Source of the DNA: Escherichia coli
Lineage (GTDB): Bacteria > Pseudomonadota > Gammaproteobacteria > Enterobacterales > Enterobacteriaceae
DNA length: 64,000 nucleotides
NCBI RefSeq assembly: GCF_002854065.1
Contig: NZ_CP024147.1
Direction: 5' to 3' (one strand)
In this document: positions 1 through 64,000 of the stretch, in pieces
Position numbering within the stretch: the first letter of the stretch is position 1
How the letters are laid out: every line of letters begins with the position of its first letter
The notes under the pieces: model-generated
What the model saw: the letters and a program-made list of their open reading frames with translations, nothing else
Told to the model about the DNA's origin: nothing
Database searches by the model: none
Translations under genes and position numbers: made by a program

Positions 1-152
1 CTTTTTAGGGAGCAAGTAAGTCTAAGCAAACCTTAACAGCAGAGAATTCCGATATTAGATGTAAATATATGTCTATCTATTTGAAAACCCTTAAGTTGTT
101 AAGGGTAACTTTACATAAAAGTGTGAACAAGCTGGCACAAATTGTTTAATGT
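1..152 (-). promoter_or_regulatory. Intergenic region downstream of ogt, probably the upstream/promoter region of fnr (fnr itself lies beyond the window edge)
   Basis: Non-coding AT-rich sequence 3-prime of ogt; in the K-12 arrangement fnr follows ogt on the same strand. No specific binding site was confidently identified. Confidence 0.3.
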
Positions 153-668
153 TTACAGCAAAAGATAACCTTCGTGGCGCAATAACCACTCTTTTCGCTG
201 AACTCCGCCTGCATATCCGGTCATGGTGCCGTTTCGGCCAATAACCCGATGGCAAGGTACGACGATGCTGATGGGATTCGATCCGTTTGCCGCACCAACG
301 GCACGCGCCGCGCCAGGGCGGCCCAATTGTTCAGCCAGTTGGCCGTAATGCATTACCTGCCCGCAGGGAATGGTGCGTAGTGTTTTCCAGACTTCGCGCT
401 GAAATGGCGTCCCCCCTGTGGCAGTGGGAAGCGTATCAATAATGCTAAGATTACCGGCAAAATAATCACGAAGCTTGTCGCTTAAACCGCCTGGGTTGGT
501 GGCAGAAATGCGCTCATAGCCTTCTTTGCGATAATGGATGTCCAGAAGCTGCACCATGCGTTCGCTGTACTCTTCCCATTCAACCGCCCGCAGACGAAAT
601 TGCTCATCGCAAATCACCCACAGTGGACCCAGTGGCGTGGCAATTTTTTCTTCAAGTAATCTCAGCAT
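153..668 (-). CDS. ogt: O6-methylguanine-DNA methyltransferase
   Basis: 171-aa ORF with the PCHRV active-site cysteine motif; sequence recognised as Ogt. Confidence 0.92.
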
Positions 669-678
669 CCGTTCTCTC

Positions 679-747
679 TTAAGACAAACGTGGGTAAATC
701 CCCGGACCTATCGGCAGACCAACAAGATACCACGCCAGCAACATCAG
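679..747 (-). pseudogene. abgT: 3-prime remnant of abgT (aminobenzoyl-glutamate transporter) truncated by IS1
   Basis: Minus-strand reading ends ...[22 protein letters not shown]-stop a few bp upstream of the ogt start and runs directly into the IS1 end at 748; hydrophobic transporter-like C-terminus. Identity inferred from the K-12 neighbourhood. Confidence 0.55.
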
Positions 748-802
748 GGTGATGCTGCCAACTTACTGATTTAGTGTATGATGGTGTTTTTGAGGTGCTC
801 CA

Positions 803-1078
803 GTGGCTTCTGTTTCTATCAGCTGTCCCTCCTGTTCAGCTACTGACGGGGTGGTGCGTAACGGCAAAAGCACTGCCGGACATCAGCGCTATCTCTGCTC
901 TCACTGCCGTAAAACATGGCAACTGCAGTTCACTTACACCGCTTCTCAACCCGGTACGCACCAGAAAATCATTGATATGGCCATGAATGGCGTTGGATGC
1001 CGGGCAACCGCCCGCATTATGGGCGTTGGCCTCAACACGATTTTCCGCCATTTAAAAAACTCAGGCCGCAGTCGGTAA
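803..1078 (+). CDS. insA: IS1 InsA (transposition inhibitor / N-terminal part of transposase)
   Basis: 91-aa [43 protein letters not shown]..., recognised as InsA. Confidence 0.93.
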
Positions 1079-1500
1079 CCTCGCGCATACAGCCGGGCAG
1101 TGACGTCATCGTCTGCGCGGAAATGGACGAACAGTGGGGATACGTCGGGGCTAAATCGCGCCAGCGCTGGCTGTTTTACGCGTATGACAGGCTCCGGAAG
1201 ACGGTTGTTGCGCACGTATTCGGTGAACGCACTATGGCGACGCTGGGGCGTCTTATGAGCCTGCTGTCACCCTTTGACGTGGTGATATGGATGACGGATG
1301 GCTGGCCGCTGTATGAATCCCGCCTGAAGGGAAAGCTGCACGTAATCAGCAAGCGATATACGCAGCGAATTGAGCGGCATAACCTGAATCTGAGGCAGCA
1401 CCTGGCACGGCTGGGACGGAAGTCGCTGTCGTTCTCAAAATCGGTGGAGCTGCATGACAAAGTCATCGGGCATTATCTGAACATAAAACACTATCAATAA
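997..1500 (+). CDS. insB: IS1 InsB reading frame (expressed as InsAB' transposase by a -1 frameshift at A6C)
   Basis: 167-aa ORF in the -1 frame relative to insA, overlapping its 3-prime end; A6C slippery motif at 1054..1060. Confidence 0.9.
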
Positions 1501-1515
1501 GTTGGAGTCATTACC

Positions 1516-1656
1516 GGTTCGTAGCTGACTAAACGTGAGTTCTTGCATCAACAGTCGCGCCGCGCTATTGGCATAAATTAACTGTTCCTCAAAGGGCGAA
1601 ACGATCCAGACAGGACTGGTGAGTAAGTCCAGGGTATTGAAGTTGTGCGTAATCAT
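1516..1656 (-). pseudogene. dgcM: 5-prime remnant (47 codons) of diguanylate cyclase dgcM (ydaM) truncated by IS1
   Basis: Minus-strand reading MITHNFNTLDLLTSPVWIVSPFEEQLIYANSAARLLMQELTFSQLRT runs directly into the IS1 right end at 1515; divergent from zntB as in K-12. Identity is from memory of the DgcM N-terminus and gene context. Confidence 0.6.
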
Positions 1657-1889
1657 TGAGATCCCATTATTTTTATCAATTTTTGTTGCTATCCGATCGC
1701 AAAAAAGCCACATCATATGATCAGATAATTCTGATAATGATAGACGCTATTTAACACTTCACACGGTTTGTATACGGAAAAGCATTTTGCTTTTTGTATT
1801 CAATTTAGACAGAATTTTATTAATCATTTCAGGGTAATGGGGTGATGAGATGTTGCGTAACAGGGCCAGAAGGCTAGACTACAAAATAA

Positions 1890-2894
<1,005 letters not shown>

Positions 2895-2940
2895 CAAAAG
2901 CAATTTTTCCGGCTATCTGTATACAAAAACGCCGCAAAGT

Positions 2941-2954
2941 TTGAGCGAAGTCAA
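2941..2954 (+). promoter_or_regulatory. FNR-type box TTGAGCGAAGTCAA upstream of FnrS
   Basis: Matches TTGAT-N4-ATCAA at 8 of 10 positions; centred about 41 bp upstream of the proposed FnrS 5-prime end, as expected for a class II FNR promoter. Confidence 0.6.
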
Positions 2955-2989
2955 TAAACTCTCTACCCATTCAGGGCAATATCTCTCTT

Positions 2990-3111
2990 GCAGGTGAATG
3001 CAACGTCAAGCGATGGGCGTTGCGCTCCATATTGTCTTACTTCCTTTTTTGAATTACTGCATAGCACAATTGATTCGTACGACGCCGACTTTGATGAGTC
3101 GGCTTTTTTTT
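2990..3111 (+). ncRNA. fnrS: FnrS small regulatory RNA (FNR-activated, Hfq-dependent)
   Basis: Sequence GCAGGTGAATGCAACGTCAAGCGATGGGCG...CTTACTTCCTTTTTTGAATTACTGCATAGC... ending in hairpin GCCGACTttgatgAGTCGGC plus T8; lies in the zntB-dbpA intergenic region, where fnrS maps in K-12. Confidence 0.8.
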
Positions 3112-3168
3112 GCCTGTTATTTATCAGCGTCTACCCTTTAAGAGTCCACCCAATGACCGGAGGGAAAT

Positions 3169-3342
3169 ATGACGACACTTATTTATTTGCAAATTCCTGT
3201 CCCTGAACCGATTCCTGGCGATCCTGTTCCAGTTCCCGATCCGATCCCTCGCCCGCAACCCATGCCTGACCCACCACCCGATGAAGAACCGATTAAATTG
3301 TCGCATCGTGAGCGTAGATCTGCGAGGATACGCGCCTGCTAA
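3169..3342 (+). CDS. Small proline-rich protein (57 aa), possibly the K-12 small protein annotated in the zntB-dbpA gap
   Basis: ATG preceded by GGAGGG; translation MTTLIYLQIPVPEPIPGDPVPVPDPIPRPQPMPDPPPDEEPIKLSHRERRSARIRAC. Below the 60-aa cutoff of the ORF track. Coding status unverified. Confidence 0.4.
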   Translation: MTTLIYLQIPVPEPIPGDPVPVPDPIPRPQPMPDPPPDEEPIKLSHRERRSARIRAC

Positions 3343-3371
3343 CTTTGCGTCGATGACCACGAGAATAGATT

Positions 3372-4745
3372 GTGACCGCTTTTTCTACCCTGAATGTTTT
3401 GCCTCCCGCCCAACTCACGAACCTTAATGAGTTGGGTTATTTAACCATGACGCCGGTGCAGGCCGCCGCGCTTCCGGCGATCCTTGCCGGAAAAGATGTT
3501 CGCGTGCAGGCGAAAACTGGCAGCGGCAAAACGGCGGCTTTTGGCCTCGGCTTGTTACAGCAAATTGATGCGTCGCTATTTCAAACCCAGGCTTTAGTGC
3601 TGTGTCCTACGCGTGAACTGGCGGATCAGGTGGCAGGTGAATTGCGTCGGCTGGCGCGTTTTCTGCCAAATACCAAAATTTTGACGTTGTGCGGTGGTCA
3701 ACCGTTCGGTATGCAGCGTGATTCGTTGCAACATGCGCCGCATATTATCGTGGCAACGCCGGGCCGTTTGCTGGATCACCTGCAAAAAGGCACGGTATCA
3801 CTGGATGCGCTGAATACTTTGGTGATGGATGAGGCCGACCGCATGCTGGATATGGGATTTAGCGATGCCATTGATGATGTCATCCGTTTTGCGCCGGCAT
3901 CTCGACAGACGCTTCTGTTTTCGGCAACCTGGCCGGAAGCCATCGCCGCAATCAGCGGACGAGTGCAACGCGATCCTTTGGCGATTGAAATTGACTCAAC
4001 AGATGCTTTGCCACCCATTGAACAACAATTTTATGAGACATCCAGTAAAGGCAAAATTCCTCTGTTGCAACAGTTATTAAGCTTGCATCAGCCATCCTCT
4101 TGCGTGGTGTTTTGCAATACCAAAAAAGATTGCCAGGCTGTCTGCGACGCGCTGAATGAAGTAGGGCAAAGTGCATTGTCATTACACGGCGATTTGGAGC
4201 AACGCGATCGCGATCAGACCCTGGTACGTTTTGCTAACGGTAGCGCCCGTGTACTGGTCGCGACTGATGTTGCTGCGCGTGGTCTGGATATTAAATCGCT
4301 TGAGCTGGTGGTGAACTTTGAGCTGGCGTGGGACCCTGAAGTTCATGTACATCGCATCGGTCGTACAGCTCGTGCAGGAAATAGCGGTCTGGCGATCAGT
4401 TTCTGTGCTCCGGAAGAAGCACAGCGGGCCAATATCATTTCTGACATGTTGCAGATAAAACTTAACTGGCAAACGCCGCCAGCTAATAGTTCCATTGTGA
4501 CGCTGGAAGCAGAAATGGCAACGTTGTGTATCGATGGCGGGAAAAAAGCCAAAATGCGCCCGGGTGATGTATTAGGTGCACTGACAGGAGATATCGGGCT
4601 TGATGGCGCAGATATAGGCAAAATCGCCGTGCATCCGGCGCATGTCTATGTCGCGGTCCGTCAGGCTGTTGCTCATAAAGCATGGAAACAGTTACAGGGC
4701 GGGAAGATTAAAGGAAAAACGTGCCGGGTGCGGTTATTAAAATAA
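3372..4745 (+). CDS. dbpA: ATP-dependent RNA helicase DbpA (DEAD-box, 23S rRNA-specific)
   Basis: 457-aa ORF with GSGKT Walker A and DEAD (VMDEADRML) motifs; GTG start. Confidence 0.93.
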   Translation: MTAFSTLNVLPPAQLTNLNELGYLTMTPVQAAALPAILAGKDVRVQAKTGSGKTAAFGLGLLQQIDASLFQTQALVLCPTRELADQVAGELRRLARFLPNTKILTLCGGQPFGMQRDSLQHAPHIIVATPGRLLDHLQKGTVSLDALNTLVMDEADRMLDMGFSDAIDDVIRFAPASRQTLLFSATWPEAIAAISGRVQRDPLAIEIDSTDALPPIEQQFYETSSKGKIPLLQQLLSLHQPSSCVVFCNTKKDCQAVCDALNEVGQSALSLHGDLEQRDRDQTLVRFANGSARVLVATDVAARGLDIKSLELVVNFELAWDPEVHVHRIGRTARAGNSGLAISFCAPEEAQRANIISDMLQIKLNWQTPPANSSIVTLEAEMATLCIDGGKKAKMRPGDVLGALTGDIGLDGADIGKIAVHPAHVYVAVRQAVAHKAWKQLQGGKIKGKTCRVRLLK

Positions 4746-4782
4746 TGAAATGTTGAATTGCCGGGTGCAAGAGTAAACATCT

Positions 4783-4866
4783 TATTCGGGATTGCCGGAT
4801 GCGACGCTGGCCGCGTCTTATCCGGCCTCCATAAGAGTAGCCCGATACGCTTGCGCATCGGGCGCT
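4783..4866. repeat. REP/BIME-type extragenic palindromic elements
   Basis: GCCGGATGCGACGC...CTTATCCGGCC and GCCCGATACGCTTGCGCATCGGGC palindromic units between the convergent dbpA and ttcA. Confidence 0.7.
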
Positions 4867-4873
4867 ATCCTGG

Positions 4874-5809
4874 TTATTTCACTTCAACCACATTCAGCCG
4901 TAACTCATCCAACTGATTTTCATCTTCTTCTGGCTGCCAGCCCGCCGGTTGTAGTGGGATCTCTTCGCGATCAAACGCCAGATCACCCCCGTTAACCACT
5001 TCAGAACCGTGGGTGATGCCTTTGAAATCGAACAGGTTGGTATCGCACAGATGCGACGGCACCACATTCTGCATCGCGCTGAACATCGTCTCGATACGCC
5101 CTGGATAACGTTTATCCCAGTCACGCAACATGTCAGCAATCACCTGACGTTGCAGGTTAGGCTGTGAACCGCACAGGTTGCACGGAATAATGGGGAACGC
5201 TTTTGCATCGGCAAATCGCTGAATATCTTTCTCGCGGCAGTAGGCCAGCGGACGAATAACGATATGTTTGCCATCATCGCTCATCAGTTTCGGAGGCATA
5301 CCTTTCATCTTGCCGCCGTAGAACATATTTAAGAACAGCGTCTGCAGGATATCGTCACGATGGTGACCCAGCGCGATCTTCGTCGCCCCCAGTTCCGTTG
5401 CGGTACGATAAAGAATACCGCGACGAAGGCGAGAACACAGTGAGCAAGTGGTTTTGCCCTCTGGAATCTTCTCTTTCACGATACCGTAAGTGTTCTCTTC
5501 AACAATCTTGTACTCAACGCCCAGCTTTTCAAGATACTCGGGCAGAACGTGCTCCGGGAAGCCCGGTTGCTTTTGATCGAGGTTAACAGCCACCAGCGAA
5601 AAATTGATTGGCGCGCTTTGCTGCAAATTGCGCAGAATCTCCAGCATGGTATAGCTGTCTTTACCCCCGGAGAGGCAAACCATGATGCGATCGCCTTCTT
5701 CAATCATATTGAAGTCAGCAATGGCTTCGCCCACGTTACGACGCAGGCGTTTTTGTAATTTGTTCAGGTTGTATTGTTCTTTCTTGCTAATTTCTTGATT
5801 TTGCGACAT
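4874..5809 (-). CDS. ttcA: tRNA 2-thiocytidine(32) synthetase TtcA
   Basis: 311-aa ORF with PP-loop SGGKDS and Cys-X-X-Cys motifs. Confidence 0.92.
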
Positions 5810-5951
5810 TTAAAAGCGACTCAATTCGTTATATGGCATCAGAAGAGTATGCGTCATGCCGGAACGCCCAGCATAAGAAATCTGATATAAAAACTGTGGC
5901 GTGTATGGTACGGATTAGAGAGGAAAATGTCAGCACATTTGCGAAATGAAT

Positions 5952-5977
5952 CAAAAAGCCCGCAGCAATGTGCGGGC
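5952..5977 (-). terminator. Rho-independent terminator downstream of uspF
   Basis: GCCCGCA/TGCGGGC hairpin followed by a U-run on the minus strand, just 3-prime of the uspF stop. Confidence 0.7.
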
Positions 5978-5984
5978 GTTAGTG

Positions 5985-6500
<516 letters not shown>

Positions 6501-6525
6501 TTAGATCAAAGGAGGAATAATAAGC

Positions 6526-6551
6526 AGAAAAAGCCCGCCATAACAGCGGGC
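6526..6551 (-). terminator. Rho-independent terminator downstream of ompN
   Basis: GCCCGC...GCGGGC hairpin followed by a U-run on the minus strand immediately after the ompN stop. Confidence 0.7.
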
Positions 6552-6559
6552 AGGAGGAT

Positions 6560-7693
6560 TTAGAACTGATAAACCAGACCTAAAGCGACAATATCATCGG
6601 TAGAGATGCCGTTGGCAGCGTAGAAACTGTCATCTTCATCCAACAGGTTGATTTTATAGTCAACATAAGTGGACATGTTTTTATTGAAATAGTAAGTCGC
6701 GCCAACATCGGCGTATTTAACCAGATCTTTATCATCAACACCTGCCGGGTTGTCTGCACCACCGGCAGCGTGCAGGTCACGGCCTTTAGACATCAGGAAA
6801 GAGACTGCCGGACGCAGACCAAAATCAAACTGGTACTGTGCAGTGACTTCAAAGTTCTGGGTTTTGTTCGCAACTGCATAATCGCTGTCGCCAAACGGGG
6901 TCATATTACGCGTTTCTGAATACATGGTTGCCAGGTAAATATTGTTAGCATCGTATTTTAGCCCAGCAGTCCACGCGTCTGCTTTATCACCACCCGCCGC
7001 AGTATGGTTAACCTGGTCATTGGTGCGGTCAGAAGAGGTGTATGCCGCACCAGCGCTAAAGCCCATGCCTAAATCATATGTTGTGGAAAGACCCCAGCCG
7101 TCACCGTTTTCATGGCGAACATCACGTCCGTTGTTGGTGCCTTCCTGACCATTACTGGCACCTTCGTTGTTACCTTGATACTGCACCGCGAAGTTCAGAC
7201 CATTTACCAGACCGAAGAAATCAGTATTACGATAAGTCGCGACGCCATTGGCACGACCAGTCATAAAGTTGTCTGCATTGGTATAAGAGTCACCGCCAAA
7301 TTCAGGCAGCATATCGGTCCAGCCTTCGATGTCGTACATTACGCCATAATTACGTCCGTAATCGAAAGAACCGTAATCTGCAAATTTCAGTCCGGCAAAT
7401 GCCAGACGGGTCCATGACTGGTTTTTTGAAGATTCAGTGTTGTTTGCCTGAATATTGTATTCCCATTGACCGTAGCCAGTAAGTTGATCGTTAATTTGGG
7501 TTTCGCCTTTAAAACCCAGACGCGCATAGCTCTGGTCGCCATCTTTCGCTGAATTATCAGAAAAATAATGCAGGCCATCAACTTTGCCATACAGATCTAA
7601 TTTGTTGCCGTCTTTATTATAAACTTCGGCTGCATGTGCAGCACCTGCGGCGATCAGGGCAGGAATTAAAAGTGCCAGTACTTTGCTTTTCAT
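6560..7693 (-). CDS. ompN: Outer membrane porin OmpN
   Basis: 377-aa ORF with signal peptide [21 protein letters not shown], porin beta-barrel features and C-terminal ...LVYQF. Confidence 0.9.
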
Positions 7694-7920
7694 TGAATAA
7701 ATCCTTTAGTTATTTTATTTGCCTTTTATCCCCATTTCGGGGAGTGAAAACATCCTAAAGGAGAAGTTCAGTTAGCCGATAAATATCATTTGTTACGCCT
7801 TAAGTAAAACCTTAATCAAATAATTCCTCTGAAATGATAATAAGTCTGGTGAATGTATCGAAGATAATACATACAAAATAAAAATTATACTTTTTATTTT
7901 CTATACGTTATTCTGCGCGG

Positions 7921-8029
7921 GTTATATGCCTTTATTGTCACAGATTTTATTTTCTGTTGGGCCATTGCATTGCCACTGATTTTCCAACATATAAAAAGAC
8001 AAGCCCGAACAGTCGTCCGGGCTTTTTTT
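7921..8029 (+). ncRNA. micC: MicC small RNA (Hfq-dependent repressor of ompC)
   Basis: Sequence GTTATATGCCTTTATTGTCACAGATTTTATTTTCTGTTGGGCC... ending in GCCCGAACAGTCGTCCGGGC plus T7; sits in the ompN-pfo intergenic region, divergent from ompN. Confidence 0.85.
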
Positions 8030-8057
8030 AGAATTGGATAATCCTTATCCAGAGCAT

Positions 8058-11000
8058 TTAATCGGTGTTGCTTTTTTCCGCTTTTCCGGCCATTTGTGCC
8101 AGGAAGTCATAGCGTTTTTGCAAATCAGCTGCAGCATCTTTCCATAACTGTTCTGCCACTTCTGGCTGCTGCGAATTCAGACGACGGAAACGTTGCTCGT
8201 GAAGTAACGTTTCTTCCAGTGCTTCTGACGGCGGGCGTGAATCCAGCGCCAGCGGCAGTTTGCCTTCATCGGCACGACGCGGATCGAAGCGATATAGCGG
8301 CCAGAAGCCGGTAGCTGTGAGTTGGCGCATCTGGTCATGGCTGAGTGCCAGATCGTAACCATGCTCTTCACACGGGCTATAAGCAATGATCAGCGATGGT
8401 CCCGGATACGCTTCCGCTTCCTGAATCGCTTTCACCGTCTGGTTCAGTTGCGCGCCGAGAGAAATCTGCGCCACATAAACATGACCGTACATCATCATAC
8501 TGACGCCAAGATCTTTACGCGCTTTACGTTTGCCGTGCTCGCCAAATTTAGTTACTGCACCCAGCGGTGTCGCTTTCGACGCCTGACCACCGGTGTTGGA
8601 ATAGCATTGCGTATCCAGCACCAGAATGTTGACGTTTTCCGTCAAACTCAATACATGATCCAGACCGCCAAAGCCGATATCGTAAGCCCAGCCGTCGCCA
8701 CCAATCAGCCAGATTGATTTTTCTACCAGTGCATCTGCGTCACGCAGCAGTTCATGTGCTTCGGCAACATCGTTGAGTTGCTGGCGTAAAGCTGCGACCT
8801 GTTCTCGACGAACCTCTGGCGTAGCGTCTGATTTCAACGCCGTCAGTAATTCCGCCGGGATTTTATCGGCAAATTGATCCAGCAGACGCAGCACGCGGAC
8901 ACGGTGTTGATCGACCGTCAGGCGGAAACCAAGGCCAAATTCGGCATTATCTTCAAATAGAGAGTTCGCCCATGCCGGCCCACGACCGTTGGCATCGGTG
9001 GTATACGGTGTAGAGGGCAGGTTACCGCCATAAATTGAAGAACAGCCGGTGGCGTTAGCGATCAACATCCGGTCGCCATAGAGCTGAGTCAGCAATTTAA
9101 TATACGGCGTCTCGCCACAACCGGAGCAAGCACCGGAATATTCAAACAGCGGTGTAATCAGCTGCGATGTACGAATATCAATACGTTCCAGTTTGCTACG
9201 GTCTATTTCTGGCAGGTTGAGGAAGAAATCGTAATTGATTTTCTCTTCTTCGACATGTTCCAGGCGAGACATCATATTGATGGCTTTAATCTCTGGATTC
9301 TGACGGTCTTTCGCCGGGCAAACTTCGACGCACAGGTTACAACCGGTGCAATCTTCCGGTGCCACCTGCAAGACATATTTCTGCCCGCGCATATCACGCG
9401 ATTTCACATCCAGCGAATGCAGGCTGGCAGGGGCGTTTTCCATCGCTTCAGGCGGCACCACTTTTGCGCGAATAGCTGAGTGTGGGCAAGCGGCAACGCA
9501 GTGGTTACATTGGGTACAGAGTTCCTCTTTCCAGATGGGGATCTCTTCGGCGATATTGCGTTTTTCCCAGCGTGTAGTGCCCATCGGCCAGGTGCCGTCT
9601 GGCGGCAGCGCCGAAACGGGGAGGGCATCACCAAGCCCGGCGAGCATCGCAGCGGTTACGGTTTTCACGAAATCAGGGGCGGCATCGGAAACCACTGGCG
9701 GTCGATTGGCGCTGTGCGGATTTACCGGTTGCAACGGAACTTCTTCTACGGATTCACGCGCCAGCGCCAGAGCCTGCCAGTTGCGCTCCACCAGATCCTG
9801 GCCTTTGCTACTGTAACTTTTGGCAATCGCACCCTGCAATTCTGCGAGGGCGCTATCGCCAGGCAGAATTTGCGTCAGATGGAAAAAAGCCATCTGCATG
9901 ACGGTATTAATACGGGCCGCCAGGCCACATTCGCGGGCGATTTTCGCTGCGTTAATCACATAGAAGCACGCTTTTTTCTGGTTTAACACGGCCTGAACTT
10001 CTTGCGGCAAGCGCGACCACACTTCATCTGCGCTGTACGGCGTGTTGAGCAGGAAAATGCCGCCAGGTTTTAAACGCTCAGCCATCTGATATTTATCGAT
10101 AAACTGCAACTGGTGGCAGCCAACAAAATCAGCCTGGGAAATGAGATAAGCGGAACGAATCGGCTGTTCGCTCACTCGAAGGTGAGAAACCGTCAGACCG
10201 CCCGCCTTTTTGGAGTCGTAAACAAAATAGCCCTGTGCGTACCACGGCGTGGAATTACCGATAATCTTGATATTGTTTTTGGTCGCGGAAACGCTGCCAT
10301 CACTACCAAGGCCATAAAACAAGGCTTCCAGTTTCGCCGAGTTTGGCAGGGTGTTTTCCGGCAACGGCAGTGACAGATTGGTCACATCATCGTAAATACC
10401 AACCGTAAAGCGCGCTTTCGGTTTAGCCGCGTTGAGCTCGGCAAATACCGCCAGTACACAGTCCGGGCCAAATTCTTTGGATGAAAGACCATAGCGCCCA
10501 CCAATGACACGGGGCAGAGTTTCGCGCTCGCCATTATTAAAGGCTTCTGCCAGTGCGGTCATTACATCCAGATAGAGCGGTTCTGCCTGGGCACCGGGTT
10601 CTTTGGTTCTGTCCAGTACCGCTACGCTGCGTACGGATCCCGGCAGAGCTTGCAGCAAGTGTTTGGCGGAGAAGGGACGGTACAGGCGAACTTTCAGCAC
10701 GCCAACTTTTTCGCCACGGGTTAGCAATTCATCAACCACTTCTTCACAGGTGCCAATGGCAGAGCCCATCAGGATAATCACCCGTTCCGCTTGCGGATGC
10801 CCGTAATATTCAAACGGCTGATACTGACGACCTGTCGCGGCAGAGAAATCATTCATCGCCTGTTCAACATGGTCATAGACCGCGTTGTACCATGGGTTGG
10901 TGGCTTCGCGAGACTGGAAATAAGTGTCAGGATTGGCGGACGTACCGCGGATCACCGGATGTTCCGGGTTGAGCGCCCGGGCGCGATGAGCATCAATTTC

Positions 11001-11582
11001 GGCCTGCGGCATGAGATCAAGAATAGTGTCATCGGCCAGCGGGACAATTTTATTGATTTCGTGGGACGTACGGAAACCATCAAAGAAATGAATAAATGGC
11101 ACGCGGCTTTTCAGCGTCGCGATGTGCGAAATGAGAGCAAAGTCTTGCGCTTCCTGGACGTTTGCCGCACACAACATCGCGCAACCCGTCTGGCGCACCG
11201 CCATGACGTCGGAATGATCGCCAAAAATAGAGAGTGCATGTGTGGCAACGGTACGTGCCGCTACATGCAGGACAAACGGTGTGAGTTCGCCTGCCAGTTT
11301 GTACAGCGTCGGGATCATCAGCAGCAAACCCTGCGATGACGTAAACGATGTTGAAAGGGCACCCGTCTGCAAAGCGCCATGCACGGTAGCGATAGCACCC
11401 GCTTCCGACTGCATTTCAACCACGCGTGGTGTGTCTCCCCAAACGTTCTTCAAGCCGTTTCCGGCCCAGGCATCAGCCTGTTCTGCCATCGTGGAACTGG
11501 GGGTAATAGGGTAGATGGCGATAACTTCACTGGTGCGAAACGCCACCGAAGCAACCGCGCCATTACCGTCAATAGTAATCAT
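8058..11582 (-). CDS. pfo: Pyruvate:flavodoxin oxidoreductase (PFOR family)
   Basis: 1174-aa ORF with 4Fe-4S ferredoxin cysteine clusters (CTQCNHCVAACP, CTGCNLCVEVCP) and a TPP-binding domain; recognised as YdbK. Confidence 0.92.
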   Translation of the reverse strand: MITIDGNGAVASVAFRTSEVIAIYPITPSSTMAEQADAWAGNGLKNVWGDTPRVVEMQSEAGAIATVHGALQTGALSTSFTSSQGLLLMIPTLYKLAGELTPFVLHVAARTVATHALSIFGDHSDVMAVRQTGCAMLCAANVQEAQDFALISHIATLKSRVPFIHFFDGFRTSHEINKIVPLADDTILDLMPQAEIDAHRARALNPEHPVIRGTSANPDTYFQSREATNPWYNAVYDHVEQAMNDFSAATGRQYQPFEYYGHPQAERVIILMGSAIGTCEEVVDELLTRGEKVGVLKVRLYRPFSAKHLLQALPGSVRSVAVLDRTKEPGAQAEPLYLDVMTALAEAFNNGERETLPRVIGGRYGLSSKEFGPDCVLAVFAELNAAKPKARFTVGIYDDVTNLSLPLPENTLPNSAKLEALFYGLGSDGSVSATKNNIKIIGNSTPWYAQGYFVYDSKKAGGLTVSHLRVSEQPIRSAYLISQADFVGCHQLQFIDKYQMAERLKPGGIFLLNTPYSADEVWSRLPQEVQAVLNQKKACFYVINAAKIARECGLAARINTVMQMAFFHLTQILPGDSALAELQGAIAKSYSSKGQDLVERNWQALALARESVEEVPLQPVNPHSANRPPVVSDAAPDFVKTVTAAMLAGLGDALPVSALPPDGTWPMGTTRWEKRNIAEEIPIWKEELCTQCNHCVAACPHSAIRAKVVPPEAMENAPASLHSLDVKSRDMRGQKYVLQVAPEDCTGCNLCVEVCPAKDRQNPEIKAINMMSRLEHVEEEKINYDFFLNLPEIDRSKLERIDIRTSQLITPLFEYSGACSGCGETPYIKLLTQLYGDRMLIANATGCSSIYGGNLPSTPYTTDANGRGPAWANSLFEDNAEFGLGFRLTVDQHRVRVLRLLDQFADKIPAELLTALKSDATPEVRREQVAALRQQLNDVAEAHELLRDADALVEKSIWLIGGDGWAYDIGFGGLDHVLSLTENVNILVLDTQCYSNTGGQASKATPLGAVTKFGEHGKRKARKDLGVSMMMYGHVYVAQISLGAQLNQTVKAIQEAEAYPGPSLIIAYSPCEEHGYDLALSHDQMRQLTATGFWPLYRFDPRRADEGKLPLALDSRPPSEALEETLLHEQRFRRLNSQQPEVAEQLWKDAAADLQKRYDFLAQMAGKAEKSNTD

Positions 11583-11855
11583 ATGACACCCTTACATTGC
11601 GCAAATGAGGGGCGCACGAAATTGCTGCGCGCCCAGTAGTAATCTTTCAATTTTAGCAAATGGCTTTCTTCTGCATTTTCGCTTTTGTGTCCCCCACATC
11701 AGAGTAATGAATGTTTTGATCAAACAGAGGGCAAAAAAATAGCCATAAAAAAGTAAAAATGCGGGGCAACGCGCAGGACAGCTCTCGACGCCGCCCTCTG
11801 TGCTGCCTATTATTTATGGCGGTGTCGTTTGGCTTGAAGATCAGAGGAAGAAGAG

Positions 11856-12122
11856 ATGCGAGCAGCGTTTTGGGTAGGGTGTGCCGCTTTATTGTTGTCG
11901 GCGTGTAGTAGTGAGCCTGTTCAGCAGGCGACTGCGGCGCACGTAGCGCCAGGTTTAAAAGCGTCGATGTCCAGTAGTGGAGAAGCAAATTGTGCAATGA
12001 TCGGCGGTTCGCTTTCTGTTGCCCGTCAACTGGATGGTACGGCGATTGGGATGTGTGCATTACCCAACGGCAAACGCTGTAGCGAACAGTCACTTGCCGC
12101 CGGGAGCTGTGGCAGCTATTAA
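11856..12122 (+). CDS. ydbJ: Small lipoprotein YdbJ (DUF333)
   Basis: 88-aa ORF with lipobox LLSAC. Confidence 0.8.
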   Translation: MRAAFWVGCAALLLSACSSEPVQQATAAHVAPGLKASMSSSGEANCAMIGGSLSVARQLDGTAIGMCALPNGKRCSEQSLAAGSCGSY

Positions 12123-12541
12123 TTCATTAAATCCGCCAGCTTATAAGTTAATGTCTGTTTCGCGGTCGCCAGCGTTAACTGGTTCGCGGTCAGATCCACT
12201 TGTGCACCTTCTTTCAGCATTTCGCTAATGGTGTTATCGAGTTCATTAAGCTGCGGGTTAGCGCACATCATACGGGTCATTGCCAGCCCTTTGGCTGTCA
12301 GTTCACCATTAGACAGTTTGCCTTCACCGCTAAAGCGGTTACACATGCTGCCGGAAATCATCATTTTTTCACCAAAGCTGATTTCTGGCGGATTTTTATC
12401 GCTGGTCACGGGCTTACCGTTTACGCTTTCCAGCACAAAGCGATGATGCTGTAGCTGTTCTGGCGTAACAGCAATTTTGTCATTACTTACACATCCCGCC
12501 ATCAGCAGGCTTAGCGCAACAAACGCGGCTACTTTCTTCAT
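12119..12541 (-). CDS. hslJ: Heat-shock lipoprotein HslJ
   Basis: 140 aa from MKKVAAFVALSLLMAGC (lipobox). The ORF-track start at 12553 is a 4-codon extension. Confidence 0.88.
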   Translation of the reverse strand: MKKVAAFVALSLLMAGCVSNDKIAVTPEQLQHHRFVLESVNGKPVTSDKNPPEISFGEKMMISGSMCNRFSGEGKLSNGELTAKGLAMTRMMCANPQLNELDNTISEMLKEGAQVDLTANQLTLATAKQTLTYKLADLMN

Positions 12542-12651
12542 TGTGGTTCTCAATTACAGTTTCTGACTCAGGACTATTTTAAGAATAGAGAATGAAAGGT
12601 CATTGGGGATTATCTGAATCAGCTCCCCTGGATTGCAGGGGAGCGGCAAGA

Positions 12652-13641
12652 TTAAACCAGTTCGTTCGGGCAGGTTTCACCTTTTTCCAGATTGCTTAAG
12701 TTTTGCAGCGTAGTCTGAGAAATACTGGTCAGAGCTTCTGCTGTCAGGAATGCCTGGTGCCCGGTAAACAGCACGTTGTGGCAGGCGGACAGGCGACGGA
12801 ATACGTCATCCTGGATCACGTCGTTGGATTTATCTTCAAAGAACAGATCGCGTTCGTTCTCATACACGTCCATACCCAACGAACCAATTTTCTGATTTTT
12901 CAGCGCTTCAATTGCTGCCTGAGAATCAATCAATGCACCGCGACTGGTATTGACGATCATCACGCCATTTTTCATCTGATCGAAGGCGGCTTCGTTCAAC
13001 AGATGGTAGTTTTCCGGTGTCAGCGGGCAGTGCAGAGAGATAACGTCTGATTCAGAGAACAGGGTTGGCAGATCGACATACTCCACACCGAGTTCCAGCG
13101 CCGCTGCACTTGGATACGGATCGAACGCCAGCAGACGCATACCAAAACCTTTCAGAATGCGCAGCATCGCCACACCGATTTTACCGGTACCGATAACGCC
13201 TGCCGTTTTGCCATACATAGTAAAGCCAGTCAGACCTTCTAGAGAGAAGTTGGCGTCACGGGTACGCTGATACGCGCGGTGAATACGGCGGTTCAGCGTC
13301 ATCATCATACCGATGGCGTGTTCAGCAACGGCCTCTGGATCATAGGCTGGAACACGGACTACTTTCAGCCCCAGTTCTTTTGCCGCGTCAAGGTCGACGT
13401 TATTGAAACCGGCACAGCGCAGGGCGATATATTTAACGCCGTGCTTTTTCAGCTCTTCCAGCACCGGGCGGCTGCCGTCATCGTTTACGAAAATACATAC
13501 TGCTTCGCAGCCATTGGCAGTTTTAGCGGTTTTTTCCGTCAGCAGAAAGTCAAAAAATTCCAGCTCAAAGCCAAAGGACTCGTTCACCTGTTGCAGGTAC
13601 TTCTTGTCGTACTGTTTTGTGCTATAAACGGCGAGTTTCAT
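12652..13641 (-). CDS. ldhA: Fermentative D-lactate dehydrogenase (NAD-dependent)
   Basis: 329-aa ORF with D-isomer 2-hydroxyacid dehydrogenase NAD-binding motif GVIGTGKIG. Confidence 0.95.
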   Translation of the reverse strand: MKLAVYSTKQYDKKYLQQVNESFGFELEFFDFLLTEKTAKTANGCEAVCIFVNDDGSRPVLEELKKHGVKYIALRCAGFNNVDLDAAKELGLKVVRVPAYDPEAVAEHAIGMMMTLNRRIHRAYQRTRDANFSLEGLTGFTMYGKTAGVIGTGKIGVAMLRILKGFGMRLLAFDPYPSAAALELGVEYVDLPTLFSESDVISLHCPLTPENYHLLNEAAFDQMKNGVMIVNTSRGALIDSQAAIEALKNQKIGSLGMDVYENERDLFFEDKSNDVIQDDVFRRLSACHNVLFTGHQAFLTAEALTSISQTTLQNLSNLEKGETCPNELV

Positions 13642-13848
13642 AAGACTTTCTCCAGTGATGTTGAATCACATTTAAGCTACTAAAAATATTTTACAAAATT
13701 TCAAATTTAATTGAAAGCTATGGCGATATTGAAAAATTCATCAACAACTATGCTTAGTGTAGGCGCAACCTTCAACTGAACGGTTAAACATGCCACAATA
13801 CCCGTATTGAATGCTTAATTTTTCGCTAAATCAGGATATTAACTACCC

Positions 13849-16488
13849 ATGCTGGGTAAATATAAAGCCGTTCTCGCGCTGTTATTACTGATTATTCTTG
13901 TGCCGTTGACGCTGCTGATGACGCTCGGGCTGTGGGTTCCCACGCTGGCGGGCATCTGGCTACCGCTCGGGACACGTATTGCATTAGATGAAAGCCCACG
14001 CATTACGCGTAAAGGTTTAATCATTCCCGATCTCCGTTATCTGGTGGGAGATTGTCAGCTTGCGCATATCACCAACGCCAGCCTTTCACATCCCAGCCGC
14101 TGGTTATTGAACGTCGGCACGGTAGAACTTGATTCTGCTTGTCTGGCGAAATTGCCGCAGACGGAGCAATCGCCAGCTGCTCCAAAAACCCTCGCGCAAT
14201 GGCAGTCCATGCTGCCTAACACCTGGATCAATATTGATAAACTGATTTTTTCTCCCTGGCAGGAATGGCAGGGAAAACTCTCTCTCGCATTAACCTCCGA
14301 TATCCAGCAACTGCGTTATCAGGGCGAAAAAGTTAAATTTCAAGGCCAGCTGAAAGGGCAACAACTTACAGTCAGCGAACTGGATGTCGTCGCGTTTGAA
14401 AATCAGCCGCCGGTTAAACTGGTGGGGGAATTTACTATGCCGCTAGTGCCGGATGGACTTCCTGTAAGTGGTCATGCTACTGCGACGTTAAACTTGCCGC
14501 AGGAACCGTCACTGGTAGATGCCGAGCTGGACTGGCAGGAAAATAGCGGGCAATTGATTGTGCTGGCACGGGATAACGGCGATCCGTTGCTCGATTTGCC
14601 GTGGCAAATTACGCGTCAACAATTGACCGTAAGCGATGGTCGCTGGAGCTGGCCGTATGCAGATTTTCCTTTGAGTGGCCGACTGGGTGTCAAAGTCGAC
14701 AACTGGCAGGCAGGGCTTGAGAACGCTCTGGTCAGCGGACGACTGAGTGTGCTGACCCAGGGGCAAGCGGGTAAGGGCAACGCGGTGCTTAATTTTGGCC
14801 CAGGAAAATTAAGCATGGATAACAGCCAGCTGCCTCTGCAGCTGACCGGTGAAGCGAAACAGGCGGACCTCATTTTATATGCCCGTTTACCTGCGCAGGT
14901 AAGTGGAAGTCTGTCTGACCCAACGCTGACCTTTGAGCCAGGCGCGTTACTTCGTTCAAAGGGAAGAGTCATCGATTCGCTGGACATCGATGAAATCCGC
15001 TGGCCTTTAGCGGGTGTAAAAGTCACCCAACGTGGTGTTGACGGACGTTTGCAGGCCATTTTGCAGGCGCATGAAAATGAACTGGGCGATTTCGTGCTGC
15101 ATATGGATGGGCTGGCGAATGATTTTCTCCCTGACGCTGGCCGCTGGCAGTGGCGCTACTGGGGAAAAGGGAGTTTTACACCGATGAATGCCACCTGGGA
15201 TGTCGCAGGAAAAGGTGAGTGGCATGACAGCACGATTACGCTGACCGATCTCTCCACCGGTTTCGACCAGTTACAATACGGTACGATGACGGTAGAAAAG
15301 CCGCGATTAATTCTCGACAAGCCCGTCGTCTGGGTACGTGACGCACAGCATCCCTCCTTCAGCGGCACGCTGTCACTGGACGCCGGGCAAACGCTGTTCA
15401 CTGGCGGCAGTGTGTTACCGCCATCAACCTTAAAATTTAGCGTCGATGGGCGCGATCCGACGTATTTCCTCTTTAAAGGCGATTTACATGCTGGTGAGAT
15501 TGGCCCGGTTCGGGTAAATGGTCGCTGGGACGGTATTCGTCTGCGCGGTAATGCCTGGTGGCCTAAACAATCACTGACTGTATTCCAGCCGCTGGTGCCA
15601 CCCGACTGGAAGATGAACTTACGCGATGGTGAACTGTATGCTCAGGTTGCATTTTCTGCTGCGCCTGAACAAGGATTCCGCGCGGGAGGGCACGGCGTGT
15701 TGAAAGGCGGTAGTGCCTGGATGCCAGATAATCAGGTTAACGGTGTCGATTTTGTCCTGCCTTTCCGTTTTGCCGATGGAGCCTGGCATCTGGGGACTCG
15801 CGGCCCCGTTACGTTGCGAATTGCCGAAGTGATTAATCTGGTGACAGCGAAAAATATTACGGCTGATTTGCAAGGGCGTTATCCGTGGACTGAAGAAGAA
15901 CCATTGCTGTTGACTGATGTTAGCGTCGATGTGTTAGGCGGTAACGTGCTGATGAAACAATTACGTATGCCGCAACATGACCCGGCGCTGTTGCGGCTGA
16001 ATAATCTCTCATCCAGCGAACTGGTTAGCGCCGTCAATCCGAAACAATTTGCCATGTCCGGGGCATTTAGTGGTGCATTGCCGTTATGGCTGAACAATGA
16101 AAAATGGATTGTCAAAGAGGGCTGGTTGGCAAACGCGGGGCCGATGACGCTGCGTCTGGATAAAGACACTGCAGATGCGGTGGCCAAAGACAATATGACC
16201 GCTGGAACTGCCATCAACTGGTTGCGTTATATGGAAATCAGTCGCTCATCAACAAGGATTAATTTAGATAATCTCGGTGTGTTAACCATGCAGGCCAACA
16301 TTTCGGGCACCAGTCGCGTCGATGGTAAAAGCGGTACGGTAAACCTTAATTATCACCATGAAGAGAATATTTTTACGTTATGGCGCAGTTTACGCTTTGG
16401 CGATAATCTCCAGGTATGGCTGGAGCAGAATGCCCAGCTACCGGAAACTGGCTGCCCATCAGGAAAAGAGTGTGAGGAAAAACAATGA
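13849..16488 (+). CDS. ydbH: AsmA-like inner-membrane protein YdbH (TamB/YhdP paralogue)
   Basis: 879-aa ORF with N-terminal TM anchor and a long beta-rich periplasmic region. Confidence 0.88.
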   Translation: MLGKYKAVLALLLLIILVPLTLLMTLGLWVPTLAGIWLPLGTRIALDESPRITRKGLIIPDLRYLVGDCQLAHITNASLSHPSRWLLNVGTVELDSACLAKLPQTEQSPAAPKTLAQWQSMLPNTWINIDKLIFSPWQEWQGKLSLALTSDIQQLRYQGEKVKFQGQLKGQQLTVSELDVVAFENQPPVKLVGEFTMPLVPDGLPVSGHATATLNLPQEPSLVDAELDWQENSGQLIVLARDNGDPLLDLPWQITRQQLTVSDGRWSWPYADFPLSGRLGVKVDNWQAGLENALVSGRLSVLTQGQAGKGNAVLNFGPGKLSMDNSQLPLQLTGEAKQADLILYARLPAQVSGSLSDPTLTFEPGALLRSKGRVIDSLDIDEIRWPLAGVKVTQRGVDGRLQAILQAHENELGDFVLHMDGLANDFLPDAGRWQWRYWGKGSFTPMNATWDVAGKGEWHDSTITLTDLSTGFDQLQYGTMTVEKPRLILDKPVVWVRDAQHPSFSGTLSLDAGQTLFTGGSVLPPSTLKFSVDGRDPTYFLFKGDLHAGEIGPVRVNGRWDGIRLRGNAWWPKQSLTVFQPLVPPDWKMNLRDGELYAQVAFSAAPEQGFRAGGHGVLKGGSAWMPDNQVNGVDFVLPFRFADGAWHLGTRGPVTLRIAEVINLVTAKNITADLQGRYPWTEEEPLLLTDVSVDVLGGNVLMKQLRMPQHDPALLRLNNLSSSELVSAVNPKQFAMSGAFSGALPLWLNNEKWIVKEGWLANAGPMTLRLDKDTADAVAKDNMTAGTAINWLRYMEISRSSTRINLDNLGVLTMQANISGTSRVDGKSGTVNLNYHHEENIFTLWRSLRFGDNLQVWLEQNAQLPETGCPSGKECEEKQ

Positions 16489-16670
16489 AAATAGTGATAG
16501 CCGCGTTTGCGTCCTCTTTTATGTTGGTTGGTTGCACGCCTCGCATTGAAGTGGCTGCGCCGAAAGAGCCAATCACCATTAATATGAACGTTAAAATTGA
16601 GCATGAAATCATCATTAAAGCGGATAAGGACGTTGAAGACCTGCTCAAAACCCGTAGCGATCTATTTTGA
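16485..16670 (+). CDS. ynbE: Lipoprotein YnbE
   Basis: 61-aa ORF with lipobox MLVGC; 4-bp overlap (ATGA) with the ydbH stop. Confidence 0.85.
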   Translation: MKIVIAAFASSFMLVGCTPRIEVAAPKEPITINMNVKIEHEIIIKADKDVEDLLKTRSDLF

Positions 16671-16674
16671 GGTG

Positions 16675-17001
16675 ATGATGAAAAGAACATTACTCATAGC
16701 TGTATGGGCCATTGGCCTGATGAGCGACAGTGCAATGGCTTTAACCCTGAACGAAGCCAGAAGTCAGGGGCGGGTAGGTGAAACGCTTAACGGTTACCTG
16801 GTGGCGCTACAAACGGATGCCGAAACACAGGCATTAGTAAAAGATATTAATGAAGCTCGTAACCATAGTTATCAACAACTGGCAAAGCAAAATAATGTAT
16901 CCACTAAAGAGATAGCCAAACTGGCTGGACAAAAGCTTGTTGCTCGCGCGAAGTCGGGGCAATATGTTCAGGGAATTAATGGTAAATGGTTGCGCAAATA
17001 A
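16675..17001 (+). CDS. ydbL: Periplasmic protein YdbL (DUF1318)
   Basis: 108 aa from MMKRTLLIAVWAIGLMSDSAMA (signal peptide); start 5 bp after the ynbE stop. Confidence 0.82.
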   Translation: MMKRTLLIAVWAIGLMSDSAMALTLNEARSQGRVGETLNGYLVALQTDAETQALVKDINEARNHSYQQLAKQNNVSTKEIAKLAGQKLVARAKSGQYVQGINGKWLRK

Positions 17002-17408
17002 ATTATAGTTGGCTACAAAATGTATCTATTAATGATCTTTTACAGTATTTAAACTGACGTTAGCATGCTTAATTACCGTGGGTATTTCTACAAAAACCTT
17101 ATATATCCTTCCCTTAAATAACAAATCATTACCAATATATATGTAATCACAAAATATATATGCAGCGTCAATGAATTATTAGTGTGTTTTTGTTTTTTGT
17201 CGTTAATTTTTAGATTGAAGTGAGTTTTTTGTGGAATATAATTCCATCAACTGTTTTTTTGTATGCTTTTACTTGCCTGATTTTAATATTGATTTTGTGA
17301 ATTATATAAGCATTTCTTTATTGCTTATTTCACTATGAATATTTACTACGATTTATCTTCAAATTCTGCATGGCTTGTTACGCACGGTCTAGATCTAAGG
17401 AATTTTAT

Positions 17409-20400
17409 ATGCAAAGGAAAAAATTATTGTCTGTTTGTGTTGCCATGGCGTTAAGTAGCCAGACATGGGCTGCGGATACTTCAATACCCGACTCAACCGA
17501 AAAAACACGTAAGTCCAGTAAGATAACATGTCCGGCAAATATTCATTCCCTGAGCAAAGAGCAGCTAGAAAATTTATCCGCGGAGTGCAGAGAAAATAAA
17601 GATAGTGCAGTTTTACCATGGGCAGCTGCAGGTCTTGCTGCAGTAGCTACGGGAATTGCTATATATACCTTAAGTGACGATGACAATCACCACCATAATA
17701 ACTCCCCAGTTCCGGATGATGGCGGTGATACGCCAGTTCCGCCAGACGACGGCGGTGATACGCCGGTTCCGCCAGATGACGGCGGTGATACGCCGGTTCC
17801 GCCAGATGACGGCGGTGATACGCCAGTTCCGCCAGATGACGGCGGTGATACGCCAGTTCCGCCAGATGACGGCGATGATACGCCGGTTCCGCCAGATGAC
17901 GGCGGTGATACGCCAGTTCCGCCAGATGACGGCGGTGATACGCCAGTTCCGCCAGATGACGGCGGTGATACGCCGGTTCCACCAGATGATGGCGGTGATA
18001 CGCCAGTTCCAGACGACGGCGGTGATACGCCTGTTCCGCCAGACGATGGTGGCGATACCCCGGTTAAACACGATCCTGTCGTCTATAAAAATGACGTAAC
18101 CTGGGATCAGGACGCGAAAACCGTCAAAATTCGCGAAACCACCTTTACCTACAGCCAAAATGCCGATGGGAGTTACACCTTAACCGCGCCTGATGGCCTG
18201 ACGACGATAGTCAAGGGCTGGACAGTCCATGACGACAGCAACACCGTCATCTTTGATGGCGTAAATACGGCAGGTGGCATCACCTGGAGCTACGACGATG
18301 ATGGGCTCATCCATATCACTAAAGAGGCCGGTGTCGTTGTTGATGGCACAACCGGAACTGCGATTGATTTTGGTAATGCGATCATCACCGATCAGGGCGG
18401 CAATACGGCGCTGAATGGCGGTACTGTCATGACGGTTGAGGGTGACAACATCACCCTCAACAACGACGGTAAAACGACCGCCATCGGCGAGGGTTCGGTC
18501 GTTGGTATCCTTACTGGTGACGATATCACTATCAATAACAACGGCGAGACGGAAGTTGACGGCGGTACCGCAGTAATCATCAATGGCGATAATGCTACGC
18601 TGAACACTGCGGGCGACTCGACCATCACCAATGGTGGTACGGGTAGCCTTATCAATGGCGATAATGCGCGGGTCGATAATCAAGGTACCATGAGCGTTGA
18701 CGGTGAGAATTCCACTGGCTCGAAAATTGTCGGTGACGGTGCCACCATCAAACAGGAAGGCGACTTATACGTAAGCGGTGGTGCGCACGGTATTGACGTT
18801 GACGGCAATGATACGTTCGTTAGCAACAAAGGTAATATTACGGTCATCGAAGATAACTCTATTGGCATGCTGCTTGATGGTGATGGCGTCAGCGTGATCA
18901 ACATGGGCGACCTCAATGTTGGTCAGGCCGCAGCGGGTGAAAATGCCATTGGCATTCAGATCGACGGTGATAATGCGACATTTGTTAACGTTGGTGATAT
19001 TTCCGCGACCAATGCCGGAACCGGTGTCAGCGTTGCTGGGGATAAAGCTAATATTTCACTCGCGGGTGGGTTAGACGTTGGGGATTTCTCCACCGGTCTT
19101 GATGTCTCTGGCAATAATAACAACATGACGCTGGCGACTTATGAGCTGAATGTGACAGGGCAAAAAGCGACGGGTGTTAATGTTTCGGGTGATGGCAATA
19201 CGATTGAAATCGCAGGCAGCATTCTGGTTGATAAAGATCAGAAAGCCGATAATGCGCAACCTTACTTCTTTAATCCCTCAACCGGCGTAAATATCAGCGG
19301 TAATAACAATGACGTCACGCTGGATGGTCAGTTAACCGTTGTTGCTGATAGCGAAACCACTACGCGTTCCTATGCAAGTTACGACGGTGCTCAGGAGCAC
19401 ATTGCGGGTATTGTTATTGCTGGCGATGACAATACCTTCACGCTTAATGGCGGTGTCCATTTTGTCGGTGAAAAAAATGTCATGGATGATGGCTCAAAAC
19501 CTGCCGCATCTCGTCGTGGTATCGGAGATACACCGCTTATGAGCGTTGATGGGCATTCCTCAGTCTACCTCAATGGTGAGTCAACCATCAGCGGTGAGTT
19601 CCCGCTGGGTTTCGAAAATCTCATTCAACTGAGTAATGGCGCGGAGCTGGAGATTGGCGCTGACGCAACGTTTGATATGAGTGATGTGGATTCTTTCACT
19701 TATTATTATCGTGTAGCGTTATCCACTATTAGTATTGATTATGGTGCGAAGGCGACAAACAACGGTGAAGTGGAACTGAAAAATATCGGTTTTGCGGCTG
19801 CCTGGAATAAAGATTCAACGGTAATCAATAACGGATCCATTGGCCTGGCGATGTACGATTTTGGTACCGACCCGGCACCAAAAGTCTTTGACGTTGAATA
19901 CGGTGGGATTGGCGTTAACAATGGTACCATGACCACCAAAATGATGAATCAGCACAGTGTGCTGAATTATCCGGCAGAGTGGAACTTGTCTGATGGTACC
20001 TCTTTCAATAACAAGGCATTAGGGCTGACAGGTATGCTTGCCAGCTACTCGTCATCCATTCTGAACGGCGAAACGGGCATTATTGATATGTATGGCCGTG
20101 GCAGTGTAGGGATGCTAGCCATCGATAAATCAACCGCGGATAACGAAGGGCAAATCACCCTGGATACGCTGTGGGTTGATGAAAATGATGAAACATCGCT
20201 GCGTAATAATGTTGCAAATAGCACGGCGAAAGATTTCGGTGTGGGAATGGCTTCAGGTACCGATGCCTATAATGGGGCATTAACTAAAGCCACGGCAACC
20301 AACCACGAGAATGGTGTGATTACTGTCTACAACGCCGGTGCGGGGATGGCGGCGTATGGGAATACTAATACGGTCATTAACCAGGGAACCATCAACCTGG

Positions 20401-23273
20401 AGAAAAATGAAAATTACAACGATTCTCTCGGTGTGAATAAACTCGTCGGCATGGCGGTTTATCACGAAGGCACCGCCATTAATGACCAGACAGGCGTAAT
20501 CAACATTAACGCGGAAAATGGTCAGGCATTCTATAACGATGGCACTGGGCTTATTATCAACTATGGCACAATTTGTACCTTTGGCGTTTGCCAGGGGGCC
20601 GATGAATATAATCCAACGGATAATTATATTGCCGATTTATATGATCATGGCGATGTATTAAGTTCTGCGGGTGAGACCGTATTATTATCGTCAGGTGCGA
20701 TTATCAACGGGGATGTCACCAGTGCGGGTGCTGTTAAAAATGGAACGATCAGGATACTCGAAAATGGTGCGCTGGTTAACGAGTCGAGCGGAACCATTAG
20801 CTCAGCCATCGTCGTGAATGAAGGCGGTGCGTTAACCAATGAAGGTGTATTGAACACGGTGACTCTGGAAGGAGGAACCTTCAATAACAACGGAACGCTT
20901 AATGACGTCGTAAAAATTGAGAAAAACAGCAACGCGGTAATTAATAACACCGGTTCCCTGTCAACTTTACAACTTCACGATGGTACGGTGAATAACAGCG
21001 GTATTGCGTCGGCGCGCGTTAACGCTCAGGGCGATGCGGTATTCAATAACCTTGCAGGCGGCGAGGCGCGTAAAGGCGCGATTCTCTATAACTCTGCGGT
21101 AGTGAATAACGCGGGTACCTGGAAAATGGGTTATCAGGATGAAAACAACAATGCCGGGACGCTGGATATTGACGATAAGTCAACGTTCAACAACAGCGGC
21201 AAACTCATCCTTGATAACAGCAAAAACGCCATTCGCTTCCAGGGCAGCAATGCTAACGCCACGTTATATAACACCGGTGAAATGACGCTGGATGCCGCAT
21301 TAGGTGCGGGCGCTATTCACTACGACGATGGCGCCAGCCAGTTTATTAACAAGGGCGTGGTGGATGCGAAAGTCACCGTGGCGGTAAGTACTGCCGGTGC
21401 GACAGAAAGCGATGCCTTCTTGTGGAACCAGGATGGCGGGGTAATTAACTTCGATAAAGACAACGCCAGCGCGGTTAAATTCACCCACAACAACTATGTT
21501 GCTCTCAACGATGGTGTAATGAACATCAGCGGCAACAACGCCGTGGCGATGGAAGGCGATAAAAACGCACAGCTGGTTAACAACGGTGTTATCAATCTCG
21601 GTACCGAAGGCACCACCGATACCGGATTGACTGGTATGCAACTGGATGCCAATGCCACCGCCGATGCGGTAATTGAGAACAACGGCACGATCAATATTTT
21701 TGCTAACGACTCGTTTGCGTTCAGCGTACTGGGCACAGAAGGTCATATCGTTAACAACGGTACGGTGGTGATTGCCGACGGCGTGACTGGTTCGGGGTTG
21801 ATTAAGCAGGGCGACAGCGTGAATGTGGAAGGGGTGAACGGCAACAGCGGTAACAATACCGAAGTGCATTACACCGACTACACGTTGCCGGACATGCCAA
21901 GCTCTTACACCACTTCACCTTTCAGTGAAACGACTGATAGCGGTAGTAGCGATGGCAGCAGTAACAATCTTAACGGCTATATCGTCGGTACCAACGTTGA
22001 TGGCAGCGCCGGTAAACTGAAGGTCAACAACGCCAGCATGAATGGTGTCGGGATCAACACCGGTTTCGCCGCCGGTACGGCAGACACCACGGTCAGTTTC
22101 GACAACGTGGTGGAAGGCATCAACCTGACCGACGCCGATGCCATCACCTCAACGTCCGTGGTATGGACCGCCAAAGGCAGCACCGATGCCAGCGGCAACG
22201 TTGACGTCATCATGAGCAAAAACGCCTACACCGATGTGGCGACCGATGCTTCGGTGAACGATGTGGCGAAGGTACTGGATGCGGGTTACACCAATAACGA
22301 GCTGTATACCAGCCTGAACGTGGGCACCACTGCTGAACTGAATAGCGCCCTGAAGCAGGTGAGCGGTAGCCAGGCGACCACGGTATTCCGTGAAGCGCGT
22401 GTGTTAAGCAACCGCTTCAGCATGCTGGCGGATGCCGCGCCGAAGGTGGGTAACGGTCTGGCGTTCAACGTTGTTGCGAAAGGCGATCCACGTGCCGAGT
22501 TAGGTAATAATACCGAATACGACATGCTGGCATTGCGTAAAACCATCGACCTGAGCGAAAGCCAGACGATGAGTCTGGAGTACGGTATCGCTCGTCTCGA
22601 TGGTGATGGTGCGCAGAAAGCGGGTGGTAATGGCGTCACAGGTGGTTATAGCCAGTTCTTTGGCCTGAAACATCAGATGTCCTTCGACAACGGCATGAAC
22701 TGGAATAACGCATTGCGTTATGACGTTCACAACCTTGACAGTAGCCGTTCGATTGCATTTAGCAACACAAACAAAACGGCTGATACCGACGTGAAGCAGC
22801 AGTACCTGGAGTTCCGCAGCGAAGGGGCGAAGACTTTCGAACCGAGCGAAGGACTGAAGGTTACGCCATATGCGGGTGTAAAACTGCGTCACTCGCTGGA
22901 AGGCGGCTATCAGGAGCGCAATGCCGGAGACTTTAACCTGAGCATGAACAGCGGCAGCGAAACGGCGGTGGACAGCATCGTCGGGCTGAAACTGGACTAC
23001 GCAGGGAAAGGCGGCTGGAGCGCGAATGCGACGCTGGAAGGCGGGCCGAACCTGAGCTACAGCAAGAGCCAGCGCACGGCAAGCCTTGCAGGGGCAGGCA
23101 GCCAGCACTTTAACGTCGATGACGGTCAGAAGGGCGGCGGTATCAACAGCCTGGCGAGCGTCGGCGTGAAGTACAGTAGCAAAGAAAGTTCGCTGAATCT
23201 GGATGCGTATCACTGGAAAGAGGACGGCATCAGCGACAAAGGCGTGATGCTGAACTTTAAGAAAACGTTCTAA
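17409..23273 (+). CDS. ydbA: Autotransporter (type Va) adhesin-like protein YdbA, apparently intact
   Basis: About 1954 aa: signal peptide MQRKKLLSVCVAMALSSQTWA, PPDDGGDTPV tandem repeats, long Gly/Asn/Thr-rich beta-helix passenger, C-terminal beta-barrel ending ...MLNFKKTF. Confidence 0.85.
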   Translation: MQRKKLLSVCVAMALSSQTWAADTSIPDSTEKTRKSSKITCPANIHSLSKEQLENLSAECRENKDSAVLPWAAAGLAAVATGIAIYTLSDDDNHHHNNSPVPDDGGDTPVPPDDGGDTPVPPDDGGDTPVPPDDGGDTPVPPDDGGDTPVPPDDGDDTPVPPDDGGDTPVPPDDGGDTPVPPDDGGDTPVPPDDGGDTPVPDDGGDTPVPPDDGGDTPVKHDPVVYKNDVTWDQDAKTVKIRETTFTYSQNADGSYTLTAPDGLTTIVKGWTVHDDSNTVIFDGVNTAGGITWSYDDDGLIHITKEAGVVVDGTTGTAIDFGNAIITDQGGNTALNGGTVMTVEGDNITLNNDGKTTAIGEGSVVGILTGDDITINNNGETEVDGGTAVIINGDNATLNTAGDSTITNGGTGSLINGDNARVDNQGTMSVDGENSTGSKIVGDGATIKQEGDLYVSGGAHGIDVDGNDTFVSNKGNITVIEDNSIGMLLDGDGVSVINMGDLNVGQAAAGENAIGIQIDGDNATFVNVGDISATNAGTGVSVAGDKANISLAGGLDVGDFSTGLDVSGNNNNMTLATYELNVTGQKATGVNVSGDGNTIEIAGSILVDKDQKADNAQPYFFNPSTGVNISGNNNDVTLDGQLTVVADSETTTRSYASYDGAQEHIAGIVIAGDDNTFTLNGGVHFVGEKNVMDDGSKPAASRRGIGDTPLMSVDGHSSVYLNGESTISGEFPLGFENLIQLSNGAELEIGADATFDMSDVDSFTYYYRVALSTISIDYGAKATNNGEVELKNIGFAAAWNKDSTVINNGSIGLAMYDFGTDPAPKVFDVEYGGIGVNNGTMTTKMMNQHSVLNYPAEWNLSDGTSFNNKALGLTGMLASYSSSILNGETGIIDMYGRGSVGMLAIDKSTADNEGQITLDTLWVDENDETSLRNNVANSTAKDFGVGMASGTDAYNGALTKATATNHENGVITVYNAGAGMAAYGNTNTVINQGTINLEKNENYNDSLGVNKLVGMAVYHEGTAINDQTGVININAENGQAFYNDGTGLIINYGTICTFGVCQGADEYNPTDNYIADLYDHGDVLSSAGETVLLSSGAIINGDVTSAGAVKNGTIRILENGALVNESSGTISSAIVVNEGGALTNEGVLNTVTLEGGTFNNNGTLNDVVKIEKNSNAVINNTGSLSTLQLHDGTVNNSGIASARVNAQGDAVFNNLAGGEARKGAILYNSAVVNNAGTWKMGYQDENNNAGTLDIDDKSTFNNSGKLILDNSKNAIRFQGSNANATLYNTGEMTLDAALGAGAIHYDDGASQFINKGVVDAKVTVAVSTAGATESDAFLWNQDGGVINFDKDNASAVKFTHNNYVALNDGVMNISGNNAVAMEGDKNAQLVNNGVINLGTEGTTDTGLTGMQLDANATADAVIENNGTINIFANDSFAFSVLGTEGHIVNNGTVVIADGVTGSGLIKQGDSVNVEGVNGNSGNNTEVHYTDYTLPDMPSSYTTSPFSETTDSGSSDGSSNNLNGYIVGTNVDGSAGKLKVNNASMNGVGINTGFAAGTADTTVSFDNVVEGINLTDADAITSTSVVWTAKGSTDASGNVDVIMSKNAYTDVATDASVNDVAKVLDAGYTNNELYTSLNVGTTAELNSALKQVSGSQATTVFREARVLSNRFSMLADAAPKVGNGLAFNVVAKGDPRAELGNNTEYDMLALRKTIDLSESQTMSLEYGIARLDGDGAQKAGGNGVTGGYSQFFGLKHQMSFDNGMNWNNALRYDVHNLDSSRSIAFSNTNKTADTDVKQQYLEFRSEGAKTFEPSEGLKVTPYAGVKLRHSLEGGYQERNAGDFNLSMNSGSETAVDSIVGLKLDYAGKGGWSANATLEGGPNLSYSKSQRTASLAGAGSQHFNVDDGQKGGGINSLASVGVKYSSKESSLNLDAYHWKEDGISDKGVMLNFKKTF
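17706..18064 (+). repeat. About 12 tandem copies of a 30-bp repeat (one 27-bp unit) encoding PPDDGGDTPV within ydbA
   Basis: Near-identical head-to-tail units GATGACGGCGGTGATACGCCAGTTCCGCCA with occasional wobble changes; one unit encodes GDDTPV. The mirror-image ORFs in the track here are repeat artefacts. Confidence 0.9.
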
Positions 23274-23294
23274 TTTTTAGCATGTGATACACAA

Positions 23295-23326
23295 ACCGCA
23301 ACGCTGATACAGGTTGCGGTTTTTTA
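23295..23326 (+). terminator. Rho-independent terminator downstream of ydbA
   Basis: ACCGCAAC...GTTGCGGT hairpin followed by TTTTT; a partial REP-like GCCGGATGCGACGC follows. Confidence 0.8.
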
Positions 23327-23492
23327 TTGCCGGATGCGACGCTTGACTTATCTTTTGCTGTCTAATGTTTTGGTGTCTTTCAGGACAATAGTGCTACTCA
23401 TCCAGAAATCTTGTTTACGCCTTCGCATTATTTATCTCTTTTCGTTTCTATACTGATTTTTCTTAATCCGTTTTATTACAGGGCAGGGTGCG

Positions 23493-24353
23493 ATGAGCAG
23501 CAATACATTTACTCTCGGTACAAAATCCGTTAACCGTCTTGGTTATGGCGCGATGCAACTGGCAGGTCCTGGGGTTTTTGGCCCCCCAAGAGATCGCCAC
23601 GTCGCTATAACTGTGCTGCGCGAGGCGCTGGCATTGGGCGTCAATCACATTGATACCAGCGACTTTTATGGTCCGCACGTCACCAATCAGATTATCCGCG
23701 AAGCGCTTTATCCTTACTCTGACGACCTGACAATTGTCACTAAAATTGGTGCGCGGCGTGGAGAGGACGCTTCCTGGTTGCCCGCCTTTTCTCCGGCAGA
23801 GCTGCAAAAAGCGGTACACGATAATCTACGTAATCTCGGCCTGGACGTACTGGATGTGGTTAACCTGCGCGTGATGATGGGGGATGGTCATGGCCCGGCG
23901 GAAGGATCGATTGAAGCCAGCCTGACCGTGCTGGCAGAGATGCAACAACAAGGCCTGGTAAAACATATTGGCCTAAGCAACGTCACACCGACGCAGGTTG
24001 CAGAGGCGCGCAAGATTGCCGAAATCGTCTGTGTGCAGAACGAATACAACATTGCTCATCGTGCTGATGACGCAATGATTGAAGCTTTGGCTCGTGACGG
24101 CATTGCCTACGTGCCGTTCTTTCCGCTCGGGGGCTTTACGCCGCTGCAATCTTCCACGCTTTCCGATGTTGCTGCGAGCTTGGGTGCAACACCAATGCAG
24201 GTGGCGCTGGCGTGGCTGTTACAACGTTCACCGAATATTTTGCTGATCCCAGGGACGTCTTCTGTTGCGCATTTACGGGAGAATATGGCTGCTGAAAAAT
24301 TGCATCTTTCTGAGGAAGTGTTGTCTACGTTGGATGGTATTTCGCGAGAATAA
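23493..24353 (+). CDS. pdxI: Aldo-keto reductase, pyridoxine 4-dehydrogenase PdxI (YdbC)
   Basis: 286-aa ORF with AKR-family motifs (IDTSDFYG, GLSNV). Confidence 0.88.
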   Translation: MSSNTFTLGTKSVNRLGYGAMQLAGPGVFGPPRDRHVAITVLREALALGVNHIDTSDFYGPHVTNQIIREALYPYSDDLTIVTKIGARRGEDASWLPAFSPAELQKAVHDNLRNLGLDVLDVVNLRVMMGDGHGPAEGSIEASLTVLAEMQQQGLVKHIGLSNVTPTQVAEARKIAEIVCVQNEYNIAHRADDAMIEALARDGIAYVPFFPLGGFTPLQSSTLSDVAASLGATPMQVALAWLLQRSPNILLIPGTSSVAHLRENMAAEKLHLSEEVLSTLDGISRE

Positions 24354-24362
24354 CGAATATAC

Positions 24363-24399
24363 AAAAGGGAAAGATGCATTTCCCTTTTGTTTCTTTTTT
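24363..24399 (+). terminator. Rho-independent terminator downstream of pdxI
   Basis: AAAAGGGAAA...TTCCCTTTT hairpin followed by a T-rich run. Confidence 0.75.
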
Positions 24400-24416
24400 A
24401 ATGGCATGGAGTGCAT

Positions 24417-25715
24417 ATGTTTAAGCCCAGGATTTGCAGCTGGATAGGTTTACTTCCCCTGTTTATGCTGAGTCTTCCAGTACAGGCGGAACTTCGATGC
24501 GTTGCAAATGCAGTTGATATTGAACCTTTTTTTTCTGCGGCTACCGCTGAAGATAAACAACAAGTTGAACAAGCTATCAACAGTAGCGTGAATCTTGTCC
24601 CCTTCGGTTTATCTGCATCGGACTGGAAAGTGCATCGTGGCGATTTAGTGGTAGAAGGTAATATAGAGAGTAATCAAAAATTGATTGTTCTTGGCAATTT
24701 GACAGTCAAAGGTAATATTTCCACTTTCTCTCTTTCTAATCCATGGGTTATTCTCGGTAACGTGACGGCAACGAATATAGTTACGGATTCACCACTGTTA
24801 ATTACCGGTTCGATAAATGCAAGTGGACTGGTATTTATCGACTCATATTACGATAATCCGTCTACGATTAAGGGGAGTATTAATGCGCGCGGGATATTTA
24901 TCAATGACATAATTGCACCTGTTGTTGCGTCTTCGACAAATAGTGAATTCATGGTCCGTGCGAGTGACAAAAATGACACTGAAAATGTCAAAAAAGCGCT
25001 GATGATAATAAATCCTGATGCATATTATTGGGGTCTAATAAATGATGAAGATGCTCTGAAAGAAATTTTTAAGCGAAGCAATATTCGCATGGCAGGGAAT
25101 GTCTGTAATCAGATGAAAAAAGAAGCGCTGTTTCGCCCTAAGCCTTCTCCTGAGTTAGTGCAGGAATTGCAAATGCTGGATGAAGGCAACGTTGCTGCAT
25201 TTGAAGGACGAGATATTGCGACATTTGATCTTGCCATAATGCGAACTCTCCCAAGGCTTAAAGGAATTTCAGCTAACCTACGCAAACAACTTATTAATAG
25301 CAATGATGGACAAACGATTGCAAGTATGGCGAGATATATGCCTGACAATGAGATTCTGGAGTTGACCGATCAGCAATTGGGTTACCAGCCTGTTGTTCTG
25401 GGGTTGCTCGACCGTGAACCGCTCTCTGTCGAAATAATGACGCGAATGAGTCATCTACCTGATGGTGTCGGTCCGTTGAATCTTGCGCTACGTGAAAATC
25501 TCCCTCTGGATATCGTCATGACTCTGGCGAAAAGAGATTGGGATATGATCATTCAGGAGCTTTATAAAGATGCGTGGTTATTGCCCGAATCCATTATTGA
25601 TGGCTATATCCGCAGTGATGATTCCTCTATTCGTCAGGTCGGTGCTGGAGGACAACTCACCTACAATCAGGCAATGCAGTTGGCGAACGATTCATCAAAC
25701 GATGTTGTCACAAGC
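24417..25715 (+). pseudogene. ydbD: ydbD N-terminal fragment (disrupted by IS1)
   Basis: Signal-peptide ORF MFKPRICSWIGLLPLFMLSLPVQA... runs into IS1 at 25716 and stops 27 nt inside it; the two halves total about 770 codons, matching the K-12 YdbD length as I recall it. Confidence 0.8.
25707..25715. repeat. Left 9-bp target-site duplication GTCACAAGC of IS1 copy 2
   Basis: Identical 9-mer immediately flanks both ends of the IS1 (25707..25715 and 26484..26492). Confidence 0.9.
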
Positions 25716-25770
25716 GGTGATGCTGCCAACTTACTGATTTAGTGTATGATGGTGTTTTTGAGGTGCTCCA

Positions 25771-26046
25771 GTGGCTTCTGTTTCTATCAGCTGTCCCTCC
25801 TGTTCAGCTACTGACGGGGTGGTGCGTAACGGCAAAAGCACTGCCGGACATCAGCGCTATCTCTGCTCTCACTGCCGTAAAACATGGCAACTGCAGTTCA
25901 CTTACACCGCTTCTCAACCCGGTACGCACCAGAAAATCATTGATATGGCCATGAATGGCGTTGGATGCCGGGCAACCGCCCGCATTATGGGCGTTGGCCT
26001 CAACACGATTTTCCGCCATTTAAAAAACTCAGGCCGCAGTCGGTAA
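25771..26046 (+). CDS. insA: IS1 InsA
   Basis: 91-aa ORF identical to insA of copy 1. Confidence 0.93.
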
Positions 26047-26468
26047 CCTCGCGCATACAGCCGGGCAGTGACGTCATCGTCTGCGCGGAAATGGACGAAC
26101 AGTGGGGATACGTCGGGGCTAAATCGCGCCAGCGCTGGCTGTTTTACGCGTATGACAGTCTCCGGAAGACGGTTGTTGCGCACGTATTCGGTGAACGCAC
26201 TATGGCGACGCTGGGGCGTCTTATGAGCCTGCTGTCACCCTTTGACGTGGTGATATGGATGACGGATGGCTGGCCGCTGTATGAATCCCGCCTGAAGGGA
26301 AAGCTGCACGTAATCAGCAAGCGATATACGCAGCGAATTGAGCGGCATAACCTGAATCTGAGGCAGCACCTGGCACGGCTGGGACGGAAGTCGCTGTCGT
26401 TCTCAAAATCGGTGGAGCTGCATGACAAAGTCATCGGGCATTATCTGAACATAAAACACTATCAATAA
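25965..26468 (+). CDS. insB: IS1 InsB reading frame (InsAB' by -1 frameshift)
   Basis: 167-aa ORF; differs from copy 1 by one residue (S vs R). Confidence 0.9.
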
Positions 26469-26483
26469 GTTGGAGTCATTACC

Positions 26484-26492
26484 GTCACAAGC
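26484..26492. repeat. Right 9-bp target-site duplication GTCACAAGC of IS1 copy 2
   Basis: Direct repeat of 25707..25715. Confidence 0.9.
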
Positions 26493-27500
26493 TTAGCGTT
26501 AAAGCTGGCAGAGATGAAACACCATGGTCAATTGTTGCGGATGACGCCACAAGAGAGTGACAAAATAGCAGTATATTTATACCAAAAATTCGAGAATGAC
26601 GATGATCTAATAGGTGCGTTATTTTTAGCGTTGCCAGATAACTTACAGTTTAATTTTGTTAAAAGGATGGAGAAAAAATCCCCTGCCTACTTTTGCTGTC
26701 GGGATATGCAGATAATTCACTCTGACGCTGCTTTACAACGGTTATTGACACGTTTCAACGATCCTGAGGGGTGGAGTAATCTGGCGAAAAATCAGTATCT
26801 GAGCACGTCGATGAAACAAAAAATTTGGCAACGTGCTTTATCGCATCGGAAAAATAATCCCAAAGCAGATTCAGATGCATATGAAACCAGCGCTGATATG
26901 ATTTTGTCTGAGCTTATCAGCTACGGTGAAGTTGATGACCAGATGCTATTAAATGCCACCTCTCTGATACGTTCGGACGACTGGGACTTTTTAGAGAGAG
27001 CATTAATTAGTTGGGATAATTTACCCGCTGTTGTTCTCAAGGAATTACAGCAAAACACGCCACGCAATGATATTTGGGCGAAGTTTTTTCTGAGGCAGGA
27101 AAACAGTTCCCGTGCGCAGGTTAACGAAGCGTTACGTGTTTATTATGCACTAGACCCCGATGCGTTAGCACAACTGGATGTACTGGCAAAACAACCGGAT
27201 CGTATATGGTGGAGTACACTGGCGAAAAGCAATCTCACATTTTTCAAGTTCGGCGCACTTAACAACCGCCACACACCGCCTGCGGTACTGGCGGCAGAAA
27301 TTGATCCCGAGTGGTGGATTGTGGCGATGAATAATCCCCGTTTTCCAGTTGATGTATTAAAGGCGAGGCTGAAACGTGATCCTTTGCTGGCGTTAGAGCT
27401 TGTTAACCCTGAACTGGATTTAGTTCGCCAGCTGGCGCTTAACGGTAAGACGCGCGCAATACGGGAACAAGCGATGAGAAAACTTGATGAGTTGTATTGA
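26484..27500 (+). pseudogene. ydbD: ydbD C-terminal fragment (disrupted by IS1)
   Basis: Open frame continues from the duplicated target site to the stop at 27500 (ORF track shows it from an internal Met at 26514). Confidence 0.8.
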
Positions 27501-27669
27501 ATAACAGCGTAATAATTTTTAACCACTTGATTTATTGGGATAATCATTCCTGACAGTGAGTCCCCAATACCTTGATATATTCTGAATTTTTAATGAAGCG
27601 TCGTGTTGCGATATCTCCGTCAGGGGAATTGATGCACCATAGCGCAAACCGAATTATCAAGGATTGATA

Positions 27670-28275
27670 ATGACGCTCTACCAGATAAAACCGCTCTTTC
27701 AGTCGCTGTTAAGGCCGACGATGTTTTGGCTTTATAAGCACCATGTTACAGCGAATCACATCACTCTTGCTGCACTGGCGCTTTCTCTTATTACCGGATT
27801 GCTGTTGATGTTGGTCGCACAACCCATCCTCTTTTTGCTATTGCCCATCGTGCTTTTTATCCGTATGGCACTCAATGCGCTGGATGGCATGTTGGCGCGT
27901 GAGTGCAATCTGCAAACACGTCTGGGGGCGATTTTGAATGAAACTGGCGATGTTATTTCCGATATTGCGCTCTATTTACCGTTTTTATTTTTACCAGAAA
28001 GTAACGCATCACTCGTAATACTCATGTTATTTTTCACCATATTGACTGAGTTTTGCGGTTTACTCGCGCAGACGATTAACAGTATTCGCAGTTATGCCGG
28101 TCCATTCGGCAAAAGCGATCGTGCGTTAATATTTGGGTTGTGGGGGCTGGCCGTTGCCATTTATCCACAGTGGATGCAATGGAATAATCTTTTATGGGGC
28201 ATTGCTTCAATTCTGCTTATCTGGACTGCGATTAATCGTTGTCGGAGTGTGCTCCTGATGAGTGCTGAAAGATAA
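27670..28275 (+). CDS. ynbA: CDP-alcohol phosphatidyltransferase family inner-membrane protein YnbA
   Basis: About 201 aa, multi-TM, with a D-G-x2-A-R...G-x3-D-x3-D type motif (ALDGMLARE...GDVISD). Confidence 0.8.
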   Translation: MTLYQIKPLFQSLLRPTMFWLYKHHVTANHITLAALALSLITGLLLMLVAQPILFLLLPIVLFIRMALNALDGMLARECNLQTRLGAILNETGDVISDIALYLPFLFLPESNASLVILMLFFTILTEFCGLLAQTINSIRSYAGPFGKSDRALIFGLWGLAVAIYPQWMQWNNLLWGIASILLIWTAINRCRSVLLMSAER

Positions 28276-29171
28276 TGCTGGAAAAATCTCTGGCAACACT
28301 TTTCGCGTTGTTAATTTTAGCAACGCTGATAAACCGTTTTCGGGTATGGCGGTTACCGGAGAGAAAAGAGGATGAAGTTACATTACGTATTCGTACCTGG
28401 TGGGGTATCGTCATTTGTTTTTCACTGGTGATTTCAGGTCCACGCTGGATGACGTTGACGTTTTTTGCGCTGATAAGTTTTCTGGCATTGAAAGAATATT
28501 GTACGCTTATATCCGTACATTTTCCGCGTTGGTTATATTGGGTTATTCCTCTTAACTATTTGCTTATCGGTTTTAATTGCTTTGAGCTGTTTCTGTTATT
28601 TATACCTTTGGCTGGGGTTCTGATATTAACCACCTGGCGAGTTTTAGTAGGTGATACCTCCGGTTTTCTGCATACCGTGAGCGCCATTTTTTGGGGCTGG
28701 ATAATGACCGTTTTCGCCTTGAGTCATGCCGCCTGGTTATTAATGTTGCCAACCACAAATACCCAGGGCGGGGCGTTACTGGTGTTATTTCTTTTGGCGT
28801 TAACAGAGTCAAACGATATTGCACAGTATTTATGGGGGAAATCCTGCGGCAGAAGAAAAGTGGTCCCCAAAGTCAGCCCGGGAAAAACGCTGGAAGGTCT
28901 GGTGGGGGGCGTAATCACCACCATGATTGCGTCACTGATTATTGGGCCGTTGCTGACACCGCTAAATACATTACAGGCATTATTAGCGGGTTTGTTAATT
29001 GGTATTAGTGGTTTTTGCGGCGATGTAGTGATGTCAGCCATCAAACGAGATATTGGTGTTAAAGATAGCGGAAAACTATTACCAGGACATGGCGGACTCC
29101 TTGACAGGATTGACTCATTAATTTTCACCGCTCCGGTATTTTTTTATTTTATTCGCTACTGCTGTTACTGA
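28275..29171 (+). CDS. ynbB: CDP-diglyceride synthetase (CdsA)-like membrane protein YnbB
   Basis: 298-aa multi-TM ORF; C-terminal region resembles the CdsA cytidylyltransferase signature (...LPGHGGLLDRIDSL); overlaps the ynbA stop (TAATG). Confidence 0.8.
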   Translation: MLEKSLATLFALLILATLINRFRVWRLPERKEDEVTLRIRTWWGIVICFSLVISGPRWMTLTFFALISFLALKEYCTLISVHFPRWLYWVIPLNYLLIGFNCFELFLLFIPLAGVLILTTWRVLVGDTSGFLHTVSAIFWGWIMTVFALSHAAWLLMLPTTNTQGGALLVLFLLALTESNDIAQYLWGKSCGRRKVVPKVSPGKTLEGLVGGVITTMIASLIIGPLLTPLNTLQALLAGLLIGISGFCGDVVMSAIKRDIGVKDSGKLLPGHGGLLDRIDSLIFTAPVFFYFIRYCCY

Positions 29172-29186
29172 AGGAAAATAGAGAAA

Positions 29187-32250
<3,064 letters not shown>

Positions 32251-32303
32251 GTGGATTGAGATGTGGACTGAATATCTACAGTCCACATCAAGACTGTGTC
32301 CGG

Positions 32304-32918
<615 letters not shown>

Positions 32919-33109
32919 TTATAGATGTTTGAATGGGCGATGCCCCGTTGCTTGCTGACACTTTATTCACAATCCTGCCACAGAGATAGCGCAATAAATC
33001 GAAGCCTATGTTCGAATTTATTGAACAACGCATAGAAAGCCGCGATATGGTACTCTATATCTATCATTTAAAAGAAAATTAATCAGGCAGCCTACTGCCC
33101 TCTAACGTT

Positions 33110-36100
33110 ATGACAGAACAACAAAAATTGACCTTTACAGCCTTGCAGCAGCGGCTGGATTCGCTGATGCTGCGTGACAGACTGCGTTTTTCTCGCCGTC
33201 TGCACGGCGTGAAGAAGGTTAAAAATCCTGATGCACAACAGGCCATTTTCCAGGAGATGGCGAAAGAGATTGACCAGGCGGCAGGGAAAGTCCTGCTGCG
33301 TGAAGCGGCACGACCGGAAATTACTTATCCTGACAATTTGCCGGTTAGTCAGAAAAAACAGGACATTCTCGAAGCGATTCGTGATCACCAGGTGGTAATC
33401 GTCGCCGGGGAAACGGGTTCTGGTAAAACGACTCAGTTACCGAAAATCTGTATGGAGCTGGGGCGCGGGATTAAAGGGCTGATCGGCCATACCCAGCCGC
33501 GTCGCCTGGCGGCAAGAACGGTGGCGAACCGTATTGCGGAAGAGCTGAAAACGGAGCCGGGCGGTTGCATCGGTTACAAAGTGCGTTTCAGCGATCACGT
33601 AAGTGATAACACGATGGTCAAGCTGATGACCGACGGTATCCTGCTGGCGGAGATCCAGCAAGACCGCCTGCTGATGCAGTACGACACCATCATTATCGAT
33701 GAAGCGCACGAACGTAGCCTGAATATCGATTTTCTGCTCGGTTATTTGAAAGAGTTGCTGCCGCGGCGTCCTGACCTAAAAATCATTATCACTTCCGCGA
33801 CTATCGACCCGGAACGCTTTTCGCGCCACTTTAATAATGCGCCGATTATCGAAGTCTCCGGTCGGACCTATCCGGTGGAAGTGCGCTATCGCCCGATTGT
33901 TGAAGAAGCCGATGACACCGAGCGCGATCAGTTGCAGGCGATTTTTGACGCCGTAGACGAACTAAGCCAGGAAAGCCCCGGCGACATTCTGATCTTTATG
34001 AGCGGCGAGCGGGAAATTCGTGATACCGCCGATGCGCTGAACAAGCTGAACTTACGCCATACCGAAATCTTGCCGCTTTATGCGCGGCTTTCGAATAGCG
34101 AACAGAACCGCGTGTTCCAGTCGCACAGCGGGCGACGCATTGTGCTGGCGACCAACGTCGCGGAAACCTCGCTGACCGTACCGGGGATTAAATACGTTAT
34201 CGACCCCGGTACGGCGCGTATCAGCCGCTACAGCTATCGCACCAAAGTGCAGCGTTTGCCGATTGAGCCGATTTCCCAGGCGTCTGCCAATCAGCGTAAA
34301 GGCCGCTGTGGTCGTGTGTCCGAAGGGATCTGTATTCGTCTCTATTCCGAAGACGATTTCCTCTCGCGCCCGGAGTTTACCGATCCGGAGATTCTGCGTA
34401 CCAACCTGGCCTCGGTTATTTTGCAGATGACCGCGCTGGGGCTGGGCGATATCGCTGCGTTCCCGTTTGTCGAAGCACCGGATAAACGCAATATCCAGGA
34501 TGGCGTGCGTCTGCTCGAAGAACTGGGCGCGATCACCACGGATGAACAGGCCAGCGCCTATAAACTGACGCCGCTCGGTCGCCAGCTCTCGCAGTTGCCT
34601 GTCGACCCACGTCTGGCGCGTATGGTGCTGGAAGCGCAAAAACATGGCTGCGTGCGTGAGGCGATGATTATCACGTCTGCGCTCTCCATTCAGGATCCGC
34701 GCGAACGTCCGATGGACAAACAGCAGGCATCGGACGAAAAACATCGTCGCTTCCACGACAAAGAGTCTGACTTCCTCGCGTTTGTGAATCTGTGGAATTA
34801 TCTTGGCGAGCAGCAAAAGGCGCTTTCTTCCAACGCCTTCCGTCGCCTGTGTCGTACCGATTATCTCAACTATCTGCGCGTGCGCGAATGGCAGGATATC
34901 TACACCCAGTTGCGCCAGGTGGTGAAAGAACTCGGCATTCCGGTGAACAGCGAACCGGCGGAATATCGCGAAATTCACATTGCGTTGCTGACGGGTTTGC
35001 TTTCCCATATCGGCATGAAAGATGCCGATAAACAAGAATATACCGGCGCACGTAACGCGCGTTTCTCTATCTTCCCCGGTTCTGGTTTATTCAAAAAACC
35101 GCCGAAATGGGTAATGGTGGCGGAACTGGTAGAAACCAGCCGCCTGTGGGGGCGCATTGCTGCGCGTATCGACCCGGAATGGGTGGAGCCTGTCGCTCAG
35201 CATTTGATTAAACGTACCTACAGCGAACCGCACTGGGAACGGGCGCAGGGCGCGGTGATGGCAACGGAAAAAGTCACTGTTTATGGTTTGCCGATTGTTG
35301 CCGCGCGCAAGGTCAACTACAGCCAGATCGATCCGGCGTTATGCCGTGAACTCTTTATTCGCCATGCGCTGGTGGAAGGTGACTGGCAGACGCGTCACGC
35401 ATTCTTCCGTGAAAACCTGAAACTACGGGCGGAAGTAGAAGAGCTGGAACACAAATCACGTCGCCGCGATATTCTGGTTGATGACGAAACGCTGTTTGAG
35501 TTCTACGACCAGCGCATCAGCCACGATGTAATCTCCGCTCGTCACTTCGACAGCTGGTGGAAAAAAGTCAGCCGCGAAACGCCTGATTTGCTCAACTTTG
35601 AAAAGAGCATGTTGATCAAAGAAGGGGCGGAAAAAATCAGCAAGCTGGATTACCCGAACTTCTGGCATCAGGGCAATCTCAAGCTGCGTTTGAGCTATCA
35701 GTTTGAGCCCGGCGCGGATGCTGACGGTGTGACCGTACATATTCCGCTGCCGTTACTTAACCAGGTTGAGGAAAGCGGGTTTGAATGGCAGATCCCCGGT
35801 CTGCGCCGCGAACTGGTGATTGCTCTGATTAAATCGTTGCCGAAACCGGTACGCCGTAATTTTGTACCCGCGCCAAACTACGCCGAAGCGTTTTTAGGCC
35901 GCGTCACACCGCTGGAGTTACCGTTGCTTGACAGCCTTGAGCGCGAGTTACGGCGGATGACCGGCGTTACCGTTGACCGCGAAGACTGGCACTGGGATCA
36001 GGTGCCCGATCACCTGAAAATCACCTTCCGCGTGGTGGATGACAAAAACAAGAAGCTAAAAGAAGGGCGCTCGCTACAAGATCTGAAAGATGCGCTGAAA

Positions 36101-37012
36101 GGCAAAGTGCAGGAAACGCTGTCTGCGGTGGCGGATGACGGTATCGAGCAGAGCGGCTTACATATCTGGAGTTTTGGTCAGTTGCCGGAAAGCTACGAAC
36201 AGAAGCGTGGTAACTACAAAGTGAAGGCGTGGCCGGCGCTGGTGGATGAGCGCGACAGTGTGGCGATCAAACTGTTTGATAACCCGCTGGAGCAAAAACA
36301 GGCAATGTGGAACGGTCTTCGCCGTCTACTGCTGCTGAATATTCCCTCGCCGATCAAGTATTTACATGAGAAGTTACCAAACAAAGCCAAGCTTGGACTG
36401 TACTTTAACCCGTATGGCAAAGTGCTGGAGCTGATCGACGACTGTATCTCCTGCGGTGTGGATAAATTGATCGACGCCAATGGTGGCCCGGTCTGGACGG
36501 AAGAAGGCTTTGCTGCGCTGCATGAAAAAGTGCGTGCCGAACTGAACGACACGGTGGTGGATATTGCGAAGCAGGTCGAGCAAATCCTTACGGCAGTGTT
36601 CAATATCAACAAGCGTCTGAAAGGGCGGGTGGATATGACCATGGCGCTGGGGCTTTCTGACATTAAAGCGCAGATGGGCGGGTTGGTATATCGCGGTTTT
36701 GTCACTGGTAACGGCTTCAAACGGCTGGGCGACACGCTGCGTTATTTGCAGGCGATTGAAAAACGGCTGGAAAAACTGGCGGTTGATCCACATCGCGATC
36801 GTGCACAGATGCTGAAAGTCGAAAACGTCCAGCAGGCGTGGCAGCAATGGATCAACAAACTGCCGCCTGCACGTCGTGAGGATGAAGACGTGAAAGAGAT
36901 CCGTTGGATGATAGAAGAGCTGCGCGTTAGTTACTTCGCTCAACAACTTGGTACGCCTTATCCGATTTCAGATAAGCGTATTTTGCAGGCGATGGAGCAG
37001 ATTAGCGGTTAA
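33110..37012 (+). CDS. hrpA: ATP-dependent RNA helicase HrpA (DEAH-box)
   Basis: 1300-aa ORF with GETGSGKTTQ Walker A and DEAH motif (IIDEAHERS). Confidence 0.93.
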   Translation: MTEQQKLTFTALQQRLDSLMLRDRLRFSRRLHGVKKVKNPDAQQAIFQEMAKEIDQAAGKVLLREAARPEITYPDNLPVSQKKQDILEAIRDHQVVIVAGETGSGKTTQLPKICMELGRGIKGLIGHTQPRRLAARTVANRIAEELKTEPGGCIGYKVRFSDHVSDNTMVKLMTDGILLAEIQQDRLLMQYDTIIIDEAHERSLNIDFLLGYLKELLPRRPDLKIIITSATIDPERFSRHFNNAPIIEVSGRTYPVEVRYRPIVEEADDTERDQLQAIFDAVDELSQESPGDILIFMSGEREIRDTADALNKLNLRHTEILPLYARLSNSEQNRVFQSHSGRRIVLATNVAETSLTVPGIKYVIDPGTARISRYSYRTKVQRLPIEPISQASANQRKGRCGRVSEGICIRLYSEDDFLSRPEFTDPEILRTNLASVILQMTALGLGDIAAFPFVEAPDKRNIQDGVRLLEELGAITTDEQASAYKLTPLGRQLSQLPVDPRLARMVLEAQKHGCVREAMIITSALSIQDPRERPMDKQQASDEKHRRFHDKESDFLAFVNLWNYLGEQQKALSSNAFRRLCRTDYLNYLRVREWQDIYTQLRQVVKELGIPVNSEPAEYREIHIALLTGLLSHIGMKDADKQEYTGARNARFSIFPGSGLFKKPPKWVMVAELVETSRLWGRIAARIDPEWVEPVAQHLIKRTYSEPHWERAQGAVMATEKVTVYGLPIVAARKVNYSQIDPALCRELFIRHALVEGDWQTRHAFFRENLKLRAEVEELEHKSRRRDILVDDETLFEFYDQRISHDVISARHFDSWWKKVSRETPDLLNFEKSMLIKEGAEKISKLDYPNFWHQGNLKLRLSYQFEPGADADGVTVHIPLPLLNQVEESGFEWQIPGLRRELVIALIKSLPKPVRRNFVPAPNYAEAFLGRVTPLELPLLDSLERELRRMTGVTVDREDWHWDQVPDHLKITFRVVDDKNKKLKEGRSLQDLKDALKGKVQETLSAVADDGIEQSGLHIWSFGQLPESYEQKRGNYKVKAWPALVDERDSVAIKLFDNPLEQKQAMWNGLRRLLLLNIPSPIKYLHEKLPNKAKLGLYFNPYGKVLELIDDCISCGVDKLIDANGGPVWTEEGFAALHEKVRAELNDTVVDIAKQVEQILTAVFNINKRLKGRVDMTMALGLSDIKAQMGGLVYRGFVTGNGFKRLGDTLRYLQAIEKRLEKLAVDPHRDRAQMLKVENVQQAWQQWINKLPPARREDEDVKEIRWMIEELRVSYFAQQLGTPYPISDKRILQAMEQISG

Positions 37013-37036
37013 CCCTGCTATTTGCCTGATAAATCT

Positions 37037-37069
37037 AAAACCCGGTAAGCATTTAGCGCCGGGTTTTTT
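37037..37069 (+). terminator. Rho-independent terminator downstream of hrpA
   Basis: AAAACCCGG...CCGGGTTTT hairpin followed by a T-run. Confidence 0.7.
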
Positions 37070-37283
37070 ATTAATTCTAAAACGGTAAGGGCAAAAATTC
37101 AGGAATTCAGAAAAATACAATTCTCTGCTGCAAGATGAATAATGTTTATCTACAGCATTTCCTTAAAAGATATGTCAGGCTTGCGGAGTGGCGGTTAAGG
37201 AAATACGACTTCCTCCTTTCAGAGTGCTCCGCTTCTCACTATTATCTCACGCAGTATTCTTAAGGGAACGATAAGGAGGAACC

Positions 37284-38084
37284 ATGAACATTACCCCGTT
37301 TCCGACGCTTTCGACGGCAACTATAGATGCCATAAATGTTATCGGACAGTGGCTGGCGCAGGATGATTTCTCCGGTGAGGTGCCGTATCAGGCTGATTGC
37401 GTCATACTTGCAGGAAATGCGGTTATGCCGACTATCGATGCGGCATGTAATATTGCTCGCGATCAGCAAATTCCTTTACTGATTAGTGGTGGTATCGGTC
37501 ACTCGACAACTTTTTTGTATAGCGCCATCGCACAGCATCCGCACTACAACACTATCCGCACCACTGGCAGAGCAGAAGCGACCATCCTGGCGGATATCGC
37601 TCATCAGTTCTGGCATATTCCGCATGAAAAAATCTGGATTGAAGACCAGTCAACAAACTGCGGTGAAAACGCACGCTTTAGCATCGCGCTATTGAATCAG
37701 GCCGTAGAACGAGTTCATACGGCTATCGTTGTACAGGACCCCACCATGCAGCGGCGCACGATGGCAACGTTCCGCCGTATGACCGGGGACAATCCCGATG
37801 CACCCCGCTGGTTGAGTTATCCCGGATTCGTTCCTCAGTTAGGAAAGAACGCAGACAGTGTAATCTTTATTAATCAGTTACAAGGATTATGGCCGGTTGA
37901 GCGTTATCTCTCACTACTCACTGGCGAGCTGCCGCGTTTACGCGATGATAGCGATGGCTACGGTCCCCGCGGGCGAGATTTTATCGTTCACGTTGATTTT
38001 CCGGCAGAAGTCATTCAGGCATGGCAAACGCTGAAACACGATGCGGTGCTCATCGAGGCGATGGAAAGTCGCTCGTTACGTTAA
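37284..38084 (+). CDS. ydcF: DUF218-domain protein YdcF
   Basis: 266-aa ORF; recognised as YdcF. Confidence 0.82.
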
Positions 38085-38280
38085 AAATTGCCCGTTTGTG
38101 AACCACTTGTTTGCAAACGGGCATGACTCCTGACTTTTATTTCTGCCTTTTATTCCTTTTACACTTGTTTTTATGAAGCCCTTCACAGAATTGTCTTTTC
38201 ACGATGCCGTCTCTATGATGATTGATGTTAATTAACAATGTATTTACCAAAAACAAACATATAAATCACAGGAGTCGCCC

Positions 38281-39720
38281 ATGTCAGTACCCGTTCAACA
38301 TCCTATGTATATTGATGGACAGTTTGTTACCTGGCGTGGAGACGCATGGATTGATGTGGTAAACCCTGCTACAGAGGCTGTCATTTCCCGCATTCCCGAT
38401 GGTCAGGCCGAGGATGCCCGTAAGGCAATCGATGCAGCAGAACGTGCACAACCTGAATGGGAAGCGTTGCCTGCCATTGAACGCGCCAGTTGGTTGCGCA
38501 AAATCTCCGCCGGGATCCGCGAATGCGCCAGTGAAATCAGTGCGCTGATTGTTGAAGAAGGGGGCAAGATCCAGCAGCTGGCTGAAGTCGAAGTGGCTTT
38601 TACTGCGGACTATATCGATTACATGGCTGAGTGGGCACGGCGTTATGAAGGCGAGATTATTCAAAGCGATCGTCCAGGAGAAAATATTCTACTATTTAAA
38701 CGTGCACTTGGCGTGACTACCGGCATTCTGCCGTGGAACTTCCCGTTCTTCCTCATTGCCCGCAAAATGGCTCCCGCTCTTTTGACCGGTAATACCATCG
38801 TCATTAAACCCAGTGAATTTACGCCAAACAATGCGATTGCATTCGCCAAAATCGTCGATGAAATAGGCCTTCCGCGCGGCGTGTTTAACCTTGTTCTGGG
38901 GCGTGGTGAAACCGTTGGGCAAGAACTGGCGGGTAACCCAAAGGTCGCAATGGTCAGTATGACAGGCAGCGTCTCTGCAGGTGAGAAGATCATGGCGACT
39001 GCGGCGAAAAACATCACCAAAGTGTGCCTGGAACTGGGGGGTAAAGCACCAGCTATCGTAATGGACGATGCCGATCTTGAACTGGCAGTCAAAGCCATCG
39101 TTGATTCACGCGTCATTAATAGTGGGCAAGTGTGTAACTGTGCAGAACGTGTTTATGTACAGAAAGGCATTTATGATCAGTTCGTCAATCGGCTGGGTGA
39201 AGCGATGCAGGCGGTTCAATTTGGTAACCCCGCTGAACGCAACGACATTGCGATGGGGCCGTTGATTAACGCCGCGGCGCTGGAAAGGGTCGAGCAAAAA
39301 GTGGCGCGCGCAGTAGAAGAAGGGGCGAGAGTGGCGTTGGGTGGCAAAGCGGTAGAGGGGAAAGGATATTATTATCCGCCGACATTGCTGCTGGATGTTC
39401 GCCAGGAAATGTCGATTATGCATGAGGAAACCTTTGGCCCGATGCTGCCGGTGGTCGCATTTGACACGCTGGAAGATGCTATCTCAATGGCTAATGACAG
39501 TGATTACGGCCTGACCTCATCAATCTATACCCAAAATCTGAACGTCGCGATGAAAGCCATTAAAGGGCTGAAGTTTGGTGAAACTTACATCAACCGTGAA
39601 AACTTCGAAGCTATGCAAGGCTTCCACGCCGGATGGCGTAAATCCGGTATTGGCGGCGCAGATGGTAAACATGGCCTGCATGAATATCTGCAGACCCAGG
39701 TGGTTTATTTACAGTCTTAA
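38281..39720 (+). CDS. aldA: Lactaldehyde dehydrogenase (NAD-dependent aldehyde dehydrogenase A)
   Basis: 479-aa ORF with ALDH catalytic Cys and Glu motifs (GQVCNCAERV, LELGGKAP). Confidence 0.93.
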   Translation: MSVPVQHPMYIDGQFVTWRGDAWIDVVNPATEAVISRIPDGQAEDARKAIDAAERAQPEWEALPAIERASWLRKISAGIRECASEISALIVEEGGKIQQLAEVEVAFTADYIDYMAEWARRYEGEIIQSDRPGENILLFKRALGVTTGILPWNFPFFLIARKMAPALLTGNTIVIKPSEFTPNNAIAFAKIVDEIGLPRGVFNLVLGRGETVGQELAGNPKVAMVSMTGSVSAGEKIMATAAKNITKVCLELGGKAPAIVMDDADLELAVKAIVDSRVINSGQVCNCAERVYVQKGIYDQFVNRLGEAMQAVQFGNPAERNDIAMGPLINAAALERVEQKVARAVEEGARVALGGKAVEGKGYYYPPTLLLDVRQEMSIMHEETFGPMLPVVAFDTLEDAISMANDSDYGLTSSIYTQNLNVAMKAIKGLKFGETYINRENFEAMQGFHAGWRKSGIGGADGKHGLHEYLQTQVVYLQS

Positions 39721-39726
39721 TGAGTG

Positions 39727-39756
39727 AAAGAGGCGGAGGTTTTTTCCCTCCGCCTG
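39727..39756. terminator. Hairpin between the convergent aldA and gapC (possible bidirectional terminator)
   Basis: AGGCGGAGG-ttttttc-CCTCCGCCT perfect 9-bp stem; the U-tract context is atypical, so function is uncertain. Confidence 0.4.
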
Positions 39757-39762
39757 TGCGCG

Positions 39763-40764
39763 TCAGAGTTTAGCGAATTTTTCGAGGGTGCGAATAAGCT
39801 GCGTGACGAAGCCATATTCGTTATCGTACCAGGCGACCGTTTTCACCAGTTGTAAATCGCCCACGGCGGTAATTTCCGTTTGCGTGGCATCAAACACTGA
39901 ACCGAAATGGCTGCCAATGATATCGGAAGAGACTATTTCTTCATCGGTATAACCAAATGACTCGTTATTGGTGGTTGCTTGTTTAAGTGCGTTATTCACC
40001 TCTTCGGCAGTCACTTTTTTTCCGAGAATGGACACCAGCTCAGTGACCGAACCTGTTTTCACCGGTACGCGTTGCGCATGACCTTTCAGTTTGCCGCTCA
40101 GTTCCGGTATCACCAGACCAATGGCTTTTGCCGCCCCCGTAGTGTGGGGAATGATATTTTCTGCCGCGGCGCGTGAAGCACGTAAATCTTTACCACGCGG
40201 GCCATCCACCAGTGACTGGGTGCCAGTATAGGCATGAATGGTCGTCATCGTGCCGACTTCTATCCCGAAACTGTCATGCAAGGCTTTGGCCATCGGCGCA
40301 AGACAGTTAGTAGTGCATGATGCCACGGAAACAATGGTGTCGTTGCCATCCAGAGTGTCGTCATTGACGTTATAAACGATAGTTTTCATTTCACCGGCAG
40401 GGGCGGAAATCAACACCTTCTTCGCGCCAGCATCAAGATGCGCCTGCGATTTCTCGGCGGAGGTATAAAAGCCAGTACATTCGACAATGATTTCTGTACC
40501 TTTCGCTTTCCACGGAATATTTTTAGCCTCTTTTTCGGCGTAAACCGCGATACTTTTCCCATTAACGATAAGTGAATCTTCCGTAAAATCAACGCTCCAG
40601 GGGAACGGTCCGTAGTTTGAATCATGTTTCAGCAGGTAGGCGAGAATTTTTGGAGAAGTGAGATCATTAATAGCGACAACGTCTATGTTGCTTTTGACTT
40701 CAAGTAATCGACGCAACACCAGTCGACCGATACGACCAAAACCGTTAATACCAACTTTACTCAT
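39763..40764 (-). CDS. gapC: Glyceraldehyde-3-phosphate dehydrogenase GapC, intact reading frame
   Basis: 333-aa uninterrupted ORF with NAD-binding NGFGRIGR and catalytic [10 protein letters not shown] motifs. Confidence 0.85.
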
Positions 40765-40952
40765 GGTTTTCTCCTGTCAGGAACGTTCGGATGAAAATTG
40801 ATCCTTTCCAGGCTTAGACCAGGATGGCGGGATGGGCAATCTCCATTCTTACAGTGAAACGTAACGTACTGAAAACGGGTGAACAATATTTAATGAAATT
40901 TTGAGAAAAGCCCGTTATGTTAACGGAAAATTATGTTAAAGCAGGAAATGTT

Positions 40953-41483
40953 ATGAAAAATAAATACTCAAGGTTACAAATCAGCATTCACTGGCTGGTC
41001 TTTTTGCTGGTTATCGCAGCGTATTGCGCAATGGAGTTTCGGGGTTTCTTCCCACGTAGCGATCGGCCGCTCATCAACATGATTCATGTTTCCTGTGGCA
41101 TCTCAATTCTCGTGCTGATGGTGGTTCGTCTTTTGTTAAGACTGAAATACCCAACCCCGCCGATTATACCTAAGCCGAAACCGATGATGACGGGACTGGC
41201 GCATTTGGGACATTTGGTGATTTATCTCCTGTTTTTTGCGCTGCCAGTGATTGGTTTGGTGATGATGTATAACCGGGGCAACCCGTGGTTTGCGTTTGGT
41301 TTGACGATGCCTTACGCTTCAGAGGCCAATTTCGAACGGGTAGATAGCTTAAAGTCGTGGCATGAAACGCTGGCGAATCTGGGATATTTTGTCATCGGTT
41401 TGCACGCTGCGGCTGCACTGGCACACCACTATTTCTGGAAGGACAACACACTTCTACGCATGATGCCGCGTAAACGTTCCTGA
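40953..41483 (+). CDS. cybB: Cytochrome b561
   Basis: 176 aa from MKNKYSRLQISIHWLVFLLV..., four-TM haem-binding protein. The ORF-track start at 40917 is a 12-codon extension. Confidence 0.85.
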   Translation: MKNKYSRLQISIHWLVFLLVIAAYCAMEFRGFFPRSDRPLINMIHVSCGISILVLMVVRLLLRLKYPTPPIIPKPKPMMTGLAHLGHLVIYLLFFALPVIGLVMMYNRGNPWFAFGLTMPYASEANFERVDSLKSWHETLANLGYFVIGLHAAAALAHHYFWKDNTLLRMMPRKRS

Positions 41484-41492
41484 AGGATATTT

Positions 41493-41557
41493 AAAGAAAA
41501 CGCCTGTACTAAAACCGACCCGTGGTACAGGCGAAGAATACGGGTCTACATCGGAAG
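41493..41557 (-). ncRNA. rydC: RydC small RNA (Hfq-binding)
   Basis: Minus strand reads CTTCCGATGTAGACCCGTATTCTTCGCCTGTACCACGGGTCGGTTTTAGTACAGGCGTTTTCTTT, recalled as RydC with its pseudoknot-forming repeats; lies between cybB and ydcA. Confidence 0.75.
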
Positions 41558-41727
41558 CGCCTATTATATTTATTTGTATGACAAATAAAACCATAATCCT
41601 TGCCCATACGTCCATCTGGCTTATTTTTAATCAATTCACCCGATCTTTGATCTCATCAACGGTATCAAAATAAACCAGCGTATAACGTTCAAATCGAACA
41701 TAAGATTCGATAAACCATGGAGGTTAT

Positions 41728-41901
41728 ATGAAAAAACTGGCACTTATTTTGTTTATGGGAACGCTTGTTTCCTTTTATGCCGATGCTGGGCGCAAACCCT
41801 GTTCTGGTTCGAAAGGGGGGATCTCACACTGTACGGCAGGCGGCAAATTTGTCTGTAATGATGGTTCTATTAGTGCCTCGAAAAAAACATGCACTAACTG
41901 A
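41728..41901 (+). CDS. ydcA: Small secreted protein YdcA
   Basis: 57-aa ORF MKKLALILFMGTLVSFYADAGRKPCSGSKGG... with signal peptide, preceded by GGAGG. Below the ORF-track cutoff. Confidence 0.75.
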   Translation: MKKLALILFMGTLVSFYADAGRKPCSGSKGGISHCTAGGKFVCNDGSISASKKTCTN

Positions 41902-41972
41902 AGTGTAAAAGGGGTGCCATGAGAAAATGAATCTGCTAGTCAGATGCGCGGGGAAAATCCCCGCGCTTGCCC

Positions 41973-42122
<150 letters not shown>

Positions 42123-42520
42123 AGCCTTTCTCCTTGCCGGATGGCGGGTAAGAGGCTAACATCTGAATTGCTTGGTTCATTCGTTGGCCTCGGTTGATAG
42201 AAATATCGGTCGGGGCCTTCGTCTTTCTGATTCCCGGTTAGCCTGAAAACAGAAAGTCTCAGGCACCCGTGAGCATCCTATGTGGTTTCCTTAGGGACGA
42301 AAATAATCACCTGACGAAATTGCGTGCTGTTTTCCAGAATTTTTCGTCATTCGGGTTAGCCAGTTTAACCATTCGTTACTCTCTTCATTCCAATGGCATT
42401 AATCTTCTCTGCAATAATTGTTGTAAAAATGTGACGCAAAGAGGCTTTTAGTCGTAAGTAATTACCGTCAAATGCCGATGACTATCTATCAGGAGTAAAC
42501 CTGGACGAGAGACAACGGTA

Positions 42521-44161
42521 ATGAATACAACTCCCTCACAGCGATTAGGTTTTTTGCATCACATCAGGTTGGTTCCGTTATTTGCCTGCATTCTAGGCGG
42601 TATCTTAGTTCTATTCGCATTAAGTTCAGCCCTGGCTGGCTATTTCCTCTGGCAGGCCGATCGCGATCAGCGTGATGTTACTGCGGAGATTGAGATTCGG
42701 ACCGGGTTAGCGAACAGTTCAGATTTTTTGCGTTCAGCCCGGATCAATATGATTCAGGCCGGGGCTGCGAGTCGTATTGCGGAAATGGAAGCAATGAAGC
42801 GAAATATTGCGCAAGCCGAATCGGAGATTAAACAGTCGCAGCAAGGTTATCGTGCTTATCAGAATCGGCCGGTGAAAACACCTGCTGATGAAGCCCTCGA
42901 CACTGAATTAAATCAACGCTTTCAGGCTTATATCACGGGTATGCAACCTATGTTGAAATATGCCAAAAATGGTATGTTTGAAGCAATTATCAATCATGAA
43001 AGTGAGCAGATCCGAACGCTGGATAATGCTTATACCGATATTTTGAACAAAGCCGTTAAGATACGTAGCATCAGAGCCAACCAACTGGCGGAACTGGCCC
43101 ATCAGCGCACCCGCGTGGGTGGGATGTTCATGATTGGCGCGTTTGTGCTTGCCCTGGTCATGACGCTGATAACATTTATGGTGCTACGACAGATCGTCAT
43201 TCGTCCACTGCAACATGCCGCACAACGGATTGAAAAAATCGCCAGTGGCGATCTGACGATGAATGATGAACCGGCGGGTCGTAATGAAATCGGTCGCTTA
43301 AGTCGTCATTTACAGCAAATGCAGCATTCACTGGGGATGACAGTAGGGACTGTTCGACAGGGCGCGGAAGAGATTTATCGTGGCACCAGCGAAATTTCCG
43401 CTGGCAATGCGGACCTTTCATCTCGCACCGAAGAACAAGCGGCGGCAATTGAACAAACTGCCGCCAGCATGGAGCAACTCACTGCGACGGTGAAACAGAA
43501 TGCGGATAACGCGCATTATGCCAGTAAACTGGCGCAAGAGGCTTCTATTAAAGCCAGCGATGGTGGGCAGACGGTTTCCGGTGTAGTAAAAACGATGGGC
43601 GCTATCTCCACGAGTTCGAAGAAAATTTCTGAGATCACCGCCGTCATCAACAGTATTGCTTTCCAGACGAATATTCTGGCACTGAATGCTGCCGTTGAAG
43701 CTGCGCGAGCGGGTGAGCAAGGGCGTGGATTTGCCGTTGTCGCCAGCGAAGTACGGACACTCGCAAGCCGCAGCGCTCAGGCGGCGAAAGAGATTGAAGG
43801 CTTGATCAGTGAATCAGTCAGGTTAATTGACCTGGGGTCGGATGAGGTGGCAACGGCAGGGAAAACCATGAGCACTATTGTTGATGCCGTCGCGAGTGTC
43901 ACACATATCATGCAGGAAATCGCCGCTGCCTCGGATGAACAAAGTAGAGGCATAACTCAGGTTAGCCAGGCGATTTCTGAAATGGATAAGGTGACGCAAC
44001 AGAATGCTTCTCTGGTAGAAGAGGCCTCAGCAGCGGCGGTGTCCCTTGAAGAACAGGCGGCACGATTAACTGAGGCGGTGGACGTATTCCGTCTGAACAA
44101 ACATTCTGTGTCGGCAGAACCTCGCGGAGCGGGTGAACAAGTTAGTTTCGCTACGGTGTGA
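42521..44161 (+). CDS. trg: Methyl-accepting chemotaxis protein III (ribose/galactose sensor)
   Basis: 546-aa ORF with two TM segments, HAMP domain and conserved MCP signalling domain. Confidence 0.92.
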
Positions 44162-44198
44162 AAATGTTCAAGGAGGGATCGACAGATCCCTTCACCTT

Positions 44199-45122
44199 TC
44201 AGAACGGCATTGATTTTCGAATAGCGTTAATCATCAACTGGCAACCAGAAGAGAACGTCGCATCTACGCGGGTCAGTATTCCAATCGGTTCGCCTGCACC
44301 ATGTCCCGGAACAGGCAGGGCCACCAGCGTGGCATGACGCAGGTCGTCTTTTACAGCGCCAGAAGGGACAAACCACACGTAATCGTATTCAACCGTAAGT
44401 TGACGGGATAGCGAAGCAGACAGCGTTTCGATACAACCCGAAGGAATTTTACATCCCTGGCTCTGCACTAATGCATCTGAATGCTGGCGTGGCGCAGTGC
44501 CTTCTGGTGATACAACGACCGGCCATTCCAGCACCCGGCTTAGCGTTACGTTCTCCTGAAGTAGCGGATGATTAGGGCGGACAACCAGCTTCAGCGATTC
44601 AAGAAACAGCAGTTCGTAATTAAGCCCGGTCATCAGTTCAGGATCTGACATCCGACCAATGCCGATATCGATTTCCCCGGTTTTCAAACCCGCCAGAATC
44701 ATAGGGTTACTCATTGTCGCAACTTGCAAGGTCGTCTCTTTTTGTTGCTGATGAAACTGACCTATAACCGAAGGTAATATCCCCAGTGCCGCAGTAGGTA
44801 GTGCACCAACCCTGACGACATCATTATTAGGACCTTCTTTACGATGAAGCGACTGTCCGGCAGTGTTGATGGCGTCAAGTACTCTGACTGCATGCGTTAA
44901 AAATTGTTCGCCGGGTAAGGTAAGTTGCGCCCCCTGACGACCACGCTCAAACAAGCGAGCGCCCGTCAGCTGCTCCAGTTCATTTAATGTCTTAGAGAGC
45001 GCAGGTTGACTCAAATTAAGGGTTTCAGCCGCGCGCCCCAAAGTTCCTTGTTGTGCGACAGCTACGAATGTATGAAGGTGGCGCAAACGGATGCGCTGAC
45101 TAAACAGACTATTTTTTTCCAT
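44199..45122 (-). CDS. ydcI: LysR-family transcriptional regulator YdcI
   Basis: 307 aa from MEKNSLFSQRIRLRHLHTFVAVAQQGTLGRAAETLNLSQ (LysR HTH). The ORF-track start at 45263 is an extension. Confidence 0.88.
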   Translation of the reverse strand: MEKNSLFSQRIRLRHLHTFVAVAQQGTLGRAAETLNLSQPALSKTLNELEQLTGARLFERGRQGAQLTLPGEQFLTHAVRVLDAINTAGQSLHRKEGPNNDVVRVGALPTAALGILPSVIGQFHQQQKETTLQVATMSNPMILAGLKTGEIDIGIGRMSDPELMTGLNYELLFLESLKLVVRPNHPLLQENVTLSRVLEWPVVVSPEGTAPRQHSDALVQSQGCKIPSGCIETLSASLSRQLTVEYDYVWFVPSGAVKDDLRHATLVALPVPGHGAGEPIGILTRVDATFSSGCQLMINAIRKSMPF

Positions 45123-45338
45123 AAGCGATGTTAAAAACGAAGCGGTGTCGCTGACAAGTGAAGTTGTTTGCTTATGATAACTTGATTGCAAAATATTATT
45201 AACAATTAAAGCAATTATGTTACAGCAAAATGGATAATATTGATGTTTTCGCGGCGAGATCACAGTTTGTAAATTCTTCCCGCCAGAGTGAATGCGGTTA
45301 CCTACACTCCAGATTACTGACCACTGGAGGCAGACACT

Positions 45339-46682
45339 ATGGCGAACAGCATCACGGCGGATGAGATTCGGGAACAGTTTTCGCAGGCAATGTCAGCCAT
45401 GTACCAGCAAGAAGTTCCGCAATATGGCACGCTGCTGGAACTGGTAGCTGATGTGAATCTGGCTGTGCTGGAAAACAATCCTCAACTGCACGAAAAAATG
45501 GTAAATGCAGACGAGCTGGCGCGACTGAATGTTGAACGTCATGGGGCGATTCGCGTTGGGACTGCACAAGAGCTTGCTACTCTTCGGCGGATGTTTGCCA
45601 TTATGGGGATGTACCCGGTGAGCTATTACGATCTCTCGCAGGCAGGGGTGCCGGTACATTCGACAGCATTTCGGCCCATTGATGATTCTTCTCTGGCGCG
45701 TAATCCCTTCCGCGTTTTTACCTCCTTACTCCGCCTTGAGCTTATCGAGGACGAAATTTTGCGCCAGAAAGCGGCGGAGATTCTGCGTCAGCGCGATATC
45801 TTCACCCCACGTTGTCGACAACTGTTAGAGGAGTATGACCAGCGGGGCGGTTTTAACGAAACACAGGCACAGGAGTTTGTGCAGGAAGCCCTGGAAACGT
45901 TTCGCTGGCACCAGTCAGCAACGGTAGATGAAGAAACCTATCGCGCCTTGCACAACGAACATCGGTTGATTGCTGATGTGGTCTGTTTTCCTGGATGCCA
46001 TATCAACCATCTGACGCCACGTACGCTGGATATTGACCGGGTGCAGTCGATGATGCCTGAATGCGGAATTGAACCAAAAATTCTGATCGAAGGGCCGCCG
46101 CGCCGCGAGGTACCGATTTTACTACGCCAGACCAGCTTTAAAGCACTGGAAGAGACGGTGTTGTTTGCGGGGCAGAAACAGGGCACGCATACTGCGCGCT
46201 TTGGTGAAATTGAGCAGCGTGGCGTGGCATTAACGCCGAAAGGGCGACAACTGTATGATGATCTTCTGCGTAACGCTGGAACCGGGCAGGATAATCTCAC
46301 TCACCAAATGCATTTACAGGAAACCTTCCGCACTTTTCCTGACAGTGAGTTTTTAATGCGTCAGCAAGGGCTGGCATGGTTCCGGTACCGTCTGACGCCT
46401 TCAGGTGAGGCGCATCGTCAGGCGATTCATCCCGGAGACGATCCACAGCCCTTAATTGAACGTGGTTGGGTCGCGGCGCAACCCATTACCTATGAAGATT
46501 TCTTGCCCGTTAGCGCGGCGGGGATCTTCCAGTCAAATCTGGGTAATGAAACGCAGGCGCGCAGCCACGGTAATGCCAGTCGCGAAGCATTTGAGCAGGC
46601 GTTGGGTTGTCCGGTTTTGGATGAGTTCCAGCTTTATCAGGAAGCGGAAGAACGCAGTAAACGTCGCTGTGGTTTGCTTTAA
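45339..46682 (+). CDS. ydcJ: DUF1338-family protein YdcJ
   Basis: 447-aa ORF divergent from ydcI. Confidence 0.82.
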   Translation: MANSITADEIREQFSQAMSAMYQQEVPQYGTLLELVADVNLAVLENNPQLHEKMVNADELARLNVERHGAIRVGTAQELATLRRMFAIMGMYPVSYYDLSQAGVPVHSTAFRPIDDSSLARNPFRVFTSLLRLELIEDEILRQKAAEILRQRDIFTPRCRQLLEEYDQRGGFNETQAQEFVQEALETFRWHQSATVDEETYRALHNEHRLIADVVCFPGCHINHLTPRTLDIDRVQSMMPECGIEPKILIEGPPRREVPILLRQTSFKALEETVLFAGQKQGTHTARFGEIEQRGVALTPKGRQLYDDLLRNAGTGQDNLTHQMHLQETFRTFPDSEFLMRQQGLAWFRYRLTPSGEAHRQAIHPGDDPQPLIERGWVAAQPITYEDFLPVSAAGIFQSNLGNETQARSHGNASREAFEQALGCPVLDEFQLYQEAEERSKRRCGLL

Positions 46683-46906
46683 ATTCTGACCATCCGCCTT
46701 TGCAAAAATTTGCCTGATTTTACAAACGAATCAGGCTCATCCCATCGACATAAAAAAATTCCCGATTTATGCATATTCTCTCAGTTCAACAATTGGATTA
46801 TTAATAAATATTGTCTAGAGTGAGCGGTCATAAATAAGCACTTTCTTGCCGCTGAAAACGACCAGCGCGGGACCATTCACAACACCAGAAGGACTCACTT
46901 TCAGGT

Positions 46907-48562
46907 ATGGATCGTAGACGATTTATTAAAGGTTCAATGGCTATGGCCGCCGTGTGCGGTACCAGCGGCATTGCTTCTCTTTTTTCTCAGGCGGCATTCG
47001 CGGCAGATTCTGATATTGCCGACGGGCAAACCCAGCGTTTTGACTTCTCCATTCTTCAGTCAATGGCGCATGACTTAGCGCAAACAGCGTGGCGTGGTGC
47101 GCCTCGTCCGTTACCTGACACTCTGGCGACAATGACGCCGCAGGCTTATAACAGTATTCAATACGACGCCGAGAAATCGCTCTGGCATAACGTTGAGAAC
47201 CGTCAACTGGACGCTCAGTTCTTCCATATGGGAATGGGATTCCGTCGCCGCGTTCGTATGTTTTCTGTAGATCCAGCAACACATCTGGCGCGTGAAATTC
47301 ACTTTCGCCCGGAGTTGTTCAAATACAACGATGCAGGTGTTGATACCAAACAATTAGAAGGGCAAAGCGATCTCGGCTTTGCCGGTTTTCGCGTGTTTAA
47401 AGCCCCCGAACTGGCGCGCCGTGATGTAGTATCATTCCTCGGCGCGAGTTATTTCCGCGCCGTTGATGATACATATCAATACGGTTTGTCGGCCCGCGGC
47501 CTGGCGATCGACACTTACACCGACAGTAAAGAAGAGTTCCCCGACTTTACCGCCTTCTGGTTTGATACGGTAAAACCGGGGGCAACTACCTTTACCGTTT
47601 ATGCGTTGCTCGATAGTGCCAGCATTACTGGTGCCTATAAGTTCACTATCCATTGTGAGAAAAGTCAGGTGATTATGGATGTGGAAAATCACCTGTATGC
47701 GCGCAAAGACATTAAACAGCTGGGCATTGCGCCGATGACCAGTATGTTCAGCTGCGGTACTAATGAACGTCGGATGTGCGACACCATTCATCCGCAAATT
47801 CATGACTCTGATCGTCTGTCCATGTGGCGGGGCAACGGCGAGTGGATTTGCCGTCCGCTGAATAATCCGCAAAAATTGCAGTTCAATGCTTACACCGACA
47901 ACAACCCGAAAGGGTTTGGTTTATTGCAACTGGATCGTGACTTCTCCCATTATCAGGACATTATGGGCTGGTATAACAAACGCCCAAGTCTGTGGGTGGA
48001 ACCGCGTAACAAGTGGGGTAAGGGCACCATCGGCCTGATGGAAATCCCAACAACGGGCGAAACGCTGGATAACATTGTCTGCTTCTGGCAGCCAGAAAAA
48101 GCTGTAAAGGCGGGTGATGAGTTTGCATTCCAGTATCGTCTGTACTGGAGTGCGCAACCGCCTGTTCATTGCCCATTAGCGCGCGTTATGGCGACGCGTA
48201 CCGGCATGGGCGGTTTCCCGGAAGGTTGGGCGCCAGGTGAACACTATCCCGAAAAATGGGCGCGTCGTTTTGCCGTCGATTTCGTTGGTGGTGATCTGAA
48301 AGCTGCCGCACCAAAAGGCATTGAGCCGGTGATTACGCTTTCCAGTGGGGAAGCGAAGCAAATCGAAATTCTTTATATTGAACCCATTGATGGTTATCGT
48401 ATTCAGTTTGACTGGTATCCGACGTCGGACTCCACTGATCCGGTCGATATGCGGATGTATCTGCGTTGTCAGGGCGACGCTATCAGTGAAACATGGCTGT
48501 ATCAGTATTTCCCGCCAGCGCCGGATAAACGTCAGTATGTTGACGACCGCGTGATGAGTTAA
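46907..48562 (+). CDS. opgD: Glucans biosynthesis protein D (periplasmic, Tat-exported)
   Basis: 551-aa ORF with twin-arginine signal [16 protein letters not shown]...AFA. Confidence 0.92.
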
Positions 48563-48701
48563 TCGTTTTTTCTTCGGCACCTTCTTCGGGAGGTGCCGTC
48601 TGGTTAAACACGATCCCGCTCGCATTTTTCCCTAAGTTAAATGAGTAATCTGATGGTGTGTATTTCAGATACACCTTGTCAGCCACTAACAGGGAGTGCG
48701 T

Positions 48702-48926
48702 ATGTTTCCAGAATATCGAGATTTAATATCCCGTCTGAAAAACGAAAATCCTCGCTTTATGTCCTTGTTCGATAAACACAATAAACTTGATCATGAAATT
48801 GCCAGAAAGGAAGGTTCCGACGGTCGAGGGTACAATGCGGAAGTGGTCCGCATGAAAAAACAAAAGCTACAGTTAAAAGATGAGATGCTCAAAATCCTGC
48901 AGCAGGAGAGCGTCAAAGAGGTGTAA
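48702..48926 (+). CDS. ydcH: Small DUF465-family protein YdcH
   Basis: 74 aa from MFPEYRDLISRLKNENPRF... Confidence 0.8.
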   Translation: MFPEYRDLISRLKNENPRFMSLFDKHNKLDHEIARKEGSDGRGYNAEVVRMKKQKLQLKDEMLKILQQESVKEV

Positions 48927-48933
48927 ACTTTCC

Positions 48934-48958
48934 TAAGCCGCCAGCCAGGCGGCTTTTT
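48934..48958 (+). terminator. Rho-independent terminator downstream of ydcH
   Basis: AAGCCGCC-agccag-GCGGCTT hairpin followed by TTTTTT. Confidence 0.8.
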
Positions 48959-48985
48959 TAACAACTGCATGGATTGACTGGAGAT

Positions 48986-49525
48986 AAGATGACTGAAACG
49001 ATAAAAGTAAGCGAATCACTTGAATTACATGCTGTTGCAGAAAATCACGTCACTCCTCTTTATCAGTTAATCTGTAAAAATAAAACCTGGTTACAGCAGT
49101 CGCTAAACTGGCCGCAGTTCGTTCAGAGTGAAGAGGACACGCGAAAAACGGTGCAGGGTAATGTGATGTTGCATCAACGCGGCTATGCCAAAATGTTCAT
49201 GATTTTCAAAGAAGATGAACTTATCGGCGTTATCTCGTTTAATCGTATTGAACCACTGAATAAAACCGCTGAAATAGGCTACTGGCTGGACGAATCTCAT
49301 CAGGGGCAGGGGATCATTTCTCAGGCGCTGCAGGCACTGATTCATCATTACGCCCAGTCTGGTGAACTTAGACGCTTCGTGATCAAATGTCGGGTGGACA
49401 ATCCGCAAAGCAACCAGGTCGCTTTGCGCAATGGTTTTATCCTTGAAGGTTGCCTGAAACAGGCTGAGTTTCTGAATGATGCCTATGATGATGTGAACTT
49501 ATACGCGCGTATTATCGATTCATAA
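48986..49525 (+). CDS. rimL: Ribosomal protein L7/L12 serine N-acetyltransferase
   Basis: 179 aa from [16 protein letters not shown]...; GNAT fold. Confidence 0.88.
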
Positions 49526-50500
49526 TAACCCTGCCAGCGGCGTTCGCGTAATGCGCTCCTCGCCGTTAATGACTTTTGGACCACGGACATGAACCGTGTC
49601 GCCATCAAAGGCTTCAACGACGGCGTGGTCGGTTAACTCCACATGGTTTTCAATTATCACCGCACCTGTAATACGGCTCTCACCTTGTATTACAACCTGC
49701 TCGTCGAGCAGAATCGGTCCACCACGTACCACGGCATTTCCGCCAATCAAGACATGATGTTTTAACACACAATTACCTTCCACAATGGCATATTCCGCCA
49801 CCTGCGAACTGTAATGAATCGTTGGAATGGCATCTTCTTCTATGCCAGCTTTCACCTGCGCGTGACCGTAGACTTTAGCGCAATCGCATAGCCAGACGTT
49901 GTTCTCTTTATTACCTTCAATACTGGCAAAATCAAAAACTTCGGCGCGATGTTCAATAAAAGCATACCGGACGACGGCATCGCCATAAATTTGTGCCTGG
50001 TGGACAATACGCGAGGCGCTAATCCTTGCGCGATCATAAATTTGGAGCAGGAGTTGATGGTCGGGCGTTAAGCCTTGTGCTGCGACGATCATAGAATGTT
50101 GATTAATTAAGGCGTGACCAAATATTCTACATTGCCCGCAAACCAGTGAGTCATGAATGGTGACACTGTCACTTATATATGCACCCTGGCTGATTTCACT
50201 ATTATCGATCCAGACATTATCCGTTGCGTAAACCTCTCCCCACAGCACGCTGGTGCCGGTGATGCGCGTATTACCGGAAATCACCGCTCCGCCGAACGCA
50301 ATAGCATTCTGGTCGTAAATCCAGCAATTTCCTTCCTGTGCTAACACCGTTTCGCGATCGATCCAGCCGCCAGCGGTTCCTGCTATCACATCGTTAAAAT
50401 CGCTCATGGCGATAATCTGCCGTAATAACACACTTTTTTTAGTGCCATCATCCTGATAACTAAAGGCTCGCTGGTCTTCACTTAGACGATATTTGCGCAT
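49520..50500 (-). CDS. ydcK: Hexapeptide-repeat (left-handed beta-helix) protein YdcK
   Basis: 326-aa ORF with repeated [LIV]-G-x4 hexapeptide motifs; 3-prime end overlaps rimL by 6 bp (convergent). Confidence 0.85.
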
Positions 50501-50623
50501 AGCGTTTTCCCACAGGTGACTTACTATAACCGTAGCAAATTCTGCGGCTCTGGCTATGCTCGAGAAAATTCCATAAAATGCATTTCAAATATACTTTATA
50601 AATTAAACAAAATGAGTAAGAAG

Positions 50624-51616
50624 ATGCAGAGCGATAAAGTGCTCAATTTGCCGGCAGGCTACTTTGGTATTGTGTTGGGGACGATAGGAATGGGATTTGC
50701 CTGGCGCTATGCCAGTCAGGTTTGGCAGGTCAGCCACTGGTTAGGGGATGGGCTGGTGATTCTGGCGATGATCATCTGGGGATTATTGACTAGCGCATTT
50801 ATTACCCGACTCATACGCTTTCCGCATAGCGTGCTGGCGGAAGTTCGCCATCCAGTGCTGAGCAGTTTTGTGAGTTTGTTTCCGGCAACGACGATGCTGG
50901 TGGCGATTGGTTTTGTTCCGTGGTTTCGCCCACTGGCGGTGTGCCTGTTCAGTTTTGGTGTCGTGGTTCAGTTGGCTTATGCCGCCTGGCAAACTGCGGG
51001 ATTATGGCGCGGATCTCACCCTGAAGAAGCTACCACGCCTGGACTGTATCTGCCGACAGTTGCCAACAACTTTATCAGCGCAATGGCCTGTGGTGCGTTG
51101 GGCTACACCGACGCCGGTCTGGTGTTTTTAGGCGCAGGCGTTTTCTCATGGCTAAGCCTTGAACCGGTGATCTTGCAGCGTCTGCGCAGTTCGGGAGAAT
51201 TACCCACGGCACTGCGGACATCTCTCGGCATTCAACTCGCTCCTGCGCTGGTGGCCTGTAGTGCCTGGCTGAGCGTCAACGGCGGCGAGGGTGACACGCT
51301 GGCGAAAATGCTTTTCGGTTATGGACTGCTGCAACTGCTGTTTATGCTACGTCTGATGCCATGGTATCTCTCCCAGCCATTTAATGCTTCATTCTGGAGT
51401 TTCTCGTTCGGCGTATCTGCACTGGCAACCACCGGTTTGCATCTGGGGAGTGGCAGCGATAATGGATTTTTCCATACGCTGGCGGTGCCGCTGTTTATCT
51501 TTACCAATTTTATTATTGCAATACTGCTCATCCGTACTTTTGCGCTTCTGATGCAGGGAAAATTGTTAGTCAGAACCGAGCGCGCCGTTTTAATGAAAGC
51601 AGAGGACAAAGAATGA
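50624..51616 (+). CDS. tehA: Tellurite resistance protein TehA (ion channel/efflux family)
   Basis: 330 aa from [30 protein letters not shown]; ten-TM protein. Confidence 0.9.
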
Positions 51617-52206
51617 TTATTCGTGACGAAAACTATTTTACTGATAAATATGAATTAACCCGCACACACTCTGAAGTACTGGAAGCGGTGAAAGTGGTTA
51701 AACCGGGTAAAACGCTGGATCTGGGCTGTGGCAATGGTCGTAACAGTCTTTACCTGGCAGCCAATGGTTATGATGTTGACGCATGGGATAAAAATGCCAT
51801 GAGTATCGCCAACGTCGAGCGCATTAAATCTATTGAAAATCTGGATAATTTACACACTCGGGTCGTTGATCTGAATAACCTCACATTTGCTGGACAGTAC
51901 GATTTTATTCTTTCGACTGTGGTGCTGATGTTCCTTGAGGCTAAAACCATCCCAGGGCTGATTGCTAATATGCAACGTTGCACTAAACCTGGCGGTTACA
52001 ACCTGATTGTGGCGGCGATGGATACCGCTGATTATCCATGTACCGTCGGCTTCCCGTTTGCCTTCAAAGAGGGAGAATTACGTCGATATTACGAAGGCTG
52101 GGAGAGGGTGAAATACAATGAAGACGTCGGCGAGCTGCACCGCACCGACGCCAACGGTAATCGTATTAAACTGCGTTTCGCCACGATGCTGGCACGTAAA
52201 AAATGA
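51613..52206 (+). CDS. tehB: Tellurite methyltransferase TehB (SAM-dependent)
   Basis: 197-aa ORF with methyltransferase motif [11 protein letters not shown]; 4-bp overlap with the tehA stop. Confidence 0.92.
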
Positions 52207-52509
52207 CCCGGTAAGAACAAAGCGCGTGAAAATTCCCCACGCTGAGATGGTTTACTGTCCTTCTTTTCGGTAAGCATATTTTTTATCGAAGGGATGTGAA
52301 ATTAATCACAGTAGTCGAAGTTTTTTAGCAGCTTAACTTACTGAAATTTAACTACTGATGATTGACTTAGCCCCTTTTGCGGCATTGACTATGTCGTCTG
52401 AAAAGGGGCTAAAAAAATTTATTTTCACCAACACTTTTTTTGCCACAACACGAAGCGGCGCTTTTTGCTATAACTTAAAAAGTAATATAATCATCTCAGG
52501 AAACTATTC

Positions 52510-53178
52510 ATGCGTACCACATCATTTGCGAAAGTTGCAGCTTTATGCGGCTTGTTGGCTCTGTCTGGTTGTGCCTCTAAAATCACCCAGCCAGATAAAT
52601 ATTCTGGTTTTTTAAACAATTACTCTGATTTAAAAGAAACAACCTCGGCTACAGGTAAACCGGTTTTACGTTGGGTAGACCCGAGTTTTGATCAAAGCAA
52701 ATATGACAGCATCGTCTGGAACCCAATCACTTATTATCCGGTACCGAAACCTTCGACCCAGGTAGGGCAGAAAGTTCTGGGTAAAATTTTGAACTATACC
52801 AACACCGAAATGAAAGAAGCGATAGCGCAGCGTAAACCACTGGTTACCACCGCGGGGCCGCGTAGTCTGATTTTCCGTGGGGCCATTACCGGTGTAGATA
52901 CCAGTAAAGAAGGGCTGCAATTCTATGAAGTGGTTCCTGTTGCATTAGTGGTTGCGGGGACGCAAATGGCTACAGGCCACCGTACCATGGATACACGCTT
53001 GTATTTTGAAGGTGAGCTGATTGATGCAGCGACTAATAAACCGGTTATCAAAGTCGTTCGTCAGGGCGAAGGTAAAGACCTGAATAACGAAAGTACGCCA
53101 ATGGCTTTCGAAAATATTAAACAAGTTATTGATGACATGGCGACCGATGCCACCATGTTTGACGTTAACAAAAAGTAG
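52510..53178 (+). CDS. ydcL: Lipoprotein YdcL (DUF3313)
   Basis: 222-aa ORF with lipobox LALSGC. Confidence 0.85.
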   Translation: MRTTSFAKVAALCGLLALSGCASKITQPDKYSGFLNNYSDLKETTSATGKPVLRWVDPSFDQSKYDSIVWNPITYYPVPKPSTQVGQKVLGKILNYTNTEMKEAIAQRKPLVTTAGPRSLIFRGAITGVDTSKEGLQFYEVVPVALVVAGTQMATGHRTMDTRLYFEGELIDAATNKPVIKVVRQGEGKDLNNESTPMAFENIKQVIDDMATDATMFDVNKK

Positions 53179-53186
53179 TTCCAGAC

Positions 53187-53211
53187 GCGCCATCGTTAGA
53201 TGGCGCTTTTT
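53187..53211 (+). terminator. Rho-independent terminator between the convergent ydcL and ydcO
   Basis: GCGCCATC-gtta-GATGGCGC perfect 8-bp stem followed by TTTTT. Confidence 0.8.
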
Positions 53212-53212
53212 A

Positions 53213-54391
53213 TTATCGGTTTCTGTCAGCGATTAAATTCAACACCACGTAACAAACGCCTCCGGCAATTAATCCCCAAAACGCAGAACCAATCCCGACC
53301 AGCGTCAATCCACTTGCCGTTACCAGAAATGCCACCACCGCCGCGTCGCGCTCACGCTCACGCTCATTATGCAGCGCCTGATACAAACTGCCGCCAATGG
53401 TACTCAACAGCGCCAGACCTGCCAGCATCTGGATCCAACTTACGGGCAGGGCAGCCATCATCCCGGTAATGGCACTACCAAACAGACCTGCGAGCAAATA
53501 GAAAATGCCTGCAACGGCAGCTGCCAGCCAACGTTGGTCTTTATCCGGATGCGCTTCCGGGCTTTGGCAAATAGCCGCGGTGATTGCCGCAATACCGACG
53601 GAATAAACGCCGAAAGGGGAAAAAACCAGTGCCAGCAATCCAGTAAATACAATTAATGGCGAAACAGGAGCCGAATATCCGGCTGCTTTCATTGCTGCGA
53701 TACCCGGTGCGTTTTGCGATGCCATCGTCACCAGAAAAAGGGGGAGTGCAACGCTCAGGCTGTGAGCAAACGAAAAATCAGGGGTAATATAAGTGGGGAG
53801 AACGGGTTTAAAGACAACATCAGTTGTGACAACGTCACCTTGCGCGATAACGATCACGATCCCAATAATCATCGCGGCAATTACCGCATAGCGCGGCGCA
53901 ACGGCCTTGGTTGCCAGCCATACCAGCAACATACTTCCACACAACGTAAATTGACCGTCCAGACTGGCAAACGCCTGTAAACCAAAGCGTAATAAAATCC
54001 CGGCAAGCATTGCCGCCGCAAGCGAGTGCGGAATAATGCGCATCAGACGAGCAAAGAGTCCCGTTATGCCGCAGAGGACTATTAACGCGTTGGTGACAAT
54101 AAAAACGCCGATGGCTTCGTTAAGTGTTAGTCCCTGCAATCCGGTGACCAACAAAGCCGCGCCAGGCGTTGACCATGCGGTGAGAACAGGTACGCGATAC
54201 CATAATGTCAGAGTCAGCGTACTGACGCCCATTGCCAGCCCCAGCGCCGTCATCCAGCCAGAGATTTGTGCAGTGGTGGCTCCGGCGACAATCGCTGCTT
54301 GCCAGATTATTGCCGCTGAACTGGCGTAGCCAATTAATACCGCCAGAAACCCCGCCAGTAGCGTGGGTGGAGGAACAGAAAACAGACGCAT
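53213..54391 (-). CDS. ydcO: BenE-family inner-membrane transporter YdcO
   Basis: About 392 aa from MRLFSVPPPTLLAGFLAVLIGY..., highly hydrophobic multi-TM protein. The ORF-track start at 54514 is an extension. Confidence 0.85.
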   Translation of the reverse strand: MRLFSVPPPTLLAGFLAVLIGYASSAAIIWQAAIVAGATTAQISGWMTALGLAMGVSTLTLTLWYRVPVLTAWSTPGAALLVTGLQGLTLNEAIGVFIVTNALIVLCGITGLFARLMRIIPHSLAAAMLAGILLRFGLQAFASLDGQFTLCGSMLLVWLATKAVAPRYAVIAAMIIGIVIVIAQGDVVTTDVVFKPVLPTYITPDFSFAHSLSVALPLFLVTMASQNAPGIAAMKAAGYSAPVSPLIVFTGLLALVFSPFGVYSVGIAAITAAICQSPEAHPDKDQRWLAAAVAGIFYLLAGLFGSAITGMMAALPVSWIQMLAGLALLSTIGGSLYQALHNERERERDAAVVAFLVTASGLTLVGIGSAFWGLIAGGVCYVVLNLIADRNR

Positions 54392-54482
54392 AGTCACCTC
54401 GTGCGTTATAGCGTACAGGCACCGTAGCATTTGTCCGTTATAACGCACAAGTGATAAACTTCCGTTTTGCCGGAGGAGTCGC

Positions 54483-55019
54483 ATGGAAAATCTCGCTCGC
54501 TTTTTATCCACCACACTTAAACAACTACGTCAGCAGCGCGGCTGGAGTCTTTCGCGACTGGCAGAAGCGACGGGCGTTTCTAAAGCAATGTTAGGACAGA
54601 TTGAGCGTAATGAGTCCAGCCCGACGGTCGCGACATTATGGAAAATTGCCACTGGGTTGAACGTGCCCTTTTCGACATTTATTTCTCCGCCACAGTCCGC
54701 TACGCCTTCAGTTTATGATCCACAACAGCAGGCGATGGTGATCACTTCGCTGTTTCCTTATGATCCACAACTCTGCTTTGAACACTTCTCGATTCAGATG
54801 GCACCCGGTGCAATAAGCGAATCGACGCCCCATGAGAAGGGGGTAATCGAACATGTCGTCGTCATTGATGGACAACTTGATCTGTGCGTTGATGGTGAAT
54901 GGCAGACCCTTAATTGTGGGGAAGGCGTTCGATTTGCTGCAGACGTCACGCATATCTATCGTAATGGTGGGGAGCAAACCGTACATTTTCATTCCCTCAT
55001 CCATTACCCGCGCAGTTAA
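54483..55019 (+). CDS. sutR: XRE-family HTH regulator with cupin domain (sulfur-utilisation regulator)
   Basis: 178-aa ORF with N-terminal HTH (LSRLAEATGVSKAMLGQIERNESSPT) and C-terminal cupin; divergent from ydcO. Confidence 0.85.
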   Translation: MENLARFLSTTLKQLRQQRGWSLSRLAEATGVSKAMLGQIERNESSPTVATLWKIATGLNVPFSTFISPPQSATPSVYDPQQQAMVITSLFPYDPQLCFEHFSIQMAPGAISESTPHEKGVIEHVVVIDGQLDLCVDGEWQTLNCGEGVRFAADVTHIYRNGGEQTVHFHSLIHYPRS

Positions 55020-55091
55020 GCGGGAAAACTATTTCGCAACGTCGCGCTTGTGGCTAAAATAGCCGCCATTTTTCAGCTACTGGATAAGAAT

Positions 55092-57053
55092 GTGACCGTA
55101 TCTTCTCATCGACTTGAACTGTTAAGCCCGGCACGCGATGCCGCCATTGCCCGCGAAGCTATTTTGCACGGTGCCGATGCTGTTTATATCGGCGGCCCTG
55201 GTTTTGGTGCCCGTCATAATGCCAGTAATAGCCTGAAAGATATTGCCGAGTTGGTGCCGTTTGCCCATCGTTATGGTGCAAAAATTTTCGTCACGCTTAA
55301 CACCATTTTGCATGATGATGAGCTGGAACCCGCGCAACGGCTGATTACTGACCTCTACCAGACCGGTGTCGATGCGCTGATTGTTCAGGATATGGGGATT
55401 CTGGAACTTGATATTCCGCCGATTGAACTGCACGCCAGTACGCAGTGCGACATTCGTACAGTAGAAAAAGCGAAGTTCCTCTCTGATGTTGGCTTCACGC
55501 AGATTGTGCTGGCGCGAGAGCTGAATCTTGATCAGATCCGCGCGATTCACCAGGCCACGGACGCGACCATTGAATTCTTTATTCATGGCGCACTGTGCGT
55601 GGCCTATTCGGGTCAGTGCTACATTTCTCATGCGCAAACAGGGCGTAGCGCCAACCGTGGCGATTGCTCACAGGCGTGCCGTTTGCCATACACATTGAAA
55701 GACGATCAGGGGCGGGTGGTTTCCTATGAAAAACATCTGCTGTCGATGAAAGATAACGATCAGACTGCCAACCTCGGCGCGCTGATTGATGCTGGCGTAC
55801 GCTCCTTCAAGATTGAAGGGCGTTACAAAGATATGAGCTACGTGAAGAATATCACCGCCCATTATCGCCAGATGCTGGATGCCATTATTGAAGAACGTGG
55901 TGATCTGACGCGCGCTTCATCAGGTCGTACTGAACATTTCTTTGTTCCATCGACGGAAAAGACTTTCCATCGTGGTAGCACAGATTATTTTGTGAATGCC
56001 CGTAAAGGCGATATTGGCGCGTTCGATTCGCCGAAATTTATCGGCCTGCCGGTGGGTGAAGTATTGAAAGTGGCGAAAGATCATCTCGATGTTGCCGTTA
56101 CCGATCCACTGGCAAATGGCGATGGCCTGAACGTGTTGATTAAACGTGAAGTCGTCGGTTTTCGTGCCAATACGGTCGAGAAAACCGGAGAAAATCAGTA
56201 CCGCGTCTGGCCCAATGAAATGCCAGCAGATTTGCACAAAATTCGCCCGCATCACCCACTAAACCGTAATCTTGATCATAACTGGCAGCAGGCACTGACA
56301 AAAACCTCCAGCGAACGTCGGGTGGCGGTAGACATTGAACTGGGCGGTTGGCAGGAACAATTGATTCTGACCCTCACCAGTGAAGAGGGGGTCAGCATCA
56401 CGCATACGCTGGATGGGCAGTTCGACGAAGCCAATAACGCCGAAAAAGCAATGAACAATCTGAAGGATGGTCTGGCAAAACTGGGGCAAACCATCTATTA
56501 CGCCCGCGATGTGCAAATTAATTTGCCGGGGGCACTGTTTGTACCAAACAGTCTGTTAAACCAGTTCCGCCGTGAAGCTGCTGACATGCTGGATGCTGCG
56601 CGTCTTGCCAGTTACCAGCGCGGCAGCCGTAAACCGGTTGCTGATCCTGCGCCGGTTTATCCGCAAACGCATCTGAGTTTCCTCGCGAACGTTTACAACC
56701 AGAAAGCGCGTGAATTTTATCATCGCTATGGTGTGCAGCTGATTGACGCGGCGTATGAGGCACATGAAGAGAAGGGCGAAGTCCCGGTGATGATCACCAA
56801 GCATTGTCTGCGCTTTGCCTTTAATTTGTGCCCGAAACAGGCGAAAGGCCATATCAAAAGCTGGAAGGCTACGCCAATGCAACTGGTTAACGGCGATGAA
56901 GTATTAACGCTAAAGTTTGATTGCCGCCCATGCGAGATGCACGTTATTGGCAAAATCAAAAATCACATACTGAAAATGCCGTTACCGGGAAGCGTAGTGG
57001 CATCCGTAAGTCCGGATGAGCTGCTGAAAACATTGCCGAAGCGAAAAGGGTAA
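55092..57053 (+). CDS. ydcP: Peptidase U32-family protein YdcP (RlhA, needed for 23S rRNA 5-hydroxycytidine)
   Basis: 653 aa if started at the in-frame GTG at 55092 (MTVSSHRLELLSPARD...); U32 collagenase-like fold. The ORF track begins at an upstream GTG (55050). Confidence 0.82.
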   Translation: MTVSSHRLELLSPARDAAIAREAILHGADAVYIGGPGFGARHNASNSLKDIAELVPFAHRYGAKIFVTLNTILHDDELEPAQRLITDLYQTGVDALIVQDMGILELDIPPIELHASTQCDIRTVEKAKFLSDVGFTQIVLARELNLDQIRAIHQATDATIEFFIHGALCVAYSGQCYISHAQTGRSANRGDCSQACRLPYTLKDDQGRVVSYEKHLLSMKDNDQTANLGALIDAGVRSFKIEGRYKDMSYVKNITAHYRQMLDAIIEERGDLTRASSGRTEHFFVPSTEKTFHRGSTDYFVNARKGDIGAFDSPKFIGLPVGEVLKVAKDHLDVAVTDPLANGDGLNVLIKREVVGFRANTVEKTGENQYRVWPNEMPADLHKIRPHHPLNRNLDHNWQQALTKTSSERRVAVDIELGGWQEQLILTLTSEEGVSITHTLDGQFDEANNAEKAMNNLKDGLAKLGQTIYYARDVQINLPGALFVPNSLLNQFRREAADMLDAARLASYQRGSRKPVADPAPVYPQTHLSFLANVYNQKAREFYHRYGVQLIDAAYEAHEEKGEVPVMITKHCLRFAFNLCPKQAKGHIKSWKATPMQLVNGDEVLTLKFDCRPCEMHVIGKIKNHILKMPLPGSVVASVSPDELLKTLPKRKG

Positions 57054-57103
57054 AACGCCAGTTTTCTGGTTACTCACAACTTATTGAATCTGCATGATAT
57101 TGC

Positions 57104-57139
57104 CTGCCGGGTAAGGCGTTACGCCGCATCCGGCATCAA
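57104..57139. repeat. REP element
   Basis: GCCTGCCGGGTAAGGCGTTACGCCGCATCCGGCA palindromic unit between ydcP and yncJ. Confidence 0.7.
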
Positions 57140-57144
57140 ACGAC

Positions 57145-57375
57145 TCAACGTTGTCCCGCTTCTGGTTTGCGCGATTTTTGCCAGTAAAAATGCTCGCGCA
57201 AACCTTCCGCCGACTCTTCCGCCACAGCACGCAATTCATCGCTGTCCGCTTCATGACGCAGCTGATGATCCACATTCTTTACCCACACAAATTCATGTCC
57301 TTTGTGCCCTGCCATGAGTTGTCCTGAGAACAGCGCACACGTTAATAAGACAACCGATAACGCCTTCGTAAACAT
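57145..57375 (-). CDS. yncJ: Small secreted protein YncJ (DUF2554)
   Basis: 76-aa ORF with signal peptide MFTKALSVVLLTCALFSGQLMA. Confidence 0.82.
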   Translation of the reverse strand: MFTKALSVVLLTCALFSGQLMAGHKGHEFVWVKNVDHQLRHEADSDELRAVAEESAEGLREHFYWQKSRKPEAGQR

Positions 57376-57546
57376 CCTGCCACCTTTTTCTTACCTTTTG
57401 CCGCTATGATGCCGATCGTTTCTTGAGGTTATTATTCAGTTTTGCAAATTAGCGCAAAGAAATTCTGGAATCTTCCTTCCTGATTTTGCATTGCATTCTG
57501 CCGTTGCGGCGATTTAGTGCTATTTTCGAGCAAATTACACACGGAG

Positions 57547-57564
57547 GTAAACACTAATGTTTAC
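57547..57564. promoter_or_regulatory. Inverted repeat GTAAACA-ctaa-TGTTTAC in the hicA promoter region (candidate HicB operator)
   Basis: Perfect 7-bp arms directly upstream of a TATACT -10-like hexamer and the hicA start. Function is inferred, not demonstrated. Confidence 0.45.
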
Positions 57565-57596
57565 TTTGTTGATATACTCAGCGGCAGGGAGGCGAT

Positions 57597-57773
57597 GTGA
57601 AACAAAGCGAGTTCAGACGTTGGCTCGAATCTCAGGGCGTCGATGTAGCGAATGGCAGCAACCATTTGAAACTCAGGTTTCATGGGATGCGCAGTGTCAT
57701 GCCGCGTCACCCCTGCGATGAGATTAAAGAACCATTGCGTAAAGCAATCCTGAAACAACTCGGTTTGAGTTAA
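57597..57773 (+). CDS. hicA: HicA mRNA-interferase toxin (type II toxin-antitoxin)
   Basis: 58-codon ORF with GTG start, MKQSEFRRWLESQGVDVANGSNHLKLRFHGMRSVMPRHP...; below the ORF-track cutoff. Confidence 0.85.
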   Translation: MKQSEFRRWLESQGVDVANGSNHLKLRFHGMRSVMPRHPCDEIKEPLRKAILKQLGLS

Positions 57774-57797
57774 TCGCCAATTAAAAAGGTTAATGAC

Positions 57798-58235
<438 letters not shown>

Positions 58236-58313
58236 TTACAGTTAACGAAAAGTTGTCATTTTTAACAACTGATATAGACTGCCGAATCATCTGCACATAA
58301 TTACGATTCGATA

Positions 58314-59720
58314 ATGAAAAAATACCAGCAGCTTGCAGAACAATTACGCGAGCAGATTGCGTCGGGTATCTGGCAACCCGGCGATCGTTTGCCTTCGTTG
58401 CGTGACCAGGTGGCGCTTTCTGGCATGAGCTTTATGACTGTCAGCCATGCCTATCAGTTGCTCGAAAGTCAGGGATATATTATCGCACGACCGCAGTCGG
58501 GTTATTACGTTGCGCCACAGGCAATAAAAATGCCGAAAGTGCCAGTCATTCCAGTCACTCGAGATGAAGCAGTCGATATCAACACTTATATTTTTGATAT
58601 GTTGCAGGCCAGTCGCGATCCGTCGGTCGTTCCGTTTGCCTCGGCCTTTCCCGACCCGCGACTTTTCCCCCTCCAACAACTAAACCGCTCGCTGGCGCAG
58701 GTAAGCAAAACCGCCACAGCGATGAGTGTGATTGAAAACTTACCGCCAGGAAACGCAGAACTGCGTCAGGCTATTGCTCGTCGCTATGCCTTACAGGGCA
58801 TCACCATTTCTCCTGATGAAATTGTCATCACTGCCGGGGCGTTAGAAGCATTAAACCTCAGTTTGCAAGCGGTAACTGAACCGGGCGATTGGGTGATAGT
58901 AGAGAATCCTTGTTTCTATGGCGCGTTGCAGGCGCTGGAACGGCTACGGCTGAAAGCGTTATCGGTAGCGACGGATGTTAAAGAAGGGATCGATCTTCAG
59001 GCGCTGGAACTGGCGTTGCAGGAGTATCCGGTGAAAGCGTGCTGGCTGATGACTAATAGCCAGAATCCACTCGGATTTACCTTAACGCCGCAAAAAAAAG
59101 CACAACTGGTGGCGTTGCTCAATCAGTACAACGTAACGCTGATTGAAGATGACGTTTACAGCGAACTTTATTTTGGACGGGAAAAACCGCTGCCTGCGAA
59201 AGCGTGGGATCGCCACGATGGCGTTTTGCATTGCTCTTCGTTTTCGAAATGTCTGGTGCCTGGTTTTCGTATTGGTTGGGTCGCCGCCGGAAAACATGCA
59301 CGTAAAATTCAACGCTTGCAGCTGATGAGTACGCTTTCCACCAGCTCACCGATGCAGCTTGCGCTGGTGGATTACCTTTCCACGCGCCGATATGACGCCC
59401 ATCTTCGTCGCCTGCGTCGCCAGCTTGCGGAACGTAAACAACGTGCCTGGCAGGCACTGCTGCGTTATCTGCCTGCGGAAGTGAAAATTCATCATAATGA
59501 CAGCGGTTATTTTCTCTGGCTGGAGCTCCCCGAGCCGTTAGATGCCGGCGAATTGAGCCTGGCGGGACTGACGCATCATATCAGTATTGCGCCGGGTAAA
59601 ATGTTTTCTACCGGTGAAAACTGGTCACGTTTTTTTCGTTTTAATACCGCGTGGCAGTGGGGAGAACGTGAAGAACAGGCGGTAAAACAATTAGGCAAAC
59701 TTATTCAAGAACGGCTGTAA
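58314..59720 (+). CDS. ydcR: MocR/GntR-family regulator with aminotransferase-like (PLP) domain
   Basis: 468-aa ORF with N-terminal GntR HTH and C-terminal class I aminotransferase fold. Confidence 0.88.
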   Translation: MKKYQQLAEQLREQIASGIWQPGDRLPSLRDQVALSGMSFMTVSHAYQLLESQGYIIARPQSGYYVAPQAIKMPKVPVIPVTRDEAVDINTYIFDMLQASRDPSVVPFASAFPDPRLFPLQQLNRSLAQVSKTATAMSVIENLPPGNAELRQAIARRYALQGITISPDEIVITAGALEALNLSLQAVTEPGDWVIVENPCFYGALQALERLRLKALSVATDVKEGIDLQALELALQEYPVKACWLMTNSQNPLGFTLTPQKKAQLVALLNQYNVTLIEDDVYSELYFGREKPLPAKAWDRHDGVLHCSSFSKCLVPGFRIGWVAAGKHARKIQRLQLMSTLSTSSPMQLALVDYLSTRRYDAHLRRLRRQLAERKQRAWQALLRYLPAEVKIHHNDSGYFLWLELPEPLDAGELSLAGLTHHISIAPGKMFSTGENWSRFFRFNTAWQWGEREEQAVKQLGKLIQERL

Positions 59721-59964
59721 TAGCGTTTAATTTAATTCCTCTTAGATTGGGTAATATGAATTTCGAATAGCAGTCATATTTCCTAACTCCTTGTCTATAC
59801 TCCAGAAGATAACCTTACAGAAGGCATAATGCGCGGTAGCTCACAACCTGATTAAATTTTCTCAGGGGCGAAGGTGTGCCTGCAAGCCGCCGTCTATGGT
59901 TAAACAAGGAGATATTTTTACGGCACGGCGGCTGAACAATTAATTACGACAGGAGTAAGACCTT

Positions 59965-61110
59965 ATGAGCAAGACATTTGCCCGCAGCAGCCTGTGTGCG
60001 CTCAGCATGACAATAATGACCGCTCACGCCGCCGAACCGCCTACCAATTTAGATAAACCGGAAGGGCGACTGGATATTATCGCTTGGCCGGGATATATCG
60101 AACGCGGACAAACTGATAAACAATACGACTGGGTAACGCAATTCGAAAAAGAGACAGGCTGCGCGGTGAATGTTAAAACCGCCGCGACTTCCGATGAAAT
60201 GGTCAGTCTGATGACCAAAGGGGGTTACGATCTGGTTACGGCATCCGGCGATGCCTCGCTGCGTTTGATTATGGGTAAACGCGTGCAGCCGATTAATACC
60301 GCATTGATTCCCAACTGGAAAACGCTCGATCCGCGCGTGGTTAAAGGCGACTGGTTTAACGTGGGCGGCAAAGTTTACGGCACACCTTACCAATGGGGGC
60401 CGAACCTGCTGATGTACAACACTAAAACCTTCCCGACGCCGCCGGATAGCTGGCAAGTGGTTTTTATTGAGCAAAATCTGCCGGACGGCAAGAGCAATAA
60501 AGGCCGCGTTCAGGCTTATGATGGCCCTATCTATATTGCGGACGCTGCGTTGTTCGTTAAAGCCACTCAGCCGCAGTTGGGCATCAGCGATCCGTATCAA
60601 CTCACCGAAGAACAGTACCAGGCGGTGCTGAAAGTGCTGCGCGCTCAACACAGTTTGATCCATCGCTACTGGCATGACACTACCGTGCAAATGAGCGATT
60701 TCAAAAACGAGGGTGTGGTTGCTTCCAGTGCCTGGCCCTATCAGGCCAACGCCCTGAAAGCCGAAGGCCAGCCTGTCGCTACCGTATTTCCGAAAGAGGG
60801 CGTTACCGGTTGGGCTGACACTACCATGCTACATAGCGAAGCGAAACATCCGGTTTGCGCCTACAAATGGATGAACTGGTCATTAACGCCAAAAGTGCAG
60901 GGCGATGTGGCGGCCTGGTTTGGCTCGTTACCAGTCGTGCCGGAAGGGTGTAAAGCCAGTCCGTTATTAGGCGAAAAAGGTTGTGAAACCAACGGTTTTA
61001 ACTATTTCGACAAAATCGCCTTCTGGAAAACGCCTATAGCAGAAGGGGGCAAGTTTGTTCCCTACAGTCGCTGGACGCAGGATTACATTGCCATTATGGG
61101 CGGTCGCTAA
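59965..61110 (+). CDS. ydcS: Periplasmic polyamine-type ABC substrate-binding protein YdcS
   Basis: 381-aa ORF with signal peptide; PotD/PotF-like. Confidence 0.88.
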   Translation: MSKTFARSSLCALSMTIMTAHAAEPPTNLDKPEGRLDIIAWPGYIERGQTDKQYDWVTQFEKETGCAVNVKTAATSDEMVSLMTKGGYDLVTASGDASLRLIMGKRVQPINTALIPNWKTLDPRVVKGDWFNVGGKVYGTPYQWGPNLLMYNTKTFPTPPDSWQVVFIEQNLPDGKSNKGRVQAYDGPIYIADAALFVKATQPQLGISDPYQLTEEQYQAVLKVLRAQHSLIHRYWHDTTVQMSDFKNEGVVASSAWPYQANALKAEGQPVATVFPKEGVTGWADTTMLHSEAKHPVCAYKWMNWSLTPKVQGDVAAWFGSLPVVPEGCKASPLLGEKGCETNGFNYFDKIAFWKTPIAEGGKFVPYSRWTQDYIAIMGGR

Positions 61111-61127
61111 CTTCGCTGGGGTGCTTT

Positions 61128-62141
61128 ATGACGTACGCAGTGGAGTTTGACAACGTCTCGCGGTTGTACGGCGACGTGCGCGCAGCAGATGGCGTCAGTA
61201 TTGCGATAAAAGATGGTGAGTTCTTCTCTATGCTGGGGCCGTCCGGCTCCGGCAAAACCACCTGCCTGCGCCTGATTGCTGGCTTCGAACAGCTTTCCGG
61301 CGGGGCTATCTCTATCTTTGGTAAACCCGCCAGCAATCTGCCACCGTGGGAGCGGGACGTGAATACTGTCTTTCAGGACTACGCGCTATTTCCGCATATG
61401 TCGATTCTTGACAATGTCGCCTATGGGCTGATGGTCAAAGGCGTGAATAAAAAGCAGCGGCACGCAATGGCGCAAGAGGCGCTGGAGAAAGTGGCGTTGG
61501 GGTTTGTACAGCAACGTAAACCGTCACAACTTTCTGGTGGTCAGCGCCAGCGGGTTGCTATCGCCAGAGCATTGGTGAATGAACCGCGCGTATTGCTGTT
61601 GGATGAACCGCTCGGCGCACTGGATCTCAAATTGCGTGAGCAGATGCAGCTGGAACTGAAAAAACTGCAACAGTCTCTCGGTATCACTTTTATCTTCGTT
61701 ACCCACGATCAGGGCGAAGCGTTATCGATGTCCGATCGTGTGGCGGTTTTCAATAATGGACGCATTGAGCAGGTCGATTCCCCGCGCGATCTCTATATGC
61801 GCCCGCGCACGCCGTTTGTTGCCGGGTTCGTTGGTACATCGAATGTTTTTGATGGACTGATGGCAGAGAAACTTTGTGGCATGACGGGAAGCTTCGCCCT
61901 GCGACCGGAACATATCCGCCTCAACACTCCTGGTGAACTGCAGGCCAATGGCACGATCCAGGCGGTGCAATATCAGGGCGCGGCAACTCGTTTTGAACTG
62001 AAATTGAACGGCGGTGAAAAACTGCTTGTGAGTCAGGCTAATATGACAGGCGAAGAACTGCCTGCCACGCTCACGCCCGGACAACAGGTGATGGTTTCCT
62101 GGTCGCGTGATGTGATGGTGCCGCTGGTCGAGGAGAGGTGA
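61128..62141 (+). CDS. ydcT: ABC transporter ATP-binding protein YdcT
   Basis: 337-aa ORF with Walker A GPSGSGKTT, ABC signature LSGGQRQR and Walker B LLLDEP. Confidence 0.9.
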   Translation: MTYAVEFDNVSRLYGDVRAADGVSIAIKDGEFFSMLGPSGSGKTTCLRLIAGFEQLSGGAISIFGKPASNLPPWERDVNTVFQDYALFPHMSILDNVAYGLMVKGVNKKQRHAMAQEALEKVALGFVQQRKPSQLSGGQRQRVAIARALVNEPRVLLLDEPLGALDLKLREQMQLELKKLQQSLGITFIFVTHDQGEALSMSDRVAVFNNGRIEQVDSPRDLYMRPRTPFVAGFVGTSNVFDGLMAEKLCGMTGSFALRPEHIRLNTPGELQANGTIQAVQYQGAATRFELKLNGGEKLLVSQANMTGEELPATLTPGQQVMVSWSRDVMVPLVEER

Positions 62142-63083
62142 ATGGCGATGAATGTATTGCAATCACCTTCACGTCCAGGTCTGGGTAAGGTGTCCGGTTT
62201 CTTCTGGCGGAATCCGGGACTGGGGCTGTTTTTGCTGCTGCTTGGCCCGCTAATGTGGTTTGGCATTGTCTATTTCGGCTCGCTGCTAACACTGCTATGG
62301 CAGGGCTTTTATACCTTTGACGATTTCACCATGTCGGTAACGCCGGAACTGACGTTGGCGAATATCCGTGCGCTGTTTAATCCGGCGAATTACGACATCA
62401 TTCTCCGCACGCTGACTATGGCTGTGGCAGTCACTATCGCCAGCGCCATTCTGGCTTTTCCAATGGCGTGGTATATGGCGCGCTATACCAGTGGAAAAAT
62501 GAAAGCGTTTTTTTATATCGCGGTAATGTTGCCGATGTGGGCGAGCTACATTGTTAAAGCCTATGCCTGGACGTTATTGCTGGCAAAAGATGGCGTGGCT
62601 CAGTGGTTTTTACAACATCTGGGGCTGGAACCACTGCTGACTGCGTTCCTTACATTACCTGCGGTGGGCGGCAATACGCTGTCAACTTCCGGGCTGGGGC
62701 GCTTTCTGGTGTTTCTCTATATCTGGCTGCCGTTCATGATCCTGCCCGTGCAGGCGGCGCTTGAGCGTTTGCCGCCGTCATTGTTGCAGGCGTCAGCTGA
62801 TCTCGGCGCACGTCCACGACAAACCTTTCGCTATGTGGTGCTGCCGCTGGCGATCCCGGGTATTGCCGCTGGCTCTATCTTTACCTTCTCACTCACACTG
62901 GGTGATTTTATCGTCCCGCAACTGGTTGGCCCTCCAGGATATTTTATCGGCAATATGGTTTATTCCCAGCAGGGGGCGATTGGCAATATGCCGATGGCGG
63001 CGGCATTCACCCTGGTGCCGATTGTTCTCATCGCACTGTACCTGGCGTTCGTGAAACGTCTGGGAGCGTTCGATGCACTCTGA
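62142..63083 (+). CDS. ydcU: ABC transporter permease YdcU
   Basis: 313-aa multi-TM ORF directly after ydcT. Confidence 0.88.
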
Positions 63084-63867
63084 ACGCGCACCGTTTTTCC
63101 TCAAACTGGCGGCCTGGGGCGGCGTAGTTTTCCTACATTTTCCTATCCTGATTATCGCCGCCTATGCGTTTAACACTGAAGATGCGGCGTTTAGTTTTCC
63201 ACCGCAAGGCCTGACGCTGCGCTGGTTTAGCGTGGCAGCACAGCGTAGTGATATTCTTGATGCCGTGACACTGTCACTTAAAGTGGCGGCGCTGGCGACA
63301 TTAATCGCGCTGGTGTTAGGGACGCTTGCAGCTGCCGCGCTGTGGCGACGAGACTTTTTCGGCAAAAACGCCATTTCGCTGTTACTGCTGCTGCCCATTG
63401 CGCTGCCGGGCATTGTCACTGGTCTGGCGCTATTAACCGCTTTTAAAACCATCAATCTGGAGCCGGGATTTTTCACCATCGTGGTCGGCCATGCGACTTT
63501 TTGCGTAGTGGTGGTGTTTAACAATGTCATCGCCCGTTTTCGCCGCACCTCGTGGAGTCTGGTTGAGGCGTCAATGGATCTTGGGGCCAATGGCTGGCAA
63601 ACCTTCCGCTACGTAGTGTTGCCGAATCTCAGTTCGGCGTTACTGGCAGGAGGAATGCTGGCGTTTGCCTTGTCGTTCGATGAAATCATCGTTACGACCT
63701 TTACGGCAGGTCATGAACGAACGTTACCGTTGTGGTTGCTCAATCAGCTTGGGCGACCGCGTGATGTACCGGTAACTAACGTGGTGGCACTGCTGGTTAT
63801 GTTGGTAACAACCTTGCCGATCCTGGGGGCCTGGTGGCTAACCCGCGAAGGCGACAATGGTCAATAA
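63073..63867 (+). CDS. ydcV: ABC transporter permease YdcV
   Basis: 264-aa multi-TM ORF overlapping the ydcU stop. Confidence 0.88.
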
Positions 63868-63888
63868 CCACTGATACAGGAATATGCT

Positions 63889-64000
63889 ATGCAACATAAG
63901 TTACTGATTAACGGAGAACTGGTTAGCGGCGAAGGGGAAAAACAGCCTGTCTATAATCCGGCAACGGGGGACGTTTTACTGGAGATTGCCGAGGCATCCG
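63889..64000 (+). CDS. patD: Gamma-aminobutyraldehyde dehydrogenase PatD (YdcW), 5-prime end only; continues beyond the window
   Basis: ATG after an AGGA ribosome-binding site; translation MQHKLLINGELVSGEGEKQPVYNPATGDVLLEIAEAS. Confidence 0.8.
   Translation, partial: MQHKLLINGELVSGEGEKQPVYNPATGDVLLEIAEAS

Follow-up and report, generated by a model that had tools for sequence, protein, structure and literature searches.

An intact ydbA-locus allele of Escherichia coli, a probable BigA/YdbA-family autotransporter with a copy-number-variable linker near its N-terminus

Introduction

What does the ydbA locus of Escherichia coli encode when its reading frame is whole, and what could a tandem repeat close to the start of such a gene contribute to the protein? 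We addressed these questions in a 64 kb stretch of E. coli DNA (the window), for which an earlier note had described an apparently intact ydbA. In the literature that we searched we found no functional study of the ydbA-locus protein, and no data on expression, on secretion or on adhesion either for it or for other members of its family, in line with the view in that note that the function of this adhesin is essentially uncharacterised. Our analysis indicates, with a probability of roughly 0.85, that the region is an intact and selectively maintained ydbA-locus allele encoding a type Va autotransporter of the BigA/YdbA family, which most likely acts as an adhesin on the cell surface. The sequence data show the intact frame, the domain composition, the fold of the barrel, the copy-number polymorphism, mosaicism by recombination and purifying selection, whereas we infer that the protein is displayed and adhesive, and likewise any part that linker length may play.

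Results

Translation from the ATG at 17409 gave a single reading frame uninterrupted by internal stops or frameshifts, confirming an intact gene of about 1954 codons as the earlier note had read it, and the ORF listing likewise contains one plus-strand ORF spanning 17370..23273. The same ATG is the RefSeq start of this gene in XJ34, LH50-c, A16 and ETEC6335. A frame of 1954 codons that contains twelve near-identical 30-mers excludes a chance origin. Antisense ORFs within the gene (for example 17670-18158 and 22500-23213) were taken as by-products of a long, stop-poor frame. The gene lies downstream of ydbH-ynbE-ydbL and upstream of pdxI(ydbC)-ydbD-ynbA, and its position between ydbL and pdxI(ydbC) is the same in O157 and other strains. 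The gap between ydbL and ydbA is 407 bp long and AT-rich, with 38-41% GC around a candidate promoter; given that the promoter scan found sites to be rarer than in shuffled sequences, this TTGAAG/TATAAT site is a lead and not evidence. The features of the locus are collected in Table 1.

Table 1. Features of the ydbA locus in the window, with residue ranges of the encoded protein and the basis of each assignment
Feature	Position	Strand	Basis
Candidate sigma-70 promoter, TTGAAG-16 nt spacer-TATAAT	17215..17242	+	Consensus match alone, 10/12 positions
Shine-Dalgarno-like AAGGAA	17397..17402	+	6 nt ahead of ATG 17409; read directly in the sequence
ydbA-locus CDS, 1954 codons plus stop	17409..23273	+	Translation; RefSeq start agreement
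Putative Sec-type signal peptide, residues 1-21	17409..17471	+	Sequence features only; conserved across the family
Conserved cysteine loop, C41-P42 ... C60	17529..17588	+	Homologue alignment; AF2 pLDDT ~62, short helices
Hydrophobic Ala/Gly-rich segment, residues 67-88, AVLPWAAAGLAAVATGIAIYTL	17607..17672	+	Hydrophobicity, conservation; AF2 pLDDT 26-39
Asp/His-rich patch SDDDNHHHNNS	17673..17705	+	Sequence; comparable D/N/G/H-rich stretch in homologues
VNTR, 12 units of 30 bp (unit 10 = 27 bp), encodes (P)PDDGGDTPV	17715..18065	+	Tandem Repeats Finder and unit dissection
BigA_N small beta-barrel (PF25784), residues 224-304	18078..18320	+	Pfam E = 6.9e-32; AF2 pLDDT 85-96
Passenger, residues 305-1522	18321..21974	+	Right-handed beta-helix shown for the first part, rest inferred
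BigA_beta sandwich (PF25783), residues 1523-1606	21975..22226	+	Pfam E = 7.2e-24; AF2 beta strands
Helical linker ahead of barrel, residues 1608-1676	22230..22436	+	AF2 helices, model residues 124-192
Autotransporter beta-barrel translocator, residues 1684-1954, ends ...LNFKKTF	22458..23270	+	PF03797 E = 9.2e-18; AF2

We compared the gene with its K-12 counterpart. In a K-12-lineage genome ydbA is split by IS2 and IS30, as the earlier note had stated, and removal of both elements left a 6024-nt frame without stops. The K-12 gene (ydbA_1/IS2/IS30/ydbA_2) occupies the same slot upstream of pdxI(ydbC)-ydbD-ynbA, there between paaY and pdxI, and has its domain order and N-terminal module in common with the window's allele. 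In contrast, DNA identity reaches 88% over the last 1862 nt only, protein identity over the N-terminal 840 residues is 37-48%, and the promoter regions cannot be aligned. Instead of a tandem array, K-12 has a short, degenerate run of Pro and Asp as its linker, and the paa/fea/tynA island found upstream in K-12 is absent from the window. The window's gene is thus not the K-12 YdbA made whole but belongs to a deeply divergent allele family.

Intact alleles with the same start and locus, encoding 1941-1954 residues at 96.6-97.2% DNA identity, are present in XJ34, LH50-c, A16 and ETEC6335, where RefSeq labels the product 'autotransporter domain-containing protein', and about 42% of phylogroup A strains are reported to carry full-length ydbA (PMC4951805). 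Intact ydbA alleles are therefore common, many genomes already have them annotated, and the window's copy is fairly ordinary. The four RefSeq alleles form a block-wise mosaic in which identical stretches (0 mismatches) are interspersed with others that diverge by 5-12%, and the partners change by block; repeat number also differs in some of them. Among 110-185 differing codons, synonymous changes outnumber nonsynonymous ones by about 4:1, and this ratio, together with the block-wise arrangement of the differences, indicates recombination under purifying selection.

The protein begins with what reads on inspection as a Sec signal peptide (MQRKK, LLSVCVAMAL and SSQTWA, then AD), a pattern kept in homologues. 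Both BigA domains matched over the full length of their Pfam models, BigA_N after the Pro-rich stretch and BigA_beta ahead of the translocator. The AF2 model of the N-terminal part of the passenger shows a beta-helix resembling the passengers of UpaB and pertactin; the helix is seen for residues 305-560 only, of a passenger of ~1200 residues. The architecture proposed in the earlier note therefore holds for the signal peptide and the C-terminal barrel, while its long beta-helix holds for the start of the passenger and would continue beyond residue 560. A Pfam scan of residues 1-1200 returned BigA_N alone and no passenger repeats of the AIDA or pertactin type; the passenger of BigA has been labelled 'AIDA-I-like' on other grounds (Celik et al. 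2012, PMC3419190).

The C-terminal residues model as an autotransporter barrel, as the earlier note had expected. The model (pLDDT 72) contains ~12 long strands, in agreement with a 12-stranded barrel, and Foldseek returned the translocators EstA, AaaA, EspP, NalP, BrkA and Hbp as top matches (E 4e-9 to 1e-5; for NalP, TM 0.69 on the target). A helix precedes the barrel, and the chain ends in ...KKTF, with F1954 invariant in 12 homologues. In NCBIfam, auto_BigA was the sole family match, and its score of 1077 bits lies far below the 3400-bit BigA cutoff (NF033178), which marks the ydbA-locus protein as a relative of BigA and not as BigA itself. Searches of PDB sequences with the passenger, with the C-terminal 554 residues and with a 12-sequence family profile gave no match; by these searches no relative has a solved structure. 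A homologue query with the N-terminal 364 residues returned 13 short fragments only, and the full-length query was required.

Dissection of the tandem array gave twelve units, with starts at 17715, 17745 and so on to 18042, and bore out the description of an acidic, Pro-rich linker encoded by about 12 near-identical 30-bp repeats, one of them 27 bp long and one encoding GDD. Tandem Repeats Finder reported a period of 30, 11.8 copies, 91% matches and a score of 562, and this is the sole array scoring at least 80 in the whole window. The shorter unit (unit 10, start 17985) has one Pro codon fewer, the GDD unit is unit 6 (start 17865; GGCGATGAT), and the units otherwise differ almost entirely by synonymous changes at third positions. 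Copy number, which the earlier note had held to be changeable, ranges from 2 to 15 units among E. coli alleles at least 94% identical. Across 120 close homologues the linker measures 28-157 residues in 10-residue steps, and the non-linker part has 1824 residues in 105 of them. The O157:H7/O55:H7 lineage alone contains about five length classes (~2, 4, 5, 7 and 9 units), which rules out an array fixed at 7 units in O157, and E. albertii carries an independent 9-residue unit, with protein lengths that step by 9 residues.

The array is a VNTR, since its units are nearly identical, lie head to tail and vary in number from one close relative to another. Because the units are divisible by three and nearly identical, slippage or unequal recombination would add or remove 10-residue units with the frame kept. 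Every copy-number allele, with 30-bp and 27-bp units alike, stays in frame, and the array accordingly generates length polymorphism and not on/off phase variation. The typing literature, searched for the O157 Vhec loci and for any use of ydbA in MLVA or as a tandem-repeat locus, yielded nothing usable.

Between the signal peptide and the array lies a short module whose hydrophobic segment (residues 67-88) was absent from the earlier note's description. In principle this segment could halt the chain during Sec translocation, and the autotransporter model would then fail. We rejected an inner-membrane-anchored topology for residues 67-88, with the signal peptide either cleaved or uncleaved, on the reasoning that linker and barrel would then both be cytoplasmic, which a conserved outer-membrane barrel does not allow. 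A 'reach-back' of the N-terminal helix to the cell's own outer membrane was also rejected as a general model, the linker being unscaled to passenger length and as short as 24-28 residues.

One tentative reading is that the N-terminal module is the working end of the protein, the helix beside the disulfide loop forming a tethered tip that would insert into membranes or self-associate, with the repeat tuning its reach. In 20 diverse homologues, from genera at just 30-60% identity, C41, P42, C60 and G75 never change and W71 hardly does, and the spacing of the two cysteines is 19 in 23 of 24 family members and 21 in the remaining one (P0141). The hydrophobic segment, which holds the most hydrophobic 19-mer of the whole protein, and the module occur in 24/24 family members examined, and alleles vary least over the first 300 nt of the gene. 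There are also precedents: the autotransporter VacA has an N-terminal GxxxG hydrophobic segment that inserts in membranes, and NalP and SphB1 carry a lipid anchor at the N-terminus. The likeness, a membrane-active or anchoring element at the extreme N-terminus of the passenger, does not extend to homology, and unlike in those proteins the ydbA-locus element comes after a disulfide loop, with a long acidic linker between it and the passenger. On the other side, the low AF2 confidence for the segment (Table 1) gives the proposal no structural support, and linkers of 24-169 residues family-wide, unrelated in length to the passenger, and of 28-157 residues in one allele family argue that a precise reach is not required.

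The same wide tolerance of length is consistent with another possible, equally provisional role for the linker, as an aid to export. An acidic stretch poor in Lys and Arg would prevent stop-transfer by the hydrophobic segment and keep the N-terminus unfolded in the periplasm, and its length would be near-neutral and drift by slippage. Acidic residues cross the inner membrane helped by the membrane potential, while basic residues hold segments in the cytoplasm. The linker of the window's allele contains 37 Asp, 0 Glu and 1 Lys in 127 residues. Lineages differ in their repeat units (PPDDGGDTPV, PPDDGGNVT, DDGGNTP, PDPT and DNGG), yet their linkers are always acidic and nearly devoid of Lys and Arg, with a K/R fraction of at most 0.04 in 22 of 23 measured family linkers and of 0.11 in one fragment (P0193). 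The insertion energy of the hydrophobic segment is borderline, at +0.4 to +4.1 kcal/mol, as computed with a simple Hessa sum, a crude and position-independent use of the energy scale. An export role nevertheless leaves the presence of the hydrophobic segment itself unexplained.

Both roles can be combined, at a level of confidence that leaves the combination doubtful, in a previously undescribed N-terminal device of the BigA/YdbA family. Its parts would be a disulfide loop (C-P-x17-C) and an Ala/Gly-rich helix of marginal hydrophobicity, carried at the distal tip on an acidic, Lys/Arg-poor tether for which E. coli and E. albertii use tandem repeats. Such a helix would enter either a target membrane or that of its own cell, or would pair with its counterparts on adjacent cells; the number of repeats would set how far it reaches, and the tether would let it cross the inner membrane.

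It is improbable that the open frame belongs to a remnant gene that is silent or decaying and no longer functions. Repeated, independent inactivation in other lineages would fit such a remnant: beside IS2/IS30 in K-12, O157 has a CAG to TAG change and other strains an IS1 insertion or deletion, and a gene so often inactivated in E. coli is dispensable in many niches. The AT-rich upstream region, which may be silenced, would fit it too. Against it stand the excess of synonymous codon differences described above, more than 100 distinct full-length alleles with exactly 1824 non-linker residues, and domain-level conservation that reaches across Enterobacterales.

We consider it very improbable that the repeat serves as a stalk and that its length determines how far from the cell surface the adhesin is displayed, an idea put forward in the earlier note and compatible with the variable copy number and with the extended form expected of an acidic, Pro-rich sequence, since the domain order contradicts it: the passenger of a type Va autotransporter connects to the barrel via its C-terminus, and a linker N-terminal to BigA_N and the beta-helix lies at the distal tip and not at the base, so that a change in its length moves only the N-terminal module of ~70 residues. 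The PF03797 barrel at the C-terminus speaks against an inverted topology, under which alone the stalk idea would hold.

Discussion

The reading that we favour remains that of a selectively maintained autotransporter of the BigA/YdbA family. According to this model, the signal peptide would carry the protein over the inner membrane, the C-terminal barrel would enter the outer membrane, and the passenger, comprising BigA_beta, the long beta-helix and the BigA_N barrel, would be threaded out C-terminus first. Threading in this direction would make the N-terminal end the tip farthest from the cell. The spacer encoded by the array, acidic, Pro-rich and probably extended and disordered, would tie the module of cysteine loop and hydrophobic helix to that distal tip.

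Among the closest known systems is Salmonella BigA (NF033178, 'autotransporter adhesin BigA'), with which the protein has the BigA_N and BigA_beta domains in common and to whose model its C-terminal 640 residues align end to end. BigA lies at another chromosomal locus. In the literature that we found, BigA is listed merely as an adhesin or a pseudogene, with no functional characterisation. The repeats of Bordetella pertactin (regions 1 and 2, GGxxP and PQP) are loops of the beta-helix, whereas those of the ydbA locus form a long N-terminal tether; compared with pertactin and other autotransporters with in-frame repeat polymorphism, the units here are 10 residues long, with up to 15 copies. The uropathogenic E. 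coli protein UpaB (PDB 6bea) lacks BigA_N, BigA_beta, the hydrophobic N-terminal module and the repeat linker, and has no sequence-level similarity to the protein.

Together, these results indicate that ydbA, familiar as a pseudogene in K-12, is live and under constraint in other E. coli, and they add a picture of its variation in which deeply divergent allele families occupy one locus and alleles recombine block-wise. Repeat number shifts even inside the O157:H7 clone and could act as a typing marker. A hydrophobic helix behind the signal peptide is kept family-wide and is not obviously tolerated by standard autotransporter export; explaining this module could teach something new about autotransporter export or about the contact between adhesins and surfaces.

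Intact ydbA in the window and its relatives

The open reading frame listing of the window gave a single frame over ydbA, and translation from the ATG at 17409 yielded 1954 codons with zero stops, in agreement with the uninterrupted frame of about 1954 codons claimed in the earlier note. This ATG is the biologically sensible start: AAGGAA precedes it, and RefSeq places the start of the gene at the same ATG in another four strains. Flanked by ydbH-ynbE-ydbL on one side and pdxI(ydbC)-ydbD-ynbA on the other, the gene occupies the ydbA slot. The same slot of a K-12-lineage genome, downstream of the paa operon, contains a ydbA split by IS2 and IS30, and this copy forms a clean 6024-nt frame once the insertion sequences are removed. 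The paa/fea/tynA island is absent from the 64-kb window and likewise from O157.

A gene of this kind was already known, and annotated intact copies of it exist. Over 100 E. coli versions in the protein database are full-length, at 94-98% identity, and a 2016 paper (PMC4951805) put the share of phylogroup A strains with full-length ydbA at about 42%. The window allele family is present at 80% or more of its length in 367 of 5426 complete E. coli genomes, most of them O157:H7 or O55:H7. In the O157:H7/O55:H7 allele, the codon that corresponds to residue 1062 (window 20592) has changed from CAG to TAG; the change splits the gene and accounts for the two CDSs annotated in those genomes. Annotation of such long genes is inconsistent, since the 5835-nt frame of strain TUM13936 (NZ_CP134358.1, locus L001 6001-11835) has no internal stop on translation and is thus intact, yet RefSeq labels one part of it a truncated pseudogene and another a CDS of its own.

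The closest genome, that of strain 100416 from The Gambia (NZ_CM128593.1), matches the window's flanks at 100% identity, the upstream side included, but of ydbA it retains only the first 250 nt, which are followed by IS1 and then by the 3' part of ynbC (locus L003 9001-10021). This arrangement is an IS1-bounded deletion from ydbA nucleotide 250 into ynbC, with loss of ydbA, pdxI, ydbD, ynbA, and ynbB. Within the window, ydbD is itself cut in two by an IS1 (768 bp, with terminal inverted repeats) that has a 9-bp target-site duplication, GTCACAAGC. The small RNAs matched by Rfam are ordinary E. coli content.

Features of the window and of window YdbA
Feature	Position	Strand	Remark
FnrS	2990-3107		Rfam, above gathering score
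MicC	7918-8038		Rfam, above gathering score
Shine-Dalgarno-like AAGGAA	17397-17402	+	5' of ATG 17409
ydbA open frame	17370-23273	+	gene 17409-23273
Repeat array	17715-18065
Close cysteine pair, C1056 and C1061	20574-20591
ydbD ORFs	24411-25742, 26514-27500
IS1 target-site duplication	25707-25715, 26484-26492
IS1 in ydbD	25716-26483
RydC	41494-41557	-	Rfam, above gathering score
sok antitoxin RNA (hok/sok-type locus)	42117-42268	-	Rfam, above gathering score
BigA_N	residues 224-304		Pfam, E 7e-32
BigA_beta	residues 1523-1606		Pfam, E 7e-24
Autotransporter beta-domain	residues 1729-1925		Pfam, E 9e-18

Allele families and mosaicism

By sequence comparison, the K-12 allele belongs to a family distinct from the window allele. 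Good nucleotide alignment is limited to the last 1862 nt (88% identity), and protein identity over the N-terminal 840 residues is 37-48%. The non-coding region upstream (window 17002-17408 versus 1902-2231 of the K-12-lineage locus L008) gave no alignment, and the two families probably have different promoters. The K-12 gene has the paa/fea/tynA island upstream and a short degenerate linker, whereas the window gene has ydbL upstream and a tandem 30-bp array. Comparison of window 17409-23273 in 300-nt bins against L001, the O157:H7/O55:H7 allele (L002), and four further alleles (L004-L007) revealed a block-wise mosaic, in which stretches with 0 mismatches alternate with 5-12% divergence and the partner changes from bin to bin; the flanks are nearly identical among these alleles. 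Differing codons within the window family are about 4:1 synonymous to nonsynonymous. Together, the mosaic blocks and the codon ratio disfavour decay of the gene and fit recombination under purifying selection.

Domains and fold

The only NCBIfam match of window YdbA was auto_BigA, and because its 1077 bits fall below the cutoff of 3400, the protein is a relative of Salmonella BigA and not BigA itself. No solved structure in the PDB was detectable by sequence, family profile included. From a 13-sequence alignment, AlphaFold2 modelled residues 1485-1954 (mean pLDDT 72) as a beta-sandwich, a helical linker, and some 12 long strands, and the top PDB matches of this model are the solved translocators of EstA, AaaA, EspP, NalP, BrkA, and Hbp; the C-terminus thus models as the autotransporter barrel that had been proposed. 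The long beta-helix passenger proposed with it holds for its beginning: BigA_N and the first rungs were modelled from an alignment of residues 1-400 at pLDDT 85-96, and a 24-25-residue periodicity is significant in residues 305-560 only. We infer that the passenger beyond residue 560 is also beta-helical.

Repeat array and copy number

Tandem Repeats Finder described the array as period 30, 11.8 copies, 91% matches, and score 562, the only array scoring at least 80 within the window. Unit-by-unit dissection gave 12 units, of which unit 10 is 27 bp and unit 6, GGCGATGAT, codes GDD in place of GGD; the remaining differences are almost all synonymous. Every detail of the described array (about 12 near-identical 30-bp repeats, one of 27 bp, one GDD) was therefore recovered, and so was its suspected proneness to copy-number change. 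Among 120 close homologues, the stretch from the hydrophobic segment to BigA_N is 28-157 residues long and varies by 10-residue steps (about 2-15 units), and the non-linker part is exactly 1824 residues in 105. Within complete genomes of the O157:H7/O55:H7 lineage, an 801-nt query spans 651 (most), 708, 594, 561, or 504 nt, or about 7, 9, 5, 4, and 2 units, respectively, so that copy number changes on short time scales. The E. albertii unit has 9 residues (PPDDGGNVT), and its proteins vary by 9-residue steps. Since every unit is a multiple of three bases, the variation is one of length and not of the on/off phase type. The database protein P0010 (4.46-Mb contig) has the ydbA N-terminus through the first repeat unit, fused to PF24421/PF24489-bearing sequence that resembles a phage tail-fibre protein, a hint that in some strain the repeat was the site of a prophage-associated rearrangement.

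A conserved N-terminal module beyond the linker

The order from N to C is signal peptide, cysteine loop, hydrophobic segment, Asp/His patch, repeat linker, BigA_N, beta-helix, BigA_beta, helical linker, and barrel. The passenger of a type Va autotransporter is held at its C-terminus, so the linker, N-terminal to BigA_N, is at the cell-distal end and therefore is not a stalk raising an adhesin. This domain order contradicts the idea that the repeat tunes surface display length; the linker would only set the tether between an N-terminal module of about 70 residues and the passenger tip.

Queried against 1.84 billion representative proteins, the N-terminal region had only 65 relatives, and those with source names are all Enterobacterales (E. 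albertii, Citrobacter, [Enterobacter] lignolyticus, Rahnella, and Superficieibacter). C41, P42, C60, and G75 are invariant among them and W71 nearly so, with a Cys-Cys spacing of 19 in all but one of 24 members and of 21 in that one. In the members examined, the loop is always followed by a 20-residue Ala/Gly-rich hydrophobic segment and then by an acidic linker of 24-169 residues, nearly without Lys or Arg, whose repeat unit depends on lineage. Among alleles, ydbA varies least in its first 300 nt. The sole other cysteines of the mature protein are a close pair in the passenger; autotransporter secretion tolerates small disulfide loops only, and the pair fits that tolerance.

Residues 67-88 hold the most hydrophobic 19-mer of window YdbA, exceeding the signal-peptide core, and have to cross the inner membrane if the autotransporter route is to work; AlphaFold2 gave them no confident structure. 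The module could be a tethered membrane-active or self-associating helix, for which we take VacA and lipidated NalP to be loose precedents. Alternatively, the acidic linker might mainly prevent stop-transfer of the hydrophobic segment. A fixed linker geometry seems unlikely, because the length of the linker is unrelated to that of the passenger in the family members compared. We found no mention of the module in the literature searched. The residual interest of window ydbA lies in this conserved N-terminal module, and that of its repeat in use as a fast-changing marker.

Follow-up and report, generated by a model that had tools for sequence, protein, structure and literature searches.

Within the 64,000-nucleotide stretch of Escherichia coli DNA analysed here (contig NZ_CP024147.1 of assembly GCF_002854065.1; hereafter the window), the gene order around ydbD is the conventional one, bigA(ydbA)-pdxI-ydbD-ynbABCD, with ydbD (b1407) placed between pdxI (ydbC) and ynbA. 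The bigA/ydbA gene is intact here as a 1,967-codon ORF (17370..23273), and about 0.9 kb (16489..17369) separates it from the ydbH/ynbE/ydbL genes. In K-12, ydbA is presumably IS-disrupted, and we take the feaRB-tynA-paa cluster of that strain to lie between ydbL and ydbA; the cluster is absent between ydbL and bigA in the window. The interval between pdxI and ydbD contains a terminator-like hairpin on the + strand, with a 12-bp stem and a T-run (24361..24390). Only 26 nt remain between its end and the ydbD start codon, so that a promoter dedicated to ydbD would have very little space.

The ydbD gene itself is present in two parts, both on the + strand: a 5' fragment comprising codons 1-433 (24417..25715), which includes a signal-peptide-like N-terminus and a weak bactofilin-like region, and a 3' fragment comprising codons 434-768 and the stop (26493..27500), which contains the DUF2773 domain. 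Between them lies a full-length, IS1B-like IS1 of 768 bp (25716..26483, + strand), whose insA and insB genes run in that order and codirectionally with ydbD. The original prediction called this element copy 2. That label is correct because a second IS1, in the same orientation and with one base different, is found at 748..1515.

Copy 2 begins with GGTGATGCTGCC and ends with GGAGTCATTACC. Its left 23-bp terminal inverted repeat (IRL, GGTGATGCTGCCAACTTACTGAT; 25716..25738, + strand) matches the right one (IRR, GGTAATGACTCCAACTTATTGAT; 26461..26483, - strand) at 18 of 23 positions, an imperfect pair, and the right end of the element reads as the reverse complement of GGTAATGACTCCAACTTATTGAT. Two partly overlapping ORFs occupy the interior. 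The first, insA (25771..26046, + strand), encodes 91 aa with a zinc ribbon and an HTH, as labelled by Pfam on the same ORF in draft contigs; the second, the insB' frame (25965..26468, + strand), is a 167-aa ORF with a TAA stop at 26466-26468. When compared with the NCBIfam IS1 transposase profile (NF033558), InsA aligns to profile positions 1-81, and InsB' to positions 76-199 with a score of 141.9 bits, which passes the cut-off of 100. The -1 programmed frameshift motif AAAAAAC (A6C; 26022..26028, + strand) is intact and is predicted to yield the InsAB' transposase; RefSeq annotates a 'programmed frameshift' on the near-identical IS1 copy of the wastewater strain CUWW06, discussed below. Inside the element, a consensus promoter scan picked out one promoter-like site (25723-25750), ahead of insA and overlapping IRL; overall, such sites were no more numerous than in shuffled sequence.

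Comparison with the isoforms of K-12 MG1655 places copy 2 closest to IS1B and IS1C (NC_000913.3 279163-279930 and 290634-291401). These lie at other loci and are identical to copy 2 at 766 of 768 positions, sharing its 768-bp length, both terminal repeats, insA, insB' and the A6C motif; the two differences are a T at IS positions 444 and 704 of copy 2, in each case the IS1A state. The K-12 IS1A (NC_000913.3 19796-20563) has the same length, ends and gene layout, but differs at seven nucleotides (761/768; positions 127, 262, 298, 301, 304, 393 and 396). With two differences from IS1B against seven from IS1A, copy 2 is therefore of the IS1B type. The T at IS position 444 (26159..26159, + strand) puts Ser in place of Arg at codon 65 of the InsB' ORF and is private to copy 2: the base is G in window copy 1, in the copy found at the same site in an NCTC strain (see below), in CUWW06 and in K-12 IS1B, and T in K-12 IS1A. 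This substitution is probably harmless, because Ser is the IS1A residue. Every IS1-defining feature readable from the nucleotides is present in copy 2, namely its ends, the layout of its genes, the frameshift motif and near-identity to known isoforms.

On either side of the element stands the identical 9-mer GTCACAAGC, at 25707..25715, where it spans ydbD codons 431-433 (V-T-S), and at 26484..26492. The positions originally given for copy 2 and for both 9-mers proved exact to the base. Identity between the flanks is limited to exactly 9 bp, since one position beyond the 9-mer the left flank has T and the right flank C, and GTCACAAGC has no third occurrence on either strand of the window. The chance of a match at all nine positions between two fixed flanks is 4^-9, or 3.8e-6.

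In silico removal of the 777 bp at 25716..26492, a length divisible by 3, brings 24417..25715 and 26493..27500 together and restores ydbD as an uninterrupted ORF of 768 codons plus stop, from the ATG at 24417 to the stop at 27498-27500. The frame is continuous and encodes full-length YdbD, in agreement with the expectation of a single gene of about 770 codons, and no break in the frame that would have spoken against a split gene was seen. The restored 2,307-nt gene, used as a query, gives a one-piece, end-to-end match to annotated ydbD. It differs from the ydbD of strain JNEC-KY204, which lacks the insertion, by one synonymous nucleotide in 2307, and the restored protein is identical at 768 of 768 residues to WP_021577410.1 (gene ydbD, 'DUF2773 domain-containing bactofilin'). 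The empty site in JNEC-KY204 reads ...gatgttGTCACAAGCttagcg... and holds a single GTCACAAGC, and 3,833 complete genomes with ydbD in one place are colinear with the flanks. The 9-bp duplication, together with this single-copy empty site, bears out the earlier view of the flanking repeats as the footprint of a direct transposition. The boundaries predicted for the two gene pieces, 24417..25715 and 26484..27500, also hold, with one qualification: the piece beginning at 26484 opens with the duplicated codons 431-433, and the unique 3' part of the gene is 26493..27500.

The restored protein has one confident domain, the Pfam family DUF2773 (PF10971), at residues 688-768 (E = 2.3e-45, full model coverage). 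A bactofilin match (PF04519) at residues 78-141 is sub-threshold (E = 0.048), and the 'bactofilin' label attached to YdbD originates in RefSeq naming; NCBIfam contains no YdbD model. The N-terminus comprises MFKPR, a 16-residue hydrophobic core (mean Kyte-Doolittle 1.8) and VQA/E, and looks like a putative Sec-type signal peptide.

The consequences of the insertion for the coding sequence can be read at both junctions. On the left, the upstream ORF runs into the IS as GGT GAT GCT GCC AAC TTA CTG ATT TAG; it ends at the ninth codon of the IS (25740-25742), just where the N-terminal product had been predicted to terminate, and the product is 441 aa long, comprising 433 YdbD residues and eight that are IS-encoded (GDAANLLI). 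On the right, the insB' TAA (26466-26468) is in frame with downstream ydbD, which makes an InsB-YdbD fusion impossible. The first possible start in the 3' part is ATG 26514, which opens a 328-aa ORF without a signal peptide. This ATG lies 15 codons past the insB' stop (26466..26516), and translational re-initiation there, giving a 328-aa cytoplasmic fragment, is conceivable. The right end of the IS1 showed neither an outward nor a hybrid promoter in a consensus scan, with the proviso that weak expression of the 328-aa ORF could escape such a scan. Since the insertion falls after codon 433, the export signal and the N-terminal region are no longer joined to the C-terminal 335 residues, and the 3' 335 codons, DUF2773 included, are separated from the promoter, the start codon and the signal peptide. 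These features suggest that ydbD is a functionally null allele in this strain.

It could be argued that ydbD was already dead when the IS1 arrived, and that the insertion is not the inactivating lesion. The gene is evidently dispensable: 1,436 of the 5,426 complete E. coli genomes have no megablast match to ydbD, which makes it accessory at the species level, and other strains have IS1 copies inside it. The restored allele, however, contains no frameshift or stop and encodes a protein identical to the intact YdbD of other lineages, so that no prior decay is visible; the ydbD ATG is intact and its 5' flank conserved. We regard earlier inactivation as very improbable.

To place the insertion among other strains, junction sequences and predicted products were compared with public assemblies. 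None of the 5,426 complete RefSeq E. coli genomes contains both junctions in one piece, and an exact scan for the 44-nt left junction returned 0 matches among GTDB species-representative genomes, which means that the strain carrying the window is not one of these representatives. Both junctions are present base for base in an NCTC long-read contig (UGBN01000001.1, 4.74 Mb; GCA_900449015.1), and this assembly and drafts such as E. coli 1-250-04_S3_C1/C2 share with the window identical junctions, the 9-bp duplication and the 441-aa and 328-aa products. The exact 441-aa fusion is deposited in GenBank as KEO35079.1 (E. coli 1-250-04_S3_C2). It recurs in 69 blocks of the assembly collection, on 35 contigs, always with insA 29 nt later, and the 328-aa downstream ORF is found on 66 contigs with the IS1 end upstream at the same spacing. 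Moreover, the ydbD/IRL or IRR/ydbD boundary is crossed at the same bases by a metagenome scaffold and by dozens of contigs from short-read assemblies.

The NCTC copy is not identical to the window throughout. Whereas the window has T at IS position 444, the NCTC element has G; its ydbD 5' fragment has gained one T (TTGTT to TTGTTT at about 1880 of the UGBN01000001.1 piece), which reflects either secondary frameshift and decay or a long-read sequencing error; and a further IS1, missing from the window, interrupts ynbB (5064-6620 of the same piece).

These records bear on whether the insertion is real, since a misplaced IS1 repeat within ydbD could in principle be an assembly artefact: IS1 is multicopy and a frequent cause of misassembly, and the absence of both junctions from the complete RefSeq genomes would fit such an error. 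Against this, the NCTC assembly is independent and its junctions are identical, the right junction is common to CUWW06, and the short-read contigs and the metagenome scaffold show the ydbD/IS1 junctions at the same bases. Because the same junctions or fusion are carried by the NCTC contig, by drafts and by a metagenome, the insertion is not an artefact of assembly, and we attach practically no weight to that explanation.

Apart from ydbD, about 40 kb of the window align at 99.98% identity with CUWW06 (NZ_CP182139.1), a strain from Thai wastewater and the only close relative of the window among the 5,426 complete RefSeq E. coli genomes; every other complete genome is at most about 98.9% identical, the best non-clonal E. 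coli reaching about 98.8-98.9%. Given that near-identity is limited to CUWW06 among complete genomes, the insertion marks one clonal lineage of E. coli that has been sparsely sampled. An affiliation with Shigella was suspected from the 98.8-98.9% non-clonal identity and was rejected: the exact products are recorded under E. coli names, and the remainder of the window is intact core genome with two IS1 copies only. The literature yielded no paper that pairs ydbD with IS1, and none on CUWW06 or isolate 1-250-04.

CUWW06 shares with the window the same IS1, the right junction and the 1017-bp ydbD 3' remnant, but has a different left side. Its IRL adjoins window position 17317, and the 8,398 bp corresponding to window 17318..25715 are gone, with no target duplication. 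The deletion starts exactly at the left end of the IS1 (breakpoint 25125/25126 in the CUWW06 piece) and removes bigA/ydbA, pdxI and the 5' part of ydbD. An adjacent deletion without target duplication is the form classically described for IS1-promoted deletions. As CUWW06 keeps the right junction and has lost the left side, the window represents the ancestral simple insertion and CUWW06 a later, IS1-bounded deletion derived from it. Two origins are equally compatible with this deletion: intramolecular transposition from IRL, or recombination with another IS1 copy that is no longer present. Judged from this orthologous copy, the IS1 at ydbD is probably still capable of further rearrangement.

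The other IS1 of the window, copy 1, stands between CAACATCAG and GGTTCGTAG and so lacks a target duplication. To its left (1..747) lie ogt and a short 3' remnant of abgT, and to its right (1516..1774) a 5' remnant of dgcM; most of abgT, the genes between abgT and dgcM, and most of dgcM are missing. In K-12, these intervening genes are presumably abgB, abgA, abgR and smrA. At the corresponding site CUWW06 has the same IS1 with 245 bp more on the left and without the 259 bp on the right, which suggests that successive IS1-adjacent deletions occurred at copy 1 after the window strain and CUWW06 split.

Rearrangements are thus known in this lineage, both at copy 1 and beside the very IS1 under study in CUWW06, and it might be proposed that copy 2 likewise marks a rearrangement junction, whether by IS1-IS1 recombination, adjacent deletion or inversion, or as the end of a composite transposon. 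Any such event would part the flanks and abolish the duplication, whereas the flanks of copy 2 are adjacent ydbD sequence with a perfect 9-bp duplication, and excision restores an allele that is intact elsewhere. The continuous ORF obtained by excision, together with the single GTCACAAGC at the empty site, refutes this proposal, and its residual probability is negligible.

A single, intact IS1B-type IS1 almost certainly transposed directly into codons 431-433 of an intact ydbD in an ancestor of this lineage, and no sequence was found that contradicts a simple insertion. From the established biology of IS1, a -1 frameshift at A6C would have produced the InsAB' transposase, which would bind both 23-bp terminal repeats and link the ends of the element to target DNA cut with a 9-bp stagger. 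Filling in of the resulting gaps would then duplicate the 9 bp (GTCACAAGC). With ydbD split in this way, the insertion may since have been carried as a clonal marker that is neutral or nearly so. The route of insertion could have been either cut-and-paste or a resolved cointegrate.

The gene has been struck by IS1 on other occasions. Fourteen complete genomes that cover the full query have an IS1 elsewhere in or beside ydbD, within about 1.2 kb of the site described here, and three of them were inspected. All three have an IS1 inside the gene and in its orientation: in RM9088 at about nt 495, in EC2001 at about nt 1146 and in MLI023K1 at about nt 633, as against nt 1299 in the window. In MLI023K1 the insertion is accompanied by an IS1-bounded deletion that reaches ydbL; together with CUWW06, this makes two independent IS1-bounded deletions extending from ydbD towards ydbL. 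PGAP annotates two ydbD pseudogene pieces in RM9088, EC2001 and MLI023K1 and names the IS1 copies as IS1A family.

IS1 prefers AT-rich targets, and the A+T content of ydbD is 57%, compared with 50% for the window. The simplest reading of the recurrence is that it reflects this AT-rich target preference combined with weak selection on ydbD. An alternative is that the insertion was selected, either because loss of YdbD, possibly along with the neighbouring surface protein BigA, was advantageous in this lineage, or because the secreted 441-aa fragment retains a function or has acquired one. Three other independent hits in the same gene and two independent deletions in the same direction would accord with selection, as would the persistence of the interrupted allele in many isolates and the open frame of the 5' fragment in the window. 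Recurrence is, however, what the AT-rich preference leads one to expect; the additional T in the NCTC 5' fragment, whether decay or sequencing error, is a further point on this side; and relaxed selection on a protein expressed at below 1 ppm gives the same outcome (PMC5053530). In a K-12 transposon screen, moreover, ydbD was scored as mildly important for fitness, which suggests that its mutants are slightly less fit rather than fitter (PMC5053530). Selection for the insertion therefore seems unlikely. A broader form of the idea, in which ydbD-pdxI-bigA is a recurrent target of selected IS1-driven loss and certain gut-adapted, IS1-rich E. coli lineages convergently shed an envelope or surface module, strikes us as distinctly unlikely; if it were true, the process would have begun with the insertion seen in the window and continued with the deletion seen in CUWW06.

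Direct insertion of a single IS1 into an intact gene, the reading preferred here, is an ordinary event of an already known kind: textbook and routinely annotated, and present as the same insertion in several public genomes of the lineage, with PGAP annotating equivalent alleles as an IS1 transposase and two ydbD pseudogene pieces. None of these findings would surprise a specialist. YdbD is described in the literature only as an uncharacterised, methylglyoxal-induced protein, increased 3.9-fold in a data set on over-expression of sigma-E (PMC2731931), and the inactivation of a gene so weakly expressed and responsive to envelope stress and methylglyoxal has little import beyond bookkeeping (PMC2731931, PMC5053530). 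The allele is useful as a clonal marker, for a lineage comprising the NCTC UGBN01 strain, the 1-250-04 isolates and the ancestor of CUWW06. Overall, the window and CUWW06 form a natural before-and-after pair, in which an IS1 disrupts a locus and then erodes it.

Follow-up and report, generated by a model that had tools for sequence, protein, structure and literature searches.

An uninterrupted gapC in an Escherichia coli genome, probably encoding a second type I glyceraldehyde-3-phosphate dehydrogenase, and the natural minority lineage of the K-12 pseudogene

The window, i.e., the whole 64-kb stretch of E. coli DNA under study, carries gapC, a gene for a glyceraldehyde-3-phosphate dehydrogenase (GAPDH), on its minus strand (Table 1). 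A preliminary description of this DNA had claimed an uninterrupted frame of 333 codons at this place, and its ends are confirmed to the nucleotide, with no internal stop in either the list of open reading frames or the sequence itself. The AGGAG upstream of the start codon would act as the ribosome-binding site of gapC, and the GC content of the gene is 47.8%, versus 49.6% for the window. In the closest genome, CUWW06 (wastewater, Thailand), the same frame is annotated as "gap: type I glyceraldehyde-3-phosphate dehydrogenase". The window is near-clonal with CUWW06, showing seven differences in 37 kb, one of which falls in gapC (window position 40497) and changes Ala90 to Thr.

Table 1. Features of the gapC locus, in window coordinates
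Feature	Position	Strand	Description
gapC coding sequence	39763..40764	-	ATG start, 333 codons and TGA stop; type I NAD-dependent phosphorylating GAPDH
Putative Shine-Dalgarno AGGAG	40771..40775	-	6 nt 5' of the gapC ATG; read from the sequence (…CTGACAGGAGAAAACCATG)
Codon 18	40711..40713	-	CGT (Arg) in the window; GGT (Gly) in the K-12 lineage
Codon 39	40648..40650	-	AAA (Lys) in the window; TAA (stop) in K-12; pairwise alignment
Codon 68	40561..40563	-	AAT (Asn); Asp in the common E. coli allele and in 7C5F
Codon 90	40495..40497	-	ACA (Thr); Ala in most alleles; sole difference from CUWW06 in the gapC region
Cys150 codon, catalytic	40315..40317	-	Residue check; invariant in 108/108 orthologs
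His177 codon, catalytic base	40234..40236	-	Residue check; invariant among orthologs
A7 run, codons 246-248	40021..40027	-	A7 in the window; A6 in K-12, giving a -1 frameshift
GC-rich 9-bp hairpin followed by UCUUUC	39731..39755	-	Directly 3' of the gapC stop, between gapC and the convergent aldA
gapC-cybB intergenic region, 188 nt	40765..40952		cybB and gap boundaries from the CUWW06 annotation

The location of the gene is conserved throughout the species. In a search with 1.4 kb around gapC as the query, 5417 of the 5426 complete E. coli genomes gave a match, with identities of 90-99.9%, in every case under a gene called "gap" with cybB and aldA on either side. The arrangement, with cybB divergent and aldA convergent, recurs in K-12, in CUWW06 and in 16 of 16 sampled genomes, which identifies the genes found there as gapC orthologs. 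The intergenic region shared with cybB, the presumed promoter region of gapC, differs from that of K-12 at 2 of its 188 nucleotides and is variable at 17 of the 188 sites across 18 strains; a consensus promoter scan of this region returned three sigma-70-like sites versus 1.9 expected by chance. On the other side of the gene, the hairpin after the stop codon has a predicted folding energy of -19.9 kcal/mol (z = -3.26), and none of 200 shuffled sequences folded as well. It came from this separate folding, as the terminator scan did not call it, and it is likely a terminator common to gapC and aldA. At window position 39748, in the part of the stem next to the loop, GGG is found where K-12 has GG (a 1-nt indel). 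Elsewhere, in L003 (strain 2013C-4081), gapC is intact and the annotation gives the adjoining aldA as a pseudogene with a frameshift.

Several other features were observed within the window. On the plus strand, positions 17370-23273 hold one uninterrupted frame of 1967 amino acids, of which the C-terminal ~640 residues match the model of the autotransporter adhesin BigA with 1077 bits, under its cut-off of 3400; by its position after ydbH/ynbE/ydbL, the product is a predicted ydbA-like autotransporter. The K-12 ydbA is a pseudogene interrupted by an insertion sequence, and this frame would be another case of a gene intact here and broken in K-12. Around positions 17000-17370, the ydbA-like frame comes straight after ydbL, while in K-12 the feaRB-tynA-paa cluster stands between the two, so that this cluster appears to be absent from the strain of the window. 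An IS1 element at ~25765-26500 (transposase match of 141.9 bits) splits a DUF2773/ydbD-like gene into the frames 24411-25742 and 26514-27500. CUWW06 has the same IS1, but some 8.4 kb on the left of the element is missing there, with ydbA, ydbC and the 5' portion of ydbD, and this suggests an IS1-adjacent deletion in CUWW06. There is probably a second IS1 copy at ~797-1500, where the left-end sequence of the element is found again at 797 and a frame at 997-1500, of 167 amino acids, equals the IS1 transposase frame at 25965-26468 in size. Mapping of the CUWW06 annotation placed a hokB type I toxin with a small yncP frame at ~41700-42200, and a hicAB type II toxin-antitoxin pair at ~57600-58250.

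The family membership of the GapC protein was assessed against curated models. GapC scores 447.5 bits against TIGR01534, the model of type I GAPDH (EC 1.2.1.12), with a curated cut-off of 367.2, and the match spans residues 3-325 of the protein and positions 1-330 of the 330 in the profile; this score is far beyond chance. The GapA-type model PRK15425 gives 302.8 bits, below its cut-off of 662. The NAD-binding and catalytic motifs, which had been described as complete, are indeed so. The N-terminal dinucleotide-binding motif lies at residues 5-14 and includes the Rossmann GxGxxG (G8-F-G10-R11-I12-G13), with Asp34 as the acidic residue that favors NAD, and the motif around the catalytic cysteine (SCTTNC) lies at residues 148-157, with both C150 and H177 found at their places. 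All of the residues of the phosphate sites Ps and Pi (Thr180, Thr182, Arg232, Thr209-Gly210 and Ser149/Thr151) are present as well, and they are invariant among 108 orthologs with the exception of Gly210 (107 of 108). The same orthologs are invariant at R11, I12, D34, K78, S120 and N315, and R198 of GapC matches another residue invariant across all 108. Those first six are the NAD contacts of EcGAPDH1, an E. coli enzyme identical to GapC at 331 of 333 residues that was purified, assayed and crystallised (PMC8615399).

Scores for neighboring activities bear on whether GapC could have diverged in its main activity, for instance toward erythrose-4-phosphate dehydrogenase (E4PD) like Epd/GapB, or toward a non-glycolytic moonlighting role, and would thus not be a true second GAPDH. 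A precedent within the same species is Epd of E. coli, a GAPDH paralog whose substrate has changed, and the E4PD models do match GapC, with 277.6 bits for TIGR01532 and 280.2 bits for PRK13535. These values are, however, far under the respective cut-offs of 530.55 and 539, while that of TIGR01534 is passed. Moreover, the wild-type EcGAPDH1, which is 99.4% identical, turns over D-glyceraldehyde-3-phosphate (G3P), with measured KM and kcat and a KM of 0.73 mM for D-G3P, and its thioacyl intermediate with G3P was crystallised; in the same enzyme, the C150A substitution abolished the activity and H177A lowered it about 8000-fold (PMC8615399). We regard a changed activity as very improbable.

The preliminary description had given the K-12 locus as a split pseudogene, which holds: in the K-12 genome MG1655p, the syntenic "gap" coding sequence carries a pseudogene flag, with the note "frameshifted; internal stop". 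The alignment that had been proposed for finding the K-12 lesion located a stop at codon 39 (K39→stop), a 1-bp deletion in the A7 run and the substitution R18G, the latter at a position where all 108 of the full-length orthologs have arginine. Neither the codon 39 nonsense nor the -1 frameshift in the A run, the two marks of the K-12-type pseudogene, is found in the gapC of the window. The frequency of these lesions was estimated among the 5426 complete genomes with allele-specific 31-mers, in which each 28-nt megablast seed must cross the variant base, together with the annotations of 16 genomes drawn from the full length of the similarity ranking. The K-12 stop allele was found in 1154 genomes and the A6 frameshift allele in 1050; since the A7 run would be subject to BLAST low-complexity masking, the frequency of the intact A7 was derived by subtracting the A6 count, plus the sampling. 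The carriers include many laboratory derivatives of K-12, as well as isolates from human, pig, chicken, frog and river water. Among the 16 sampled genomes, gapC is annotated as intact in 14, the two others being C288 (human gut), where it is identical to that of K-12, and ES4 (frog-farm sediment), where only an internal stop is annotated. Based on the counts of the lesion alleles and on the 14 intact cases in the sample, the intact gapC is the norm in E. coli, and K-12 falls in a minority, a natural lineage that accounts for about 20%. Thus, the uninterrupted frame stood as first described, while the implied view of an intact gapC as a peculiarity of this strain had to be reversed.

Given that the ES4 gene carries R18G and the stop but retains the A7 run, the order of decay can be deduced, with R18G and K39→stop preceding the frameshift. 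As the K-12 lesions are common to about one-fifth of the genomes, including wild isolates, and have a definable order, this argues against an origin purely in laboratory domestication. In addition, gapC was lost independently of the K-12 lineage, through an IS1 insertion in AHM9C61I and a truncation in SCPM-O-B-7615. The loss in about one-fifth of E. coli genomes implies that the gene is dispensable in some lifestyles.

Where the gene is intact, its sequence is strongly constrained. Among 13 distinct intact E. coli alleles, the mean dN is 0.0039 and the mean dS 0.102 (ratio of 0.038), with ~68 synonymous and ~9 nonsynonymous segregating sites; the intact alleles are under strong purifying selection, with a dN/dS of about 0.04. 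The 90%-identity cluster of the E. coli GapC has 4797 member sequences, and full-length orthologs of 332-333 amino acids, with 86-96% identity, are found in E. albertii, Citrobacter, Trabulsiella, Klebsiella oxytoca/grimontii, Kluyvera, Yokenella and others. A recent horizontal acquisition of gapC, as claimed in PMC1796617, is unsupported, considering this wide distribution of orthologs in Enterobacteriaceae and the unremarkable GC content of the gene.

A disabling active-site substitution, named in the preliminary description as what could undo its claim, was searched for and none was found at the level of the sequence. The two residues by which the window departs from the common allele, Asn68 and Thr90, might still be suspected of crippling the enzyme despite the intact frame, the latter in particular. 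No complete genome was found to combine them, the best match differing by one nucleotide, and position 90 presumably precedes the strand that bears NAD-contacting residues in GAPDHs. Taken singly, however, both are natural variants, as the 31-mer with T90 occurs in 151 genomes and that with N68 in 221, and orthologs tolerate Ala (97), Val (9) or Thr (2) at position 90 and Asp (95) or Asn (13) at position 68. Neither position is among the listed NAD or phosphate contacts of EcGAPDH1 (PMC8615399). D68N and A90T thus look like minority polymorphisms at naturally variable positions that give no hint of a disabling change in the active site, and we see hardly any chance that they inactivate GapC.

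Evidence on expression comes from the literature. According to PMC2949598, which cites Espinosa-Urgel & Kolter (1998), environmental isolates have an intact gapC that is expressed preferentially in fresh water, while laboratory strains have kept the environment-specific activation of the gapC promoter and carry truncating mutations. In K-12, a ChIP-seq peak of the sigma-S RNA polymerase was reported at the gapC_1/cybB intergenic region (PMC4447067). Also in K-12, gapC_1 is listed at 5.6-fold among the genes altered in chemostats of regulator mutants, where a mark refers to a previous study of RpoS (PMC4512719), and from the layout of the table we read this value as belonging to the ΔrpoS column. 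These reports have to be weighed against the possibility of an intact but cryptic gene, with no meaningful expression or contribution to GAPDH activity, and decaying as it did in K-12. That the promoter scan was no better than chance, that about 20% of the genomes carry the K-12 lesions, and that the gene was also lost independently in AHM9C61I and SCPM-O-B-7615 would all fit such a gene. A dN/dS of about 0.04 and active-site residues invariant across genera are, in turn, incompatible with a long silence, and a cryptic state is hard to reconcile with the sigma-S RNA polymerase on the promoter region, with a transcript detected even in K-12 (PMC4512719) and with the fresh-water expression reported in PMC2949598. 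A cryptic gapC is therefore considered improbable, though less so than a changed activity or crippling substitutions.

The preliminary description had proposed that this strain may express a second GAPDH alongside GapA. That the second GAPDH is functional is strongly supported, if indirectly, since an enzyme identical at 331 of 333 residues has been assayed, the gene is under purifying selection, and an intact and expressed state has been published for environmental isolates. We are thus highly confident in regarding gapC as an ordinary, functional and conditionally expressed second type I GAPDH. GapC would convert G3P, NAD+ and Pi to 1,3-bisphosphoglycerate and NADH, with catalysis predicted to go through a thioacyl intermediate at Cys150 and with His177 as the catalytic base, and it would act as a second isozyme beside GapA, encoded at the conserved cybB/gapC/aldA locus. 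Transcription would most likely start from a condition-dependent promoter, for which the published work points to RpoS dependence and a preference for fresh water; that gapC is transcribed and translated in the strain of the window, and under such conditions, is what we infer from these data.

Much of this is already published, namely gapC itself, the pseudogene status in K-12, the integrity in natural isolates, the structure and the kinetics. The contrast between environmental isolates and K-12 has been in print since 1998 (Espinosa-Urgel & Kolter, as cited in PMC2949598). The only addition made here is modest and quantitative, in that the K-12 lesions, counted in 1154 and 1050 of the 5426 genomes, stem from a natural sublineage and their order can be identified. 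At gapC, K-12 misrepresents the species, and metabolic models and assumptions on the essentiality of gapA do not transfer to strains like the present one, nor do engineering designs in which gapC serves as a "neutral pseudogene" for integration. Taken together, the data also allow a more speculative reading, which we put forward tentatively and hold to be possible rather than probable: the status of gapC might be an ecological marker, the gene serving as a sigma-S-dependent isozyme outside the host (cold, fresh water, starvation), with the loss in K-12 as a stepwise natural decay and not a product of laboratory domestication. If this were true, the decay of gapC in about one-fifth of the genomes, including many wild human, pig, chicken and river isolates, would mark a lineage in which selection for life outside the host is relaxed.

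Among the closest known systems is EcGAPDH1 (PDB 7C5F, 7C5H, 7C7K and others; Biomolecules 2021), the 331 identities extending over the full length. It shares with GapC the same Cys150, His177, NAD contacts and phosphate-site residues, and GapC differs from it by D68N and A90T; the crystallised construct has in addition a 19-residue N-terminal tag extension, for a chain of 352 amino acids. With the gapC of environmental isolates (Espinosa-Urgel & Kolter 1998, as cited in PMC2949598), the gene of the window shares the locus and the intact state. The K-12 pseudogene (gapC_1/gapC_2, b1417/b1416) occupies the same position between cybB and aldA; over 1.4 kb the nucleotide identity is 98.3%, and the upstream region is near-identical. 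It carries, however, R18G, K39→stop and the -1 frameshift of the A7 run, none of which is present in the window. GapA, the housekeeping GAPDH of E. coli, belongs to the same family and has the same type I chemistry, but it is encoded at a different locus and is not the ortholog of GapC. Finally, the erythrose-4-phosphate dehydrogenase Epd/GapB shares the fold and the superfamily, while GapC remains under the E4PD cut-offs.

Follow-up and report, generated by a model that had tools for sequence, protein, structure and literature searches.

Positions 41493 to 41557 on the minus strand of the 64,000-nt stretch of Escherichia coli DNA analyzed here (contig NZ_CP024147.1, hereafter the window) are almost certainly the chromosomal gene for RydC, a 64- to 65-nt Hfq-dependent trans-acting small RNA (sRNA) of enterobacteria. 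The minus strand reads CUUCCGAUGUAGACCCGUAUUCUUCGCCUGUACCACGGGUCGGUUUUAGUACAGGCGUUUUCUUU, with the RNA 5′ end at 41557 and the 3′ end within the U-run at 41493 to 41495. When the entire 64 kb window was scanned with Rfam 15 at gathering thresholds, the RydC family (RF00505) matched 41494 to 41557 on the minus strand over model positions 1 to 64 of 64, with a score of 92.5 bits against a gathering score of 48 (E = 5.2e-17), a match far beyond chance. All 65 nt are identical to rydC of K-12 MG1655 (b4597), which the curated K-12 record gives as an ncRNA at 1491442 to 1491506, in opposite orientation to cybB, the annotated interval coinciding exactly with these 65 nt. The first-pass annotation, which had recognized RydC at these same coordinates and had suggested an Rfam search as a check, is borne out by the 65/65 identity, by coordinates that are exactly those of the K-12 annotation, and by the end-to-end Rfam match. 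No feature of the sequence speaks against this identification. The locus is a known gene correctly recognized and in that respect an ordinary finding; RydC has been under study since 2005, and both its crystal structure in complex with Hfq and the regulatory circuit around it have been worked out.

The gene lies between cybB (cytochrome b561/superoxide oxidase; 40953 to 41483, plus strand), which is convergent with it and is called both in the list of open reading frames (ORFs) and in the RefSeq annotation of a 100% identical record, and the divergent ydcA (57-aa predicted periplasmic protein; 41728 to 41901, plus strand). This is where it had first been placed, and the ORF list and the annotation agree. 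Its position next to cybB in convergent orientation is the conserved location of RydC, and the same arrangement has been described in the literature (PMC11340327). The cybB stop codon, TGA, occupies 41481 to 41483, leaving nine bases (41484 to 41492) before the last base of RydC, as in K-12 (9 nt); the distance of 10 bp given earlier is right to within one base, the exact count being 9. Gene order is that of K-12, aldA-gapC-cybB-rydC-ydcA-yncP-hokB-trg, with hokB at 41973 to 42122 on the minus strand. At the gapC position, an intact 333-aa glyceraldehyde-3-phosphate dehydrogenase ORF (39763 to 40764, minus strand) is named gap in the 100% identical RefSeq record, and gapC is a pseudogene at the corresponding position in K-12 MG1655. 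Beyond ydcA, the Rfam family sok (RF01794, 111.5 bits) matches 42117 to 42268 on the minus strand, the strand of hokB and the mok leader; because K-12 sokB is annotated on the opposite strand (approximately 42170 to 42226, plus), this match seems to correspond to the leader of the hokB mRNA and not to the antisense RNA. The small RNA MicC was matched at full length at 7918 to 8038 on the plus strand (125.4 bits, gathering score 90).

In the 12 automatically annotated RefSeq records among the matches listed, nothing is annotated at the site of the rydC match, nor does the 100% identical record give an RNA gene in the region; among the RefSeq E. coli records examined, rydC is annotated only in the curated K-12 record. 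The remark in the first-pass annotation that the gene is easy to miss is well founded.

Alignment of 321 nt around rydC with K-12 MG1655 showed that, outside the 65 identical nucleotides, 255 of 256 aligned positions are the same. The K-12 locus agrees with the window in the RNA, its neighbors, its strand, the −10 box, and the spacing to cybB, and differs from it by one promoter base at −25 (window position 41582). Of 5426 complete E. coli genomes, 5415 carry the RydC 65-mer, each of them once and 4063 of them at an identity of at least 99%, and the 1.6 kb around rydC matches 5416 of the 5426. Conservation of this kind, nearly universal and in single copy, points to purifying selection on the sequence. 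The region 40800 to 42400 is missing from 10 to 11 of the 5426 genomes, has five matching places on plasmid-labeled records, and in strain 100416 is otherwise 100% identical and split by an IS1 element.

Two helices can be drawn in the RNA. Stem 1, recovered by pair counting and as an Rfam consensus helix, joins nt 12 to 18 (GACCCGU; 41540 to 41546, minus strand) to nt 35 to 41 (ACGGGUC; 41517 to 41523, minus strand) through 7 pairs, with an energy of −10.5 kcal/mol on its own. Stem 2 joins CGCCUGUAC (nt 25 to 33; 41525 to 41533, minus strand) to GUACAGGCG (nt 49 to 57; 41501 to 41509, minus strand), which are exact reverse complements, through 9 pairs (−13.8 kcal/mol on its own). Because the 5′ arm of stem 2 sits in the loop of stem 1, the predicted helices can form an H-type pseudoknot that would leave the invariant 5′ end free. 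It had been proposed earlier that the two 9-mers form the pseudoknot; they do supply stem 2 as exact complements, but stem 1 (nt 12 to 18 with 35 to 41) is needed as well. Nested folding of the single sequence found only stem 2 and was no better than shuffles (z = −0.69), because RydC is a pseudoknot, which ViennaRNA cannot predict; explicit helix energies and pair counting were used in its place. Stem 2 together with the U-tail looks like a terminator hairpin, and the terminator scan missed it, its loop being 15 nt against a maximum of 8 for the tool. The one minus-strand match of that scan, at 41532 to 41518, is a piece of the pseudoknot region and not a separate terminator.

The pairs were followed through an alignment of nine sequences, five of them distinct, from Escherichia and Salmonella and without Klebsiella, Citrobacter, or Enterobacter copies: the window, K-12, three E. 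coli variants, E. albertii, an Escherichia cryptic-clade genome, S. enterica subsp. arizonae, and one metagenome contig. The relatives came from three loci in a scan of genome contigs (E. albertii, Escherichia sp., and S. arizonae) and from a single RydC locus in a scan of metagenome contigs, the latter identical to the S. arizonae copy. All 16 pairs form, with 80 of 80 cells paired across the five distinct sequences. In stem 1 two pairs carry a one-sided change and are still paired (A-U to G-U and U-A to U-G), and in stem 2 three of the nine pairs are compensatory in Salmonella (U-A to C-G, A-U to G-C, and C-G to U-A). Only 2 of 500 column shuffles equaled the observed pairing plus compensation, and sliding the 3′ partners by one to three columns reduced pairing to 26 to 45%; the sample behind these figures is small, and its compensatory changes come from essentially one lineage, Salmonella. 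The covariation agrees with the published pseudoknot and with the Hfq–RydC crystal structure paper (PMC4337610), the physical fold of RydC having been published (PMC4337610, PMC3985669). Salmonella RydC (the S. arizonae locus, and the RNA of PMC4337610) shares with the window nt 1 to 18 including the seed, both stems, the UU steps, and the U-tail, as well as the −10 box and the YieP palindrome described below; it differs in three swapped pairs of stem 2 (UAC/GUA to CGU/ACG), in one additional base in each of two loops, and in having another gene upstream.

Both single-base insertions in the Salmonella RNA fall in loops; they also bear on whether the region might encode a small protein, since they would shift the reading frame. 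Two minus-strand ORFs from the six-frame list cover the element, 41454 to 41615 (53 aa) and 41509 to 41634 (41 aa), but the start codons of both lie upstream of the RydC 5′ end, within the promoter, the substitutions keep base pairs rather than codons, and no protein is annotated there in K-12 or in the RefSeq records examined. We regard a coding function as extremely improbable and RydC as the product of the locus.

Upstream of the gene, a −10 box, TATAAT, located by eye, occupies −11 to −6 relative to the RydC 5′ end (41563 to 41568, minus strand) and is conserved in E. albertii and S. arizonae. No acceptable −35 hexamer was found upstream of rydC, and a consensus scan gave no two-hexamer sigma-70 promoter; the scan is blank at rydC because it requires a −35 match. 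A perfect −10 box without a −35 box at rydC has also been described by Bianco et al. 2024 (PMC11340327).

A candidate operator for the regulator YieP, ATTTGTATGACAAAT, lies at −29 to −15 (41572 to 41586, written on the plus strand), in the spacer immediately before the −10 box. A ChIP-exo study derived a palindromic YieP motif, atTTGTaTGAcaAAT, and listed rydC and ydcA among candidate targets (PMC7642389), and the sequence in the window matches this motif at 15 of 15 positions. The perfect motif occurs once in the 64 kb, all other matches having 3 mismatches and lying at chance level, and conservation of the palindrome extends to E. albertii, Escherichia sp., and S. arizonae. The single difference from K-12 falls within it: position 41582 (−25) is C on the plus strand, compared with T in K-12, a transition at a low-information position of the motif. 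The base in the window is the motif consensus and is also that of E. albertii and S. arizonae. Across the 5415 E. coli genomes the exact 48-nt promoter of the window was found in 3783 and the exact K-12 version in 1236. Because 3783 genomes have it and E. albertii and Salmonella share it, the promoter allele of the window is the common and apparently the ancestral one.

In a genetic study that named no binding site, YieP, a GntR/FadR-type protein, was shown to repress rydC by factors of 20 in E. coli and 7.5 in Salmonella (PMC11340327), and the perfect motif fits this published repression. As a motif match and not a footprint, ATTTGTATGACAAAT is a candidate operator. YieP would repress rydC by occupying the 15-bp palindrome at −29 to −15 and blocking RNA polymerase, which a dimer bound there would be expected to exclude. 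The ChIP-exo data sets disagree, one listing rydC for YieP and another not. In standard growth YieP keeps rydC nearly silent, and on northern blots RydC is visible only in a yieP deletion or when it is ectopically expressed (PMC11340327). The first-pass annotation had held that the lack of a transcript would refute the gene, and this is unsafe: because rydC is repressed in standard growth, an empty RNA-seq profile from such cells would not count against it. FnrS represses yieP translation, lowering YieP and activating rydC indirectly, and OmrB antagonizes RydC (PMC11340327). FnrS itself was matched at full length at 2990 to 3107 on the plus strand (134.8 bits, gathering score 60), placing two members of the same circuit approximately 38 kb apart in the window.

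Near-silence in wild-type laboratory cells is also what a decayed copy would look like, one whose sequence is kept in this strain and never expressed. The RNA, however, is the same as the functional K-12 allele, its promoter allele is carried by 3783 of 5415 E. coli genomes and is common to E. albertii and Salmonella, and the gene is conserved as a near-universal single copy, so that we give a nonfunctional copy next to no credence relative to an intact rydC. The RydC transcript and its independent expression have been published for K-12 and Salmonella.

The same promoter elements bear on a reading without an independent gene, in which the element would merely serve convergent cybB as its terminator or 3′ untranslated region. 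The cybB stop codon is only 9 nt away, and the plus strand forms the stem 2 hairpin as well; on that strand, however, the hairpin is followed by AAGAAUAC, which is not a U-run, and on the minus strand by UUUUCUUU. It is the minus strand that has its own perfect TATAAT and conserved YieP motif and that the Rfam RydC model matches. Published northern blots and rydC′-lacZ fusions show an independent transcript, rydC of Klebsiella and Enterobacter is reported away from cybB (PMC11340327), and a primary start at the minus-strand RydC 5′ end has already been published for K-12 and Salmonella. There is very little chance that the element is nothing more than a cybB terminator, and an independent rydC gene is preferred.

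The RNA opens with a single-stranded 5′ seed (nt 1 to 13; 41545 to 41557, minus strand), delimited by its invariance and by its pairing with the leader of cfa. The seed sequence CUUCCGAUGU is present at nt 1 to 10, and nt 1 to 12 are unchanged in all nine aligned sequences from Escherichia and Salmonella. Since cfa lies outside the window, the first 14 nt of RydC were paired against the K-12 cfa leader. RydC nt 3 to 13 and leader positions −109 to −99 from the start codon were predicted to form an 11-bp duplex with one G-U pair and an energy of −17.7 kcal/mol, which was equaled by 4 of 2000 shuffled seeds and 1 of 2000 shuffled leaders, and the predicted site is the published one. The paired stretch of cfa ends in GGA, and the next bases complete GG|AUUAU, the E. 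coli RNase E site in cfa (Bianco et al. 2019, PMC6755755). The seed pairs with the long sigma-70 isoform of cfa mRNA and covers this RNase E site (PMC6755755), a published mechanism that the computed pairing reproduces at the level of sequence. Pairing of RydC also counteracts Rho-dependent termination on cfa (PMC11340327), and the outcome is more cyclopropane fatty acid synthase (PMC6755755, PMC11340327). Within the seed, nt 7 to 12 read AUG (41549 to 41551, minus strand) followed directly by UAG, a start-stop pair that is probably a coincidence.

Two targets had been attributed to RydC at the outset, cfa and yejABEF; cfa is well validated, whereas the evidence for yejABEF is older and later work describes it only as reported (PMC6755755). 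The confirmed direct targets are cfa, trpE, and pheA (Bianco et al. 2024, PMC11340327), the latter two being modestly repressed, and repression of csgD and yejABEF by RydC has been reported. Two other sRNAs act on the long isoform of cfa mRNA: ArrS, like RydC, is an activator and pairs at the leader region that RydC uses, and CpxQ works through the RNase E site that RydC masks (PMC6755755) but, unlike RydC, represses cfa. ArrS and CpxQ are unrelated genes with unrelated sequences at other loci, and the Rfam scan found neither in the 64 kb window.

At its other end RydC carries the U-rich tail UUUUCUUU (nt 58 to 65; 41493 to 41500, minus strand), the published contact with the proximal face of Hfq. 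The Hfq–RydC crystal structure paper places this 3′ tail in the central channel of Hfq, which binds the tail and the UU steps of the loops and stabilizes RydC (PMC4337610). The corresponding features in the window are U23U24, the U44 to U47 run, and the 3′ terminal tail. Binding to Hfq is known for the K-12 sequence from the literature and is represented in the window by these sequence features.

Because only 9 nt separate cybB from rydC and the plus strand has no U-run, cybB transcripts must run into rydC, and they probably run through it in antisense. Whether the resulting cybB 3′ untranslated region, perfectly complementary to RydC, might act as a cis-encoded RydC sponge, or whether convergent transcription might interfere, is a speculative extension that we consider distinctly unlikely, and, judged by title and abstract, none of the papers naming both genes in the literature collection searched seems to deal with a cybB–RydC antisense link. 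If it were true, expression of the superoxide oxidase CybB would be linked to the level of RydC and hence to membrane cyclopropanation.

The locus is an example of a small RNA gene that automatic RefSeq annotation leaves out. Its promoter spacer, through the YieP motif, offers a concrete candidate operator for a repression of rydC that has been shown genetically without a mapped site.

Follow-up and report, generated by a model that had tools for sequence, protein, structure and literature searches.

The convergent rimL and ydcK genes of Escherichia coli share a 6-bp coding overlap in what is probably an ordinary tail-to-tail junction

Within the stretch of E. coli DNA analyzed here (64,000 nucleotides, referred to as the window), the convergent genes rimL and ydcK overlap by 6 bp at their 3' ends. 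The reading that we favor, with a probability of roughly three in four, is that this is an ancient and ordinary tail-to-tail junction, which has been compacted to a coding overlap, possesses no terminator element of its own, and is neutral. The overlap, both genes, and the transcriptional read-through between them are already known. At most, the locus may serve as a textbook case of convergent genes that have no intergenic DNA and are terminated by Rho acting inside the partner gene, and it matters little otherwise.

RESULTS AND DISCUSSION

Genes at the rimL-ydcK junction

Of 5426 complete E. coli genomes, 5412 have a match to a 2-kb region around the junction. This region is 100% identical to the corresponding region of two strains and covers ydcH, rimL, and ydcK. 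The RefSeq coordinates were taken from a strain showing 100% identity to the window over 48600-50600, and they coincide with those of the window from 25716 onward. The genes of the neighborhood are as follows:

46907-48562, plus strand: opgD (RefSeq)
48702-48926, plus strand: ydcH (RefSeq)
48989-49525, plus strand: rimL, ribosomal protein L7/L12-serine N-acetyltransferase, 178 aa here (ORF list, RefSeq)
49520-50500, minus strand: ydcK, YdcK family left-handed beta-helix/beta-solenoid protein, putative acyltransferase, 326 aa (RefSeq, Pfam)
beyond ydcK, plus strand: tehA and tehB (RefSeq)

RimL matches the Pfam family Acetyltransf_3 (GNAT family; E 9e-23), and it can be aligned over its full length (residues 1-178) with 1Z9U, the solved structure of Salmonella RimL (E 1e-80). 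Likewise, YdcK matches the Pfam B_solenoid_ydck and LbH (left-handed beta-helix) families, and all but its last residue (1-325 of 326) can be aligned with 2F9C, the solved structure of Salmonella YdcK (E 1e-142). In addition, the protein lengths are steady, with YdcK having 326 aa in Escherichia, Citrobacter, and Salmonella and RimL ranging from 178 to 181 aa. Judged from these matches, rimL and ydcK are genuine protein-coding genes on opposite strands. The mechanically called rimL ORF begins with a TTG at 48974, and the annotated start is the ATG at 48989, which is preceded by GGAG at 48980-48983 and agrees with the solved Salmonella protein from residue 1.

Geometry of the overlap

The sequence across the junction reads ATC GAT TCA TAA TAA CCC. 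On the plus strand, rimL ends with Ile-Asp-Ser-stop, its TAA occupying 49523-49525, and on the minus strand ydcK ends with GGG TTA TTA TGA (Gly-Leu-Leu-stop), its TGA being the complement of 49520-49522. Both 3' ends, stop codons included, share the following stretch:

49520-49525, no strand assigned: 6-bp shared stretch TCATAA, containing both stops, with the codons in register (phase 123:321) (sequence, RefSeq)

Each stop codon is the complement of the last sense codon of the partner (i.e., Ser178 TCA against TGA, and Leu326 TTA against TAA). The 6-bp convergent overlap had been proposed by the first-pass annotation of this DNA, and both the sequence and the RefSeq coordinates bear it out. 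The same annotation had described the two stop codons as nested, which is wrong, as TGA and TAA are adjacent and lie side by side within the hexamer.

It could be argued that such an overlap is an annotation artefact, with the end of one gene miscalled and rimL and ydcK not truly overlapping. Gene callers sometimes produce short overlaps, and mechanical ORF calls can mislead, as illustrated by the extension of rimL to the upstream TTG at 48974. However, the stop codons leave a gene caller no choice, the alignments with the solved Salmonella orthologues reach to within one residue of both C-termini, the lengths of both proteins are conserved, and a 31-mer carrying the junction allele of the window (T, described below) is present in 1924 genomes. 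An artefact is therefore next to inconceivable, and as far as the letters themselves can tell, this reading is already refuted.

Two alleles of the junction in E. coli

In E. coli K-12 MG1655, the annotation gives a RimL of 179 aa and an overlap of 9 bp. Alignment with K-12 revealed a sole difference at the junction, namely a C-to-T change at 49523, which converts the RimL codon CAA (Gln179) to TAA, removes the last residue, and shortens the overlap from 9 to 6 bp. The same change is synonymous in YdcK (Leu TTG to TTA). The two features that distinguish the allele are as follows:

49523, plus strand: T, in place of the C of K-12 and all other Escherichia species (alignment with K-12)
49526-49528, plus strand: ancestral rimL stop TAA, now the second in-frame stop (tandem TAA TAA) (sequence, K-12 alignment)

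Since six other Escherichia lineages, including E. albertii and E. whittamii, all read TCA CAA TAA or TCA CAA TAG at this position, the 9-bp form is ancestral, and the comparison marks the 6-bp overlap as a derived allele, produced from the ancestral form by a single C-to-T change. To count the alleles, we used 31-mers centered on the variant, so that only an identical allele can seed a match. The T allele (6-bp overlap) occurs in 1924 (35%) and the C allele (9-bp overlap) in 3363 (62%) of the 5426 complete E. coli genomes. The T allele, which is a nonsense polymorphism of RimL with loss of Gln179, is carried by O157:H7 strains, among others. The junction illustrates how a point mutation can shift a stop codon and take 3 bp off a 9-bp overlap while leaving the partner protein unchanged.

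The junction in other Enterobacteriaceae

A YdcK search of genome contigs matched only Escherichia, and the more distant junctions were obtained by protein searches and contig look-ups. In two Citrobacter species, whose YdcK is 67% and 70% identical to the query, rimL and ydcK overlap by 9 bp (TCA GAA TAA and TCA GAG TGA), and in Salmonella (65% identity) they overlap by 4 bp (TTAA). Three further loci reach lower identities, with a 7-bp overlap at 48% YdcK identity (L016), a 4-bp overlap (CTAA) at 38% (L017), and a 1-nt gap in Mangrovibacter at 39% (L018). In all three of them (3/3), ydcK converges on a RimL-like GNAT gene, and at L016 the gene on the other side of ydcK has changed and the junction is still tight. 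Collectively, these alignments show that a tight junction, ranging from a 9-bp overlap to a 1-nt gap, persists across the Enterobacteriaceae, and that its exact length and phase are not preserved.

We also assessed nucleotide conservation in 8 Escherichia sequences and found none in excess at the junction, where the fraction of invariant columns (0.58-0.67) compares with 0.50-0.80 along both genes. By this measure, nothing is visible at the junction beyond coding constraint.

A YdcK-like protein of Aeromonas was dropped as a comparison locus; it is 29% identical and belongs to a Mu-like prophage without rimL. This protein (L019 and L020, 2501-3511) is a YdcK-like beta-helix protein of 336 aa encoded beside tail and capsid genes. 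Separately, on a Salmonella enterica contig (L010, 3478-4034; SRR36017089), rimL is called as fragments of 70 and 95 aa, compared with 179 aa for the full protein, and ydcK is intact; this rimL is probably a pseudogene.

Transcription termination around the junction

A pattern scan found no intrinsic terminator near the junction, and no Rfam family matched within 46000-52000 at E values up to 1. The RNAs that begin shortly before either stop codon and extend into the neighboring gene (181 and 186 nt) fold no better than shuffled sequences (z -0.66 and -1.29, respectively). Nor does the gene boundary carry a bidirectional intrinsic terminator, as there is no GC-rich stem flanked by A and U tracts. 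Three candidate structures, namely a stem at 49536-49567 (plus strand), an 11-bp stem at 49406-49428 (minus strand), and a palindrome at 49501-49512, were rejected for having no U tract directly after the stem or for not being conserved.

These results bear on a mechanism of convergent termination for which a general description is available (bioRxiv 10.1101/2022.10.23.513370). As for many convergent E. coli pairs, head-on collision of polymerases might end both transcripts at a bidirectional hairpin terminator placed on the gene boundary. The rimL-ydcK pair has the arrangement that this calls for, being convergent with zero spacing, and the 12-nt palindrome ATACGCGCGTAT lies close by at 49501-49512. 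However, the palindrome is lost in other Escherichia species and encodes Leu-Tyr-Ala-Arg of RimL, the GC-rich stem with an A tract on one side and a U tract on the other is missing, and both downstream RNAs fold like their shuffles. Moreover, the termination on record at this locus is sensitive to bicyclomycin. Taken together, a collision terminator is very improbable here.

The recorded termination comes from Adams et al. (2021; PMC7815308, Supplementary file 2), who place a region of Rho termination on the plus strand of MG1655 at 1499587, antisense to ydcK. Without bicyclomycin, reads drop from 82 upstream of it to 20 downstream, whereas the corresponding numbers with the drug are 137 and 144 (Rho score 4.31, p 1.5e-8). 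The K-12 rimL stop codon ends at 1499477, which places the Rho region 110 nt into ydcK, and by alignment it maps to ~49638 in the window. That study compares 800-nt windows and gives positions near processed ends, so this location is approximate, and the K-12 result is transferred to the present strain by alignment. In K-12, then, a Rho-dependent terminator inside ydcK cuts the read-through from rimL approximately 4-fold (from 82 to 20 reads). The Term-seq table of the same study contains no 3' end within rimL or ydcK on either strand, the Rho region being the only entry. The first-pass annotation had held that the overlap leaves no room for terminators, which fails in principle, because convergent genes that overlap have their terminators within the coding sequence of the partner (PMC2174442); in the K-12 data, a Rho region inside ydcK serves rimL.

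The composition of the RNA is in keeping with this assignment. The C/G ratio is 1.3 directly past the rimL stop and higher in the stretch that follows, which gives the C-rich, G-poor RNA expected of a Rho terminator:

49630-49811, plus strand: C-rich, G-poor RNA past the rimL stop, antisense to the 3' part of ydcK (C/G 2.0-2.3 in 78-nt windows)

This C/G bias is partly general for RNA antisense to G-rich coding strands (the C/G ratio of ydcK in the sense direction is 0.76). On the minus strand, the ratio is 1.5-1.7 in the first 100 nt of RNA past the ydcK stop. At the Rho sites described by Adams et al. (PMC7815308), coverage falls in a bicyclomycin-sensitive manner at more than 50 nt beyond a stop codon, on C-rich, G-poor antisense RNA, and the rimL site is alike. 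It is one of the 1078 regions of that study and does not differ from them, and the antisense class to which it belongs is the largest there (51.5%).

With these data, our preferred account of an ordinary, neutral junction can be spelled out. According to the published K-12 data, RNA polymerase leaving rimL runs on into ydcK in antisense; once ribosomes have come off at the rimL stop, Rho ends transcription on the C-rich, G-poor RNA ~110 nt past that stop. Transcripts of ydcK would presumably end likewise inside the 3' part of rimL, because no hairpin is present and the C/G ratio is 1.5-1.7 in the first 100 nt. The overlap itself would owe its persistence to deletion bias and to there being no element that needs intergenic space, and selection for regulation would play no part. 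Interference between sense and antisense RNA, if any, would then be a small side effect that Rho holds in check.

An intrinsic terminator does occur farther upstream, between ydcH and rimL:

48935-48959, plus strand: intrinsic terminator, AAGCCGCC-AGCCA-GGCGGCUU followed by a U run (fold -14.6 kcal/mol, z -3.9)

This hairpin, which the pattern scan mentioned above missed, lies ~30 nt ahead of the rimL start. Given the strength of the terminator, rimL needs either read-through or an unmapped promoter. The Term-seq data of Adams et al. (PMC7815308) place a 3' end at K-12 position 1498877 (~48928), just past the ydcH stop and upstream of the hairpin.

Read-through and possible antisense interference

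Given that there is no intergenic DNA, each mRNA must hold sequence complementary to its partner. Moreover, a functional mRNA cannot end before the overlap, since it is there that both stop codons are found. The first-pass annotation had predicted that the two genes are read into each other, and this mutual read-through finds support in the K-12 Rho region inside ydcK (PMC7815308) and in an excludon listing based on RNA-seq (PMC12288877). In the latter, Sanmartin et al. (2025; ExcludonFinder, Table 1) include rimL-ydcK among 165 convergent excludons of MG1655. To qualify, a pair must have transcription units, as delimited by read coverage, that overlap in no fewer than half of 58 stranded RNA-seq sets, and overlapping transcription units are what is reported for rimL-ydcK in K-12. 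From this method, we infer that the call is near-automatic for pairs with overlapping coding ends once both genes are expressed. Four other pairs of the window, ydbJ-hslJ, yncP-hokB, trg-ydcI, and rlhA-yncJ, are on the same list.

The term needs to be read with some care. The excludon concept comprises mutual exclusion and processing by RNase III, whereas rimL-ydcK is known by overlapping transcription alone. In addition, the MG1655 entry refers to the 9-bp allele, whereas the allele of the present strain is the 6-bp one. Taken together, excludon pairs are less co-expressed in single cells and more syntenic, and the double-stranded-RNA check with p19 failed for convergent pairs (PMC12288877). 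The class-level figures for mutual exclusion and synteny are not evidence for rimL-ydcK itself.

A pair for which more has been demonstrated is mscL-arfA of E. coli, in which antisense control and RNase III cleavage were established and the arfA mRNA is an RNase III substrate (Morra et al. 2023; PMC10070815). Like rimL-ydcK, mscL-arfA lies tail to tail in Enterobacterales and has complementary 3' ends, and its coding ends overlap in some species. Antisense control and RNase III cleavage are features of mscL-arfA, with which rimL-ydcK is compared by arrangement. Our literature search found no functional study of the rimL-ydcK pair, and antisense interference between the two genes, as suggested by the first-pass annotation, is a possibility.

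In its fullest form, this possibility would make rimL-ydcK a functional convergent excludon, in which transcribing one gene represses its partner and the overlap is retained for that reason, so that RimL and YdcK are mutually exclusive. Repression would come about when polymerases collide or when RNase III cuts the paired 3' ends, and Rho would determine how far the antisense effect extends. The pair does appear among the 165 convergent excludons, a class with lower single-cell co-expression and higher synteny, its tight junction is conserved across the Enterobacteriaceae, and mscL-arfA provides a tested E. coli precedent. On the other hand, the coverage-based call would be near-automatic, and the other two overlapping pairs of the window are listed too; the p19 check failed for convergent pairs, and our literature search found no reciprocal expression specific to rimL-ydcK. 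Furthermore, Rho removes about three-quarters of the plus-strand signal past the junction, which shows no extra nucleotide conservation, and no particular pairing of the 3' ends is preserved, given that overlap length and phase vary by genus (9, 7, 6, and 4 bp, and a 1-nt gap). We therefore consider a functional excludon unlikely. A somewhat longer shot is the version in which the junction has been held between a 9-bp overlap and a 1-nt gap, down to 38% YdcK identity, as a working excludon with Rho-limited antisense RNA and exclusive use of RimL and YdcK.

Were a working excludon to be real, it would imply a functional link between RimL, which acetylates L12, and the uncharacterized YdcK. Mutual regulation would then provide an initial hint at what YdcK does and reveal a new level at which L7/L12 acetylation is controlled. 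What speaks for mutual regulation in our data is conserved gene order and nothing beyond it.

The neutral account that we prefer has observations to contend with as well. The junction remains within -9 to +1 nt even at 38% YdcK identity and, at L016, with a changed neighbor of ydcK, and this constancy might result from selection for coupling and not from a neutral ratchet. The presence of rimL-ydcK in a published excludon list also counts against it.

Frequency of convergent overlaps

Nine junctions are convergent in those annotated parts of the window that run collinear with the annotated strain, and three of the nine overlap. Besides rimL-ydcK, these are as follows:

12119-12122: ydbJ-hslJ convergent coding overlap, 4 bp (RefSeq annotation)
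41973-41995: yncP-hokB convergent coding overlap, 23 bp (RefSeq annotation)

For E. coli as a whole, the number of convergent overlaps was put at 58 in an analysis by Lillo and Krakauer (2007; PMC2174442). Rho-independent terminators were found for only 20% of the genes in convergent overlaps, and the terminators of overlapping convergent genes were located within the coding sequence of the partner. Among overlaps longer than 4 bp, the in-register phase made up 32%, compared with the 34% expected from stop-codon mutation, and phase frequencies agreed with this null model.

The rimL-ydcK overlap resembles the ones in that analysis in consisting of a few opposite-strand bases that hold both stop codons, whose complements are Leu and Ser codons. 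Its origin also fits stop-codon mutation, and its terminators must sit inside the partner gene. The commonest overlap in that study is 4 bp (TTAA, CTAA, etc.), the form found in Salmonella and at L017, whereas here it is 6 bp, in register, and derived from 9 bp; otherwise, there is no substantial difference. Thus, the rimL-ydcK overlap is not unusual and represents an ordinary tail-to-tail arrangement.

Elsewhere in the window, there are two IS1 copies, at 748-1516 and 25715-26483. Strain CUWW06, which is otherwise collinear, lacks a segment of ~8.4 kb corresponding to 17318-25715 of the window, and the window strain and CUWW06 differ by IS-associated rearrangements upstream of ynbA.

What the first reader, a model, noticed from the sequence alone, without database searches (positions are those of the whole stretch)
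52368..52411. Long perfect hairpin in the tehB-ydcL intergenic region
An 11-bp perfect stem (TAGCCCCTTTT / AAAAGGGGCTA) encloses a 22-nt loop that carries one of two nearby TTGACT motifs, and is followed by A7 then T-rich sequence. It is not a canonical terminator, as the U-tract is displaced. It could be a protein-binding site, an attenuator, or the 3-prime end of an unannotated transcript preceding ydcL.
Basis: seen in the sequence. Interest (0 to 1): 0.3.

Follow-up and report, generated by a model that had tools for sequence, protein, structure and literature searches.

The report
U-tract-less stem-loop ending the tehAB transcript
The hairpin is real and conserved, and is most likely an ordinary RNA stem-loop marking and protecting the end of the tehAB message just upstream of the ydcL promoter; related bacteria carry a classical terminator at the same spot.

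Summary
The window is E. coli O157:H7, and a perfect 12-bp inverted repeat (52367-52378 / 52401-52412, 22-nt loop) lies between tehB and ydcL. It is single-copy, present in about 5,400 of 5,426 E. coli genomes, and matches no Rfam family.

Upstream regions of ydcL were compared in 80 Enterobacteriaceae species. Most carry a strong hairpin whose 3' end lies about 95-106 nt before the ydcL start.
- **Enterobacter, Leclercia, Klebsiella/Raoultella, Trabulsiella, Yokenella:** a canonical GC stem followed by a T-run.
- **Citrobacter/Salmonella:** an unrelated stem with no T-run, kept by compensatory changes in 9 of 10 pairs, with U.G wobbles that pair only on the + strand.
- **Escherichia:** the reported hairpin, also with no T-run.

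Best reading (confidence 0.5): a + strand RNA stem-loop that ends and stabilises tehAB mRNA and shields the ydcL promoter. It would be the U-tract-less counterpart of an intrinsic terminator, a class described for Rho-dependent transcripts.

The main weakness is experimental. One K-12 Term-seq/Rho dataset lists no 3' end or Rho region here. The invariant loop and the ATTGACT direct repeat also remain unexplained. This is ordinary and of low interest.

The parts
52367..52378 (+). 5' arm of the stem (TTAGCCCCTTTT)
   Evidence: Perfect 12-bp inverted repeat. The core GCCCCTTTT is kept in all Escherichia lineages examined.
52379..52400 (+). 22-nt loop containing the second ATTGACT (52384-52390). 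In O157 an inner 7-bp helix (52379-85 / 52391-97) shrinks the terminal loop to 5 nt.
   Evidence: Fold. The inner helix is not conserved in other lineages. 15 of 22 loop positions are invariant in six Escherichia lineages.
52401..52412 (+). 3' arm of the stem (AAAAGGGGCTAA)
   Evidence: K-12 has ...GGGGCTGA, which gives a U.G pair.
52361..52367 (+). First ATTGACT, abutting and overlapping the base of the stem
   Evidence: Invariant (7 of 7 positions) in six Escherichia lineages. The direct repeat with the loop copy is expected 0.03 times per window. Function unexplained.
52413..52425 (+). A-run then TTTATTTT, at the position where a terminator U-tract would be
   Evidence: A-run length is polymorphic: A7 in O157, A6 in strain 4/1-1, GA5 in K-12. 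This stretch aligns with the AAAATTGTGC / AATTTGTGC block that follows the hairpin in Citrobacter and Enterobacter.
52413..52456 (+). G-poor, C-over-G stretch downstream of the hairpin (11 C, 3 G). Possible Rho-loading region; inferred only.
   Evidence: Composition count. The expectation of C>G downstream of such stem-loops comes from PMC6061677.
51613..52206 (+). tehB, the last gene of tehAB. The hairpin ends 206 nt after its stop codon.
   Evidence: ORF list. Annotation of the identical record NZ_AP018488.1.
52466..52474 (+). TGCTATAAC, an extended -10-like element of the ydcL promoter, 54 nt downstream of the hairpin
   Evidence: TTTGCTATAAC is nearly invariant upstream of ydcL across about 70 species. 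An RpoS-holoenzyme SELEX peak was reported in the tehB>ydcL spacer (PMC5493296). The promoter assignment is inferred.
52510..53178 (+). ydcL (DUF3313 lipoprotein), the downstream gene

Best explanation
The element works as RNA on the + strand. It is the 3'-terminal stem-loop of the tehAB transcript. It sits at the position where other Enterobacteriaceae have the intrinsic terminator that separates the upstream gene from the ydcL promoter. In the Escherichia/Citrobacter/Salmonella branch the U-tract is absent, so the hairpin alone should not release RNA polymerase efficiently.

Proposed mechanism (inferred, not shown):
- Transcription from tehAB runs past the hairpin into the 303-nt untranslated spacer.
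- It is stopped there by Rho, or only weakly by the hairpin itself.
- 3'-to-5' exonucleases trim the RNA back to the base of the stem.
- The stem then protects tehAB mRNA and defines its steady-state 3' end.
- The net effect is a stable tehAB message and a ydcL promoter insulated from upstream read-through.

Shown here: the hairpin, its conservation, the positional equivalence with terminators, structural selection on the equivalent hairpin in sister genera, and the strand.

Inferred: that tehAB transcripts reach it, that Rho and exonucleases are involved, and that it insulates ydcL.
For: 1. The hairpin is strong and non-random.

2. It is single-copy and present in 5,406 of 5,426 complete E. 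coli genomes.

3. In 80 species, the best single hairpin in the -150..-76 window upstream of ydcL has a median of -17.2 kcal/mol, against -11.25 for an equal window inside the ydcL CDS.
- Its 3' end lies mostly 95-106 nt before the ATG.
- In Enterobacter, Lelliottia, Leclercia, Klebsiella/Raoultella, Trabulsiella, Yokenella and Pseudenterobacter it is a GC stem followed directly by a T-run.
- This holds whether the upstream gene is tehB or an unrelated 532-aa ORF.

4. In 17 Citrobacter/Salmonella sequences a hairpin of different sequence occupies the homologous position and also lacks a T-run.
- 9 of 10 pairs show compensatory double changes and 92.9% of cells are paired.
- 0 of 500 shuffles reach the observed values, and slid registers give only 26-52% paired.

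5. Strand. In that set, 17 wobble cells pair only on the + strand, against 3 A.C cells that would pair only on the - strand. In Escherichia the counts are 8 U.G cells against 2 A.C mismatches by my reading of the alignment.

6. All Escherichia lineages keep a hairpin of -16.7 to -24.6 kcal/mol.
- There is one T-A to C-G double change.
- Escherichia sp. MOD1-EC7003 keeps the stem through a register shift, even though it has lost the 128 bp between tehB and the hairpin.

7. The arms and loop are 67-75% invariant across six lineages, against 28% for the proximal 3' UTR.

8. Published precedent (PMC6061677). Steady-state 3' ends of Rho-dependent E. coli transcripts lie just downstream of stable stem-loops without U-rich tails.
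- These stem-loops protect against PNPase and RNase II.
- They are followed by C-over-G sequence.
- The authors propose that terminators can switch class by losing uridines.
- Here, 52413-52456 has 11 C and 3 G.
Against: 1. No experimental 3' end.
- The curated Term-seq tables of Adams et al. 2021 (three growth conditions) contain no 3' end annotated to tehA, tehB or ydcL.
- They contain none at MG1655 coordinates 1,501,400-1,502,599.
- Their Rho-region table has no entry there either.
- This may reflect weak tehAB expression, but it is a failed test.

2. Within Escherichia alone, covariation is no better than shuffles. Sequence conservation could explain the stem there.

3. The loop and the two ATTGACT copies are as conserved as the stem. 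A purely structural 3' hairpin does not predict this.

4. A 22-nt loop is unusually large for a terminator-type hairpin, and its inner helix is not conserved.

5. The C-over-G stretch overlaps the strongly conserved ydcL promoter region. Its composition may have nothing to do with Rho.
Confidence: 0.5

Rival explanations
1. Leader element of a long ydcL transcript. A promoter upstream of the hairpin, for example one served by the conserved CRP-type site at 52295-52310, makes a roughly 150-nt 5' UTR. In that UTR the stem-loop would control ydcL mRNA stability, processing or read-through.
For: - A perfect CRP core, TGTGA-N6-TCACA, lies 57 nt upstream of the stem. It is expected 0.06 times per window and is 88% invariant in Escherichia.
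- An RpoS-holoenzyme SELEX peak was reported somewhere in this spacer (PMC5493296).
- Wobble asymmetry places the function on the + strand, which also fits a ydcL leader.
- The whole spacer RNA folds unusually well (z = -4.7).
Against: - No convincing -10/-35 pair lies between the CRP site and the hairpin by my reading of the sequence. The scan finds none.
- Escherichia sp. MOD1-EC7003 has lost the CRP segment but keeps the hairpin.
- Citrobacter and Salmonella have a hairpin but no such segment.
- Other genera have plain terminators at this position.
- There is no U-tract, no conserved alternative pairing and no Rfam hit.
- The promoter-like element conserved across genera lies downstream of the hairpin.
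Confidence: 0.15
2. DNA-level regulatory site. A protein would recognise the inverted repeat or the two ATTGACT direct repeats (23-bp period) to regulate ydcL or tehAB. On this view the RNA hairpin is incidental.
For: - Both ATTGACT copies are invariant in the Escherichia lineages.
- The repeat is unlikely by chance: 0.03 expected, though this is a post hoc pattern.
- Loop sequence is conserved as strongly as the stem.
- The element lies 54 nt upstream of the putative ydcL -10.
Against: - The arm sequence is not conserved outside Escherichia, while the pairing is.
- Variants are U.G-type, which breaks DNA symmetry.
- 12-bp arms separated by 22 bp are atypical for a dimeric operator (general knowledge).
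- No regulator with this motif was identified. Neither TTGACT has a usable -10 at 16-18 bp in the lineages compared (reading).
Confidence: 0.12
3. Decayed terminator with little present function. The ancestral intrinsic terminator lost its U-tract, and the stem persists in Escherichia mainly through low divergence. It would act at most as a pause or a very weak terminator.
For: - Canonical terminators occupy the same position in other genera.
- Covariation within Escherichia is not significant.
- No 3' end or Rho region appears in the K-12 dataset.
- The locus is dispensable in some strains: IS1 replaces the spacer and ydcL in strain E66.
Against: - The U-less hairpin in Citrobacter/Salmonella is actively maintained by compensatory changes.
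- The Escherichia hairpin is 67-75% invariant, against 28% for the adjacent 3' UTR.
- It survives a register shift and a neighbouring 128-bp deletion.
Confidence: 0.15
4. Part of a small RNA on the minus strand, as in the predicted Shigella flexneri candidate Ssr15, which spans the SF1779/tehB spacer on the strand opposite to the flanking genes.
For: - Ssr15 was predicted from a promoter plus terminator in this spacer (PMC4782007).
- A terminator-like hairpin exists on the - strand at 52242-52224.
- The - strand hairpin RNA is also stable.
Against: - Ssr15 is not among the candidates marked as RT-PCR-validated.
- Wobble pairs favour the + strand 17:3 in Citrobacter/Salmonella and 8:2 in Escherichia (for the Escherichia mismatches).
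- The - strand terminator-like hairpin is not conserved in other Escherichia lineages.
Confidence: 0.03

Closest known systems
[quoted passage not shown]
   Same: - A stable stem-loop downstream of an operon's last gene, with no U-rich tail.
- Mild C-over-G composition downstream.
- The evolutionary relation to intrinsic terminators that the authors proposed (switching by loss of uridines) is visible here across genera.
   Different: - No mapped 3' end and no bicyclomycin-sensitive read-through has been reported at this site.
- The loop is much larger (22 nt) and its sequence is conserved.
- The stem is followed by an A-run.
Canonical intrinsic (Rho-independent) terminators
   Same: - A stem-loop after a stop codon, on the sense strand.
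- It occupies exactly the position of canonical terminators upstream of ydcL in Enterobacter, Leclercia, Klebsiella, Trabulsiella and Yokenella.
   Different: - No U-tract follows the stem. A-run then TTTATTTT follows instead.
- The stem is half A-U.
- The loop is 22 nt.
- The consensus scan does not call it.
REP/BIME and other extragenic palindromes that stabilise upstream mRNA
   Same: An intergenic palindrome that could block 3' exonucleases.
   Different: It is single-copy in every genome and shows no similarity to a repeat family. It is therefore not a member.
5'-leader attenuators and riboswitch expression platforms
   Same: A hairpin upstream of a coding gene on the sense strand.
   Different: - No U-tract, no conserved alternative structure and no Rfam match.
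- The conserved promoter-like element is downstream of it.

Membership tests
Intrinsic (Rho-independent) terminator | Stable stem-loop on the transcribed strand downstream of a gene | tested here: met
   12-bp perfect stem, -24.1 kcal/mol for the hairpin alone, ending 206 nt after the tehB stop.
Intrinsic (Rho-independent) terminator | U-rich tract of about 7-8 nt immediately 3' of the stem | tested here: not met
   The stem is followed by AAAAA then TTTATTTT. The consensus scan finds no terminator here on either strand.
Intrinsic (Rho-independent) terminator | Short loop (typically 3-8 nt) and GC-rich stem | tested here: not met
   The loop is 22 nt. The inner helix that would shorten it is not conserved. 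Only 5 of the 12 pairs are G-C.
Intrinsic (Rho-independent) terminator | Precise RNA 3' end mapped at the site | tested here: inconclusive
   None is listed in the Term-seq tables of PMC7815308. Low expression cannot be excluded.
Protective 3' stem-loop of a Rho-dependent transcript | Energetically stable stem-loop not followed by uridine-rich sequence | tested here: met
   The class is defined in PMC6061677.
Protective 3' stem-loop of a Rho-dependent transcript | C-over-G composition immediately downstream (rut-like) | tested here: inconclusive
   C/G = 3.7 over 52413-52456 and 2.0 over 80 nt. However, C content is only about 20-25% and the stretch overlaps the conserved ydcL promoter.
Protective 3' stem-loop of a Rho-dependent transcript | Steady-state 3' end at the base of the stem, and read-through when Rho is inhibited | tested here: inconclusive
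   No 3' end and no significant Rho region are reported at the locus in PMC7815308. The supplement of PMC6061677 is not held.
Protective 3' stem-loop of a Rho-dependent transcript | Longer 3' tails in pnp or rnb mutants | not testable with these tools
   This needs RNA-seq of exonuclease mutants.
REP/BIME-type repeated extragenic palindrome | Many dispersed copies per genome | tested here: not met
   Exactly one place per genome in 5,406 genomes, using the 71-nt query in sensitive blastn.
Curated RNA families (Rfam 15) | Match at or above the gathering score | tested here: not met
   The best overlapping hit is Fwd6_3p_UTR at 23 bits against a gathering score of 79, E = 2.7.
Transcription attenuator in a 5' leader | Promoter upstream, terminator hairpin with U-tract, and a mutually exclusive alternative structure | tested here: not met
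   There is no U-tract. The one candidate alternative pairing (52318-34 with 52403-19) is weakened by an indel in K-12. No promoter was found upstream by scan. No TSS data were available.
Palindromic operator for a dimeric DNA-binding protein | Arm sequence, not just complementarity, conserved among relatives, and a short fixed spacer | tested here: not met
   The arm sequence is replaced entirely in Citrobacter/Salmonella while pairing is kept. Wobble variants break DNA symmetry. The spacer is 22 bp.

The most novel reading that the evidence does not exclude
The hairpin may be more than a passive 3' end. Together with the two invariant ATTGACT repeats and the conserved perfect CRP core 57 nt upstream, it could form an Escherichia-specific regulatory module. 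One form would be a CRP-dependent upstream promoter whose leader hairpin gates ydcL expression. Another would be a sequence-specific RNA- or DNA-binding factor that reads the conserved loop.
Probability: 0.1. Interest if true: 0.4.

Novelty: new member of a known kind. Interest (0 to 1): 0.15.

Why it matters
The practical value is modest. The work gives an unannotated 3' boundary element for the tehAB operon. It also gives a clean comparative example of one intergenic position holding either a canonical terminator or a U-tract-less stem-loop in different Enterobacteriaceae. That pattern supports the published idea that terminators drift between the intrinsic and Rho-dependent classes by gaining or losing uridines. 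It does not open a new question. The conserved CRP-type site and the ATTGACT repeats may be worth a look by anyone studying ydcL regulation.

Tried and rejected
- **Rfam scan of 51500-53400 at a permissive E-value:** only chance-level hits.
- **Repeat family or mobile element:** rejected. The element is single-copy per genome.
- **Small ORF 52358-52615 (85 aa) covering the hairpin:** rejected. It has no obvious ribosome-binding site, it overlaps ydcL out of frame, and 1-nt indels in K-12 and other lineages break the frame.
- **TTGACT as a -35 element:** the loop copy has no usable -10 at 16-18 bp in any lineage. The first copy could only pair with GACTAT at a 19-bp spacing (reading). The scan reports no promoter there.
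- **Alternative long-range pairing 52318-34 / 52403-19:** weakened by an indel in K-12, so treated as chance.
- **Minus-strand sRNA (Ssr15):** a prediction only, not validated, and the wobble asymmetry argues against it.
- **Covariation within Escherichia:** not significant.
- **Searches for experimental ends:**
  - No supplement is held for PMC9023263, PMC6061677, PMC8848933 or PMC4161252.
  - Supplements of PMC12207403, PMC4782308 and PMC6131387 returned no hits. I cannot tell whether the relevant E. coli tables or coordinate systems are included, so these carry no weight.
  - PMC4288677 is not held.
- **Coordinate correction:** my first coordinate search of the Adams tables used the frame of a K-12 derivative (1,501,4xx-1,501,9xx). 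The ydcO rows suggested that MG1655 is offset by about 600 bp, so I repeated the search for 1,502,0xx-1,502,5xx. Both were empty.
- **Literature search for tehB with CRP:** nothing relevant.

Full report
**1. The observation**

The window is E. coli O157:H7. The tehB-ydcL spacer is 100% identical to NZ_AP018488.1, where tehB and ydcL flank it. In window coordinates tehB is 51613-52206 and ydcL is 52510-53178, both on the + strand.

The reported hairpin is present.
- The perfect stem is 12 bp rather than 11: TTAGCCCCTTTT at 52367-52378 and AAAAGGGGCTAA at 52401-52412. The loop is 22 nt.
- TTGACT occurs at 52362-52367 and 52385-52390.
- The A7 run is 52411-52417 and overlaps the last two stem pairs. 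TTTATTTT follows it.
- As RNA, the + strand of 52340-52440 folds at -26.7 kcal/mol (z = -5.0) and the - strand at -24.4 (z = -3.75).
- The hairpin survives in the fold of the whole 309-nt spacer.
- A perfect inverted repeat of at least 12 bp with a 3-40 nt loop is expected 0.08 times per simulated window.
- The consensus scan reports no terminator at the site on either strand.

**2. What it is not**

- It matches no Rfam family. The best overlapping hit scores 23 bits against a threshold of 79.
- It is not a repeat element. A 71-nt query finds exactly one place in each of 5,406 of 5,426 complete E. coli genomes, and the full spacer is likewise single-copy.
- The 85-aa ORF that covers it is broken by 1-nt indels in K-12 and other lineages.
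- I could not build a credible promoter around either TTGACT.

**3. Comparative evidence**

A protein-guided scan for ydcL in one genome per species returned 80 loci from Escherichia to Cedecea. tehB is the upstream gene in Escherichia, Citrobacter, Salmonella, Kluyvera, Trabulsiella, Yokenella and others. In most Enterobacter, Leclercia and Klebsiella/Raoultella the upstream gene is different, for example a 532-aa ORF in Enterobacter asburiae.

All these loci share a promoter-proximal frame. TTTGCTATAAC lies about 40 nt before the ATG and a CATTTTTTGYCACAAC block lies further upstream.

Just upstream of that frame, most species carry a strong hairpin whose 3' end lies 95-106 nt before the ATG. 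The median best single-hairpin energy in that window is -17.2 kcal/mol, against -11.25 in an equal window inside the ydcL CDS. Three versions of the hairpin occur.
- **Canonical terminator.** In Enterobacter, Lelliottia, Leclercia, Klebsiella/Raoultella, Trabulsiella, Yokenella and Pseudenterobacter it is a GC stem followed directly by a T-run, for example ACTGCCCGG...CCGGGCAGT CTTTTT.
- **Citrobacter/Salmonella.** The stem has a different sequence, for example TCTGCGTTCAGCA-TTTTTTTG-TGCTGAGCGCAGA. It is followed by an A-rich stretch or mixed sequence, not a T-run.
- **Escherichia.** The stem is the reported one, again with no T-run.

**4. Structural selection and strand**

In 17 Citrobacter/Salmonella sequences, 9 of 10 predicted pairs show compensatory double changes.
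- 92.9% of cells are paired.
- 0 of 500 shuffles reach the observed pairing, covariation score or double-change counts.
- Sliding the 3' partner drops pairing to 26-52%.

So a U-tract-less hairpin at this position is under selection for pairing. In that set, 17 cells are U.G or G.U pairs valid only on the + strand. Only 3 are A.C cells that would be wobbles on the - strand. This places the function on the strand of tehB and ydcL and argues against a duplex-DNA palindrome.

Within Escherichia (eight distinct sequences) the stem core GCCCCTTTT/AAAAGGGGC is simply conserved.
- There is one T-A to C-G double change and eight U.G cells.
- The statistics do not exceed shuffles.
- Every lineage nevertheless retains a hairpin of -16.7 to -24.6 kcal/mol.
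- Escherichia sp. MOD1-EC7003 keeps it through a one-base register shift with added C-G pairs. It has also lost the 128 bp that separate the tehB stop from the hairpin in other Escherichia.

Across six lineages, the arms and loop are 67-75% invariant. The proximal 3' UTR is 28% invariant and the promoter region 52430-52509 is 90% invariant.

**5. Mechanism**

The simplest reading is that this is the 3' stem-loop of the tehAB transcript. It would be the positional counterpart of the intrinsic terminator that other genera place in front of the ydcL promoter, but without the U-tract.

Dar & Sorek (PMC6061677) described this class.
- Steady-state 3' ends of Rho-dependent E. coli transcripts lie just downstream of stable stem-loops that lack uridine-rich tails.
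- Those stem-loops protect the RNA from PNPase and RNase II.
- Sequence downstream shows C-over-G usage.
- The authors suggest terminators can switch class by changing uridine content.

Here the 44 nt after the hairpin have 11 C and 3 G. That stretch overlaps the conserved promoter region, so I treat this only as compatible. The involvement of Rho and exonucleases, and the insulation of ydcL, are inferences.

**6. Evidence against, and gaps**

The Term-seq and Rho tables of Adams et al. 2021 (PMC7815308; files stored uncut) contain no 3' end or Rho region annotated to tehA, tehB or ydcL. They also contain none at 1,501,400-1,502,599, which covers both plausible MG1655 frames for the spacer. 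In the excerpt of the 3'-end table returned, consecutive rows run from 1,492,156 to 1,504,927. This is a real negative, although weak expression of tehAB could explain it.

Other 3'-end or TSS supplements were not held or returned nothing interpretable.

The conserved loop and the ATTGACT-N16-ATTGACT repeat (0.03 expected) are not explained by a purely structural role.

An RpoS-holoenzyme SELEX peak has been reported in this spacer (PMC5493296). It most simply fits the TGCTATAAC element downstream of the hairpin.

A Shigella study lists a predicted, unvalidated sRNA candidate (Ssr15) across this spacer on the opposite strand (PMC4782007).

**7. Rivals**

- **ydcL leader fed by an upstream promoter.** A perfect CRP core at 52295-52310 makes this worth stating. 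It is weakened by MOD1-EC7003 and by the genera that have the hairpin without that segment.
- **DNA-binding site.** This is weakened by pairing-without-sequence conservation and by the wobble pattern.
- **Functionless relic.** This is weakened by the covariation in sister genera and the elevated conservation.
- **Minus-strand RNA.** This is weakened by strand asymmetry and lack of validation.

**8. Verdict**

The feature is real, conserved and unannotated, but of a known and common kind. Interest is low (0.15). I file it as a new member of a known kind, with confidence 0.5 in the specific mechanism.

Noticed in passing
window 52295-52310: A perfect CRP-type core, TGTGA-AATTAA-TCACA, lies in the tehB-ydcL spacer 57 nt upstream of the hairpin. 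It is the only such match in the window (0.06 expected). In six Escherichia lineages it is invariant except for two spacer positions. I could not identify a target promoter.
   Followed up: partly
window about 52229-52356; L003 2324-2350: Escherichia has about 130 bp more between the tehB stop and the hairpin than Citrobacter/Salmonella (spacer about 300 bp against about 165 bp). Escherichia sp. MOD1-EC7003 has a 128-bp deletion of this segment, including the CRP-type site, but keeps the hairpin.
   Followed up: partly
window 52463-52476 and the equivalent position in L003-L082: TTTGCTATAAC(TT), about 40 nt upstream of the ydcL ATG, is nearly invariant across about 70 species. It resembles an extended -10 / sigma-S-type -10 with C at -13. 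The E. coli-specific TATAAT at 52486-52491 is not conserved elsewhere.
   Followed up: partly
L028, L040, L052 and others, about 15-35 nt upstream of the ydcL ATG: Many non-Escherichia genera carry a TGCATA-N3-4-TGCA-like palindrome between the conserved -10-like element and the ydcL start. Escherichia lacks it. It could be an operator.
   Followed up: no
L085 (E. coli GPEC996), about 286-330: A 21-nt tandem duplication (CTTTTTCGGCATTGACTATGT) lies inside the hairpin of one chicken isolate. It adds a third ATTGACT and lengthens the loop.
   Followed up: no
L086 (E. coli E66) 2553-4700: The spacer is cut 52 nt after tehB by IS1 copies, and hokD follows. The hairpin and ydcL are absent from the 5-kb stretch fetched around tehB, so they appear dispensable.
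   Followed up: no
window 53179-53212, compared with L002 3971-5749: The O157 window has ydcL directly followed by ydcO. K-12 carries the IS609 remnant (a tnpA pseudogene plus insQ/TnpB) between them.
   Followed up: no
window 53187-53206: A canonical terminator, GCGCCATCGTTAGATGGCGC followed by TTTTTATTAT, lies in the 34-bp gap between the convergent ydcL and ydcO genes. It contrasts with the U-less hairpin after tehB.
   Followed up: no
window 52224-52242 (- strand): A terminator-like hairpin on the minus strand lies just after the tehB stop (GCGTGGGGAATTTTCACGC plus GCTTTGTTCT). A promoter-like TTCACA-16-TATGCT at 52300-52273 overlaps the CRP-type site. The hairpin is not conserved in other Escherichia lineages. 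It may be what led to the Shigella Ssr15 prediction.
   Followed up: partly
window 24361-24390: This is the only other perfect 12-bp inverted repeat with a short loop in the window: ACAAAAGGGAAA / TTTCCCTTTTGT with a 6-nt loop. It is probably a terminator.
   Followed up: no
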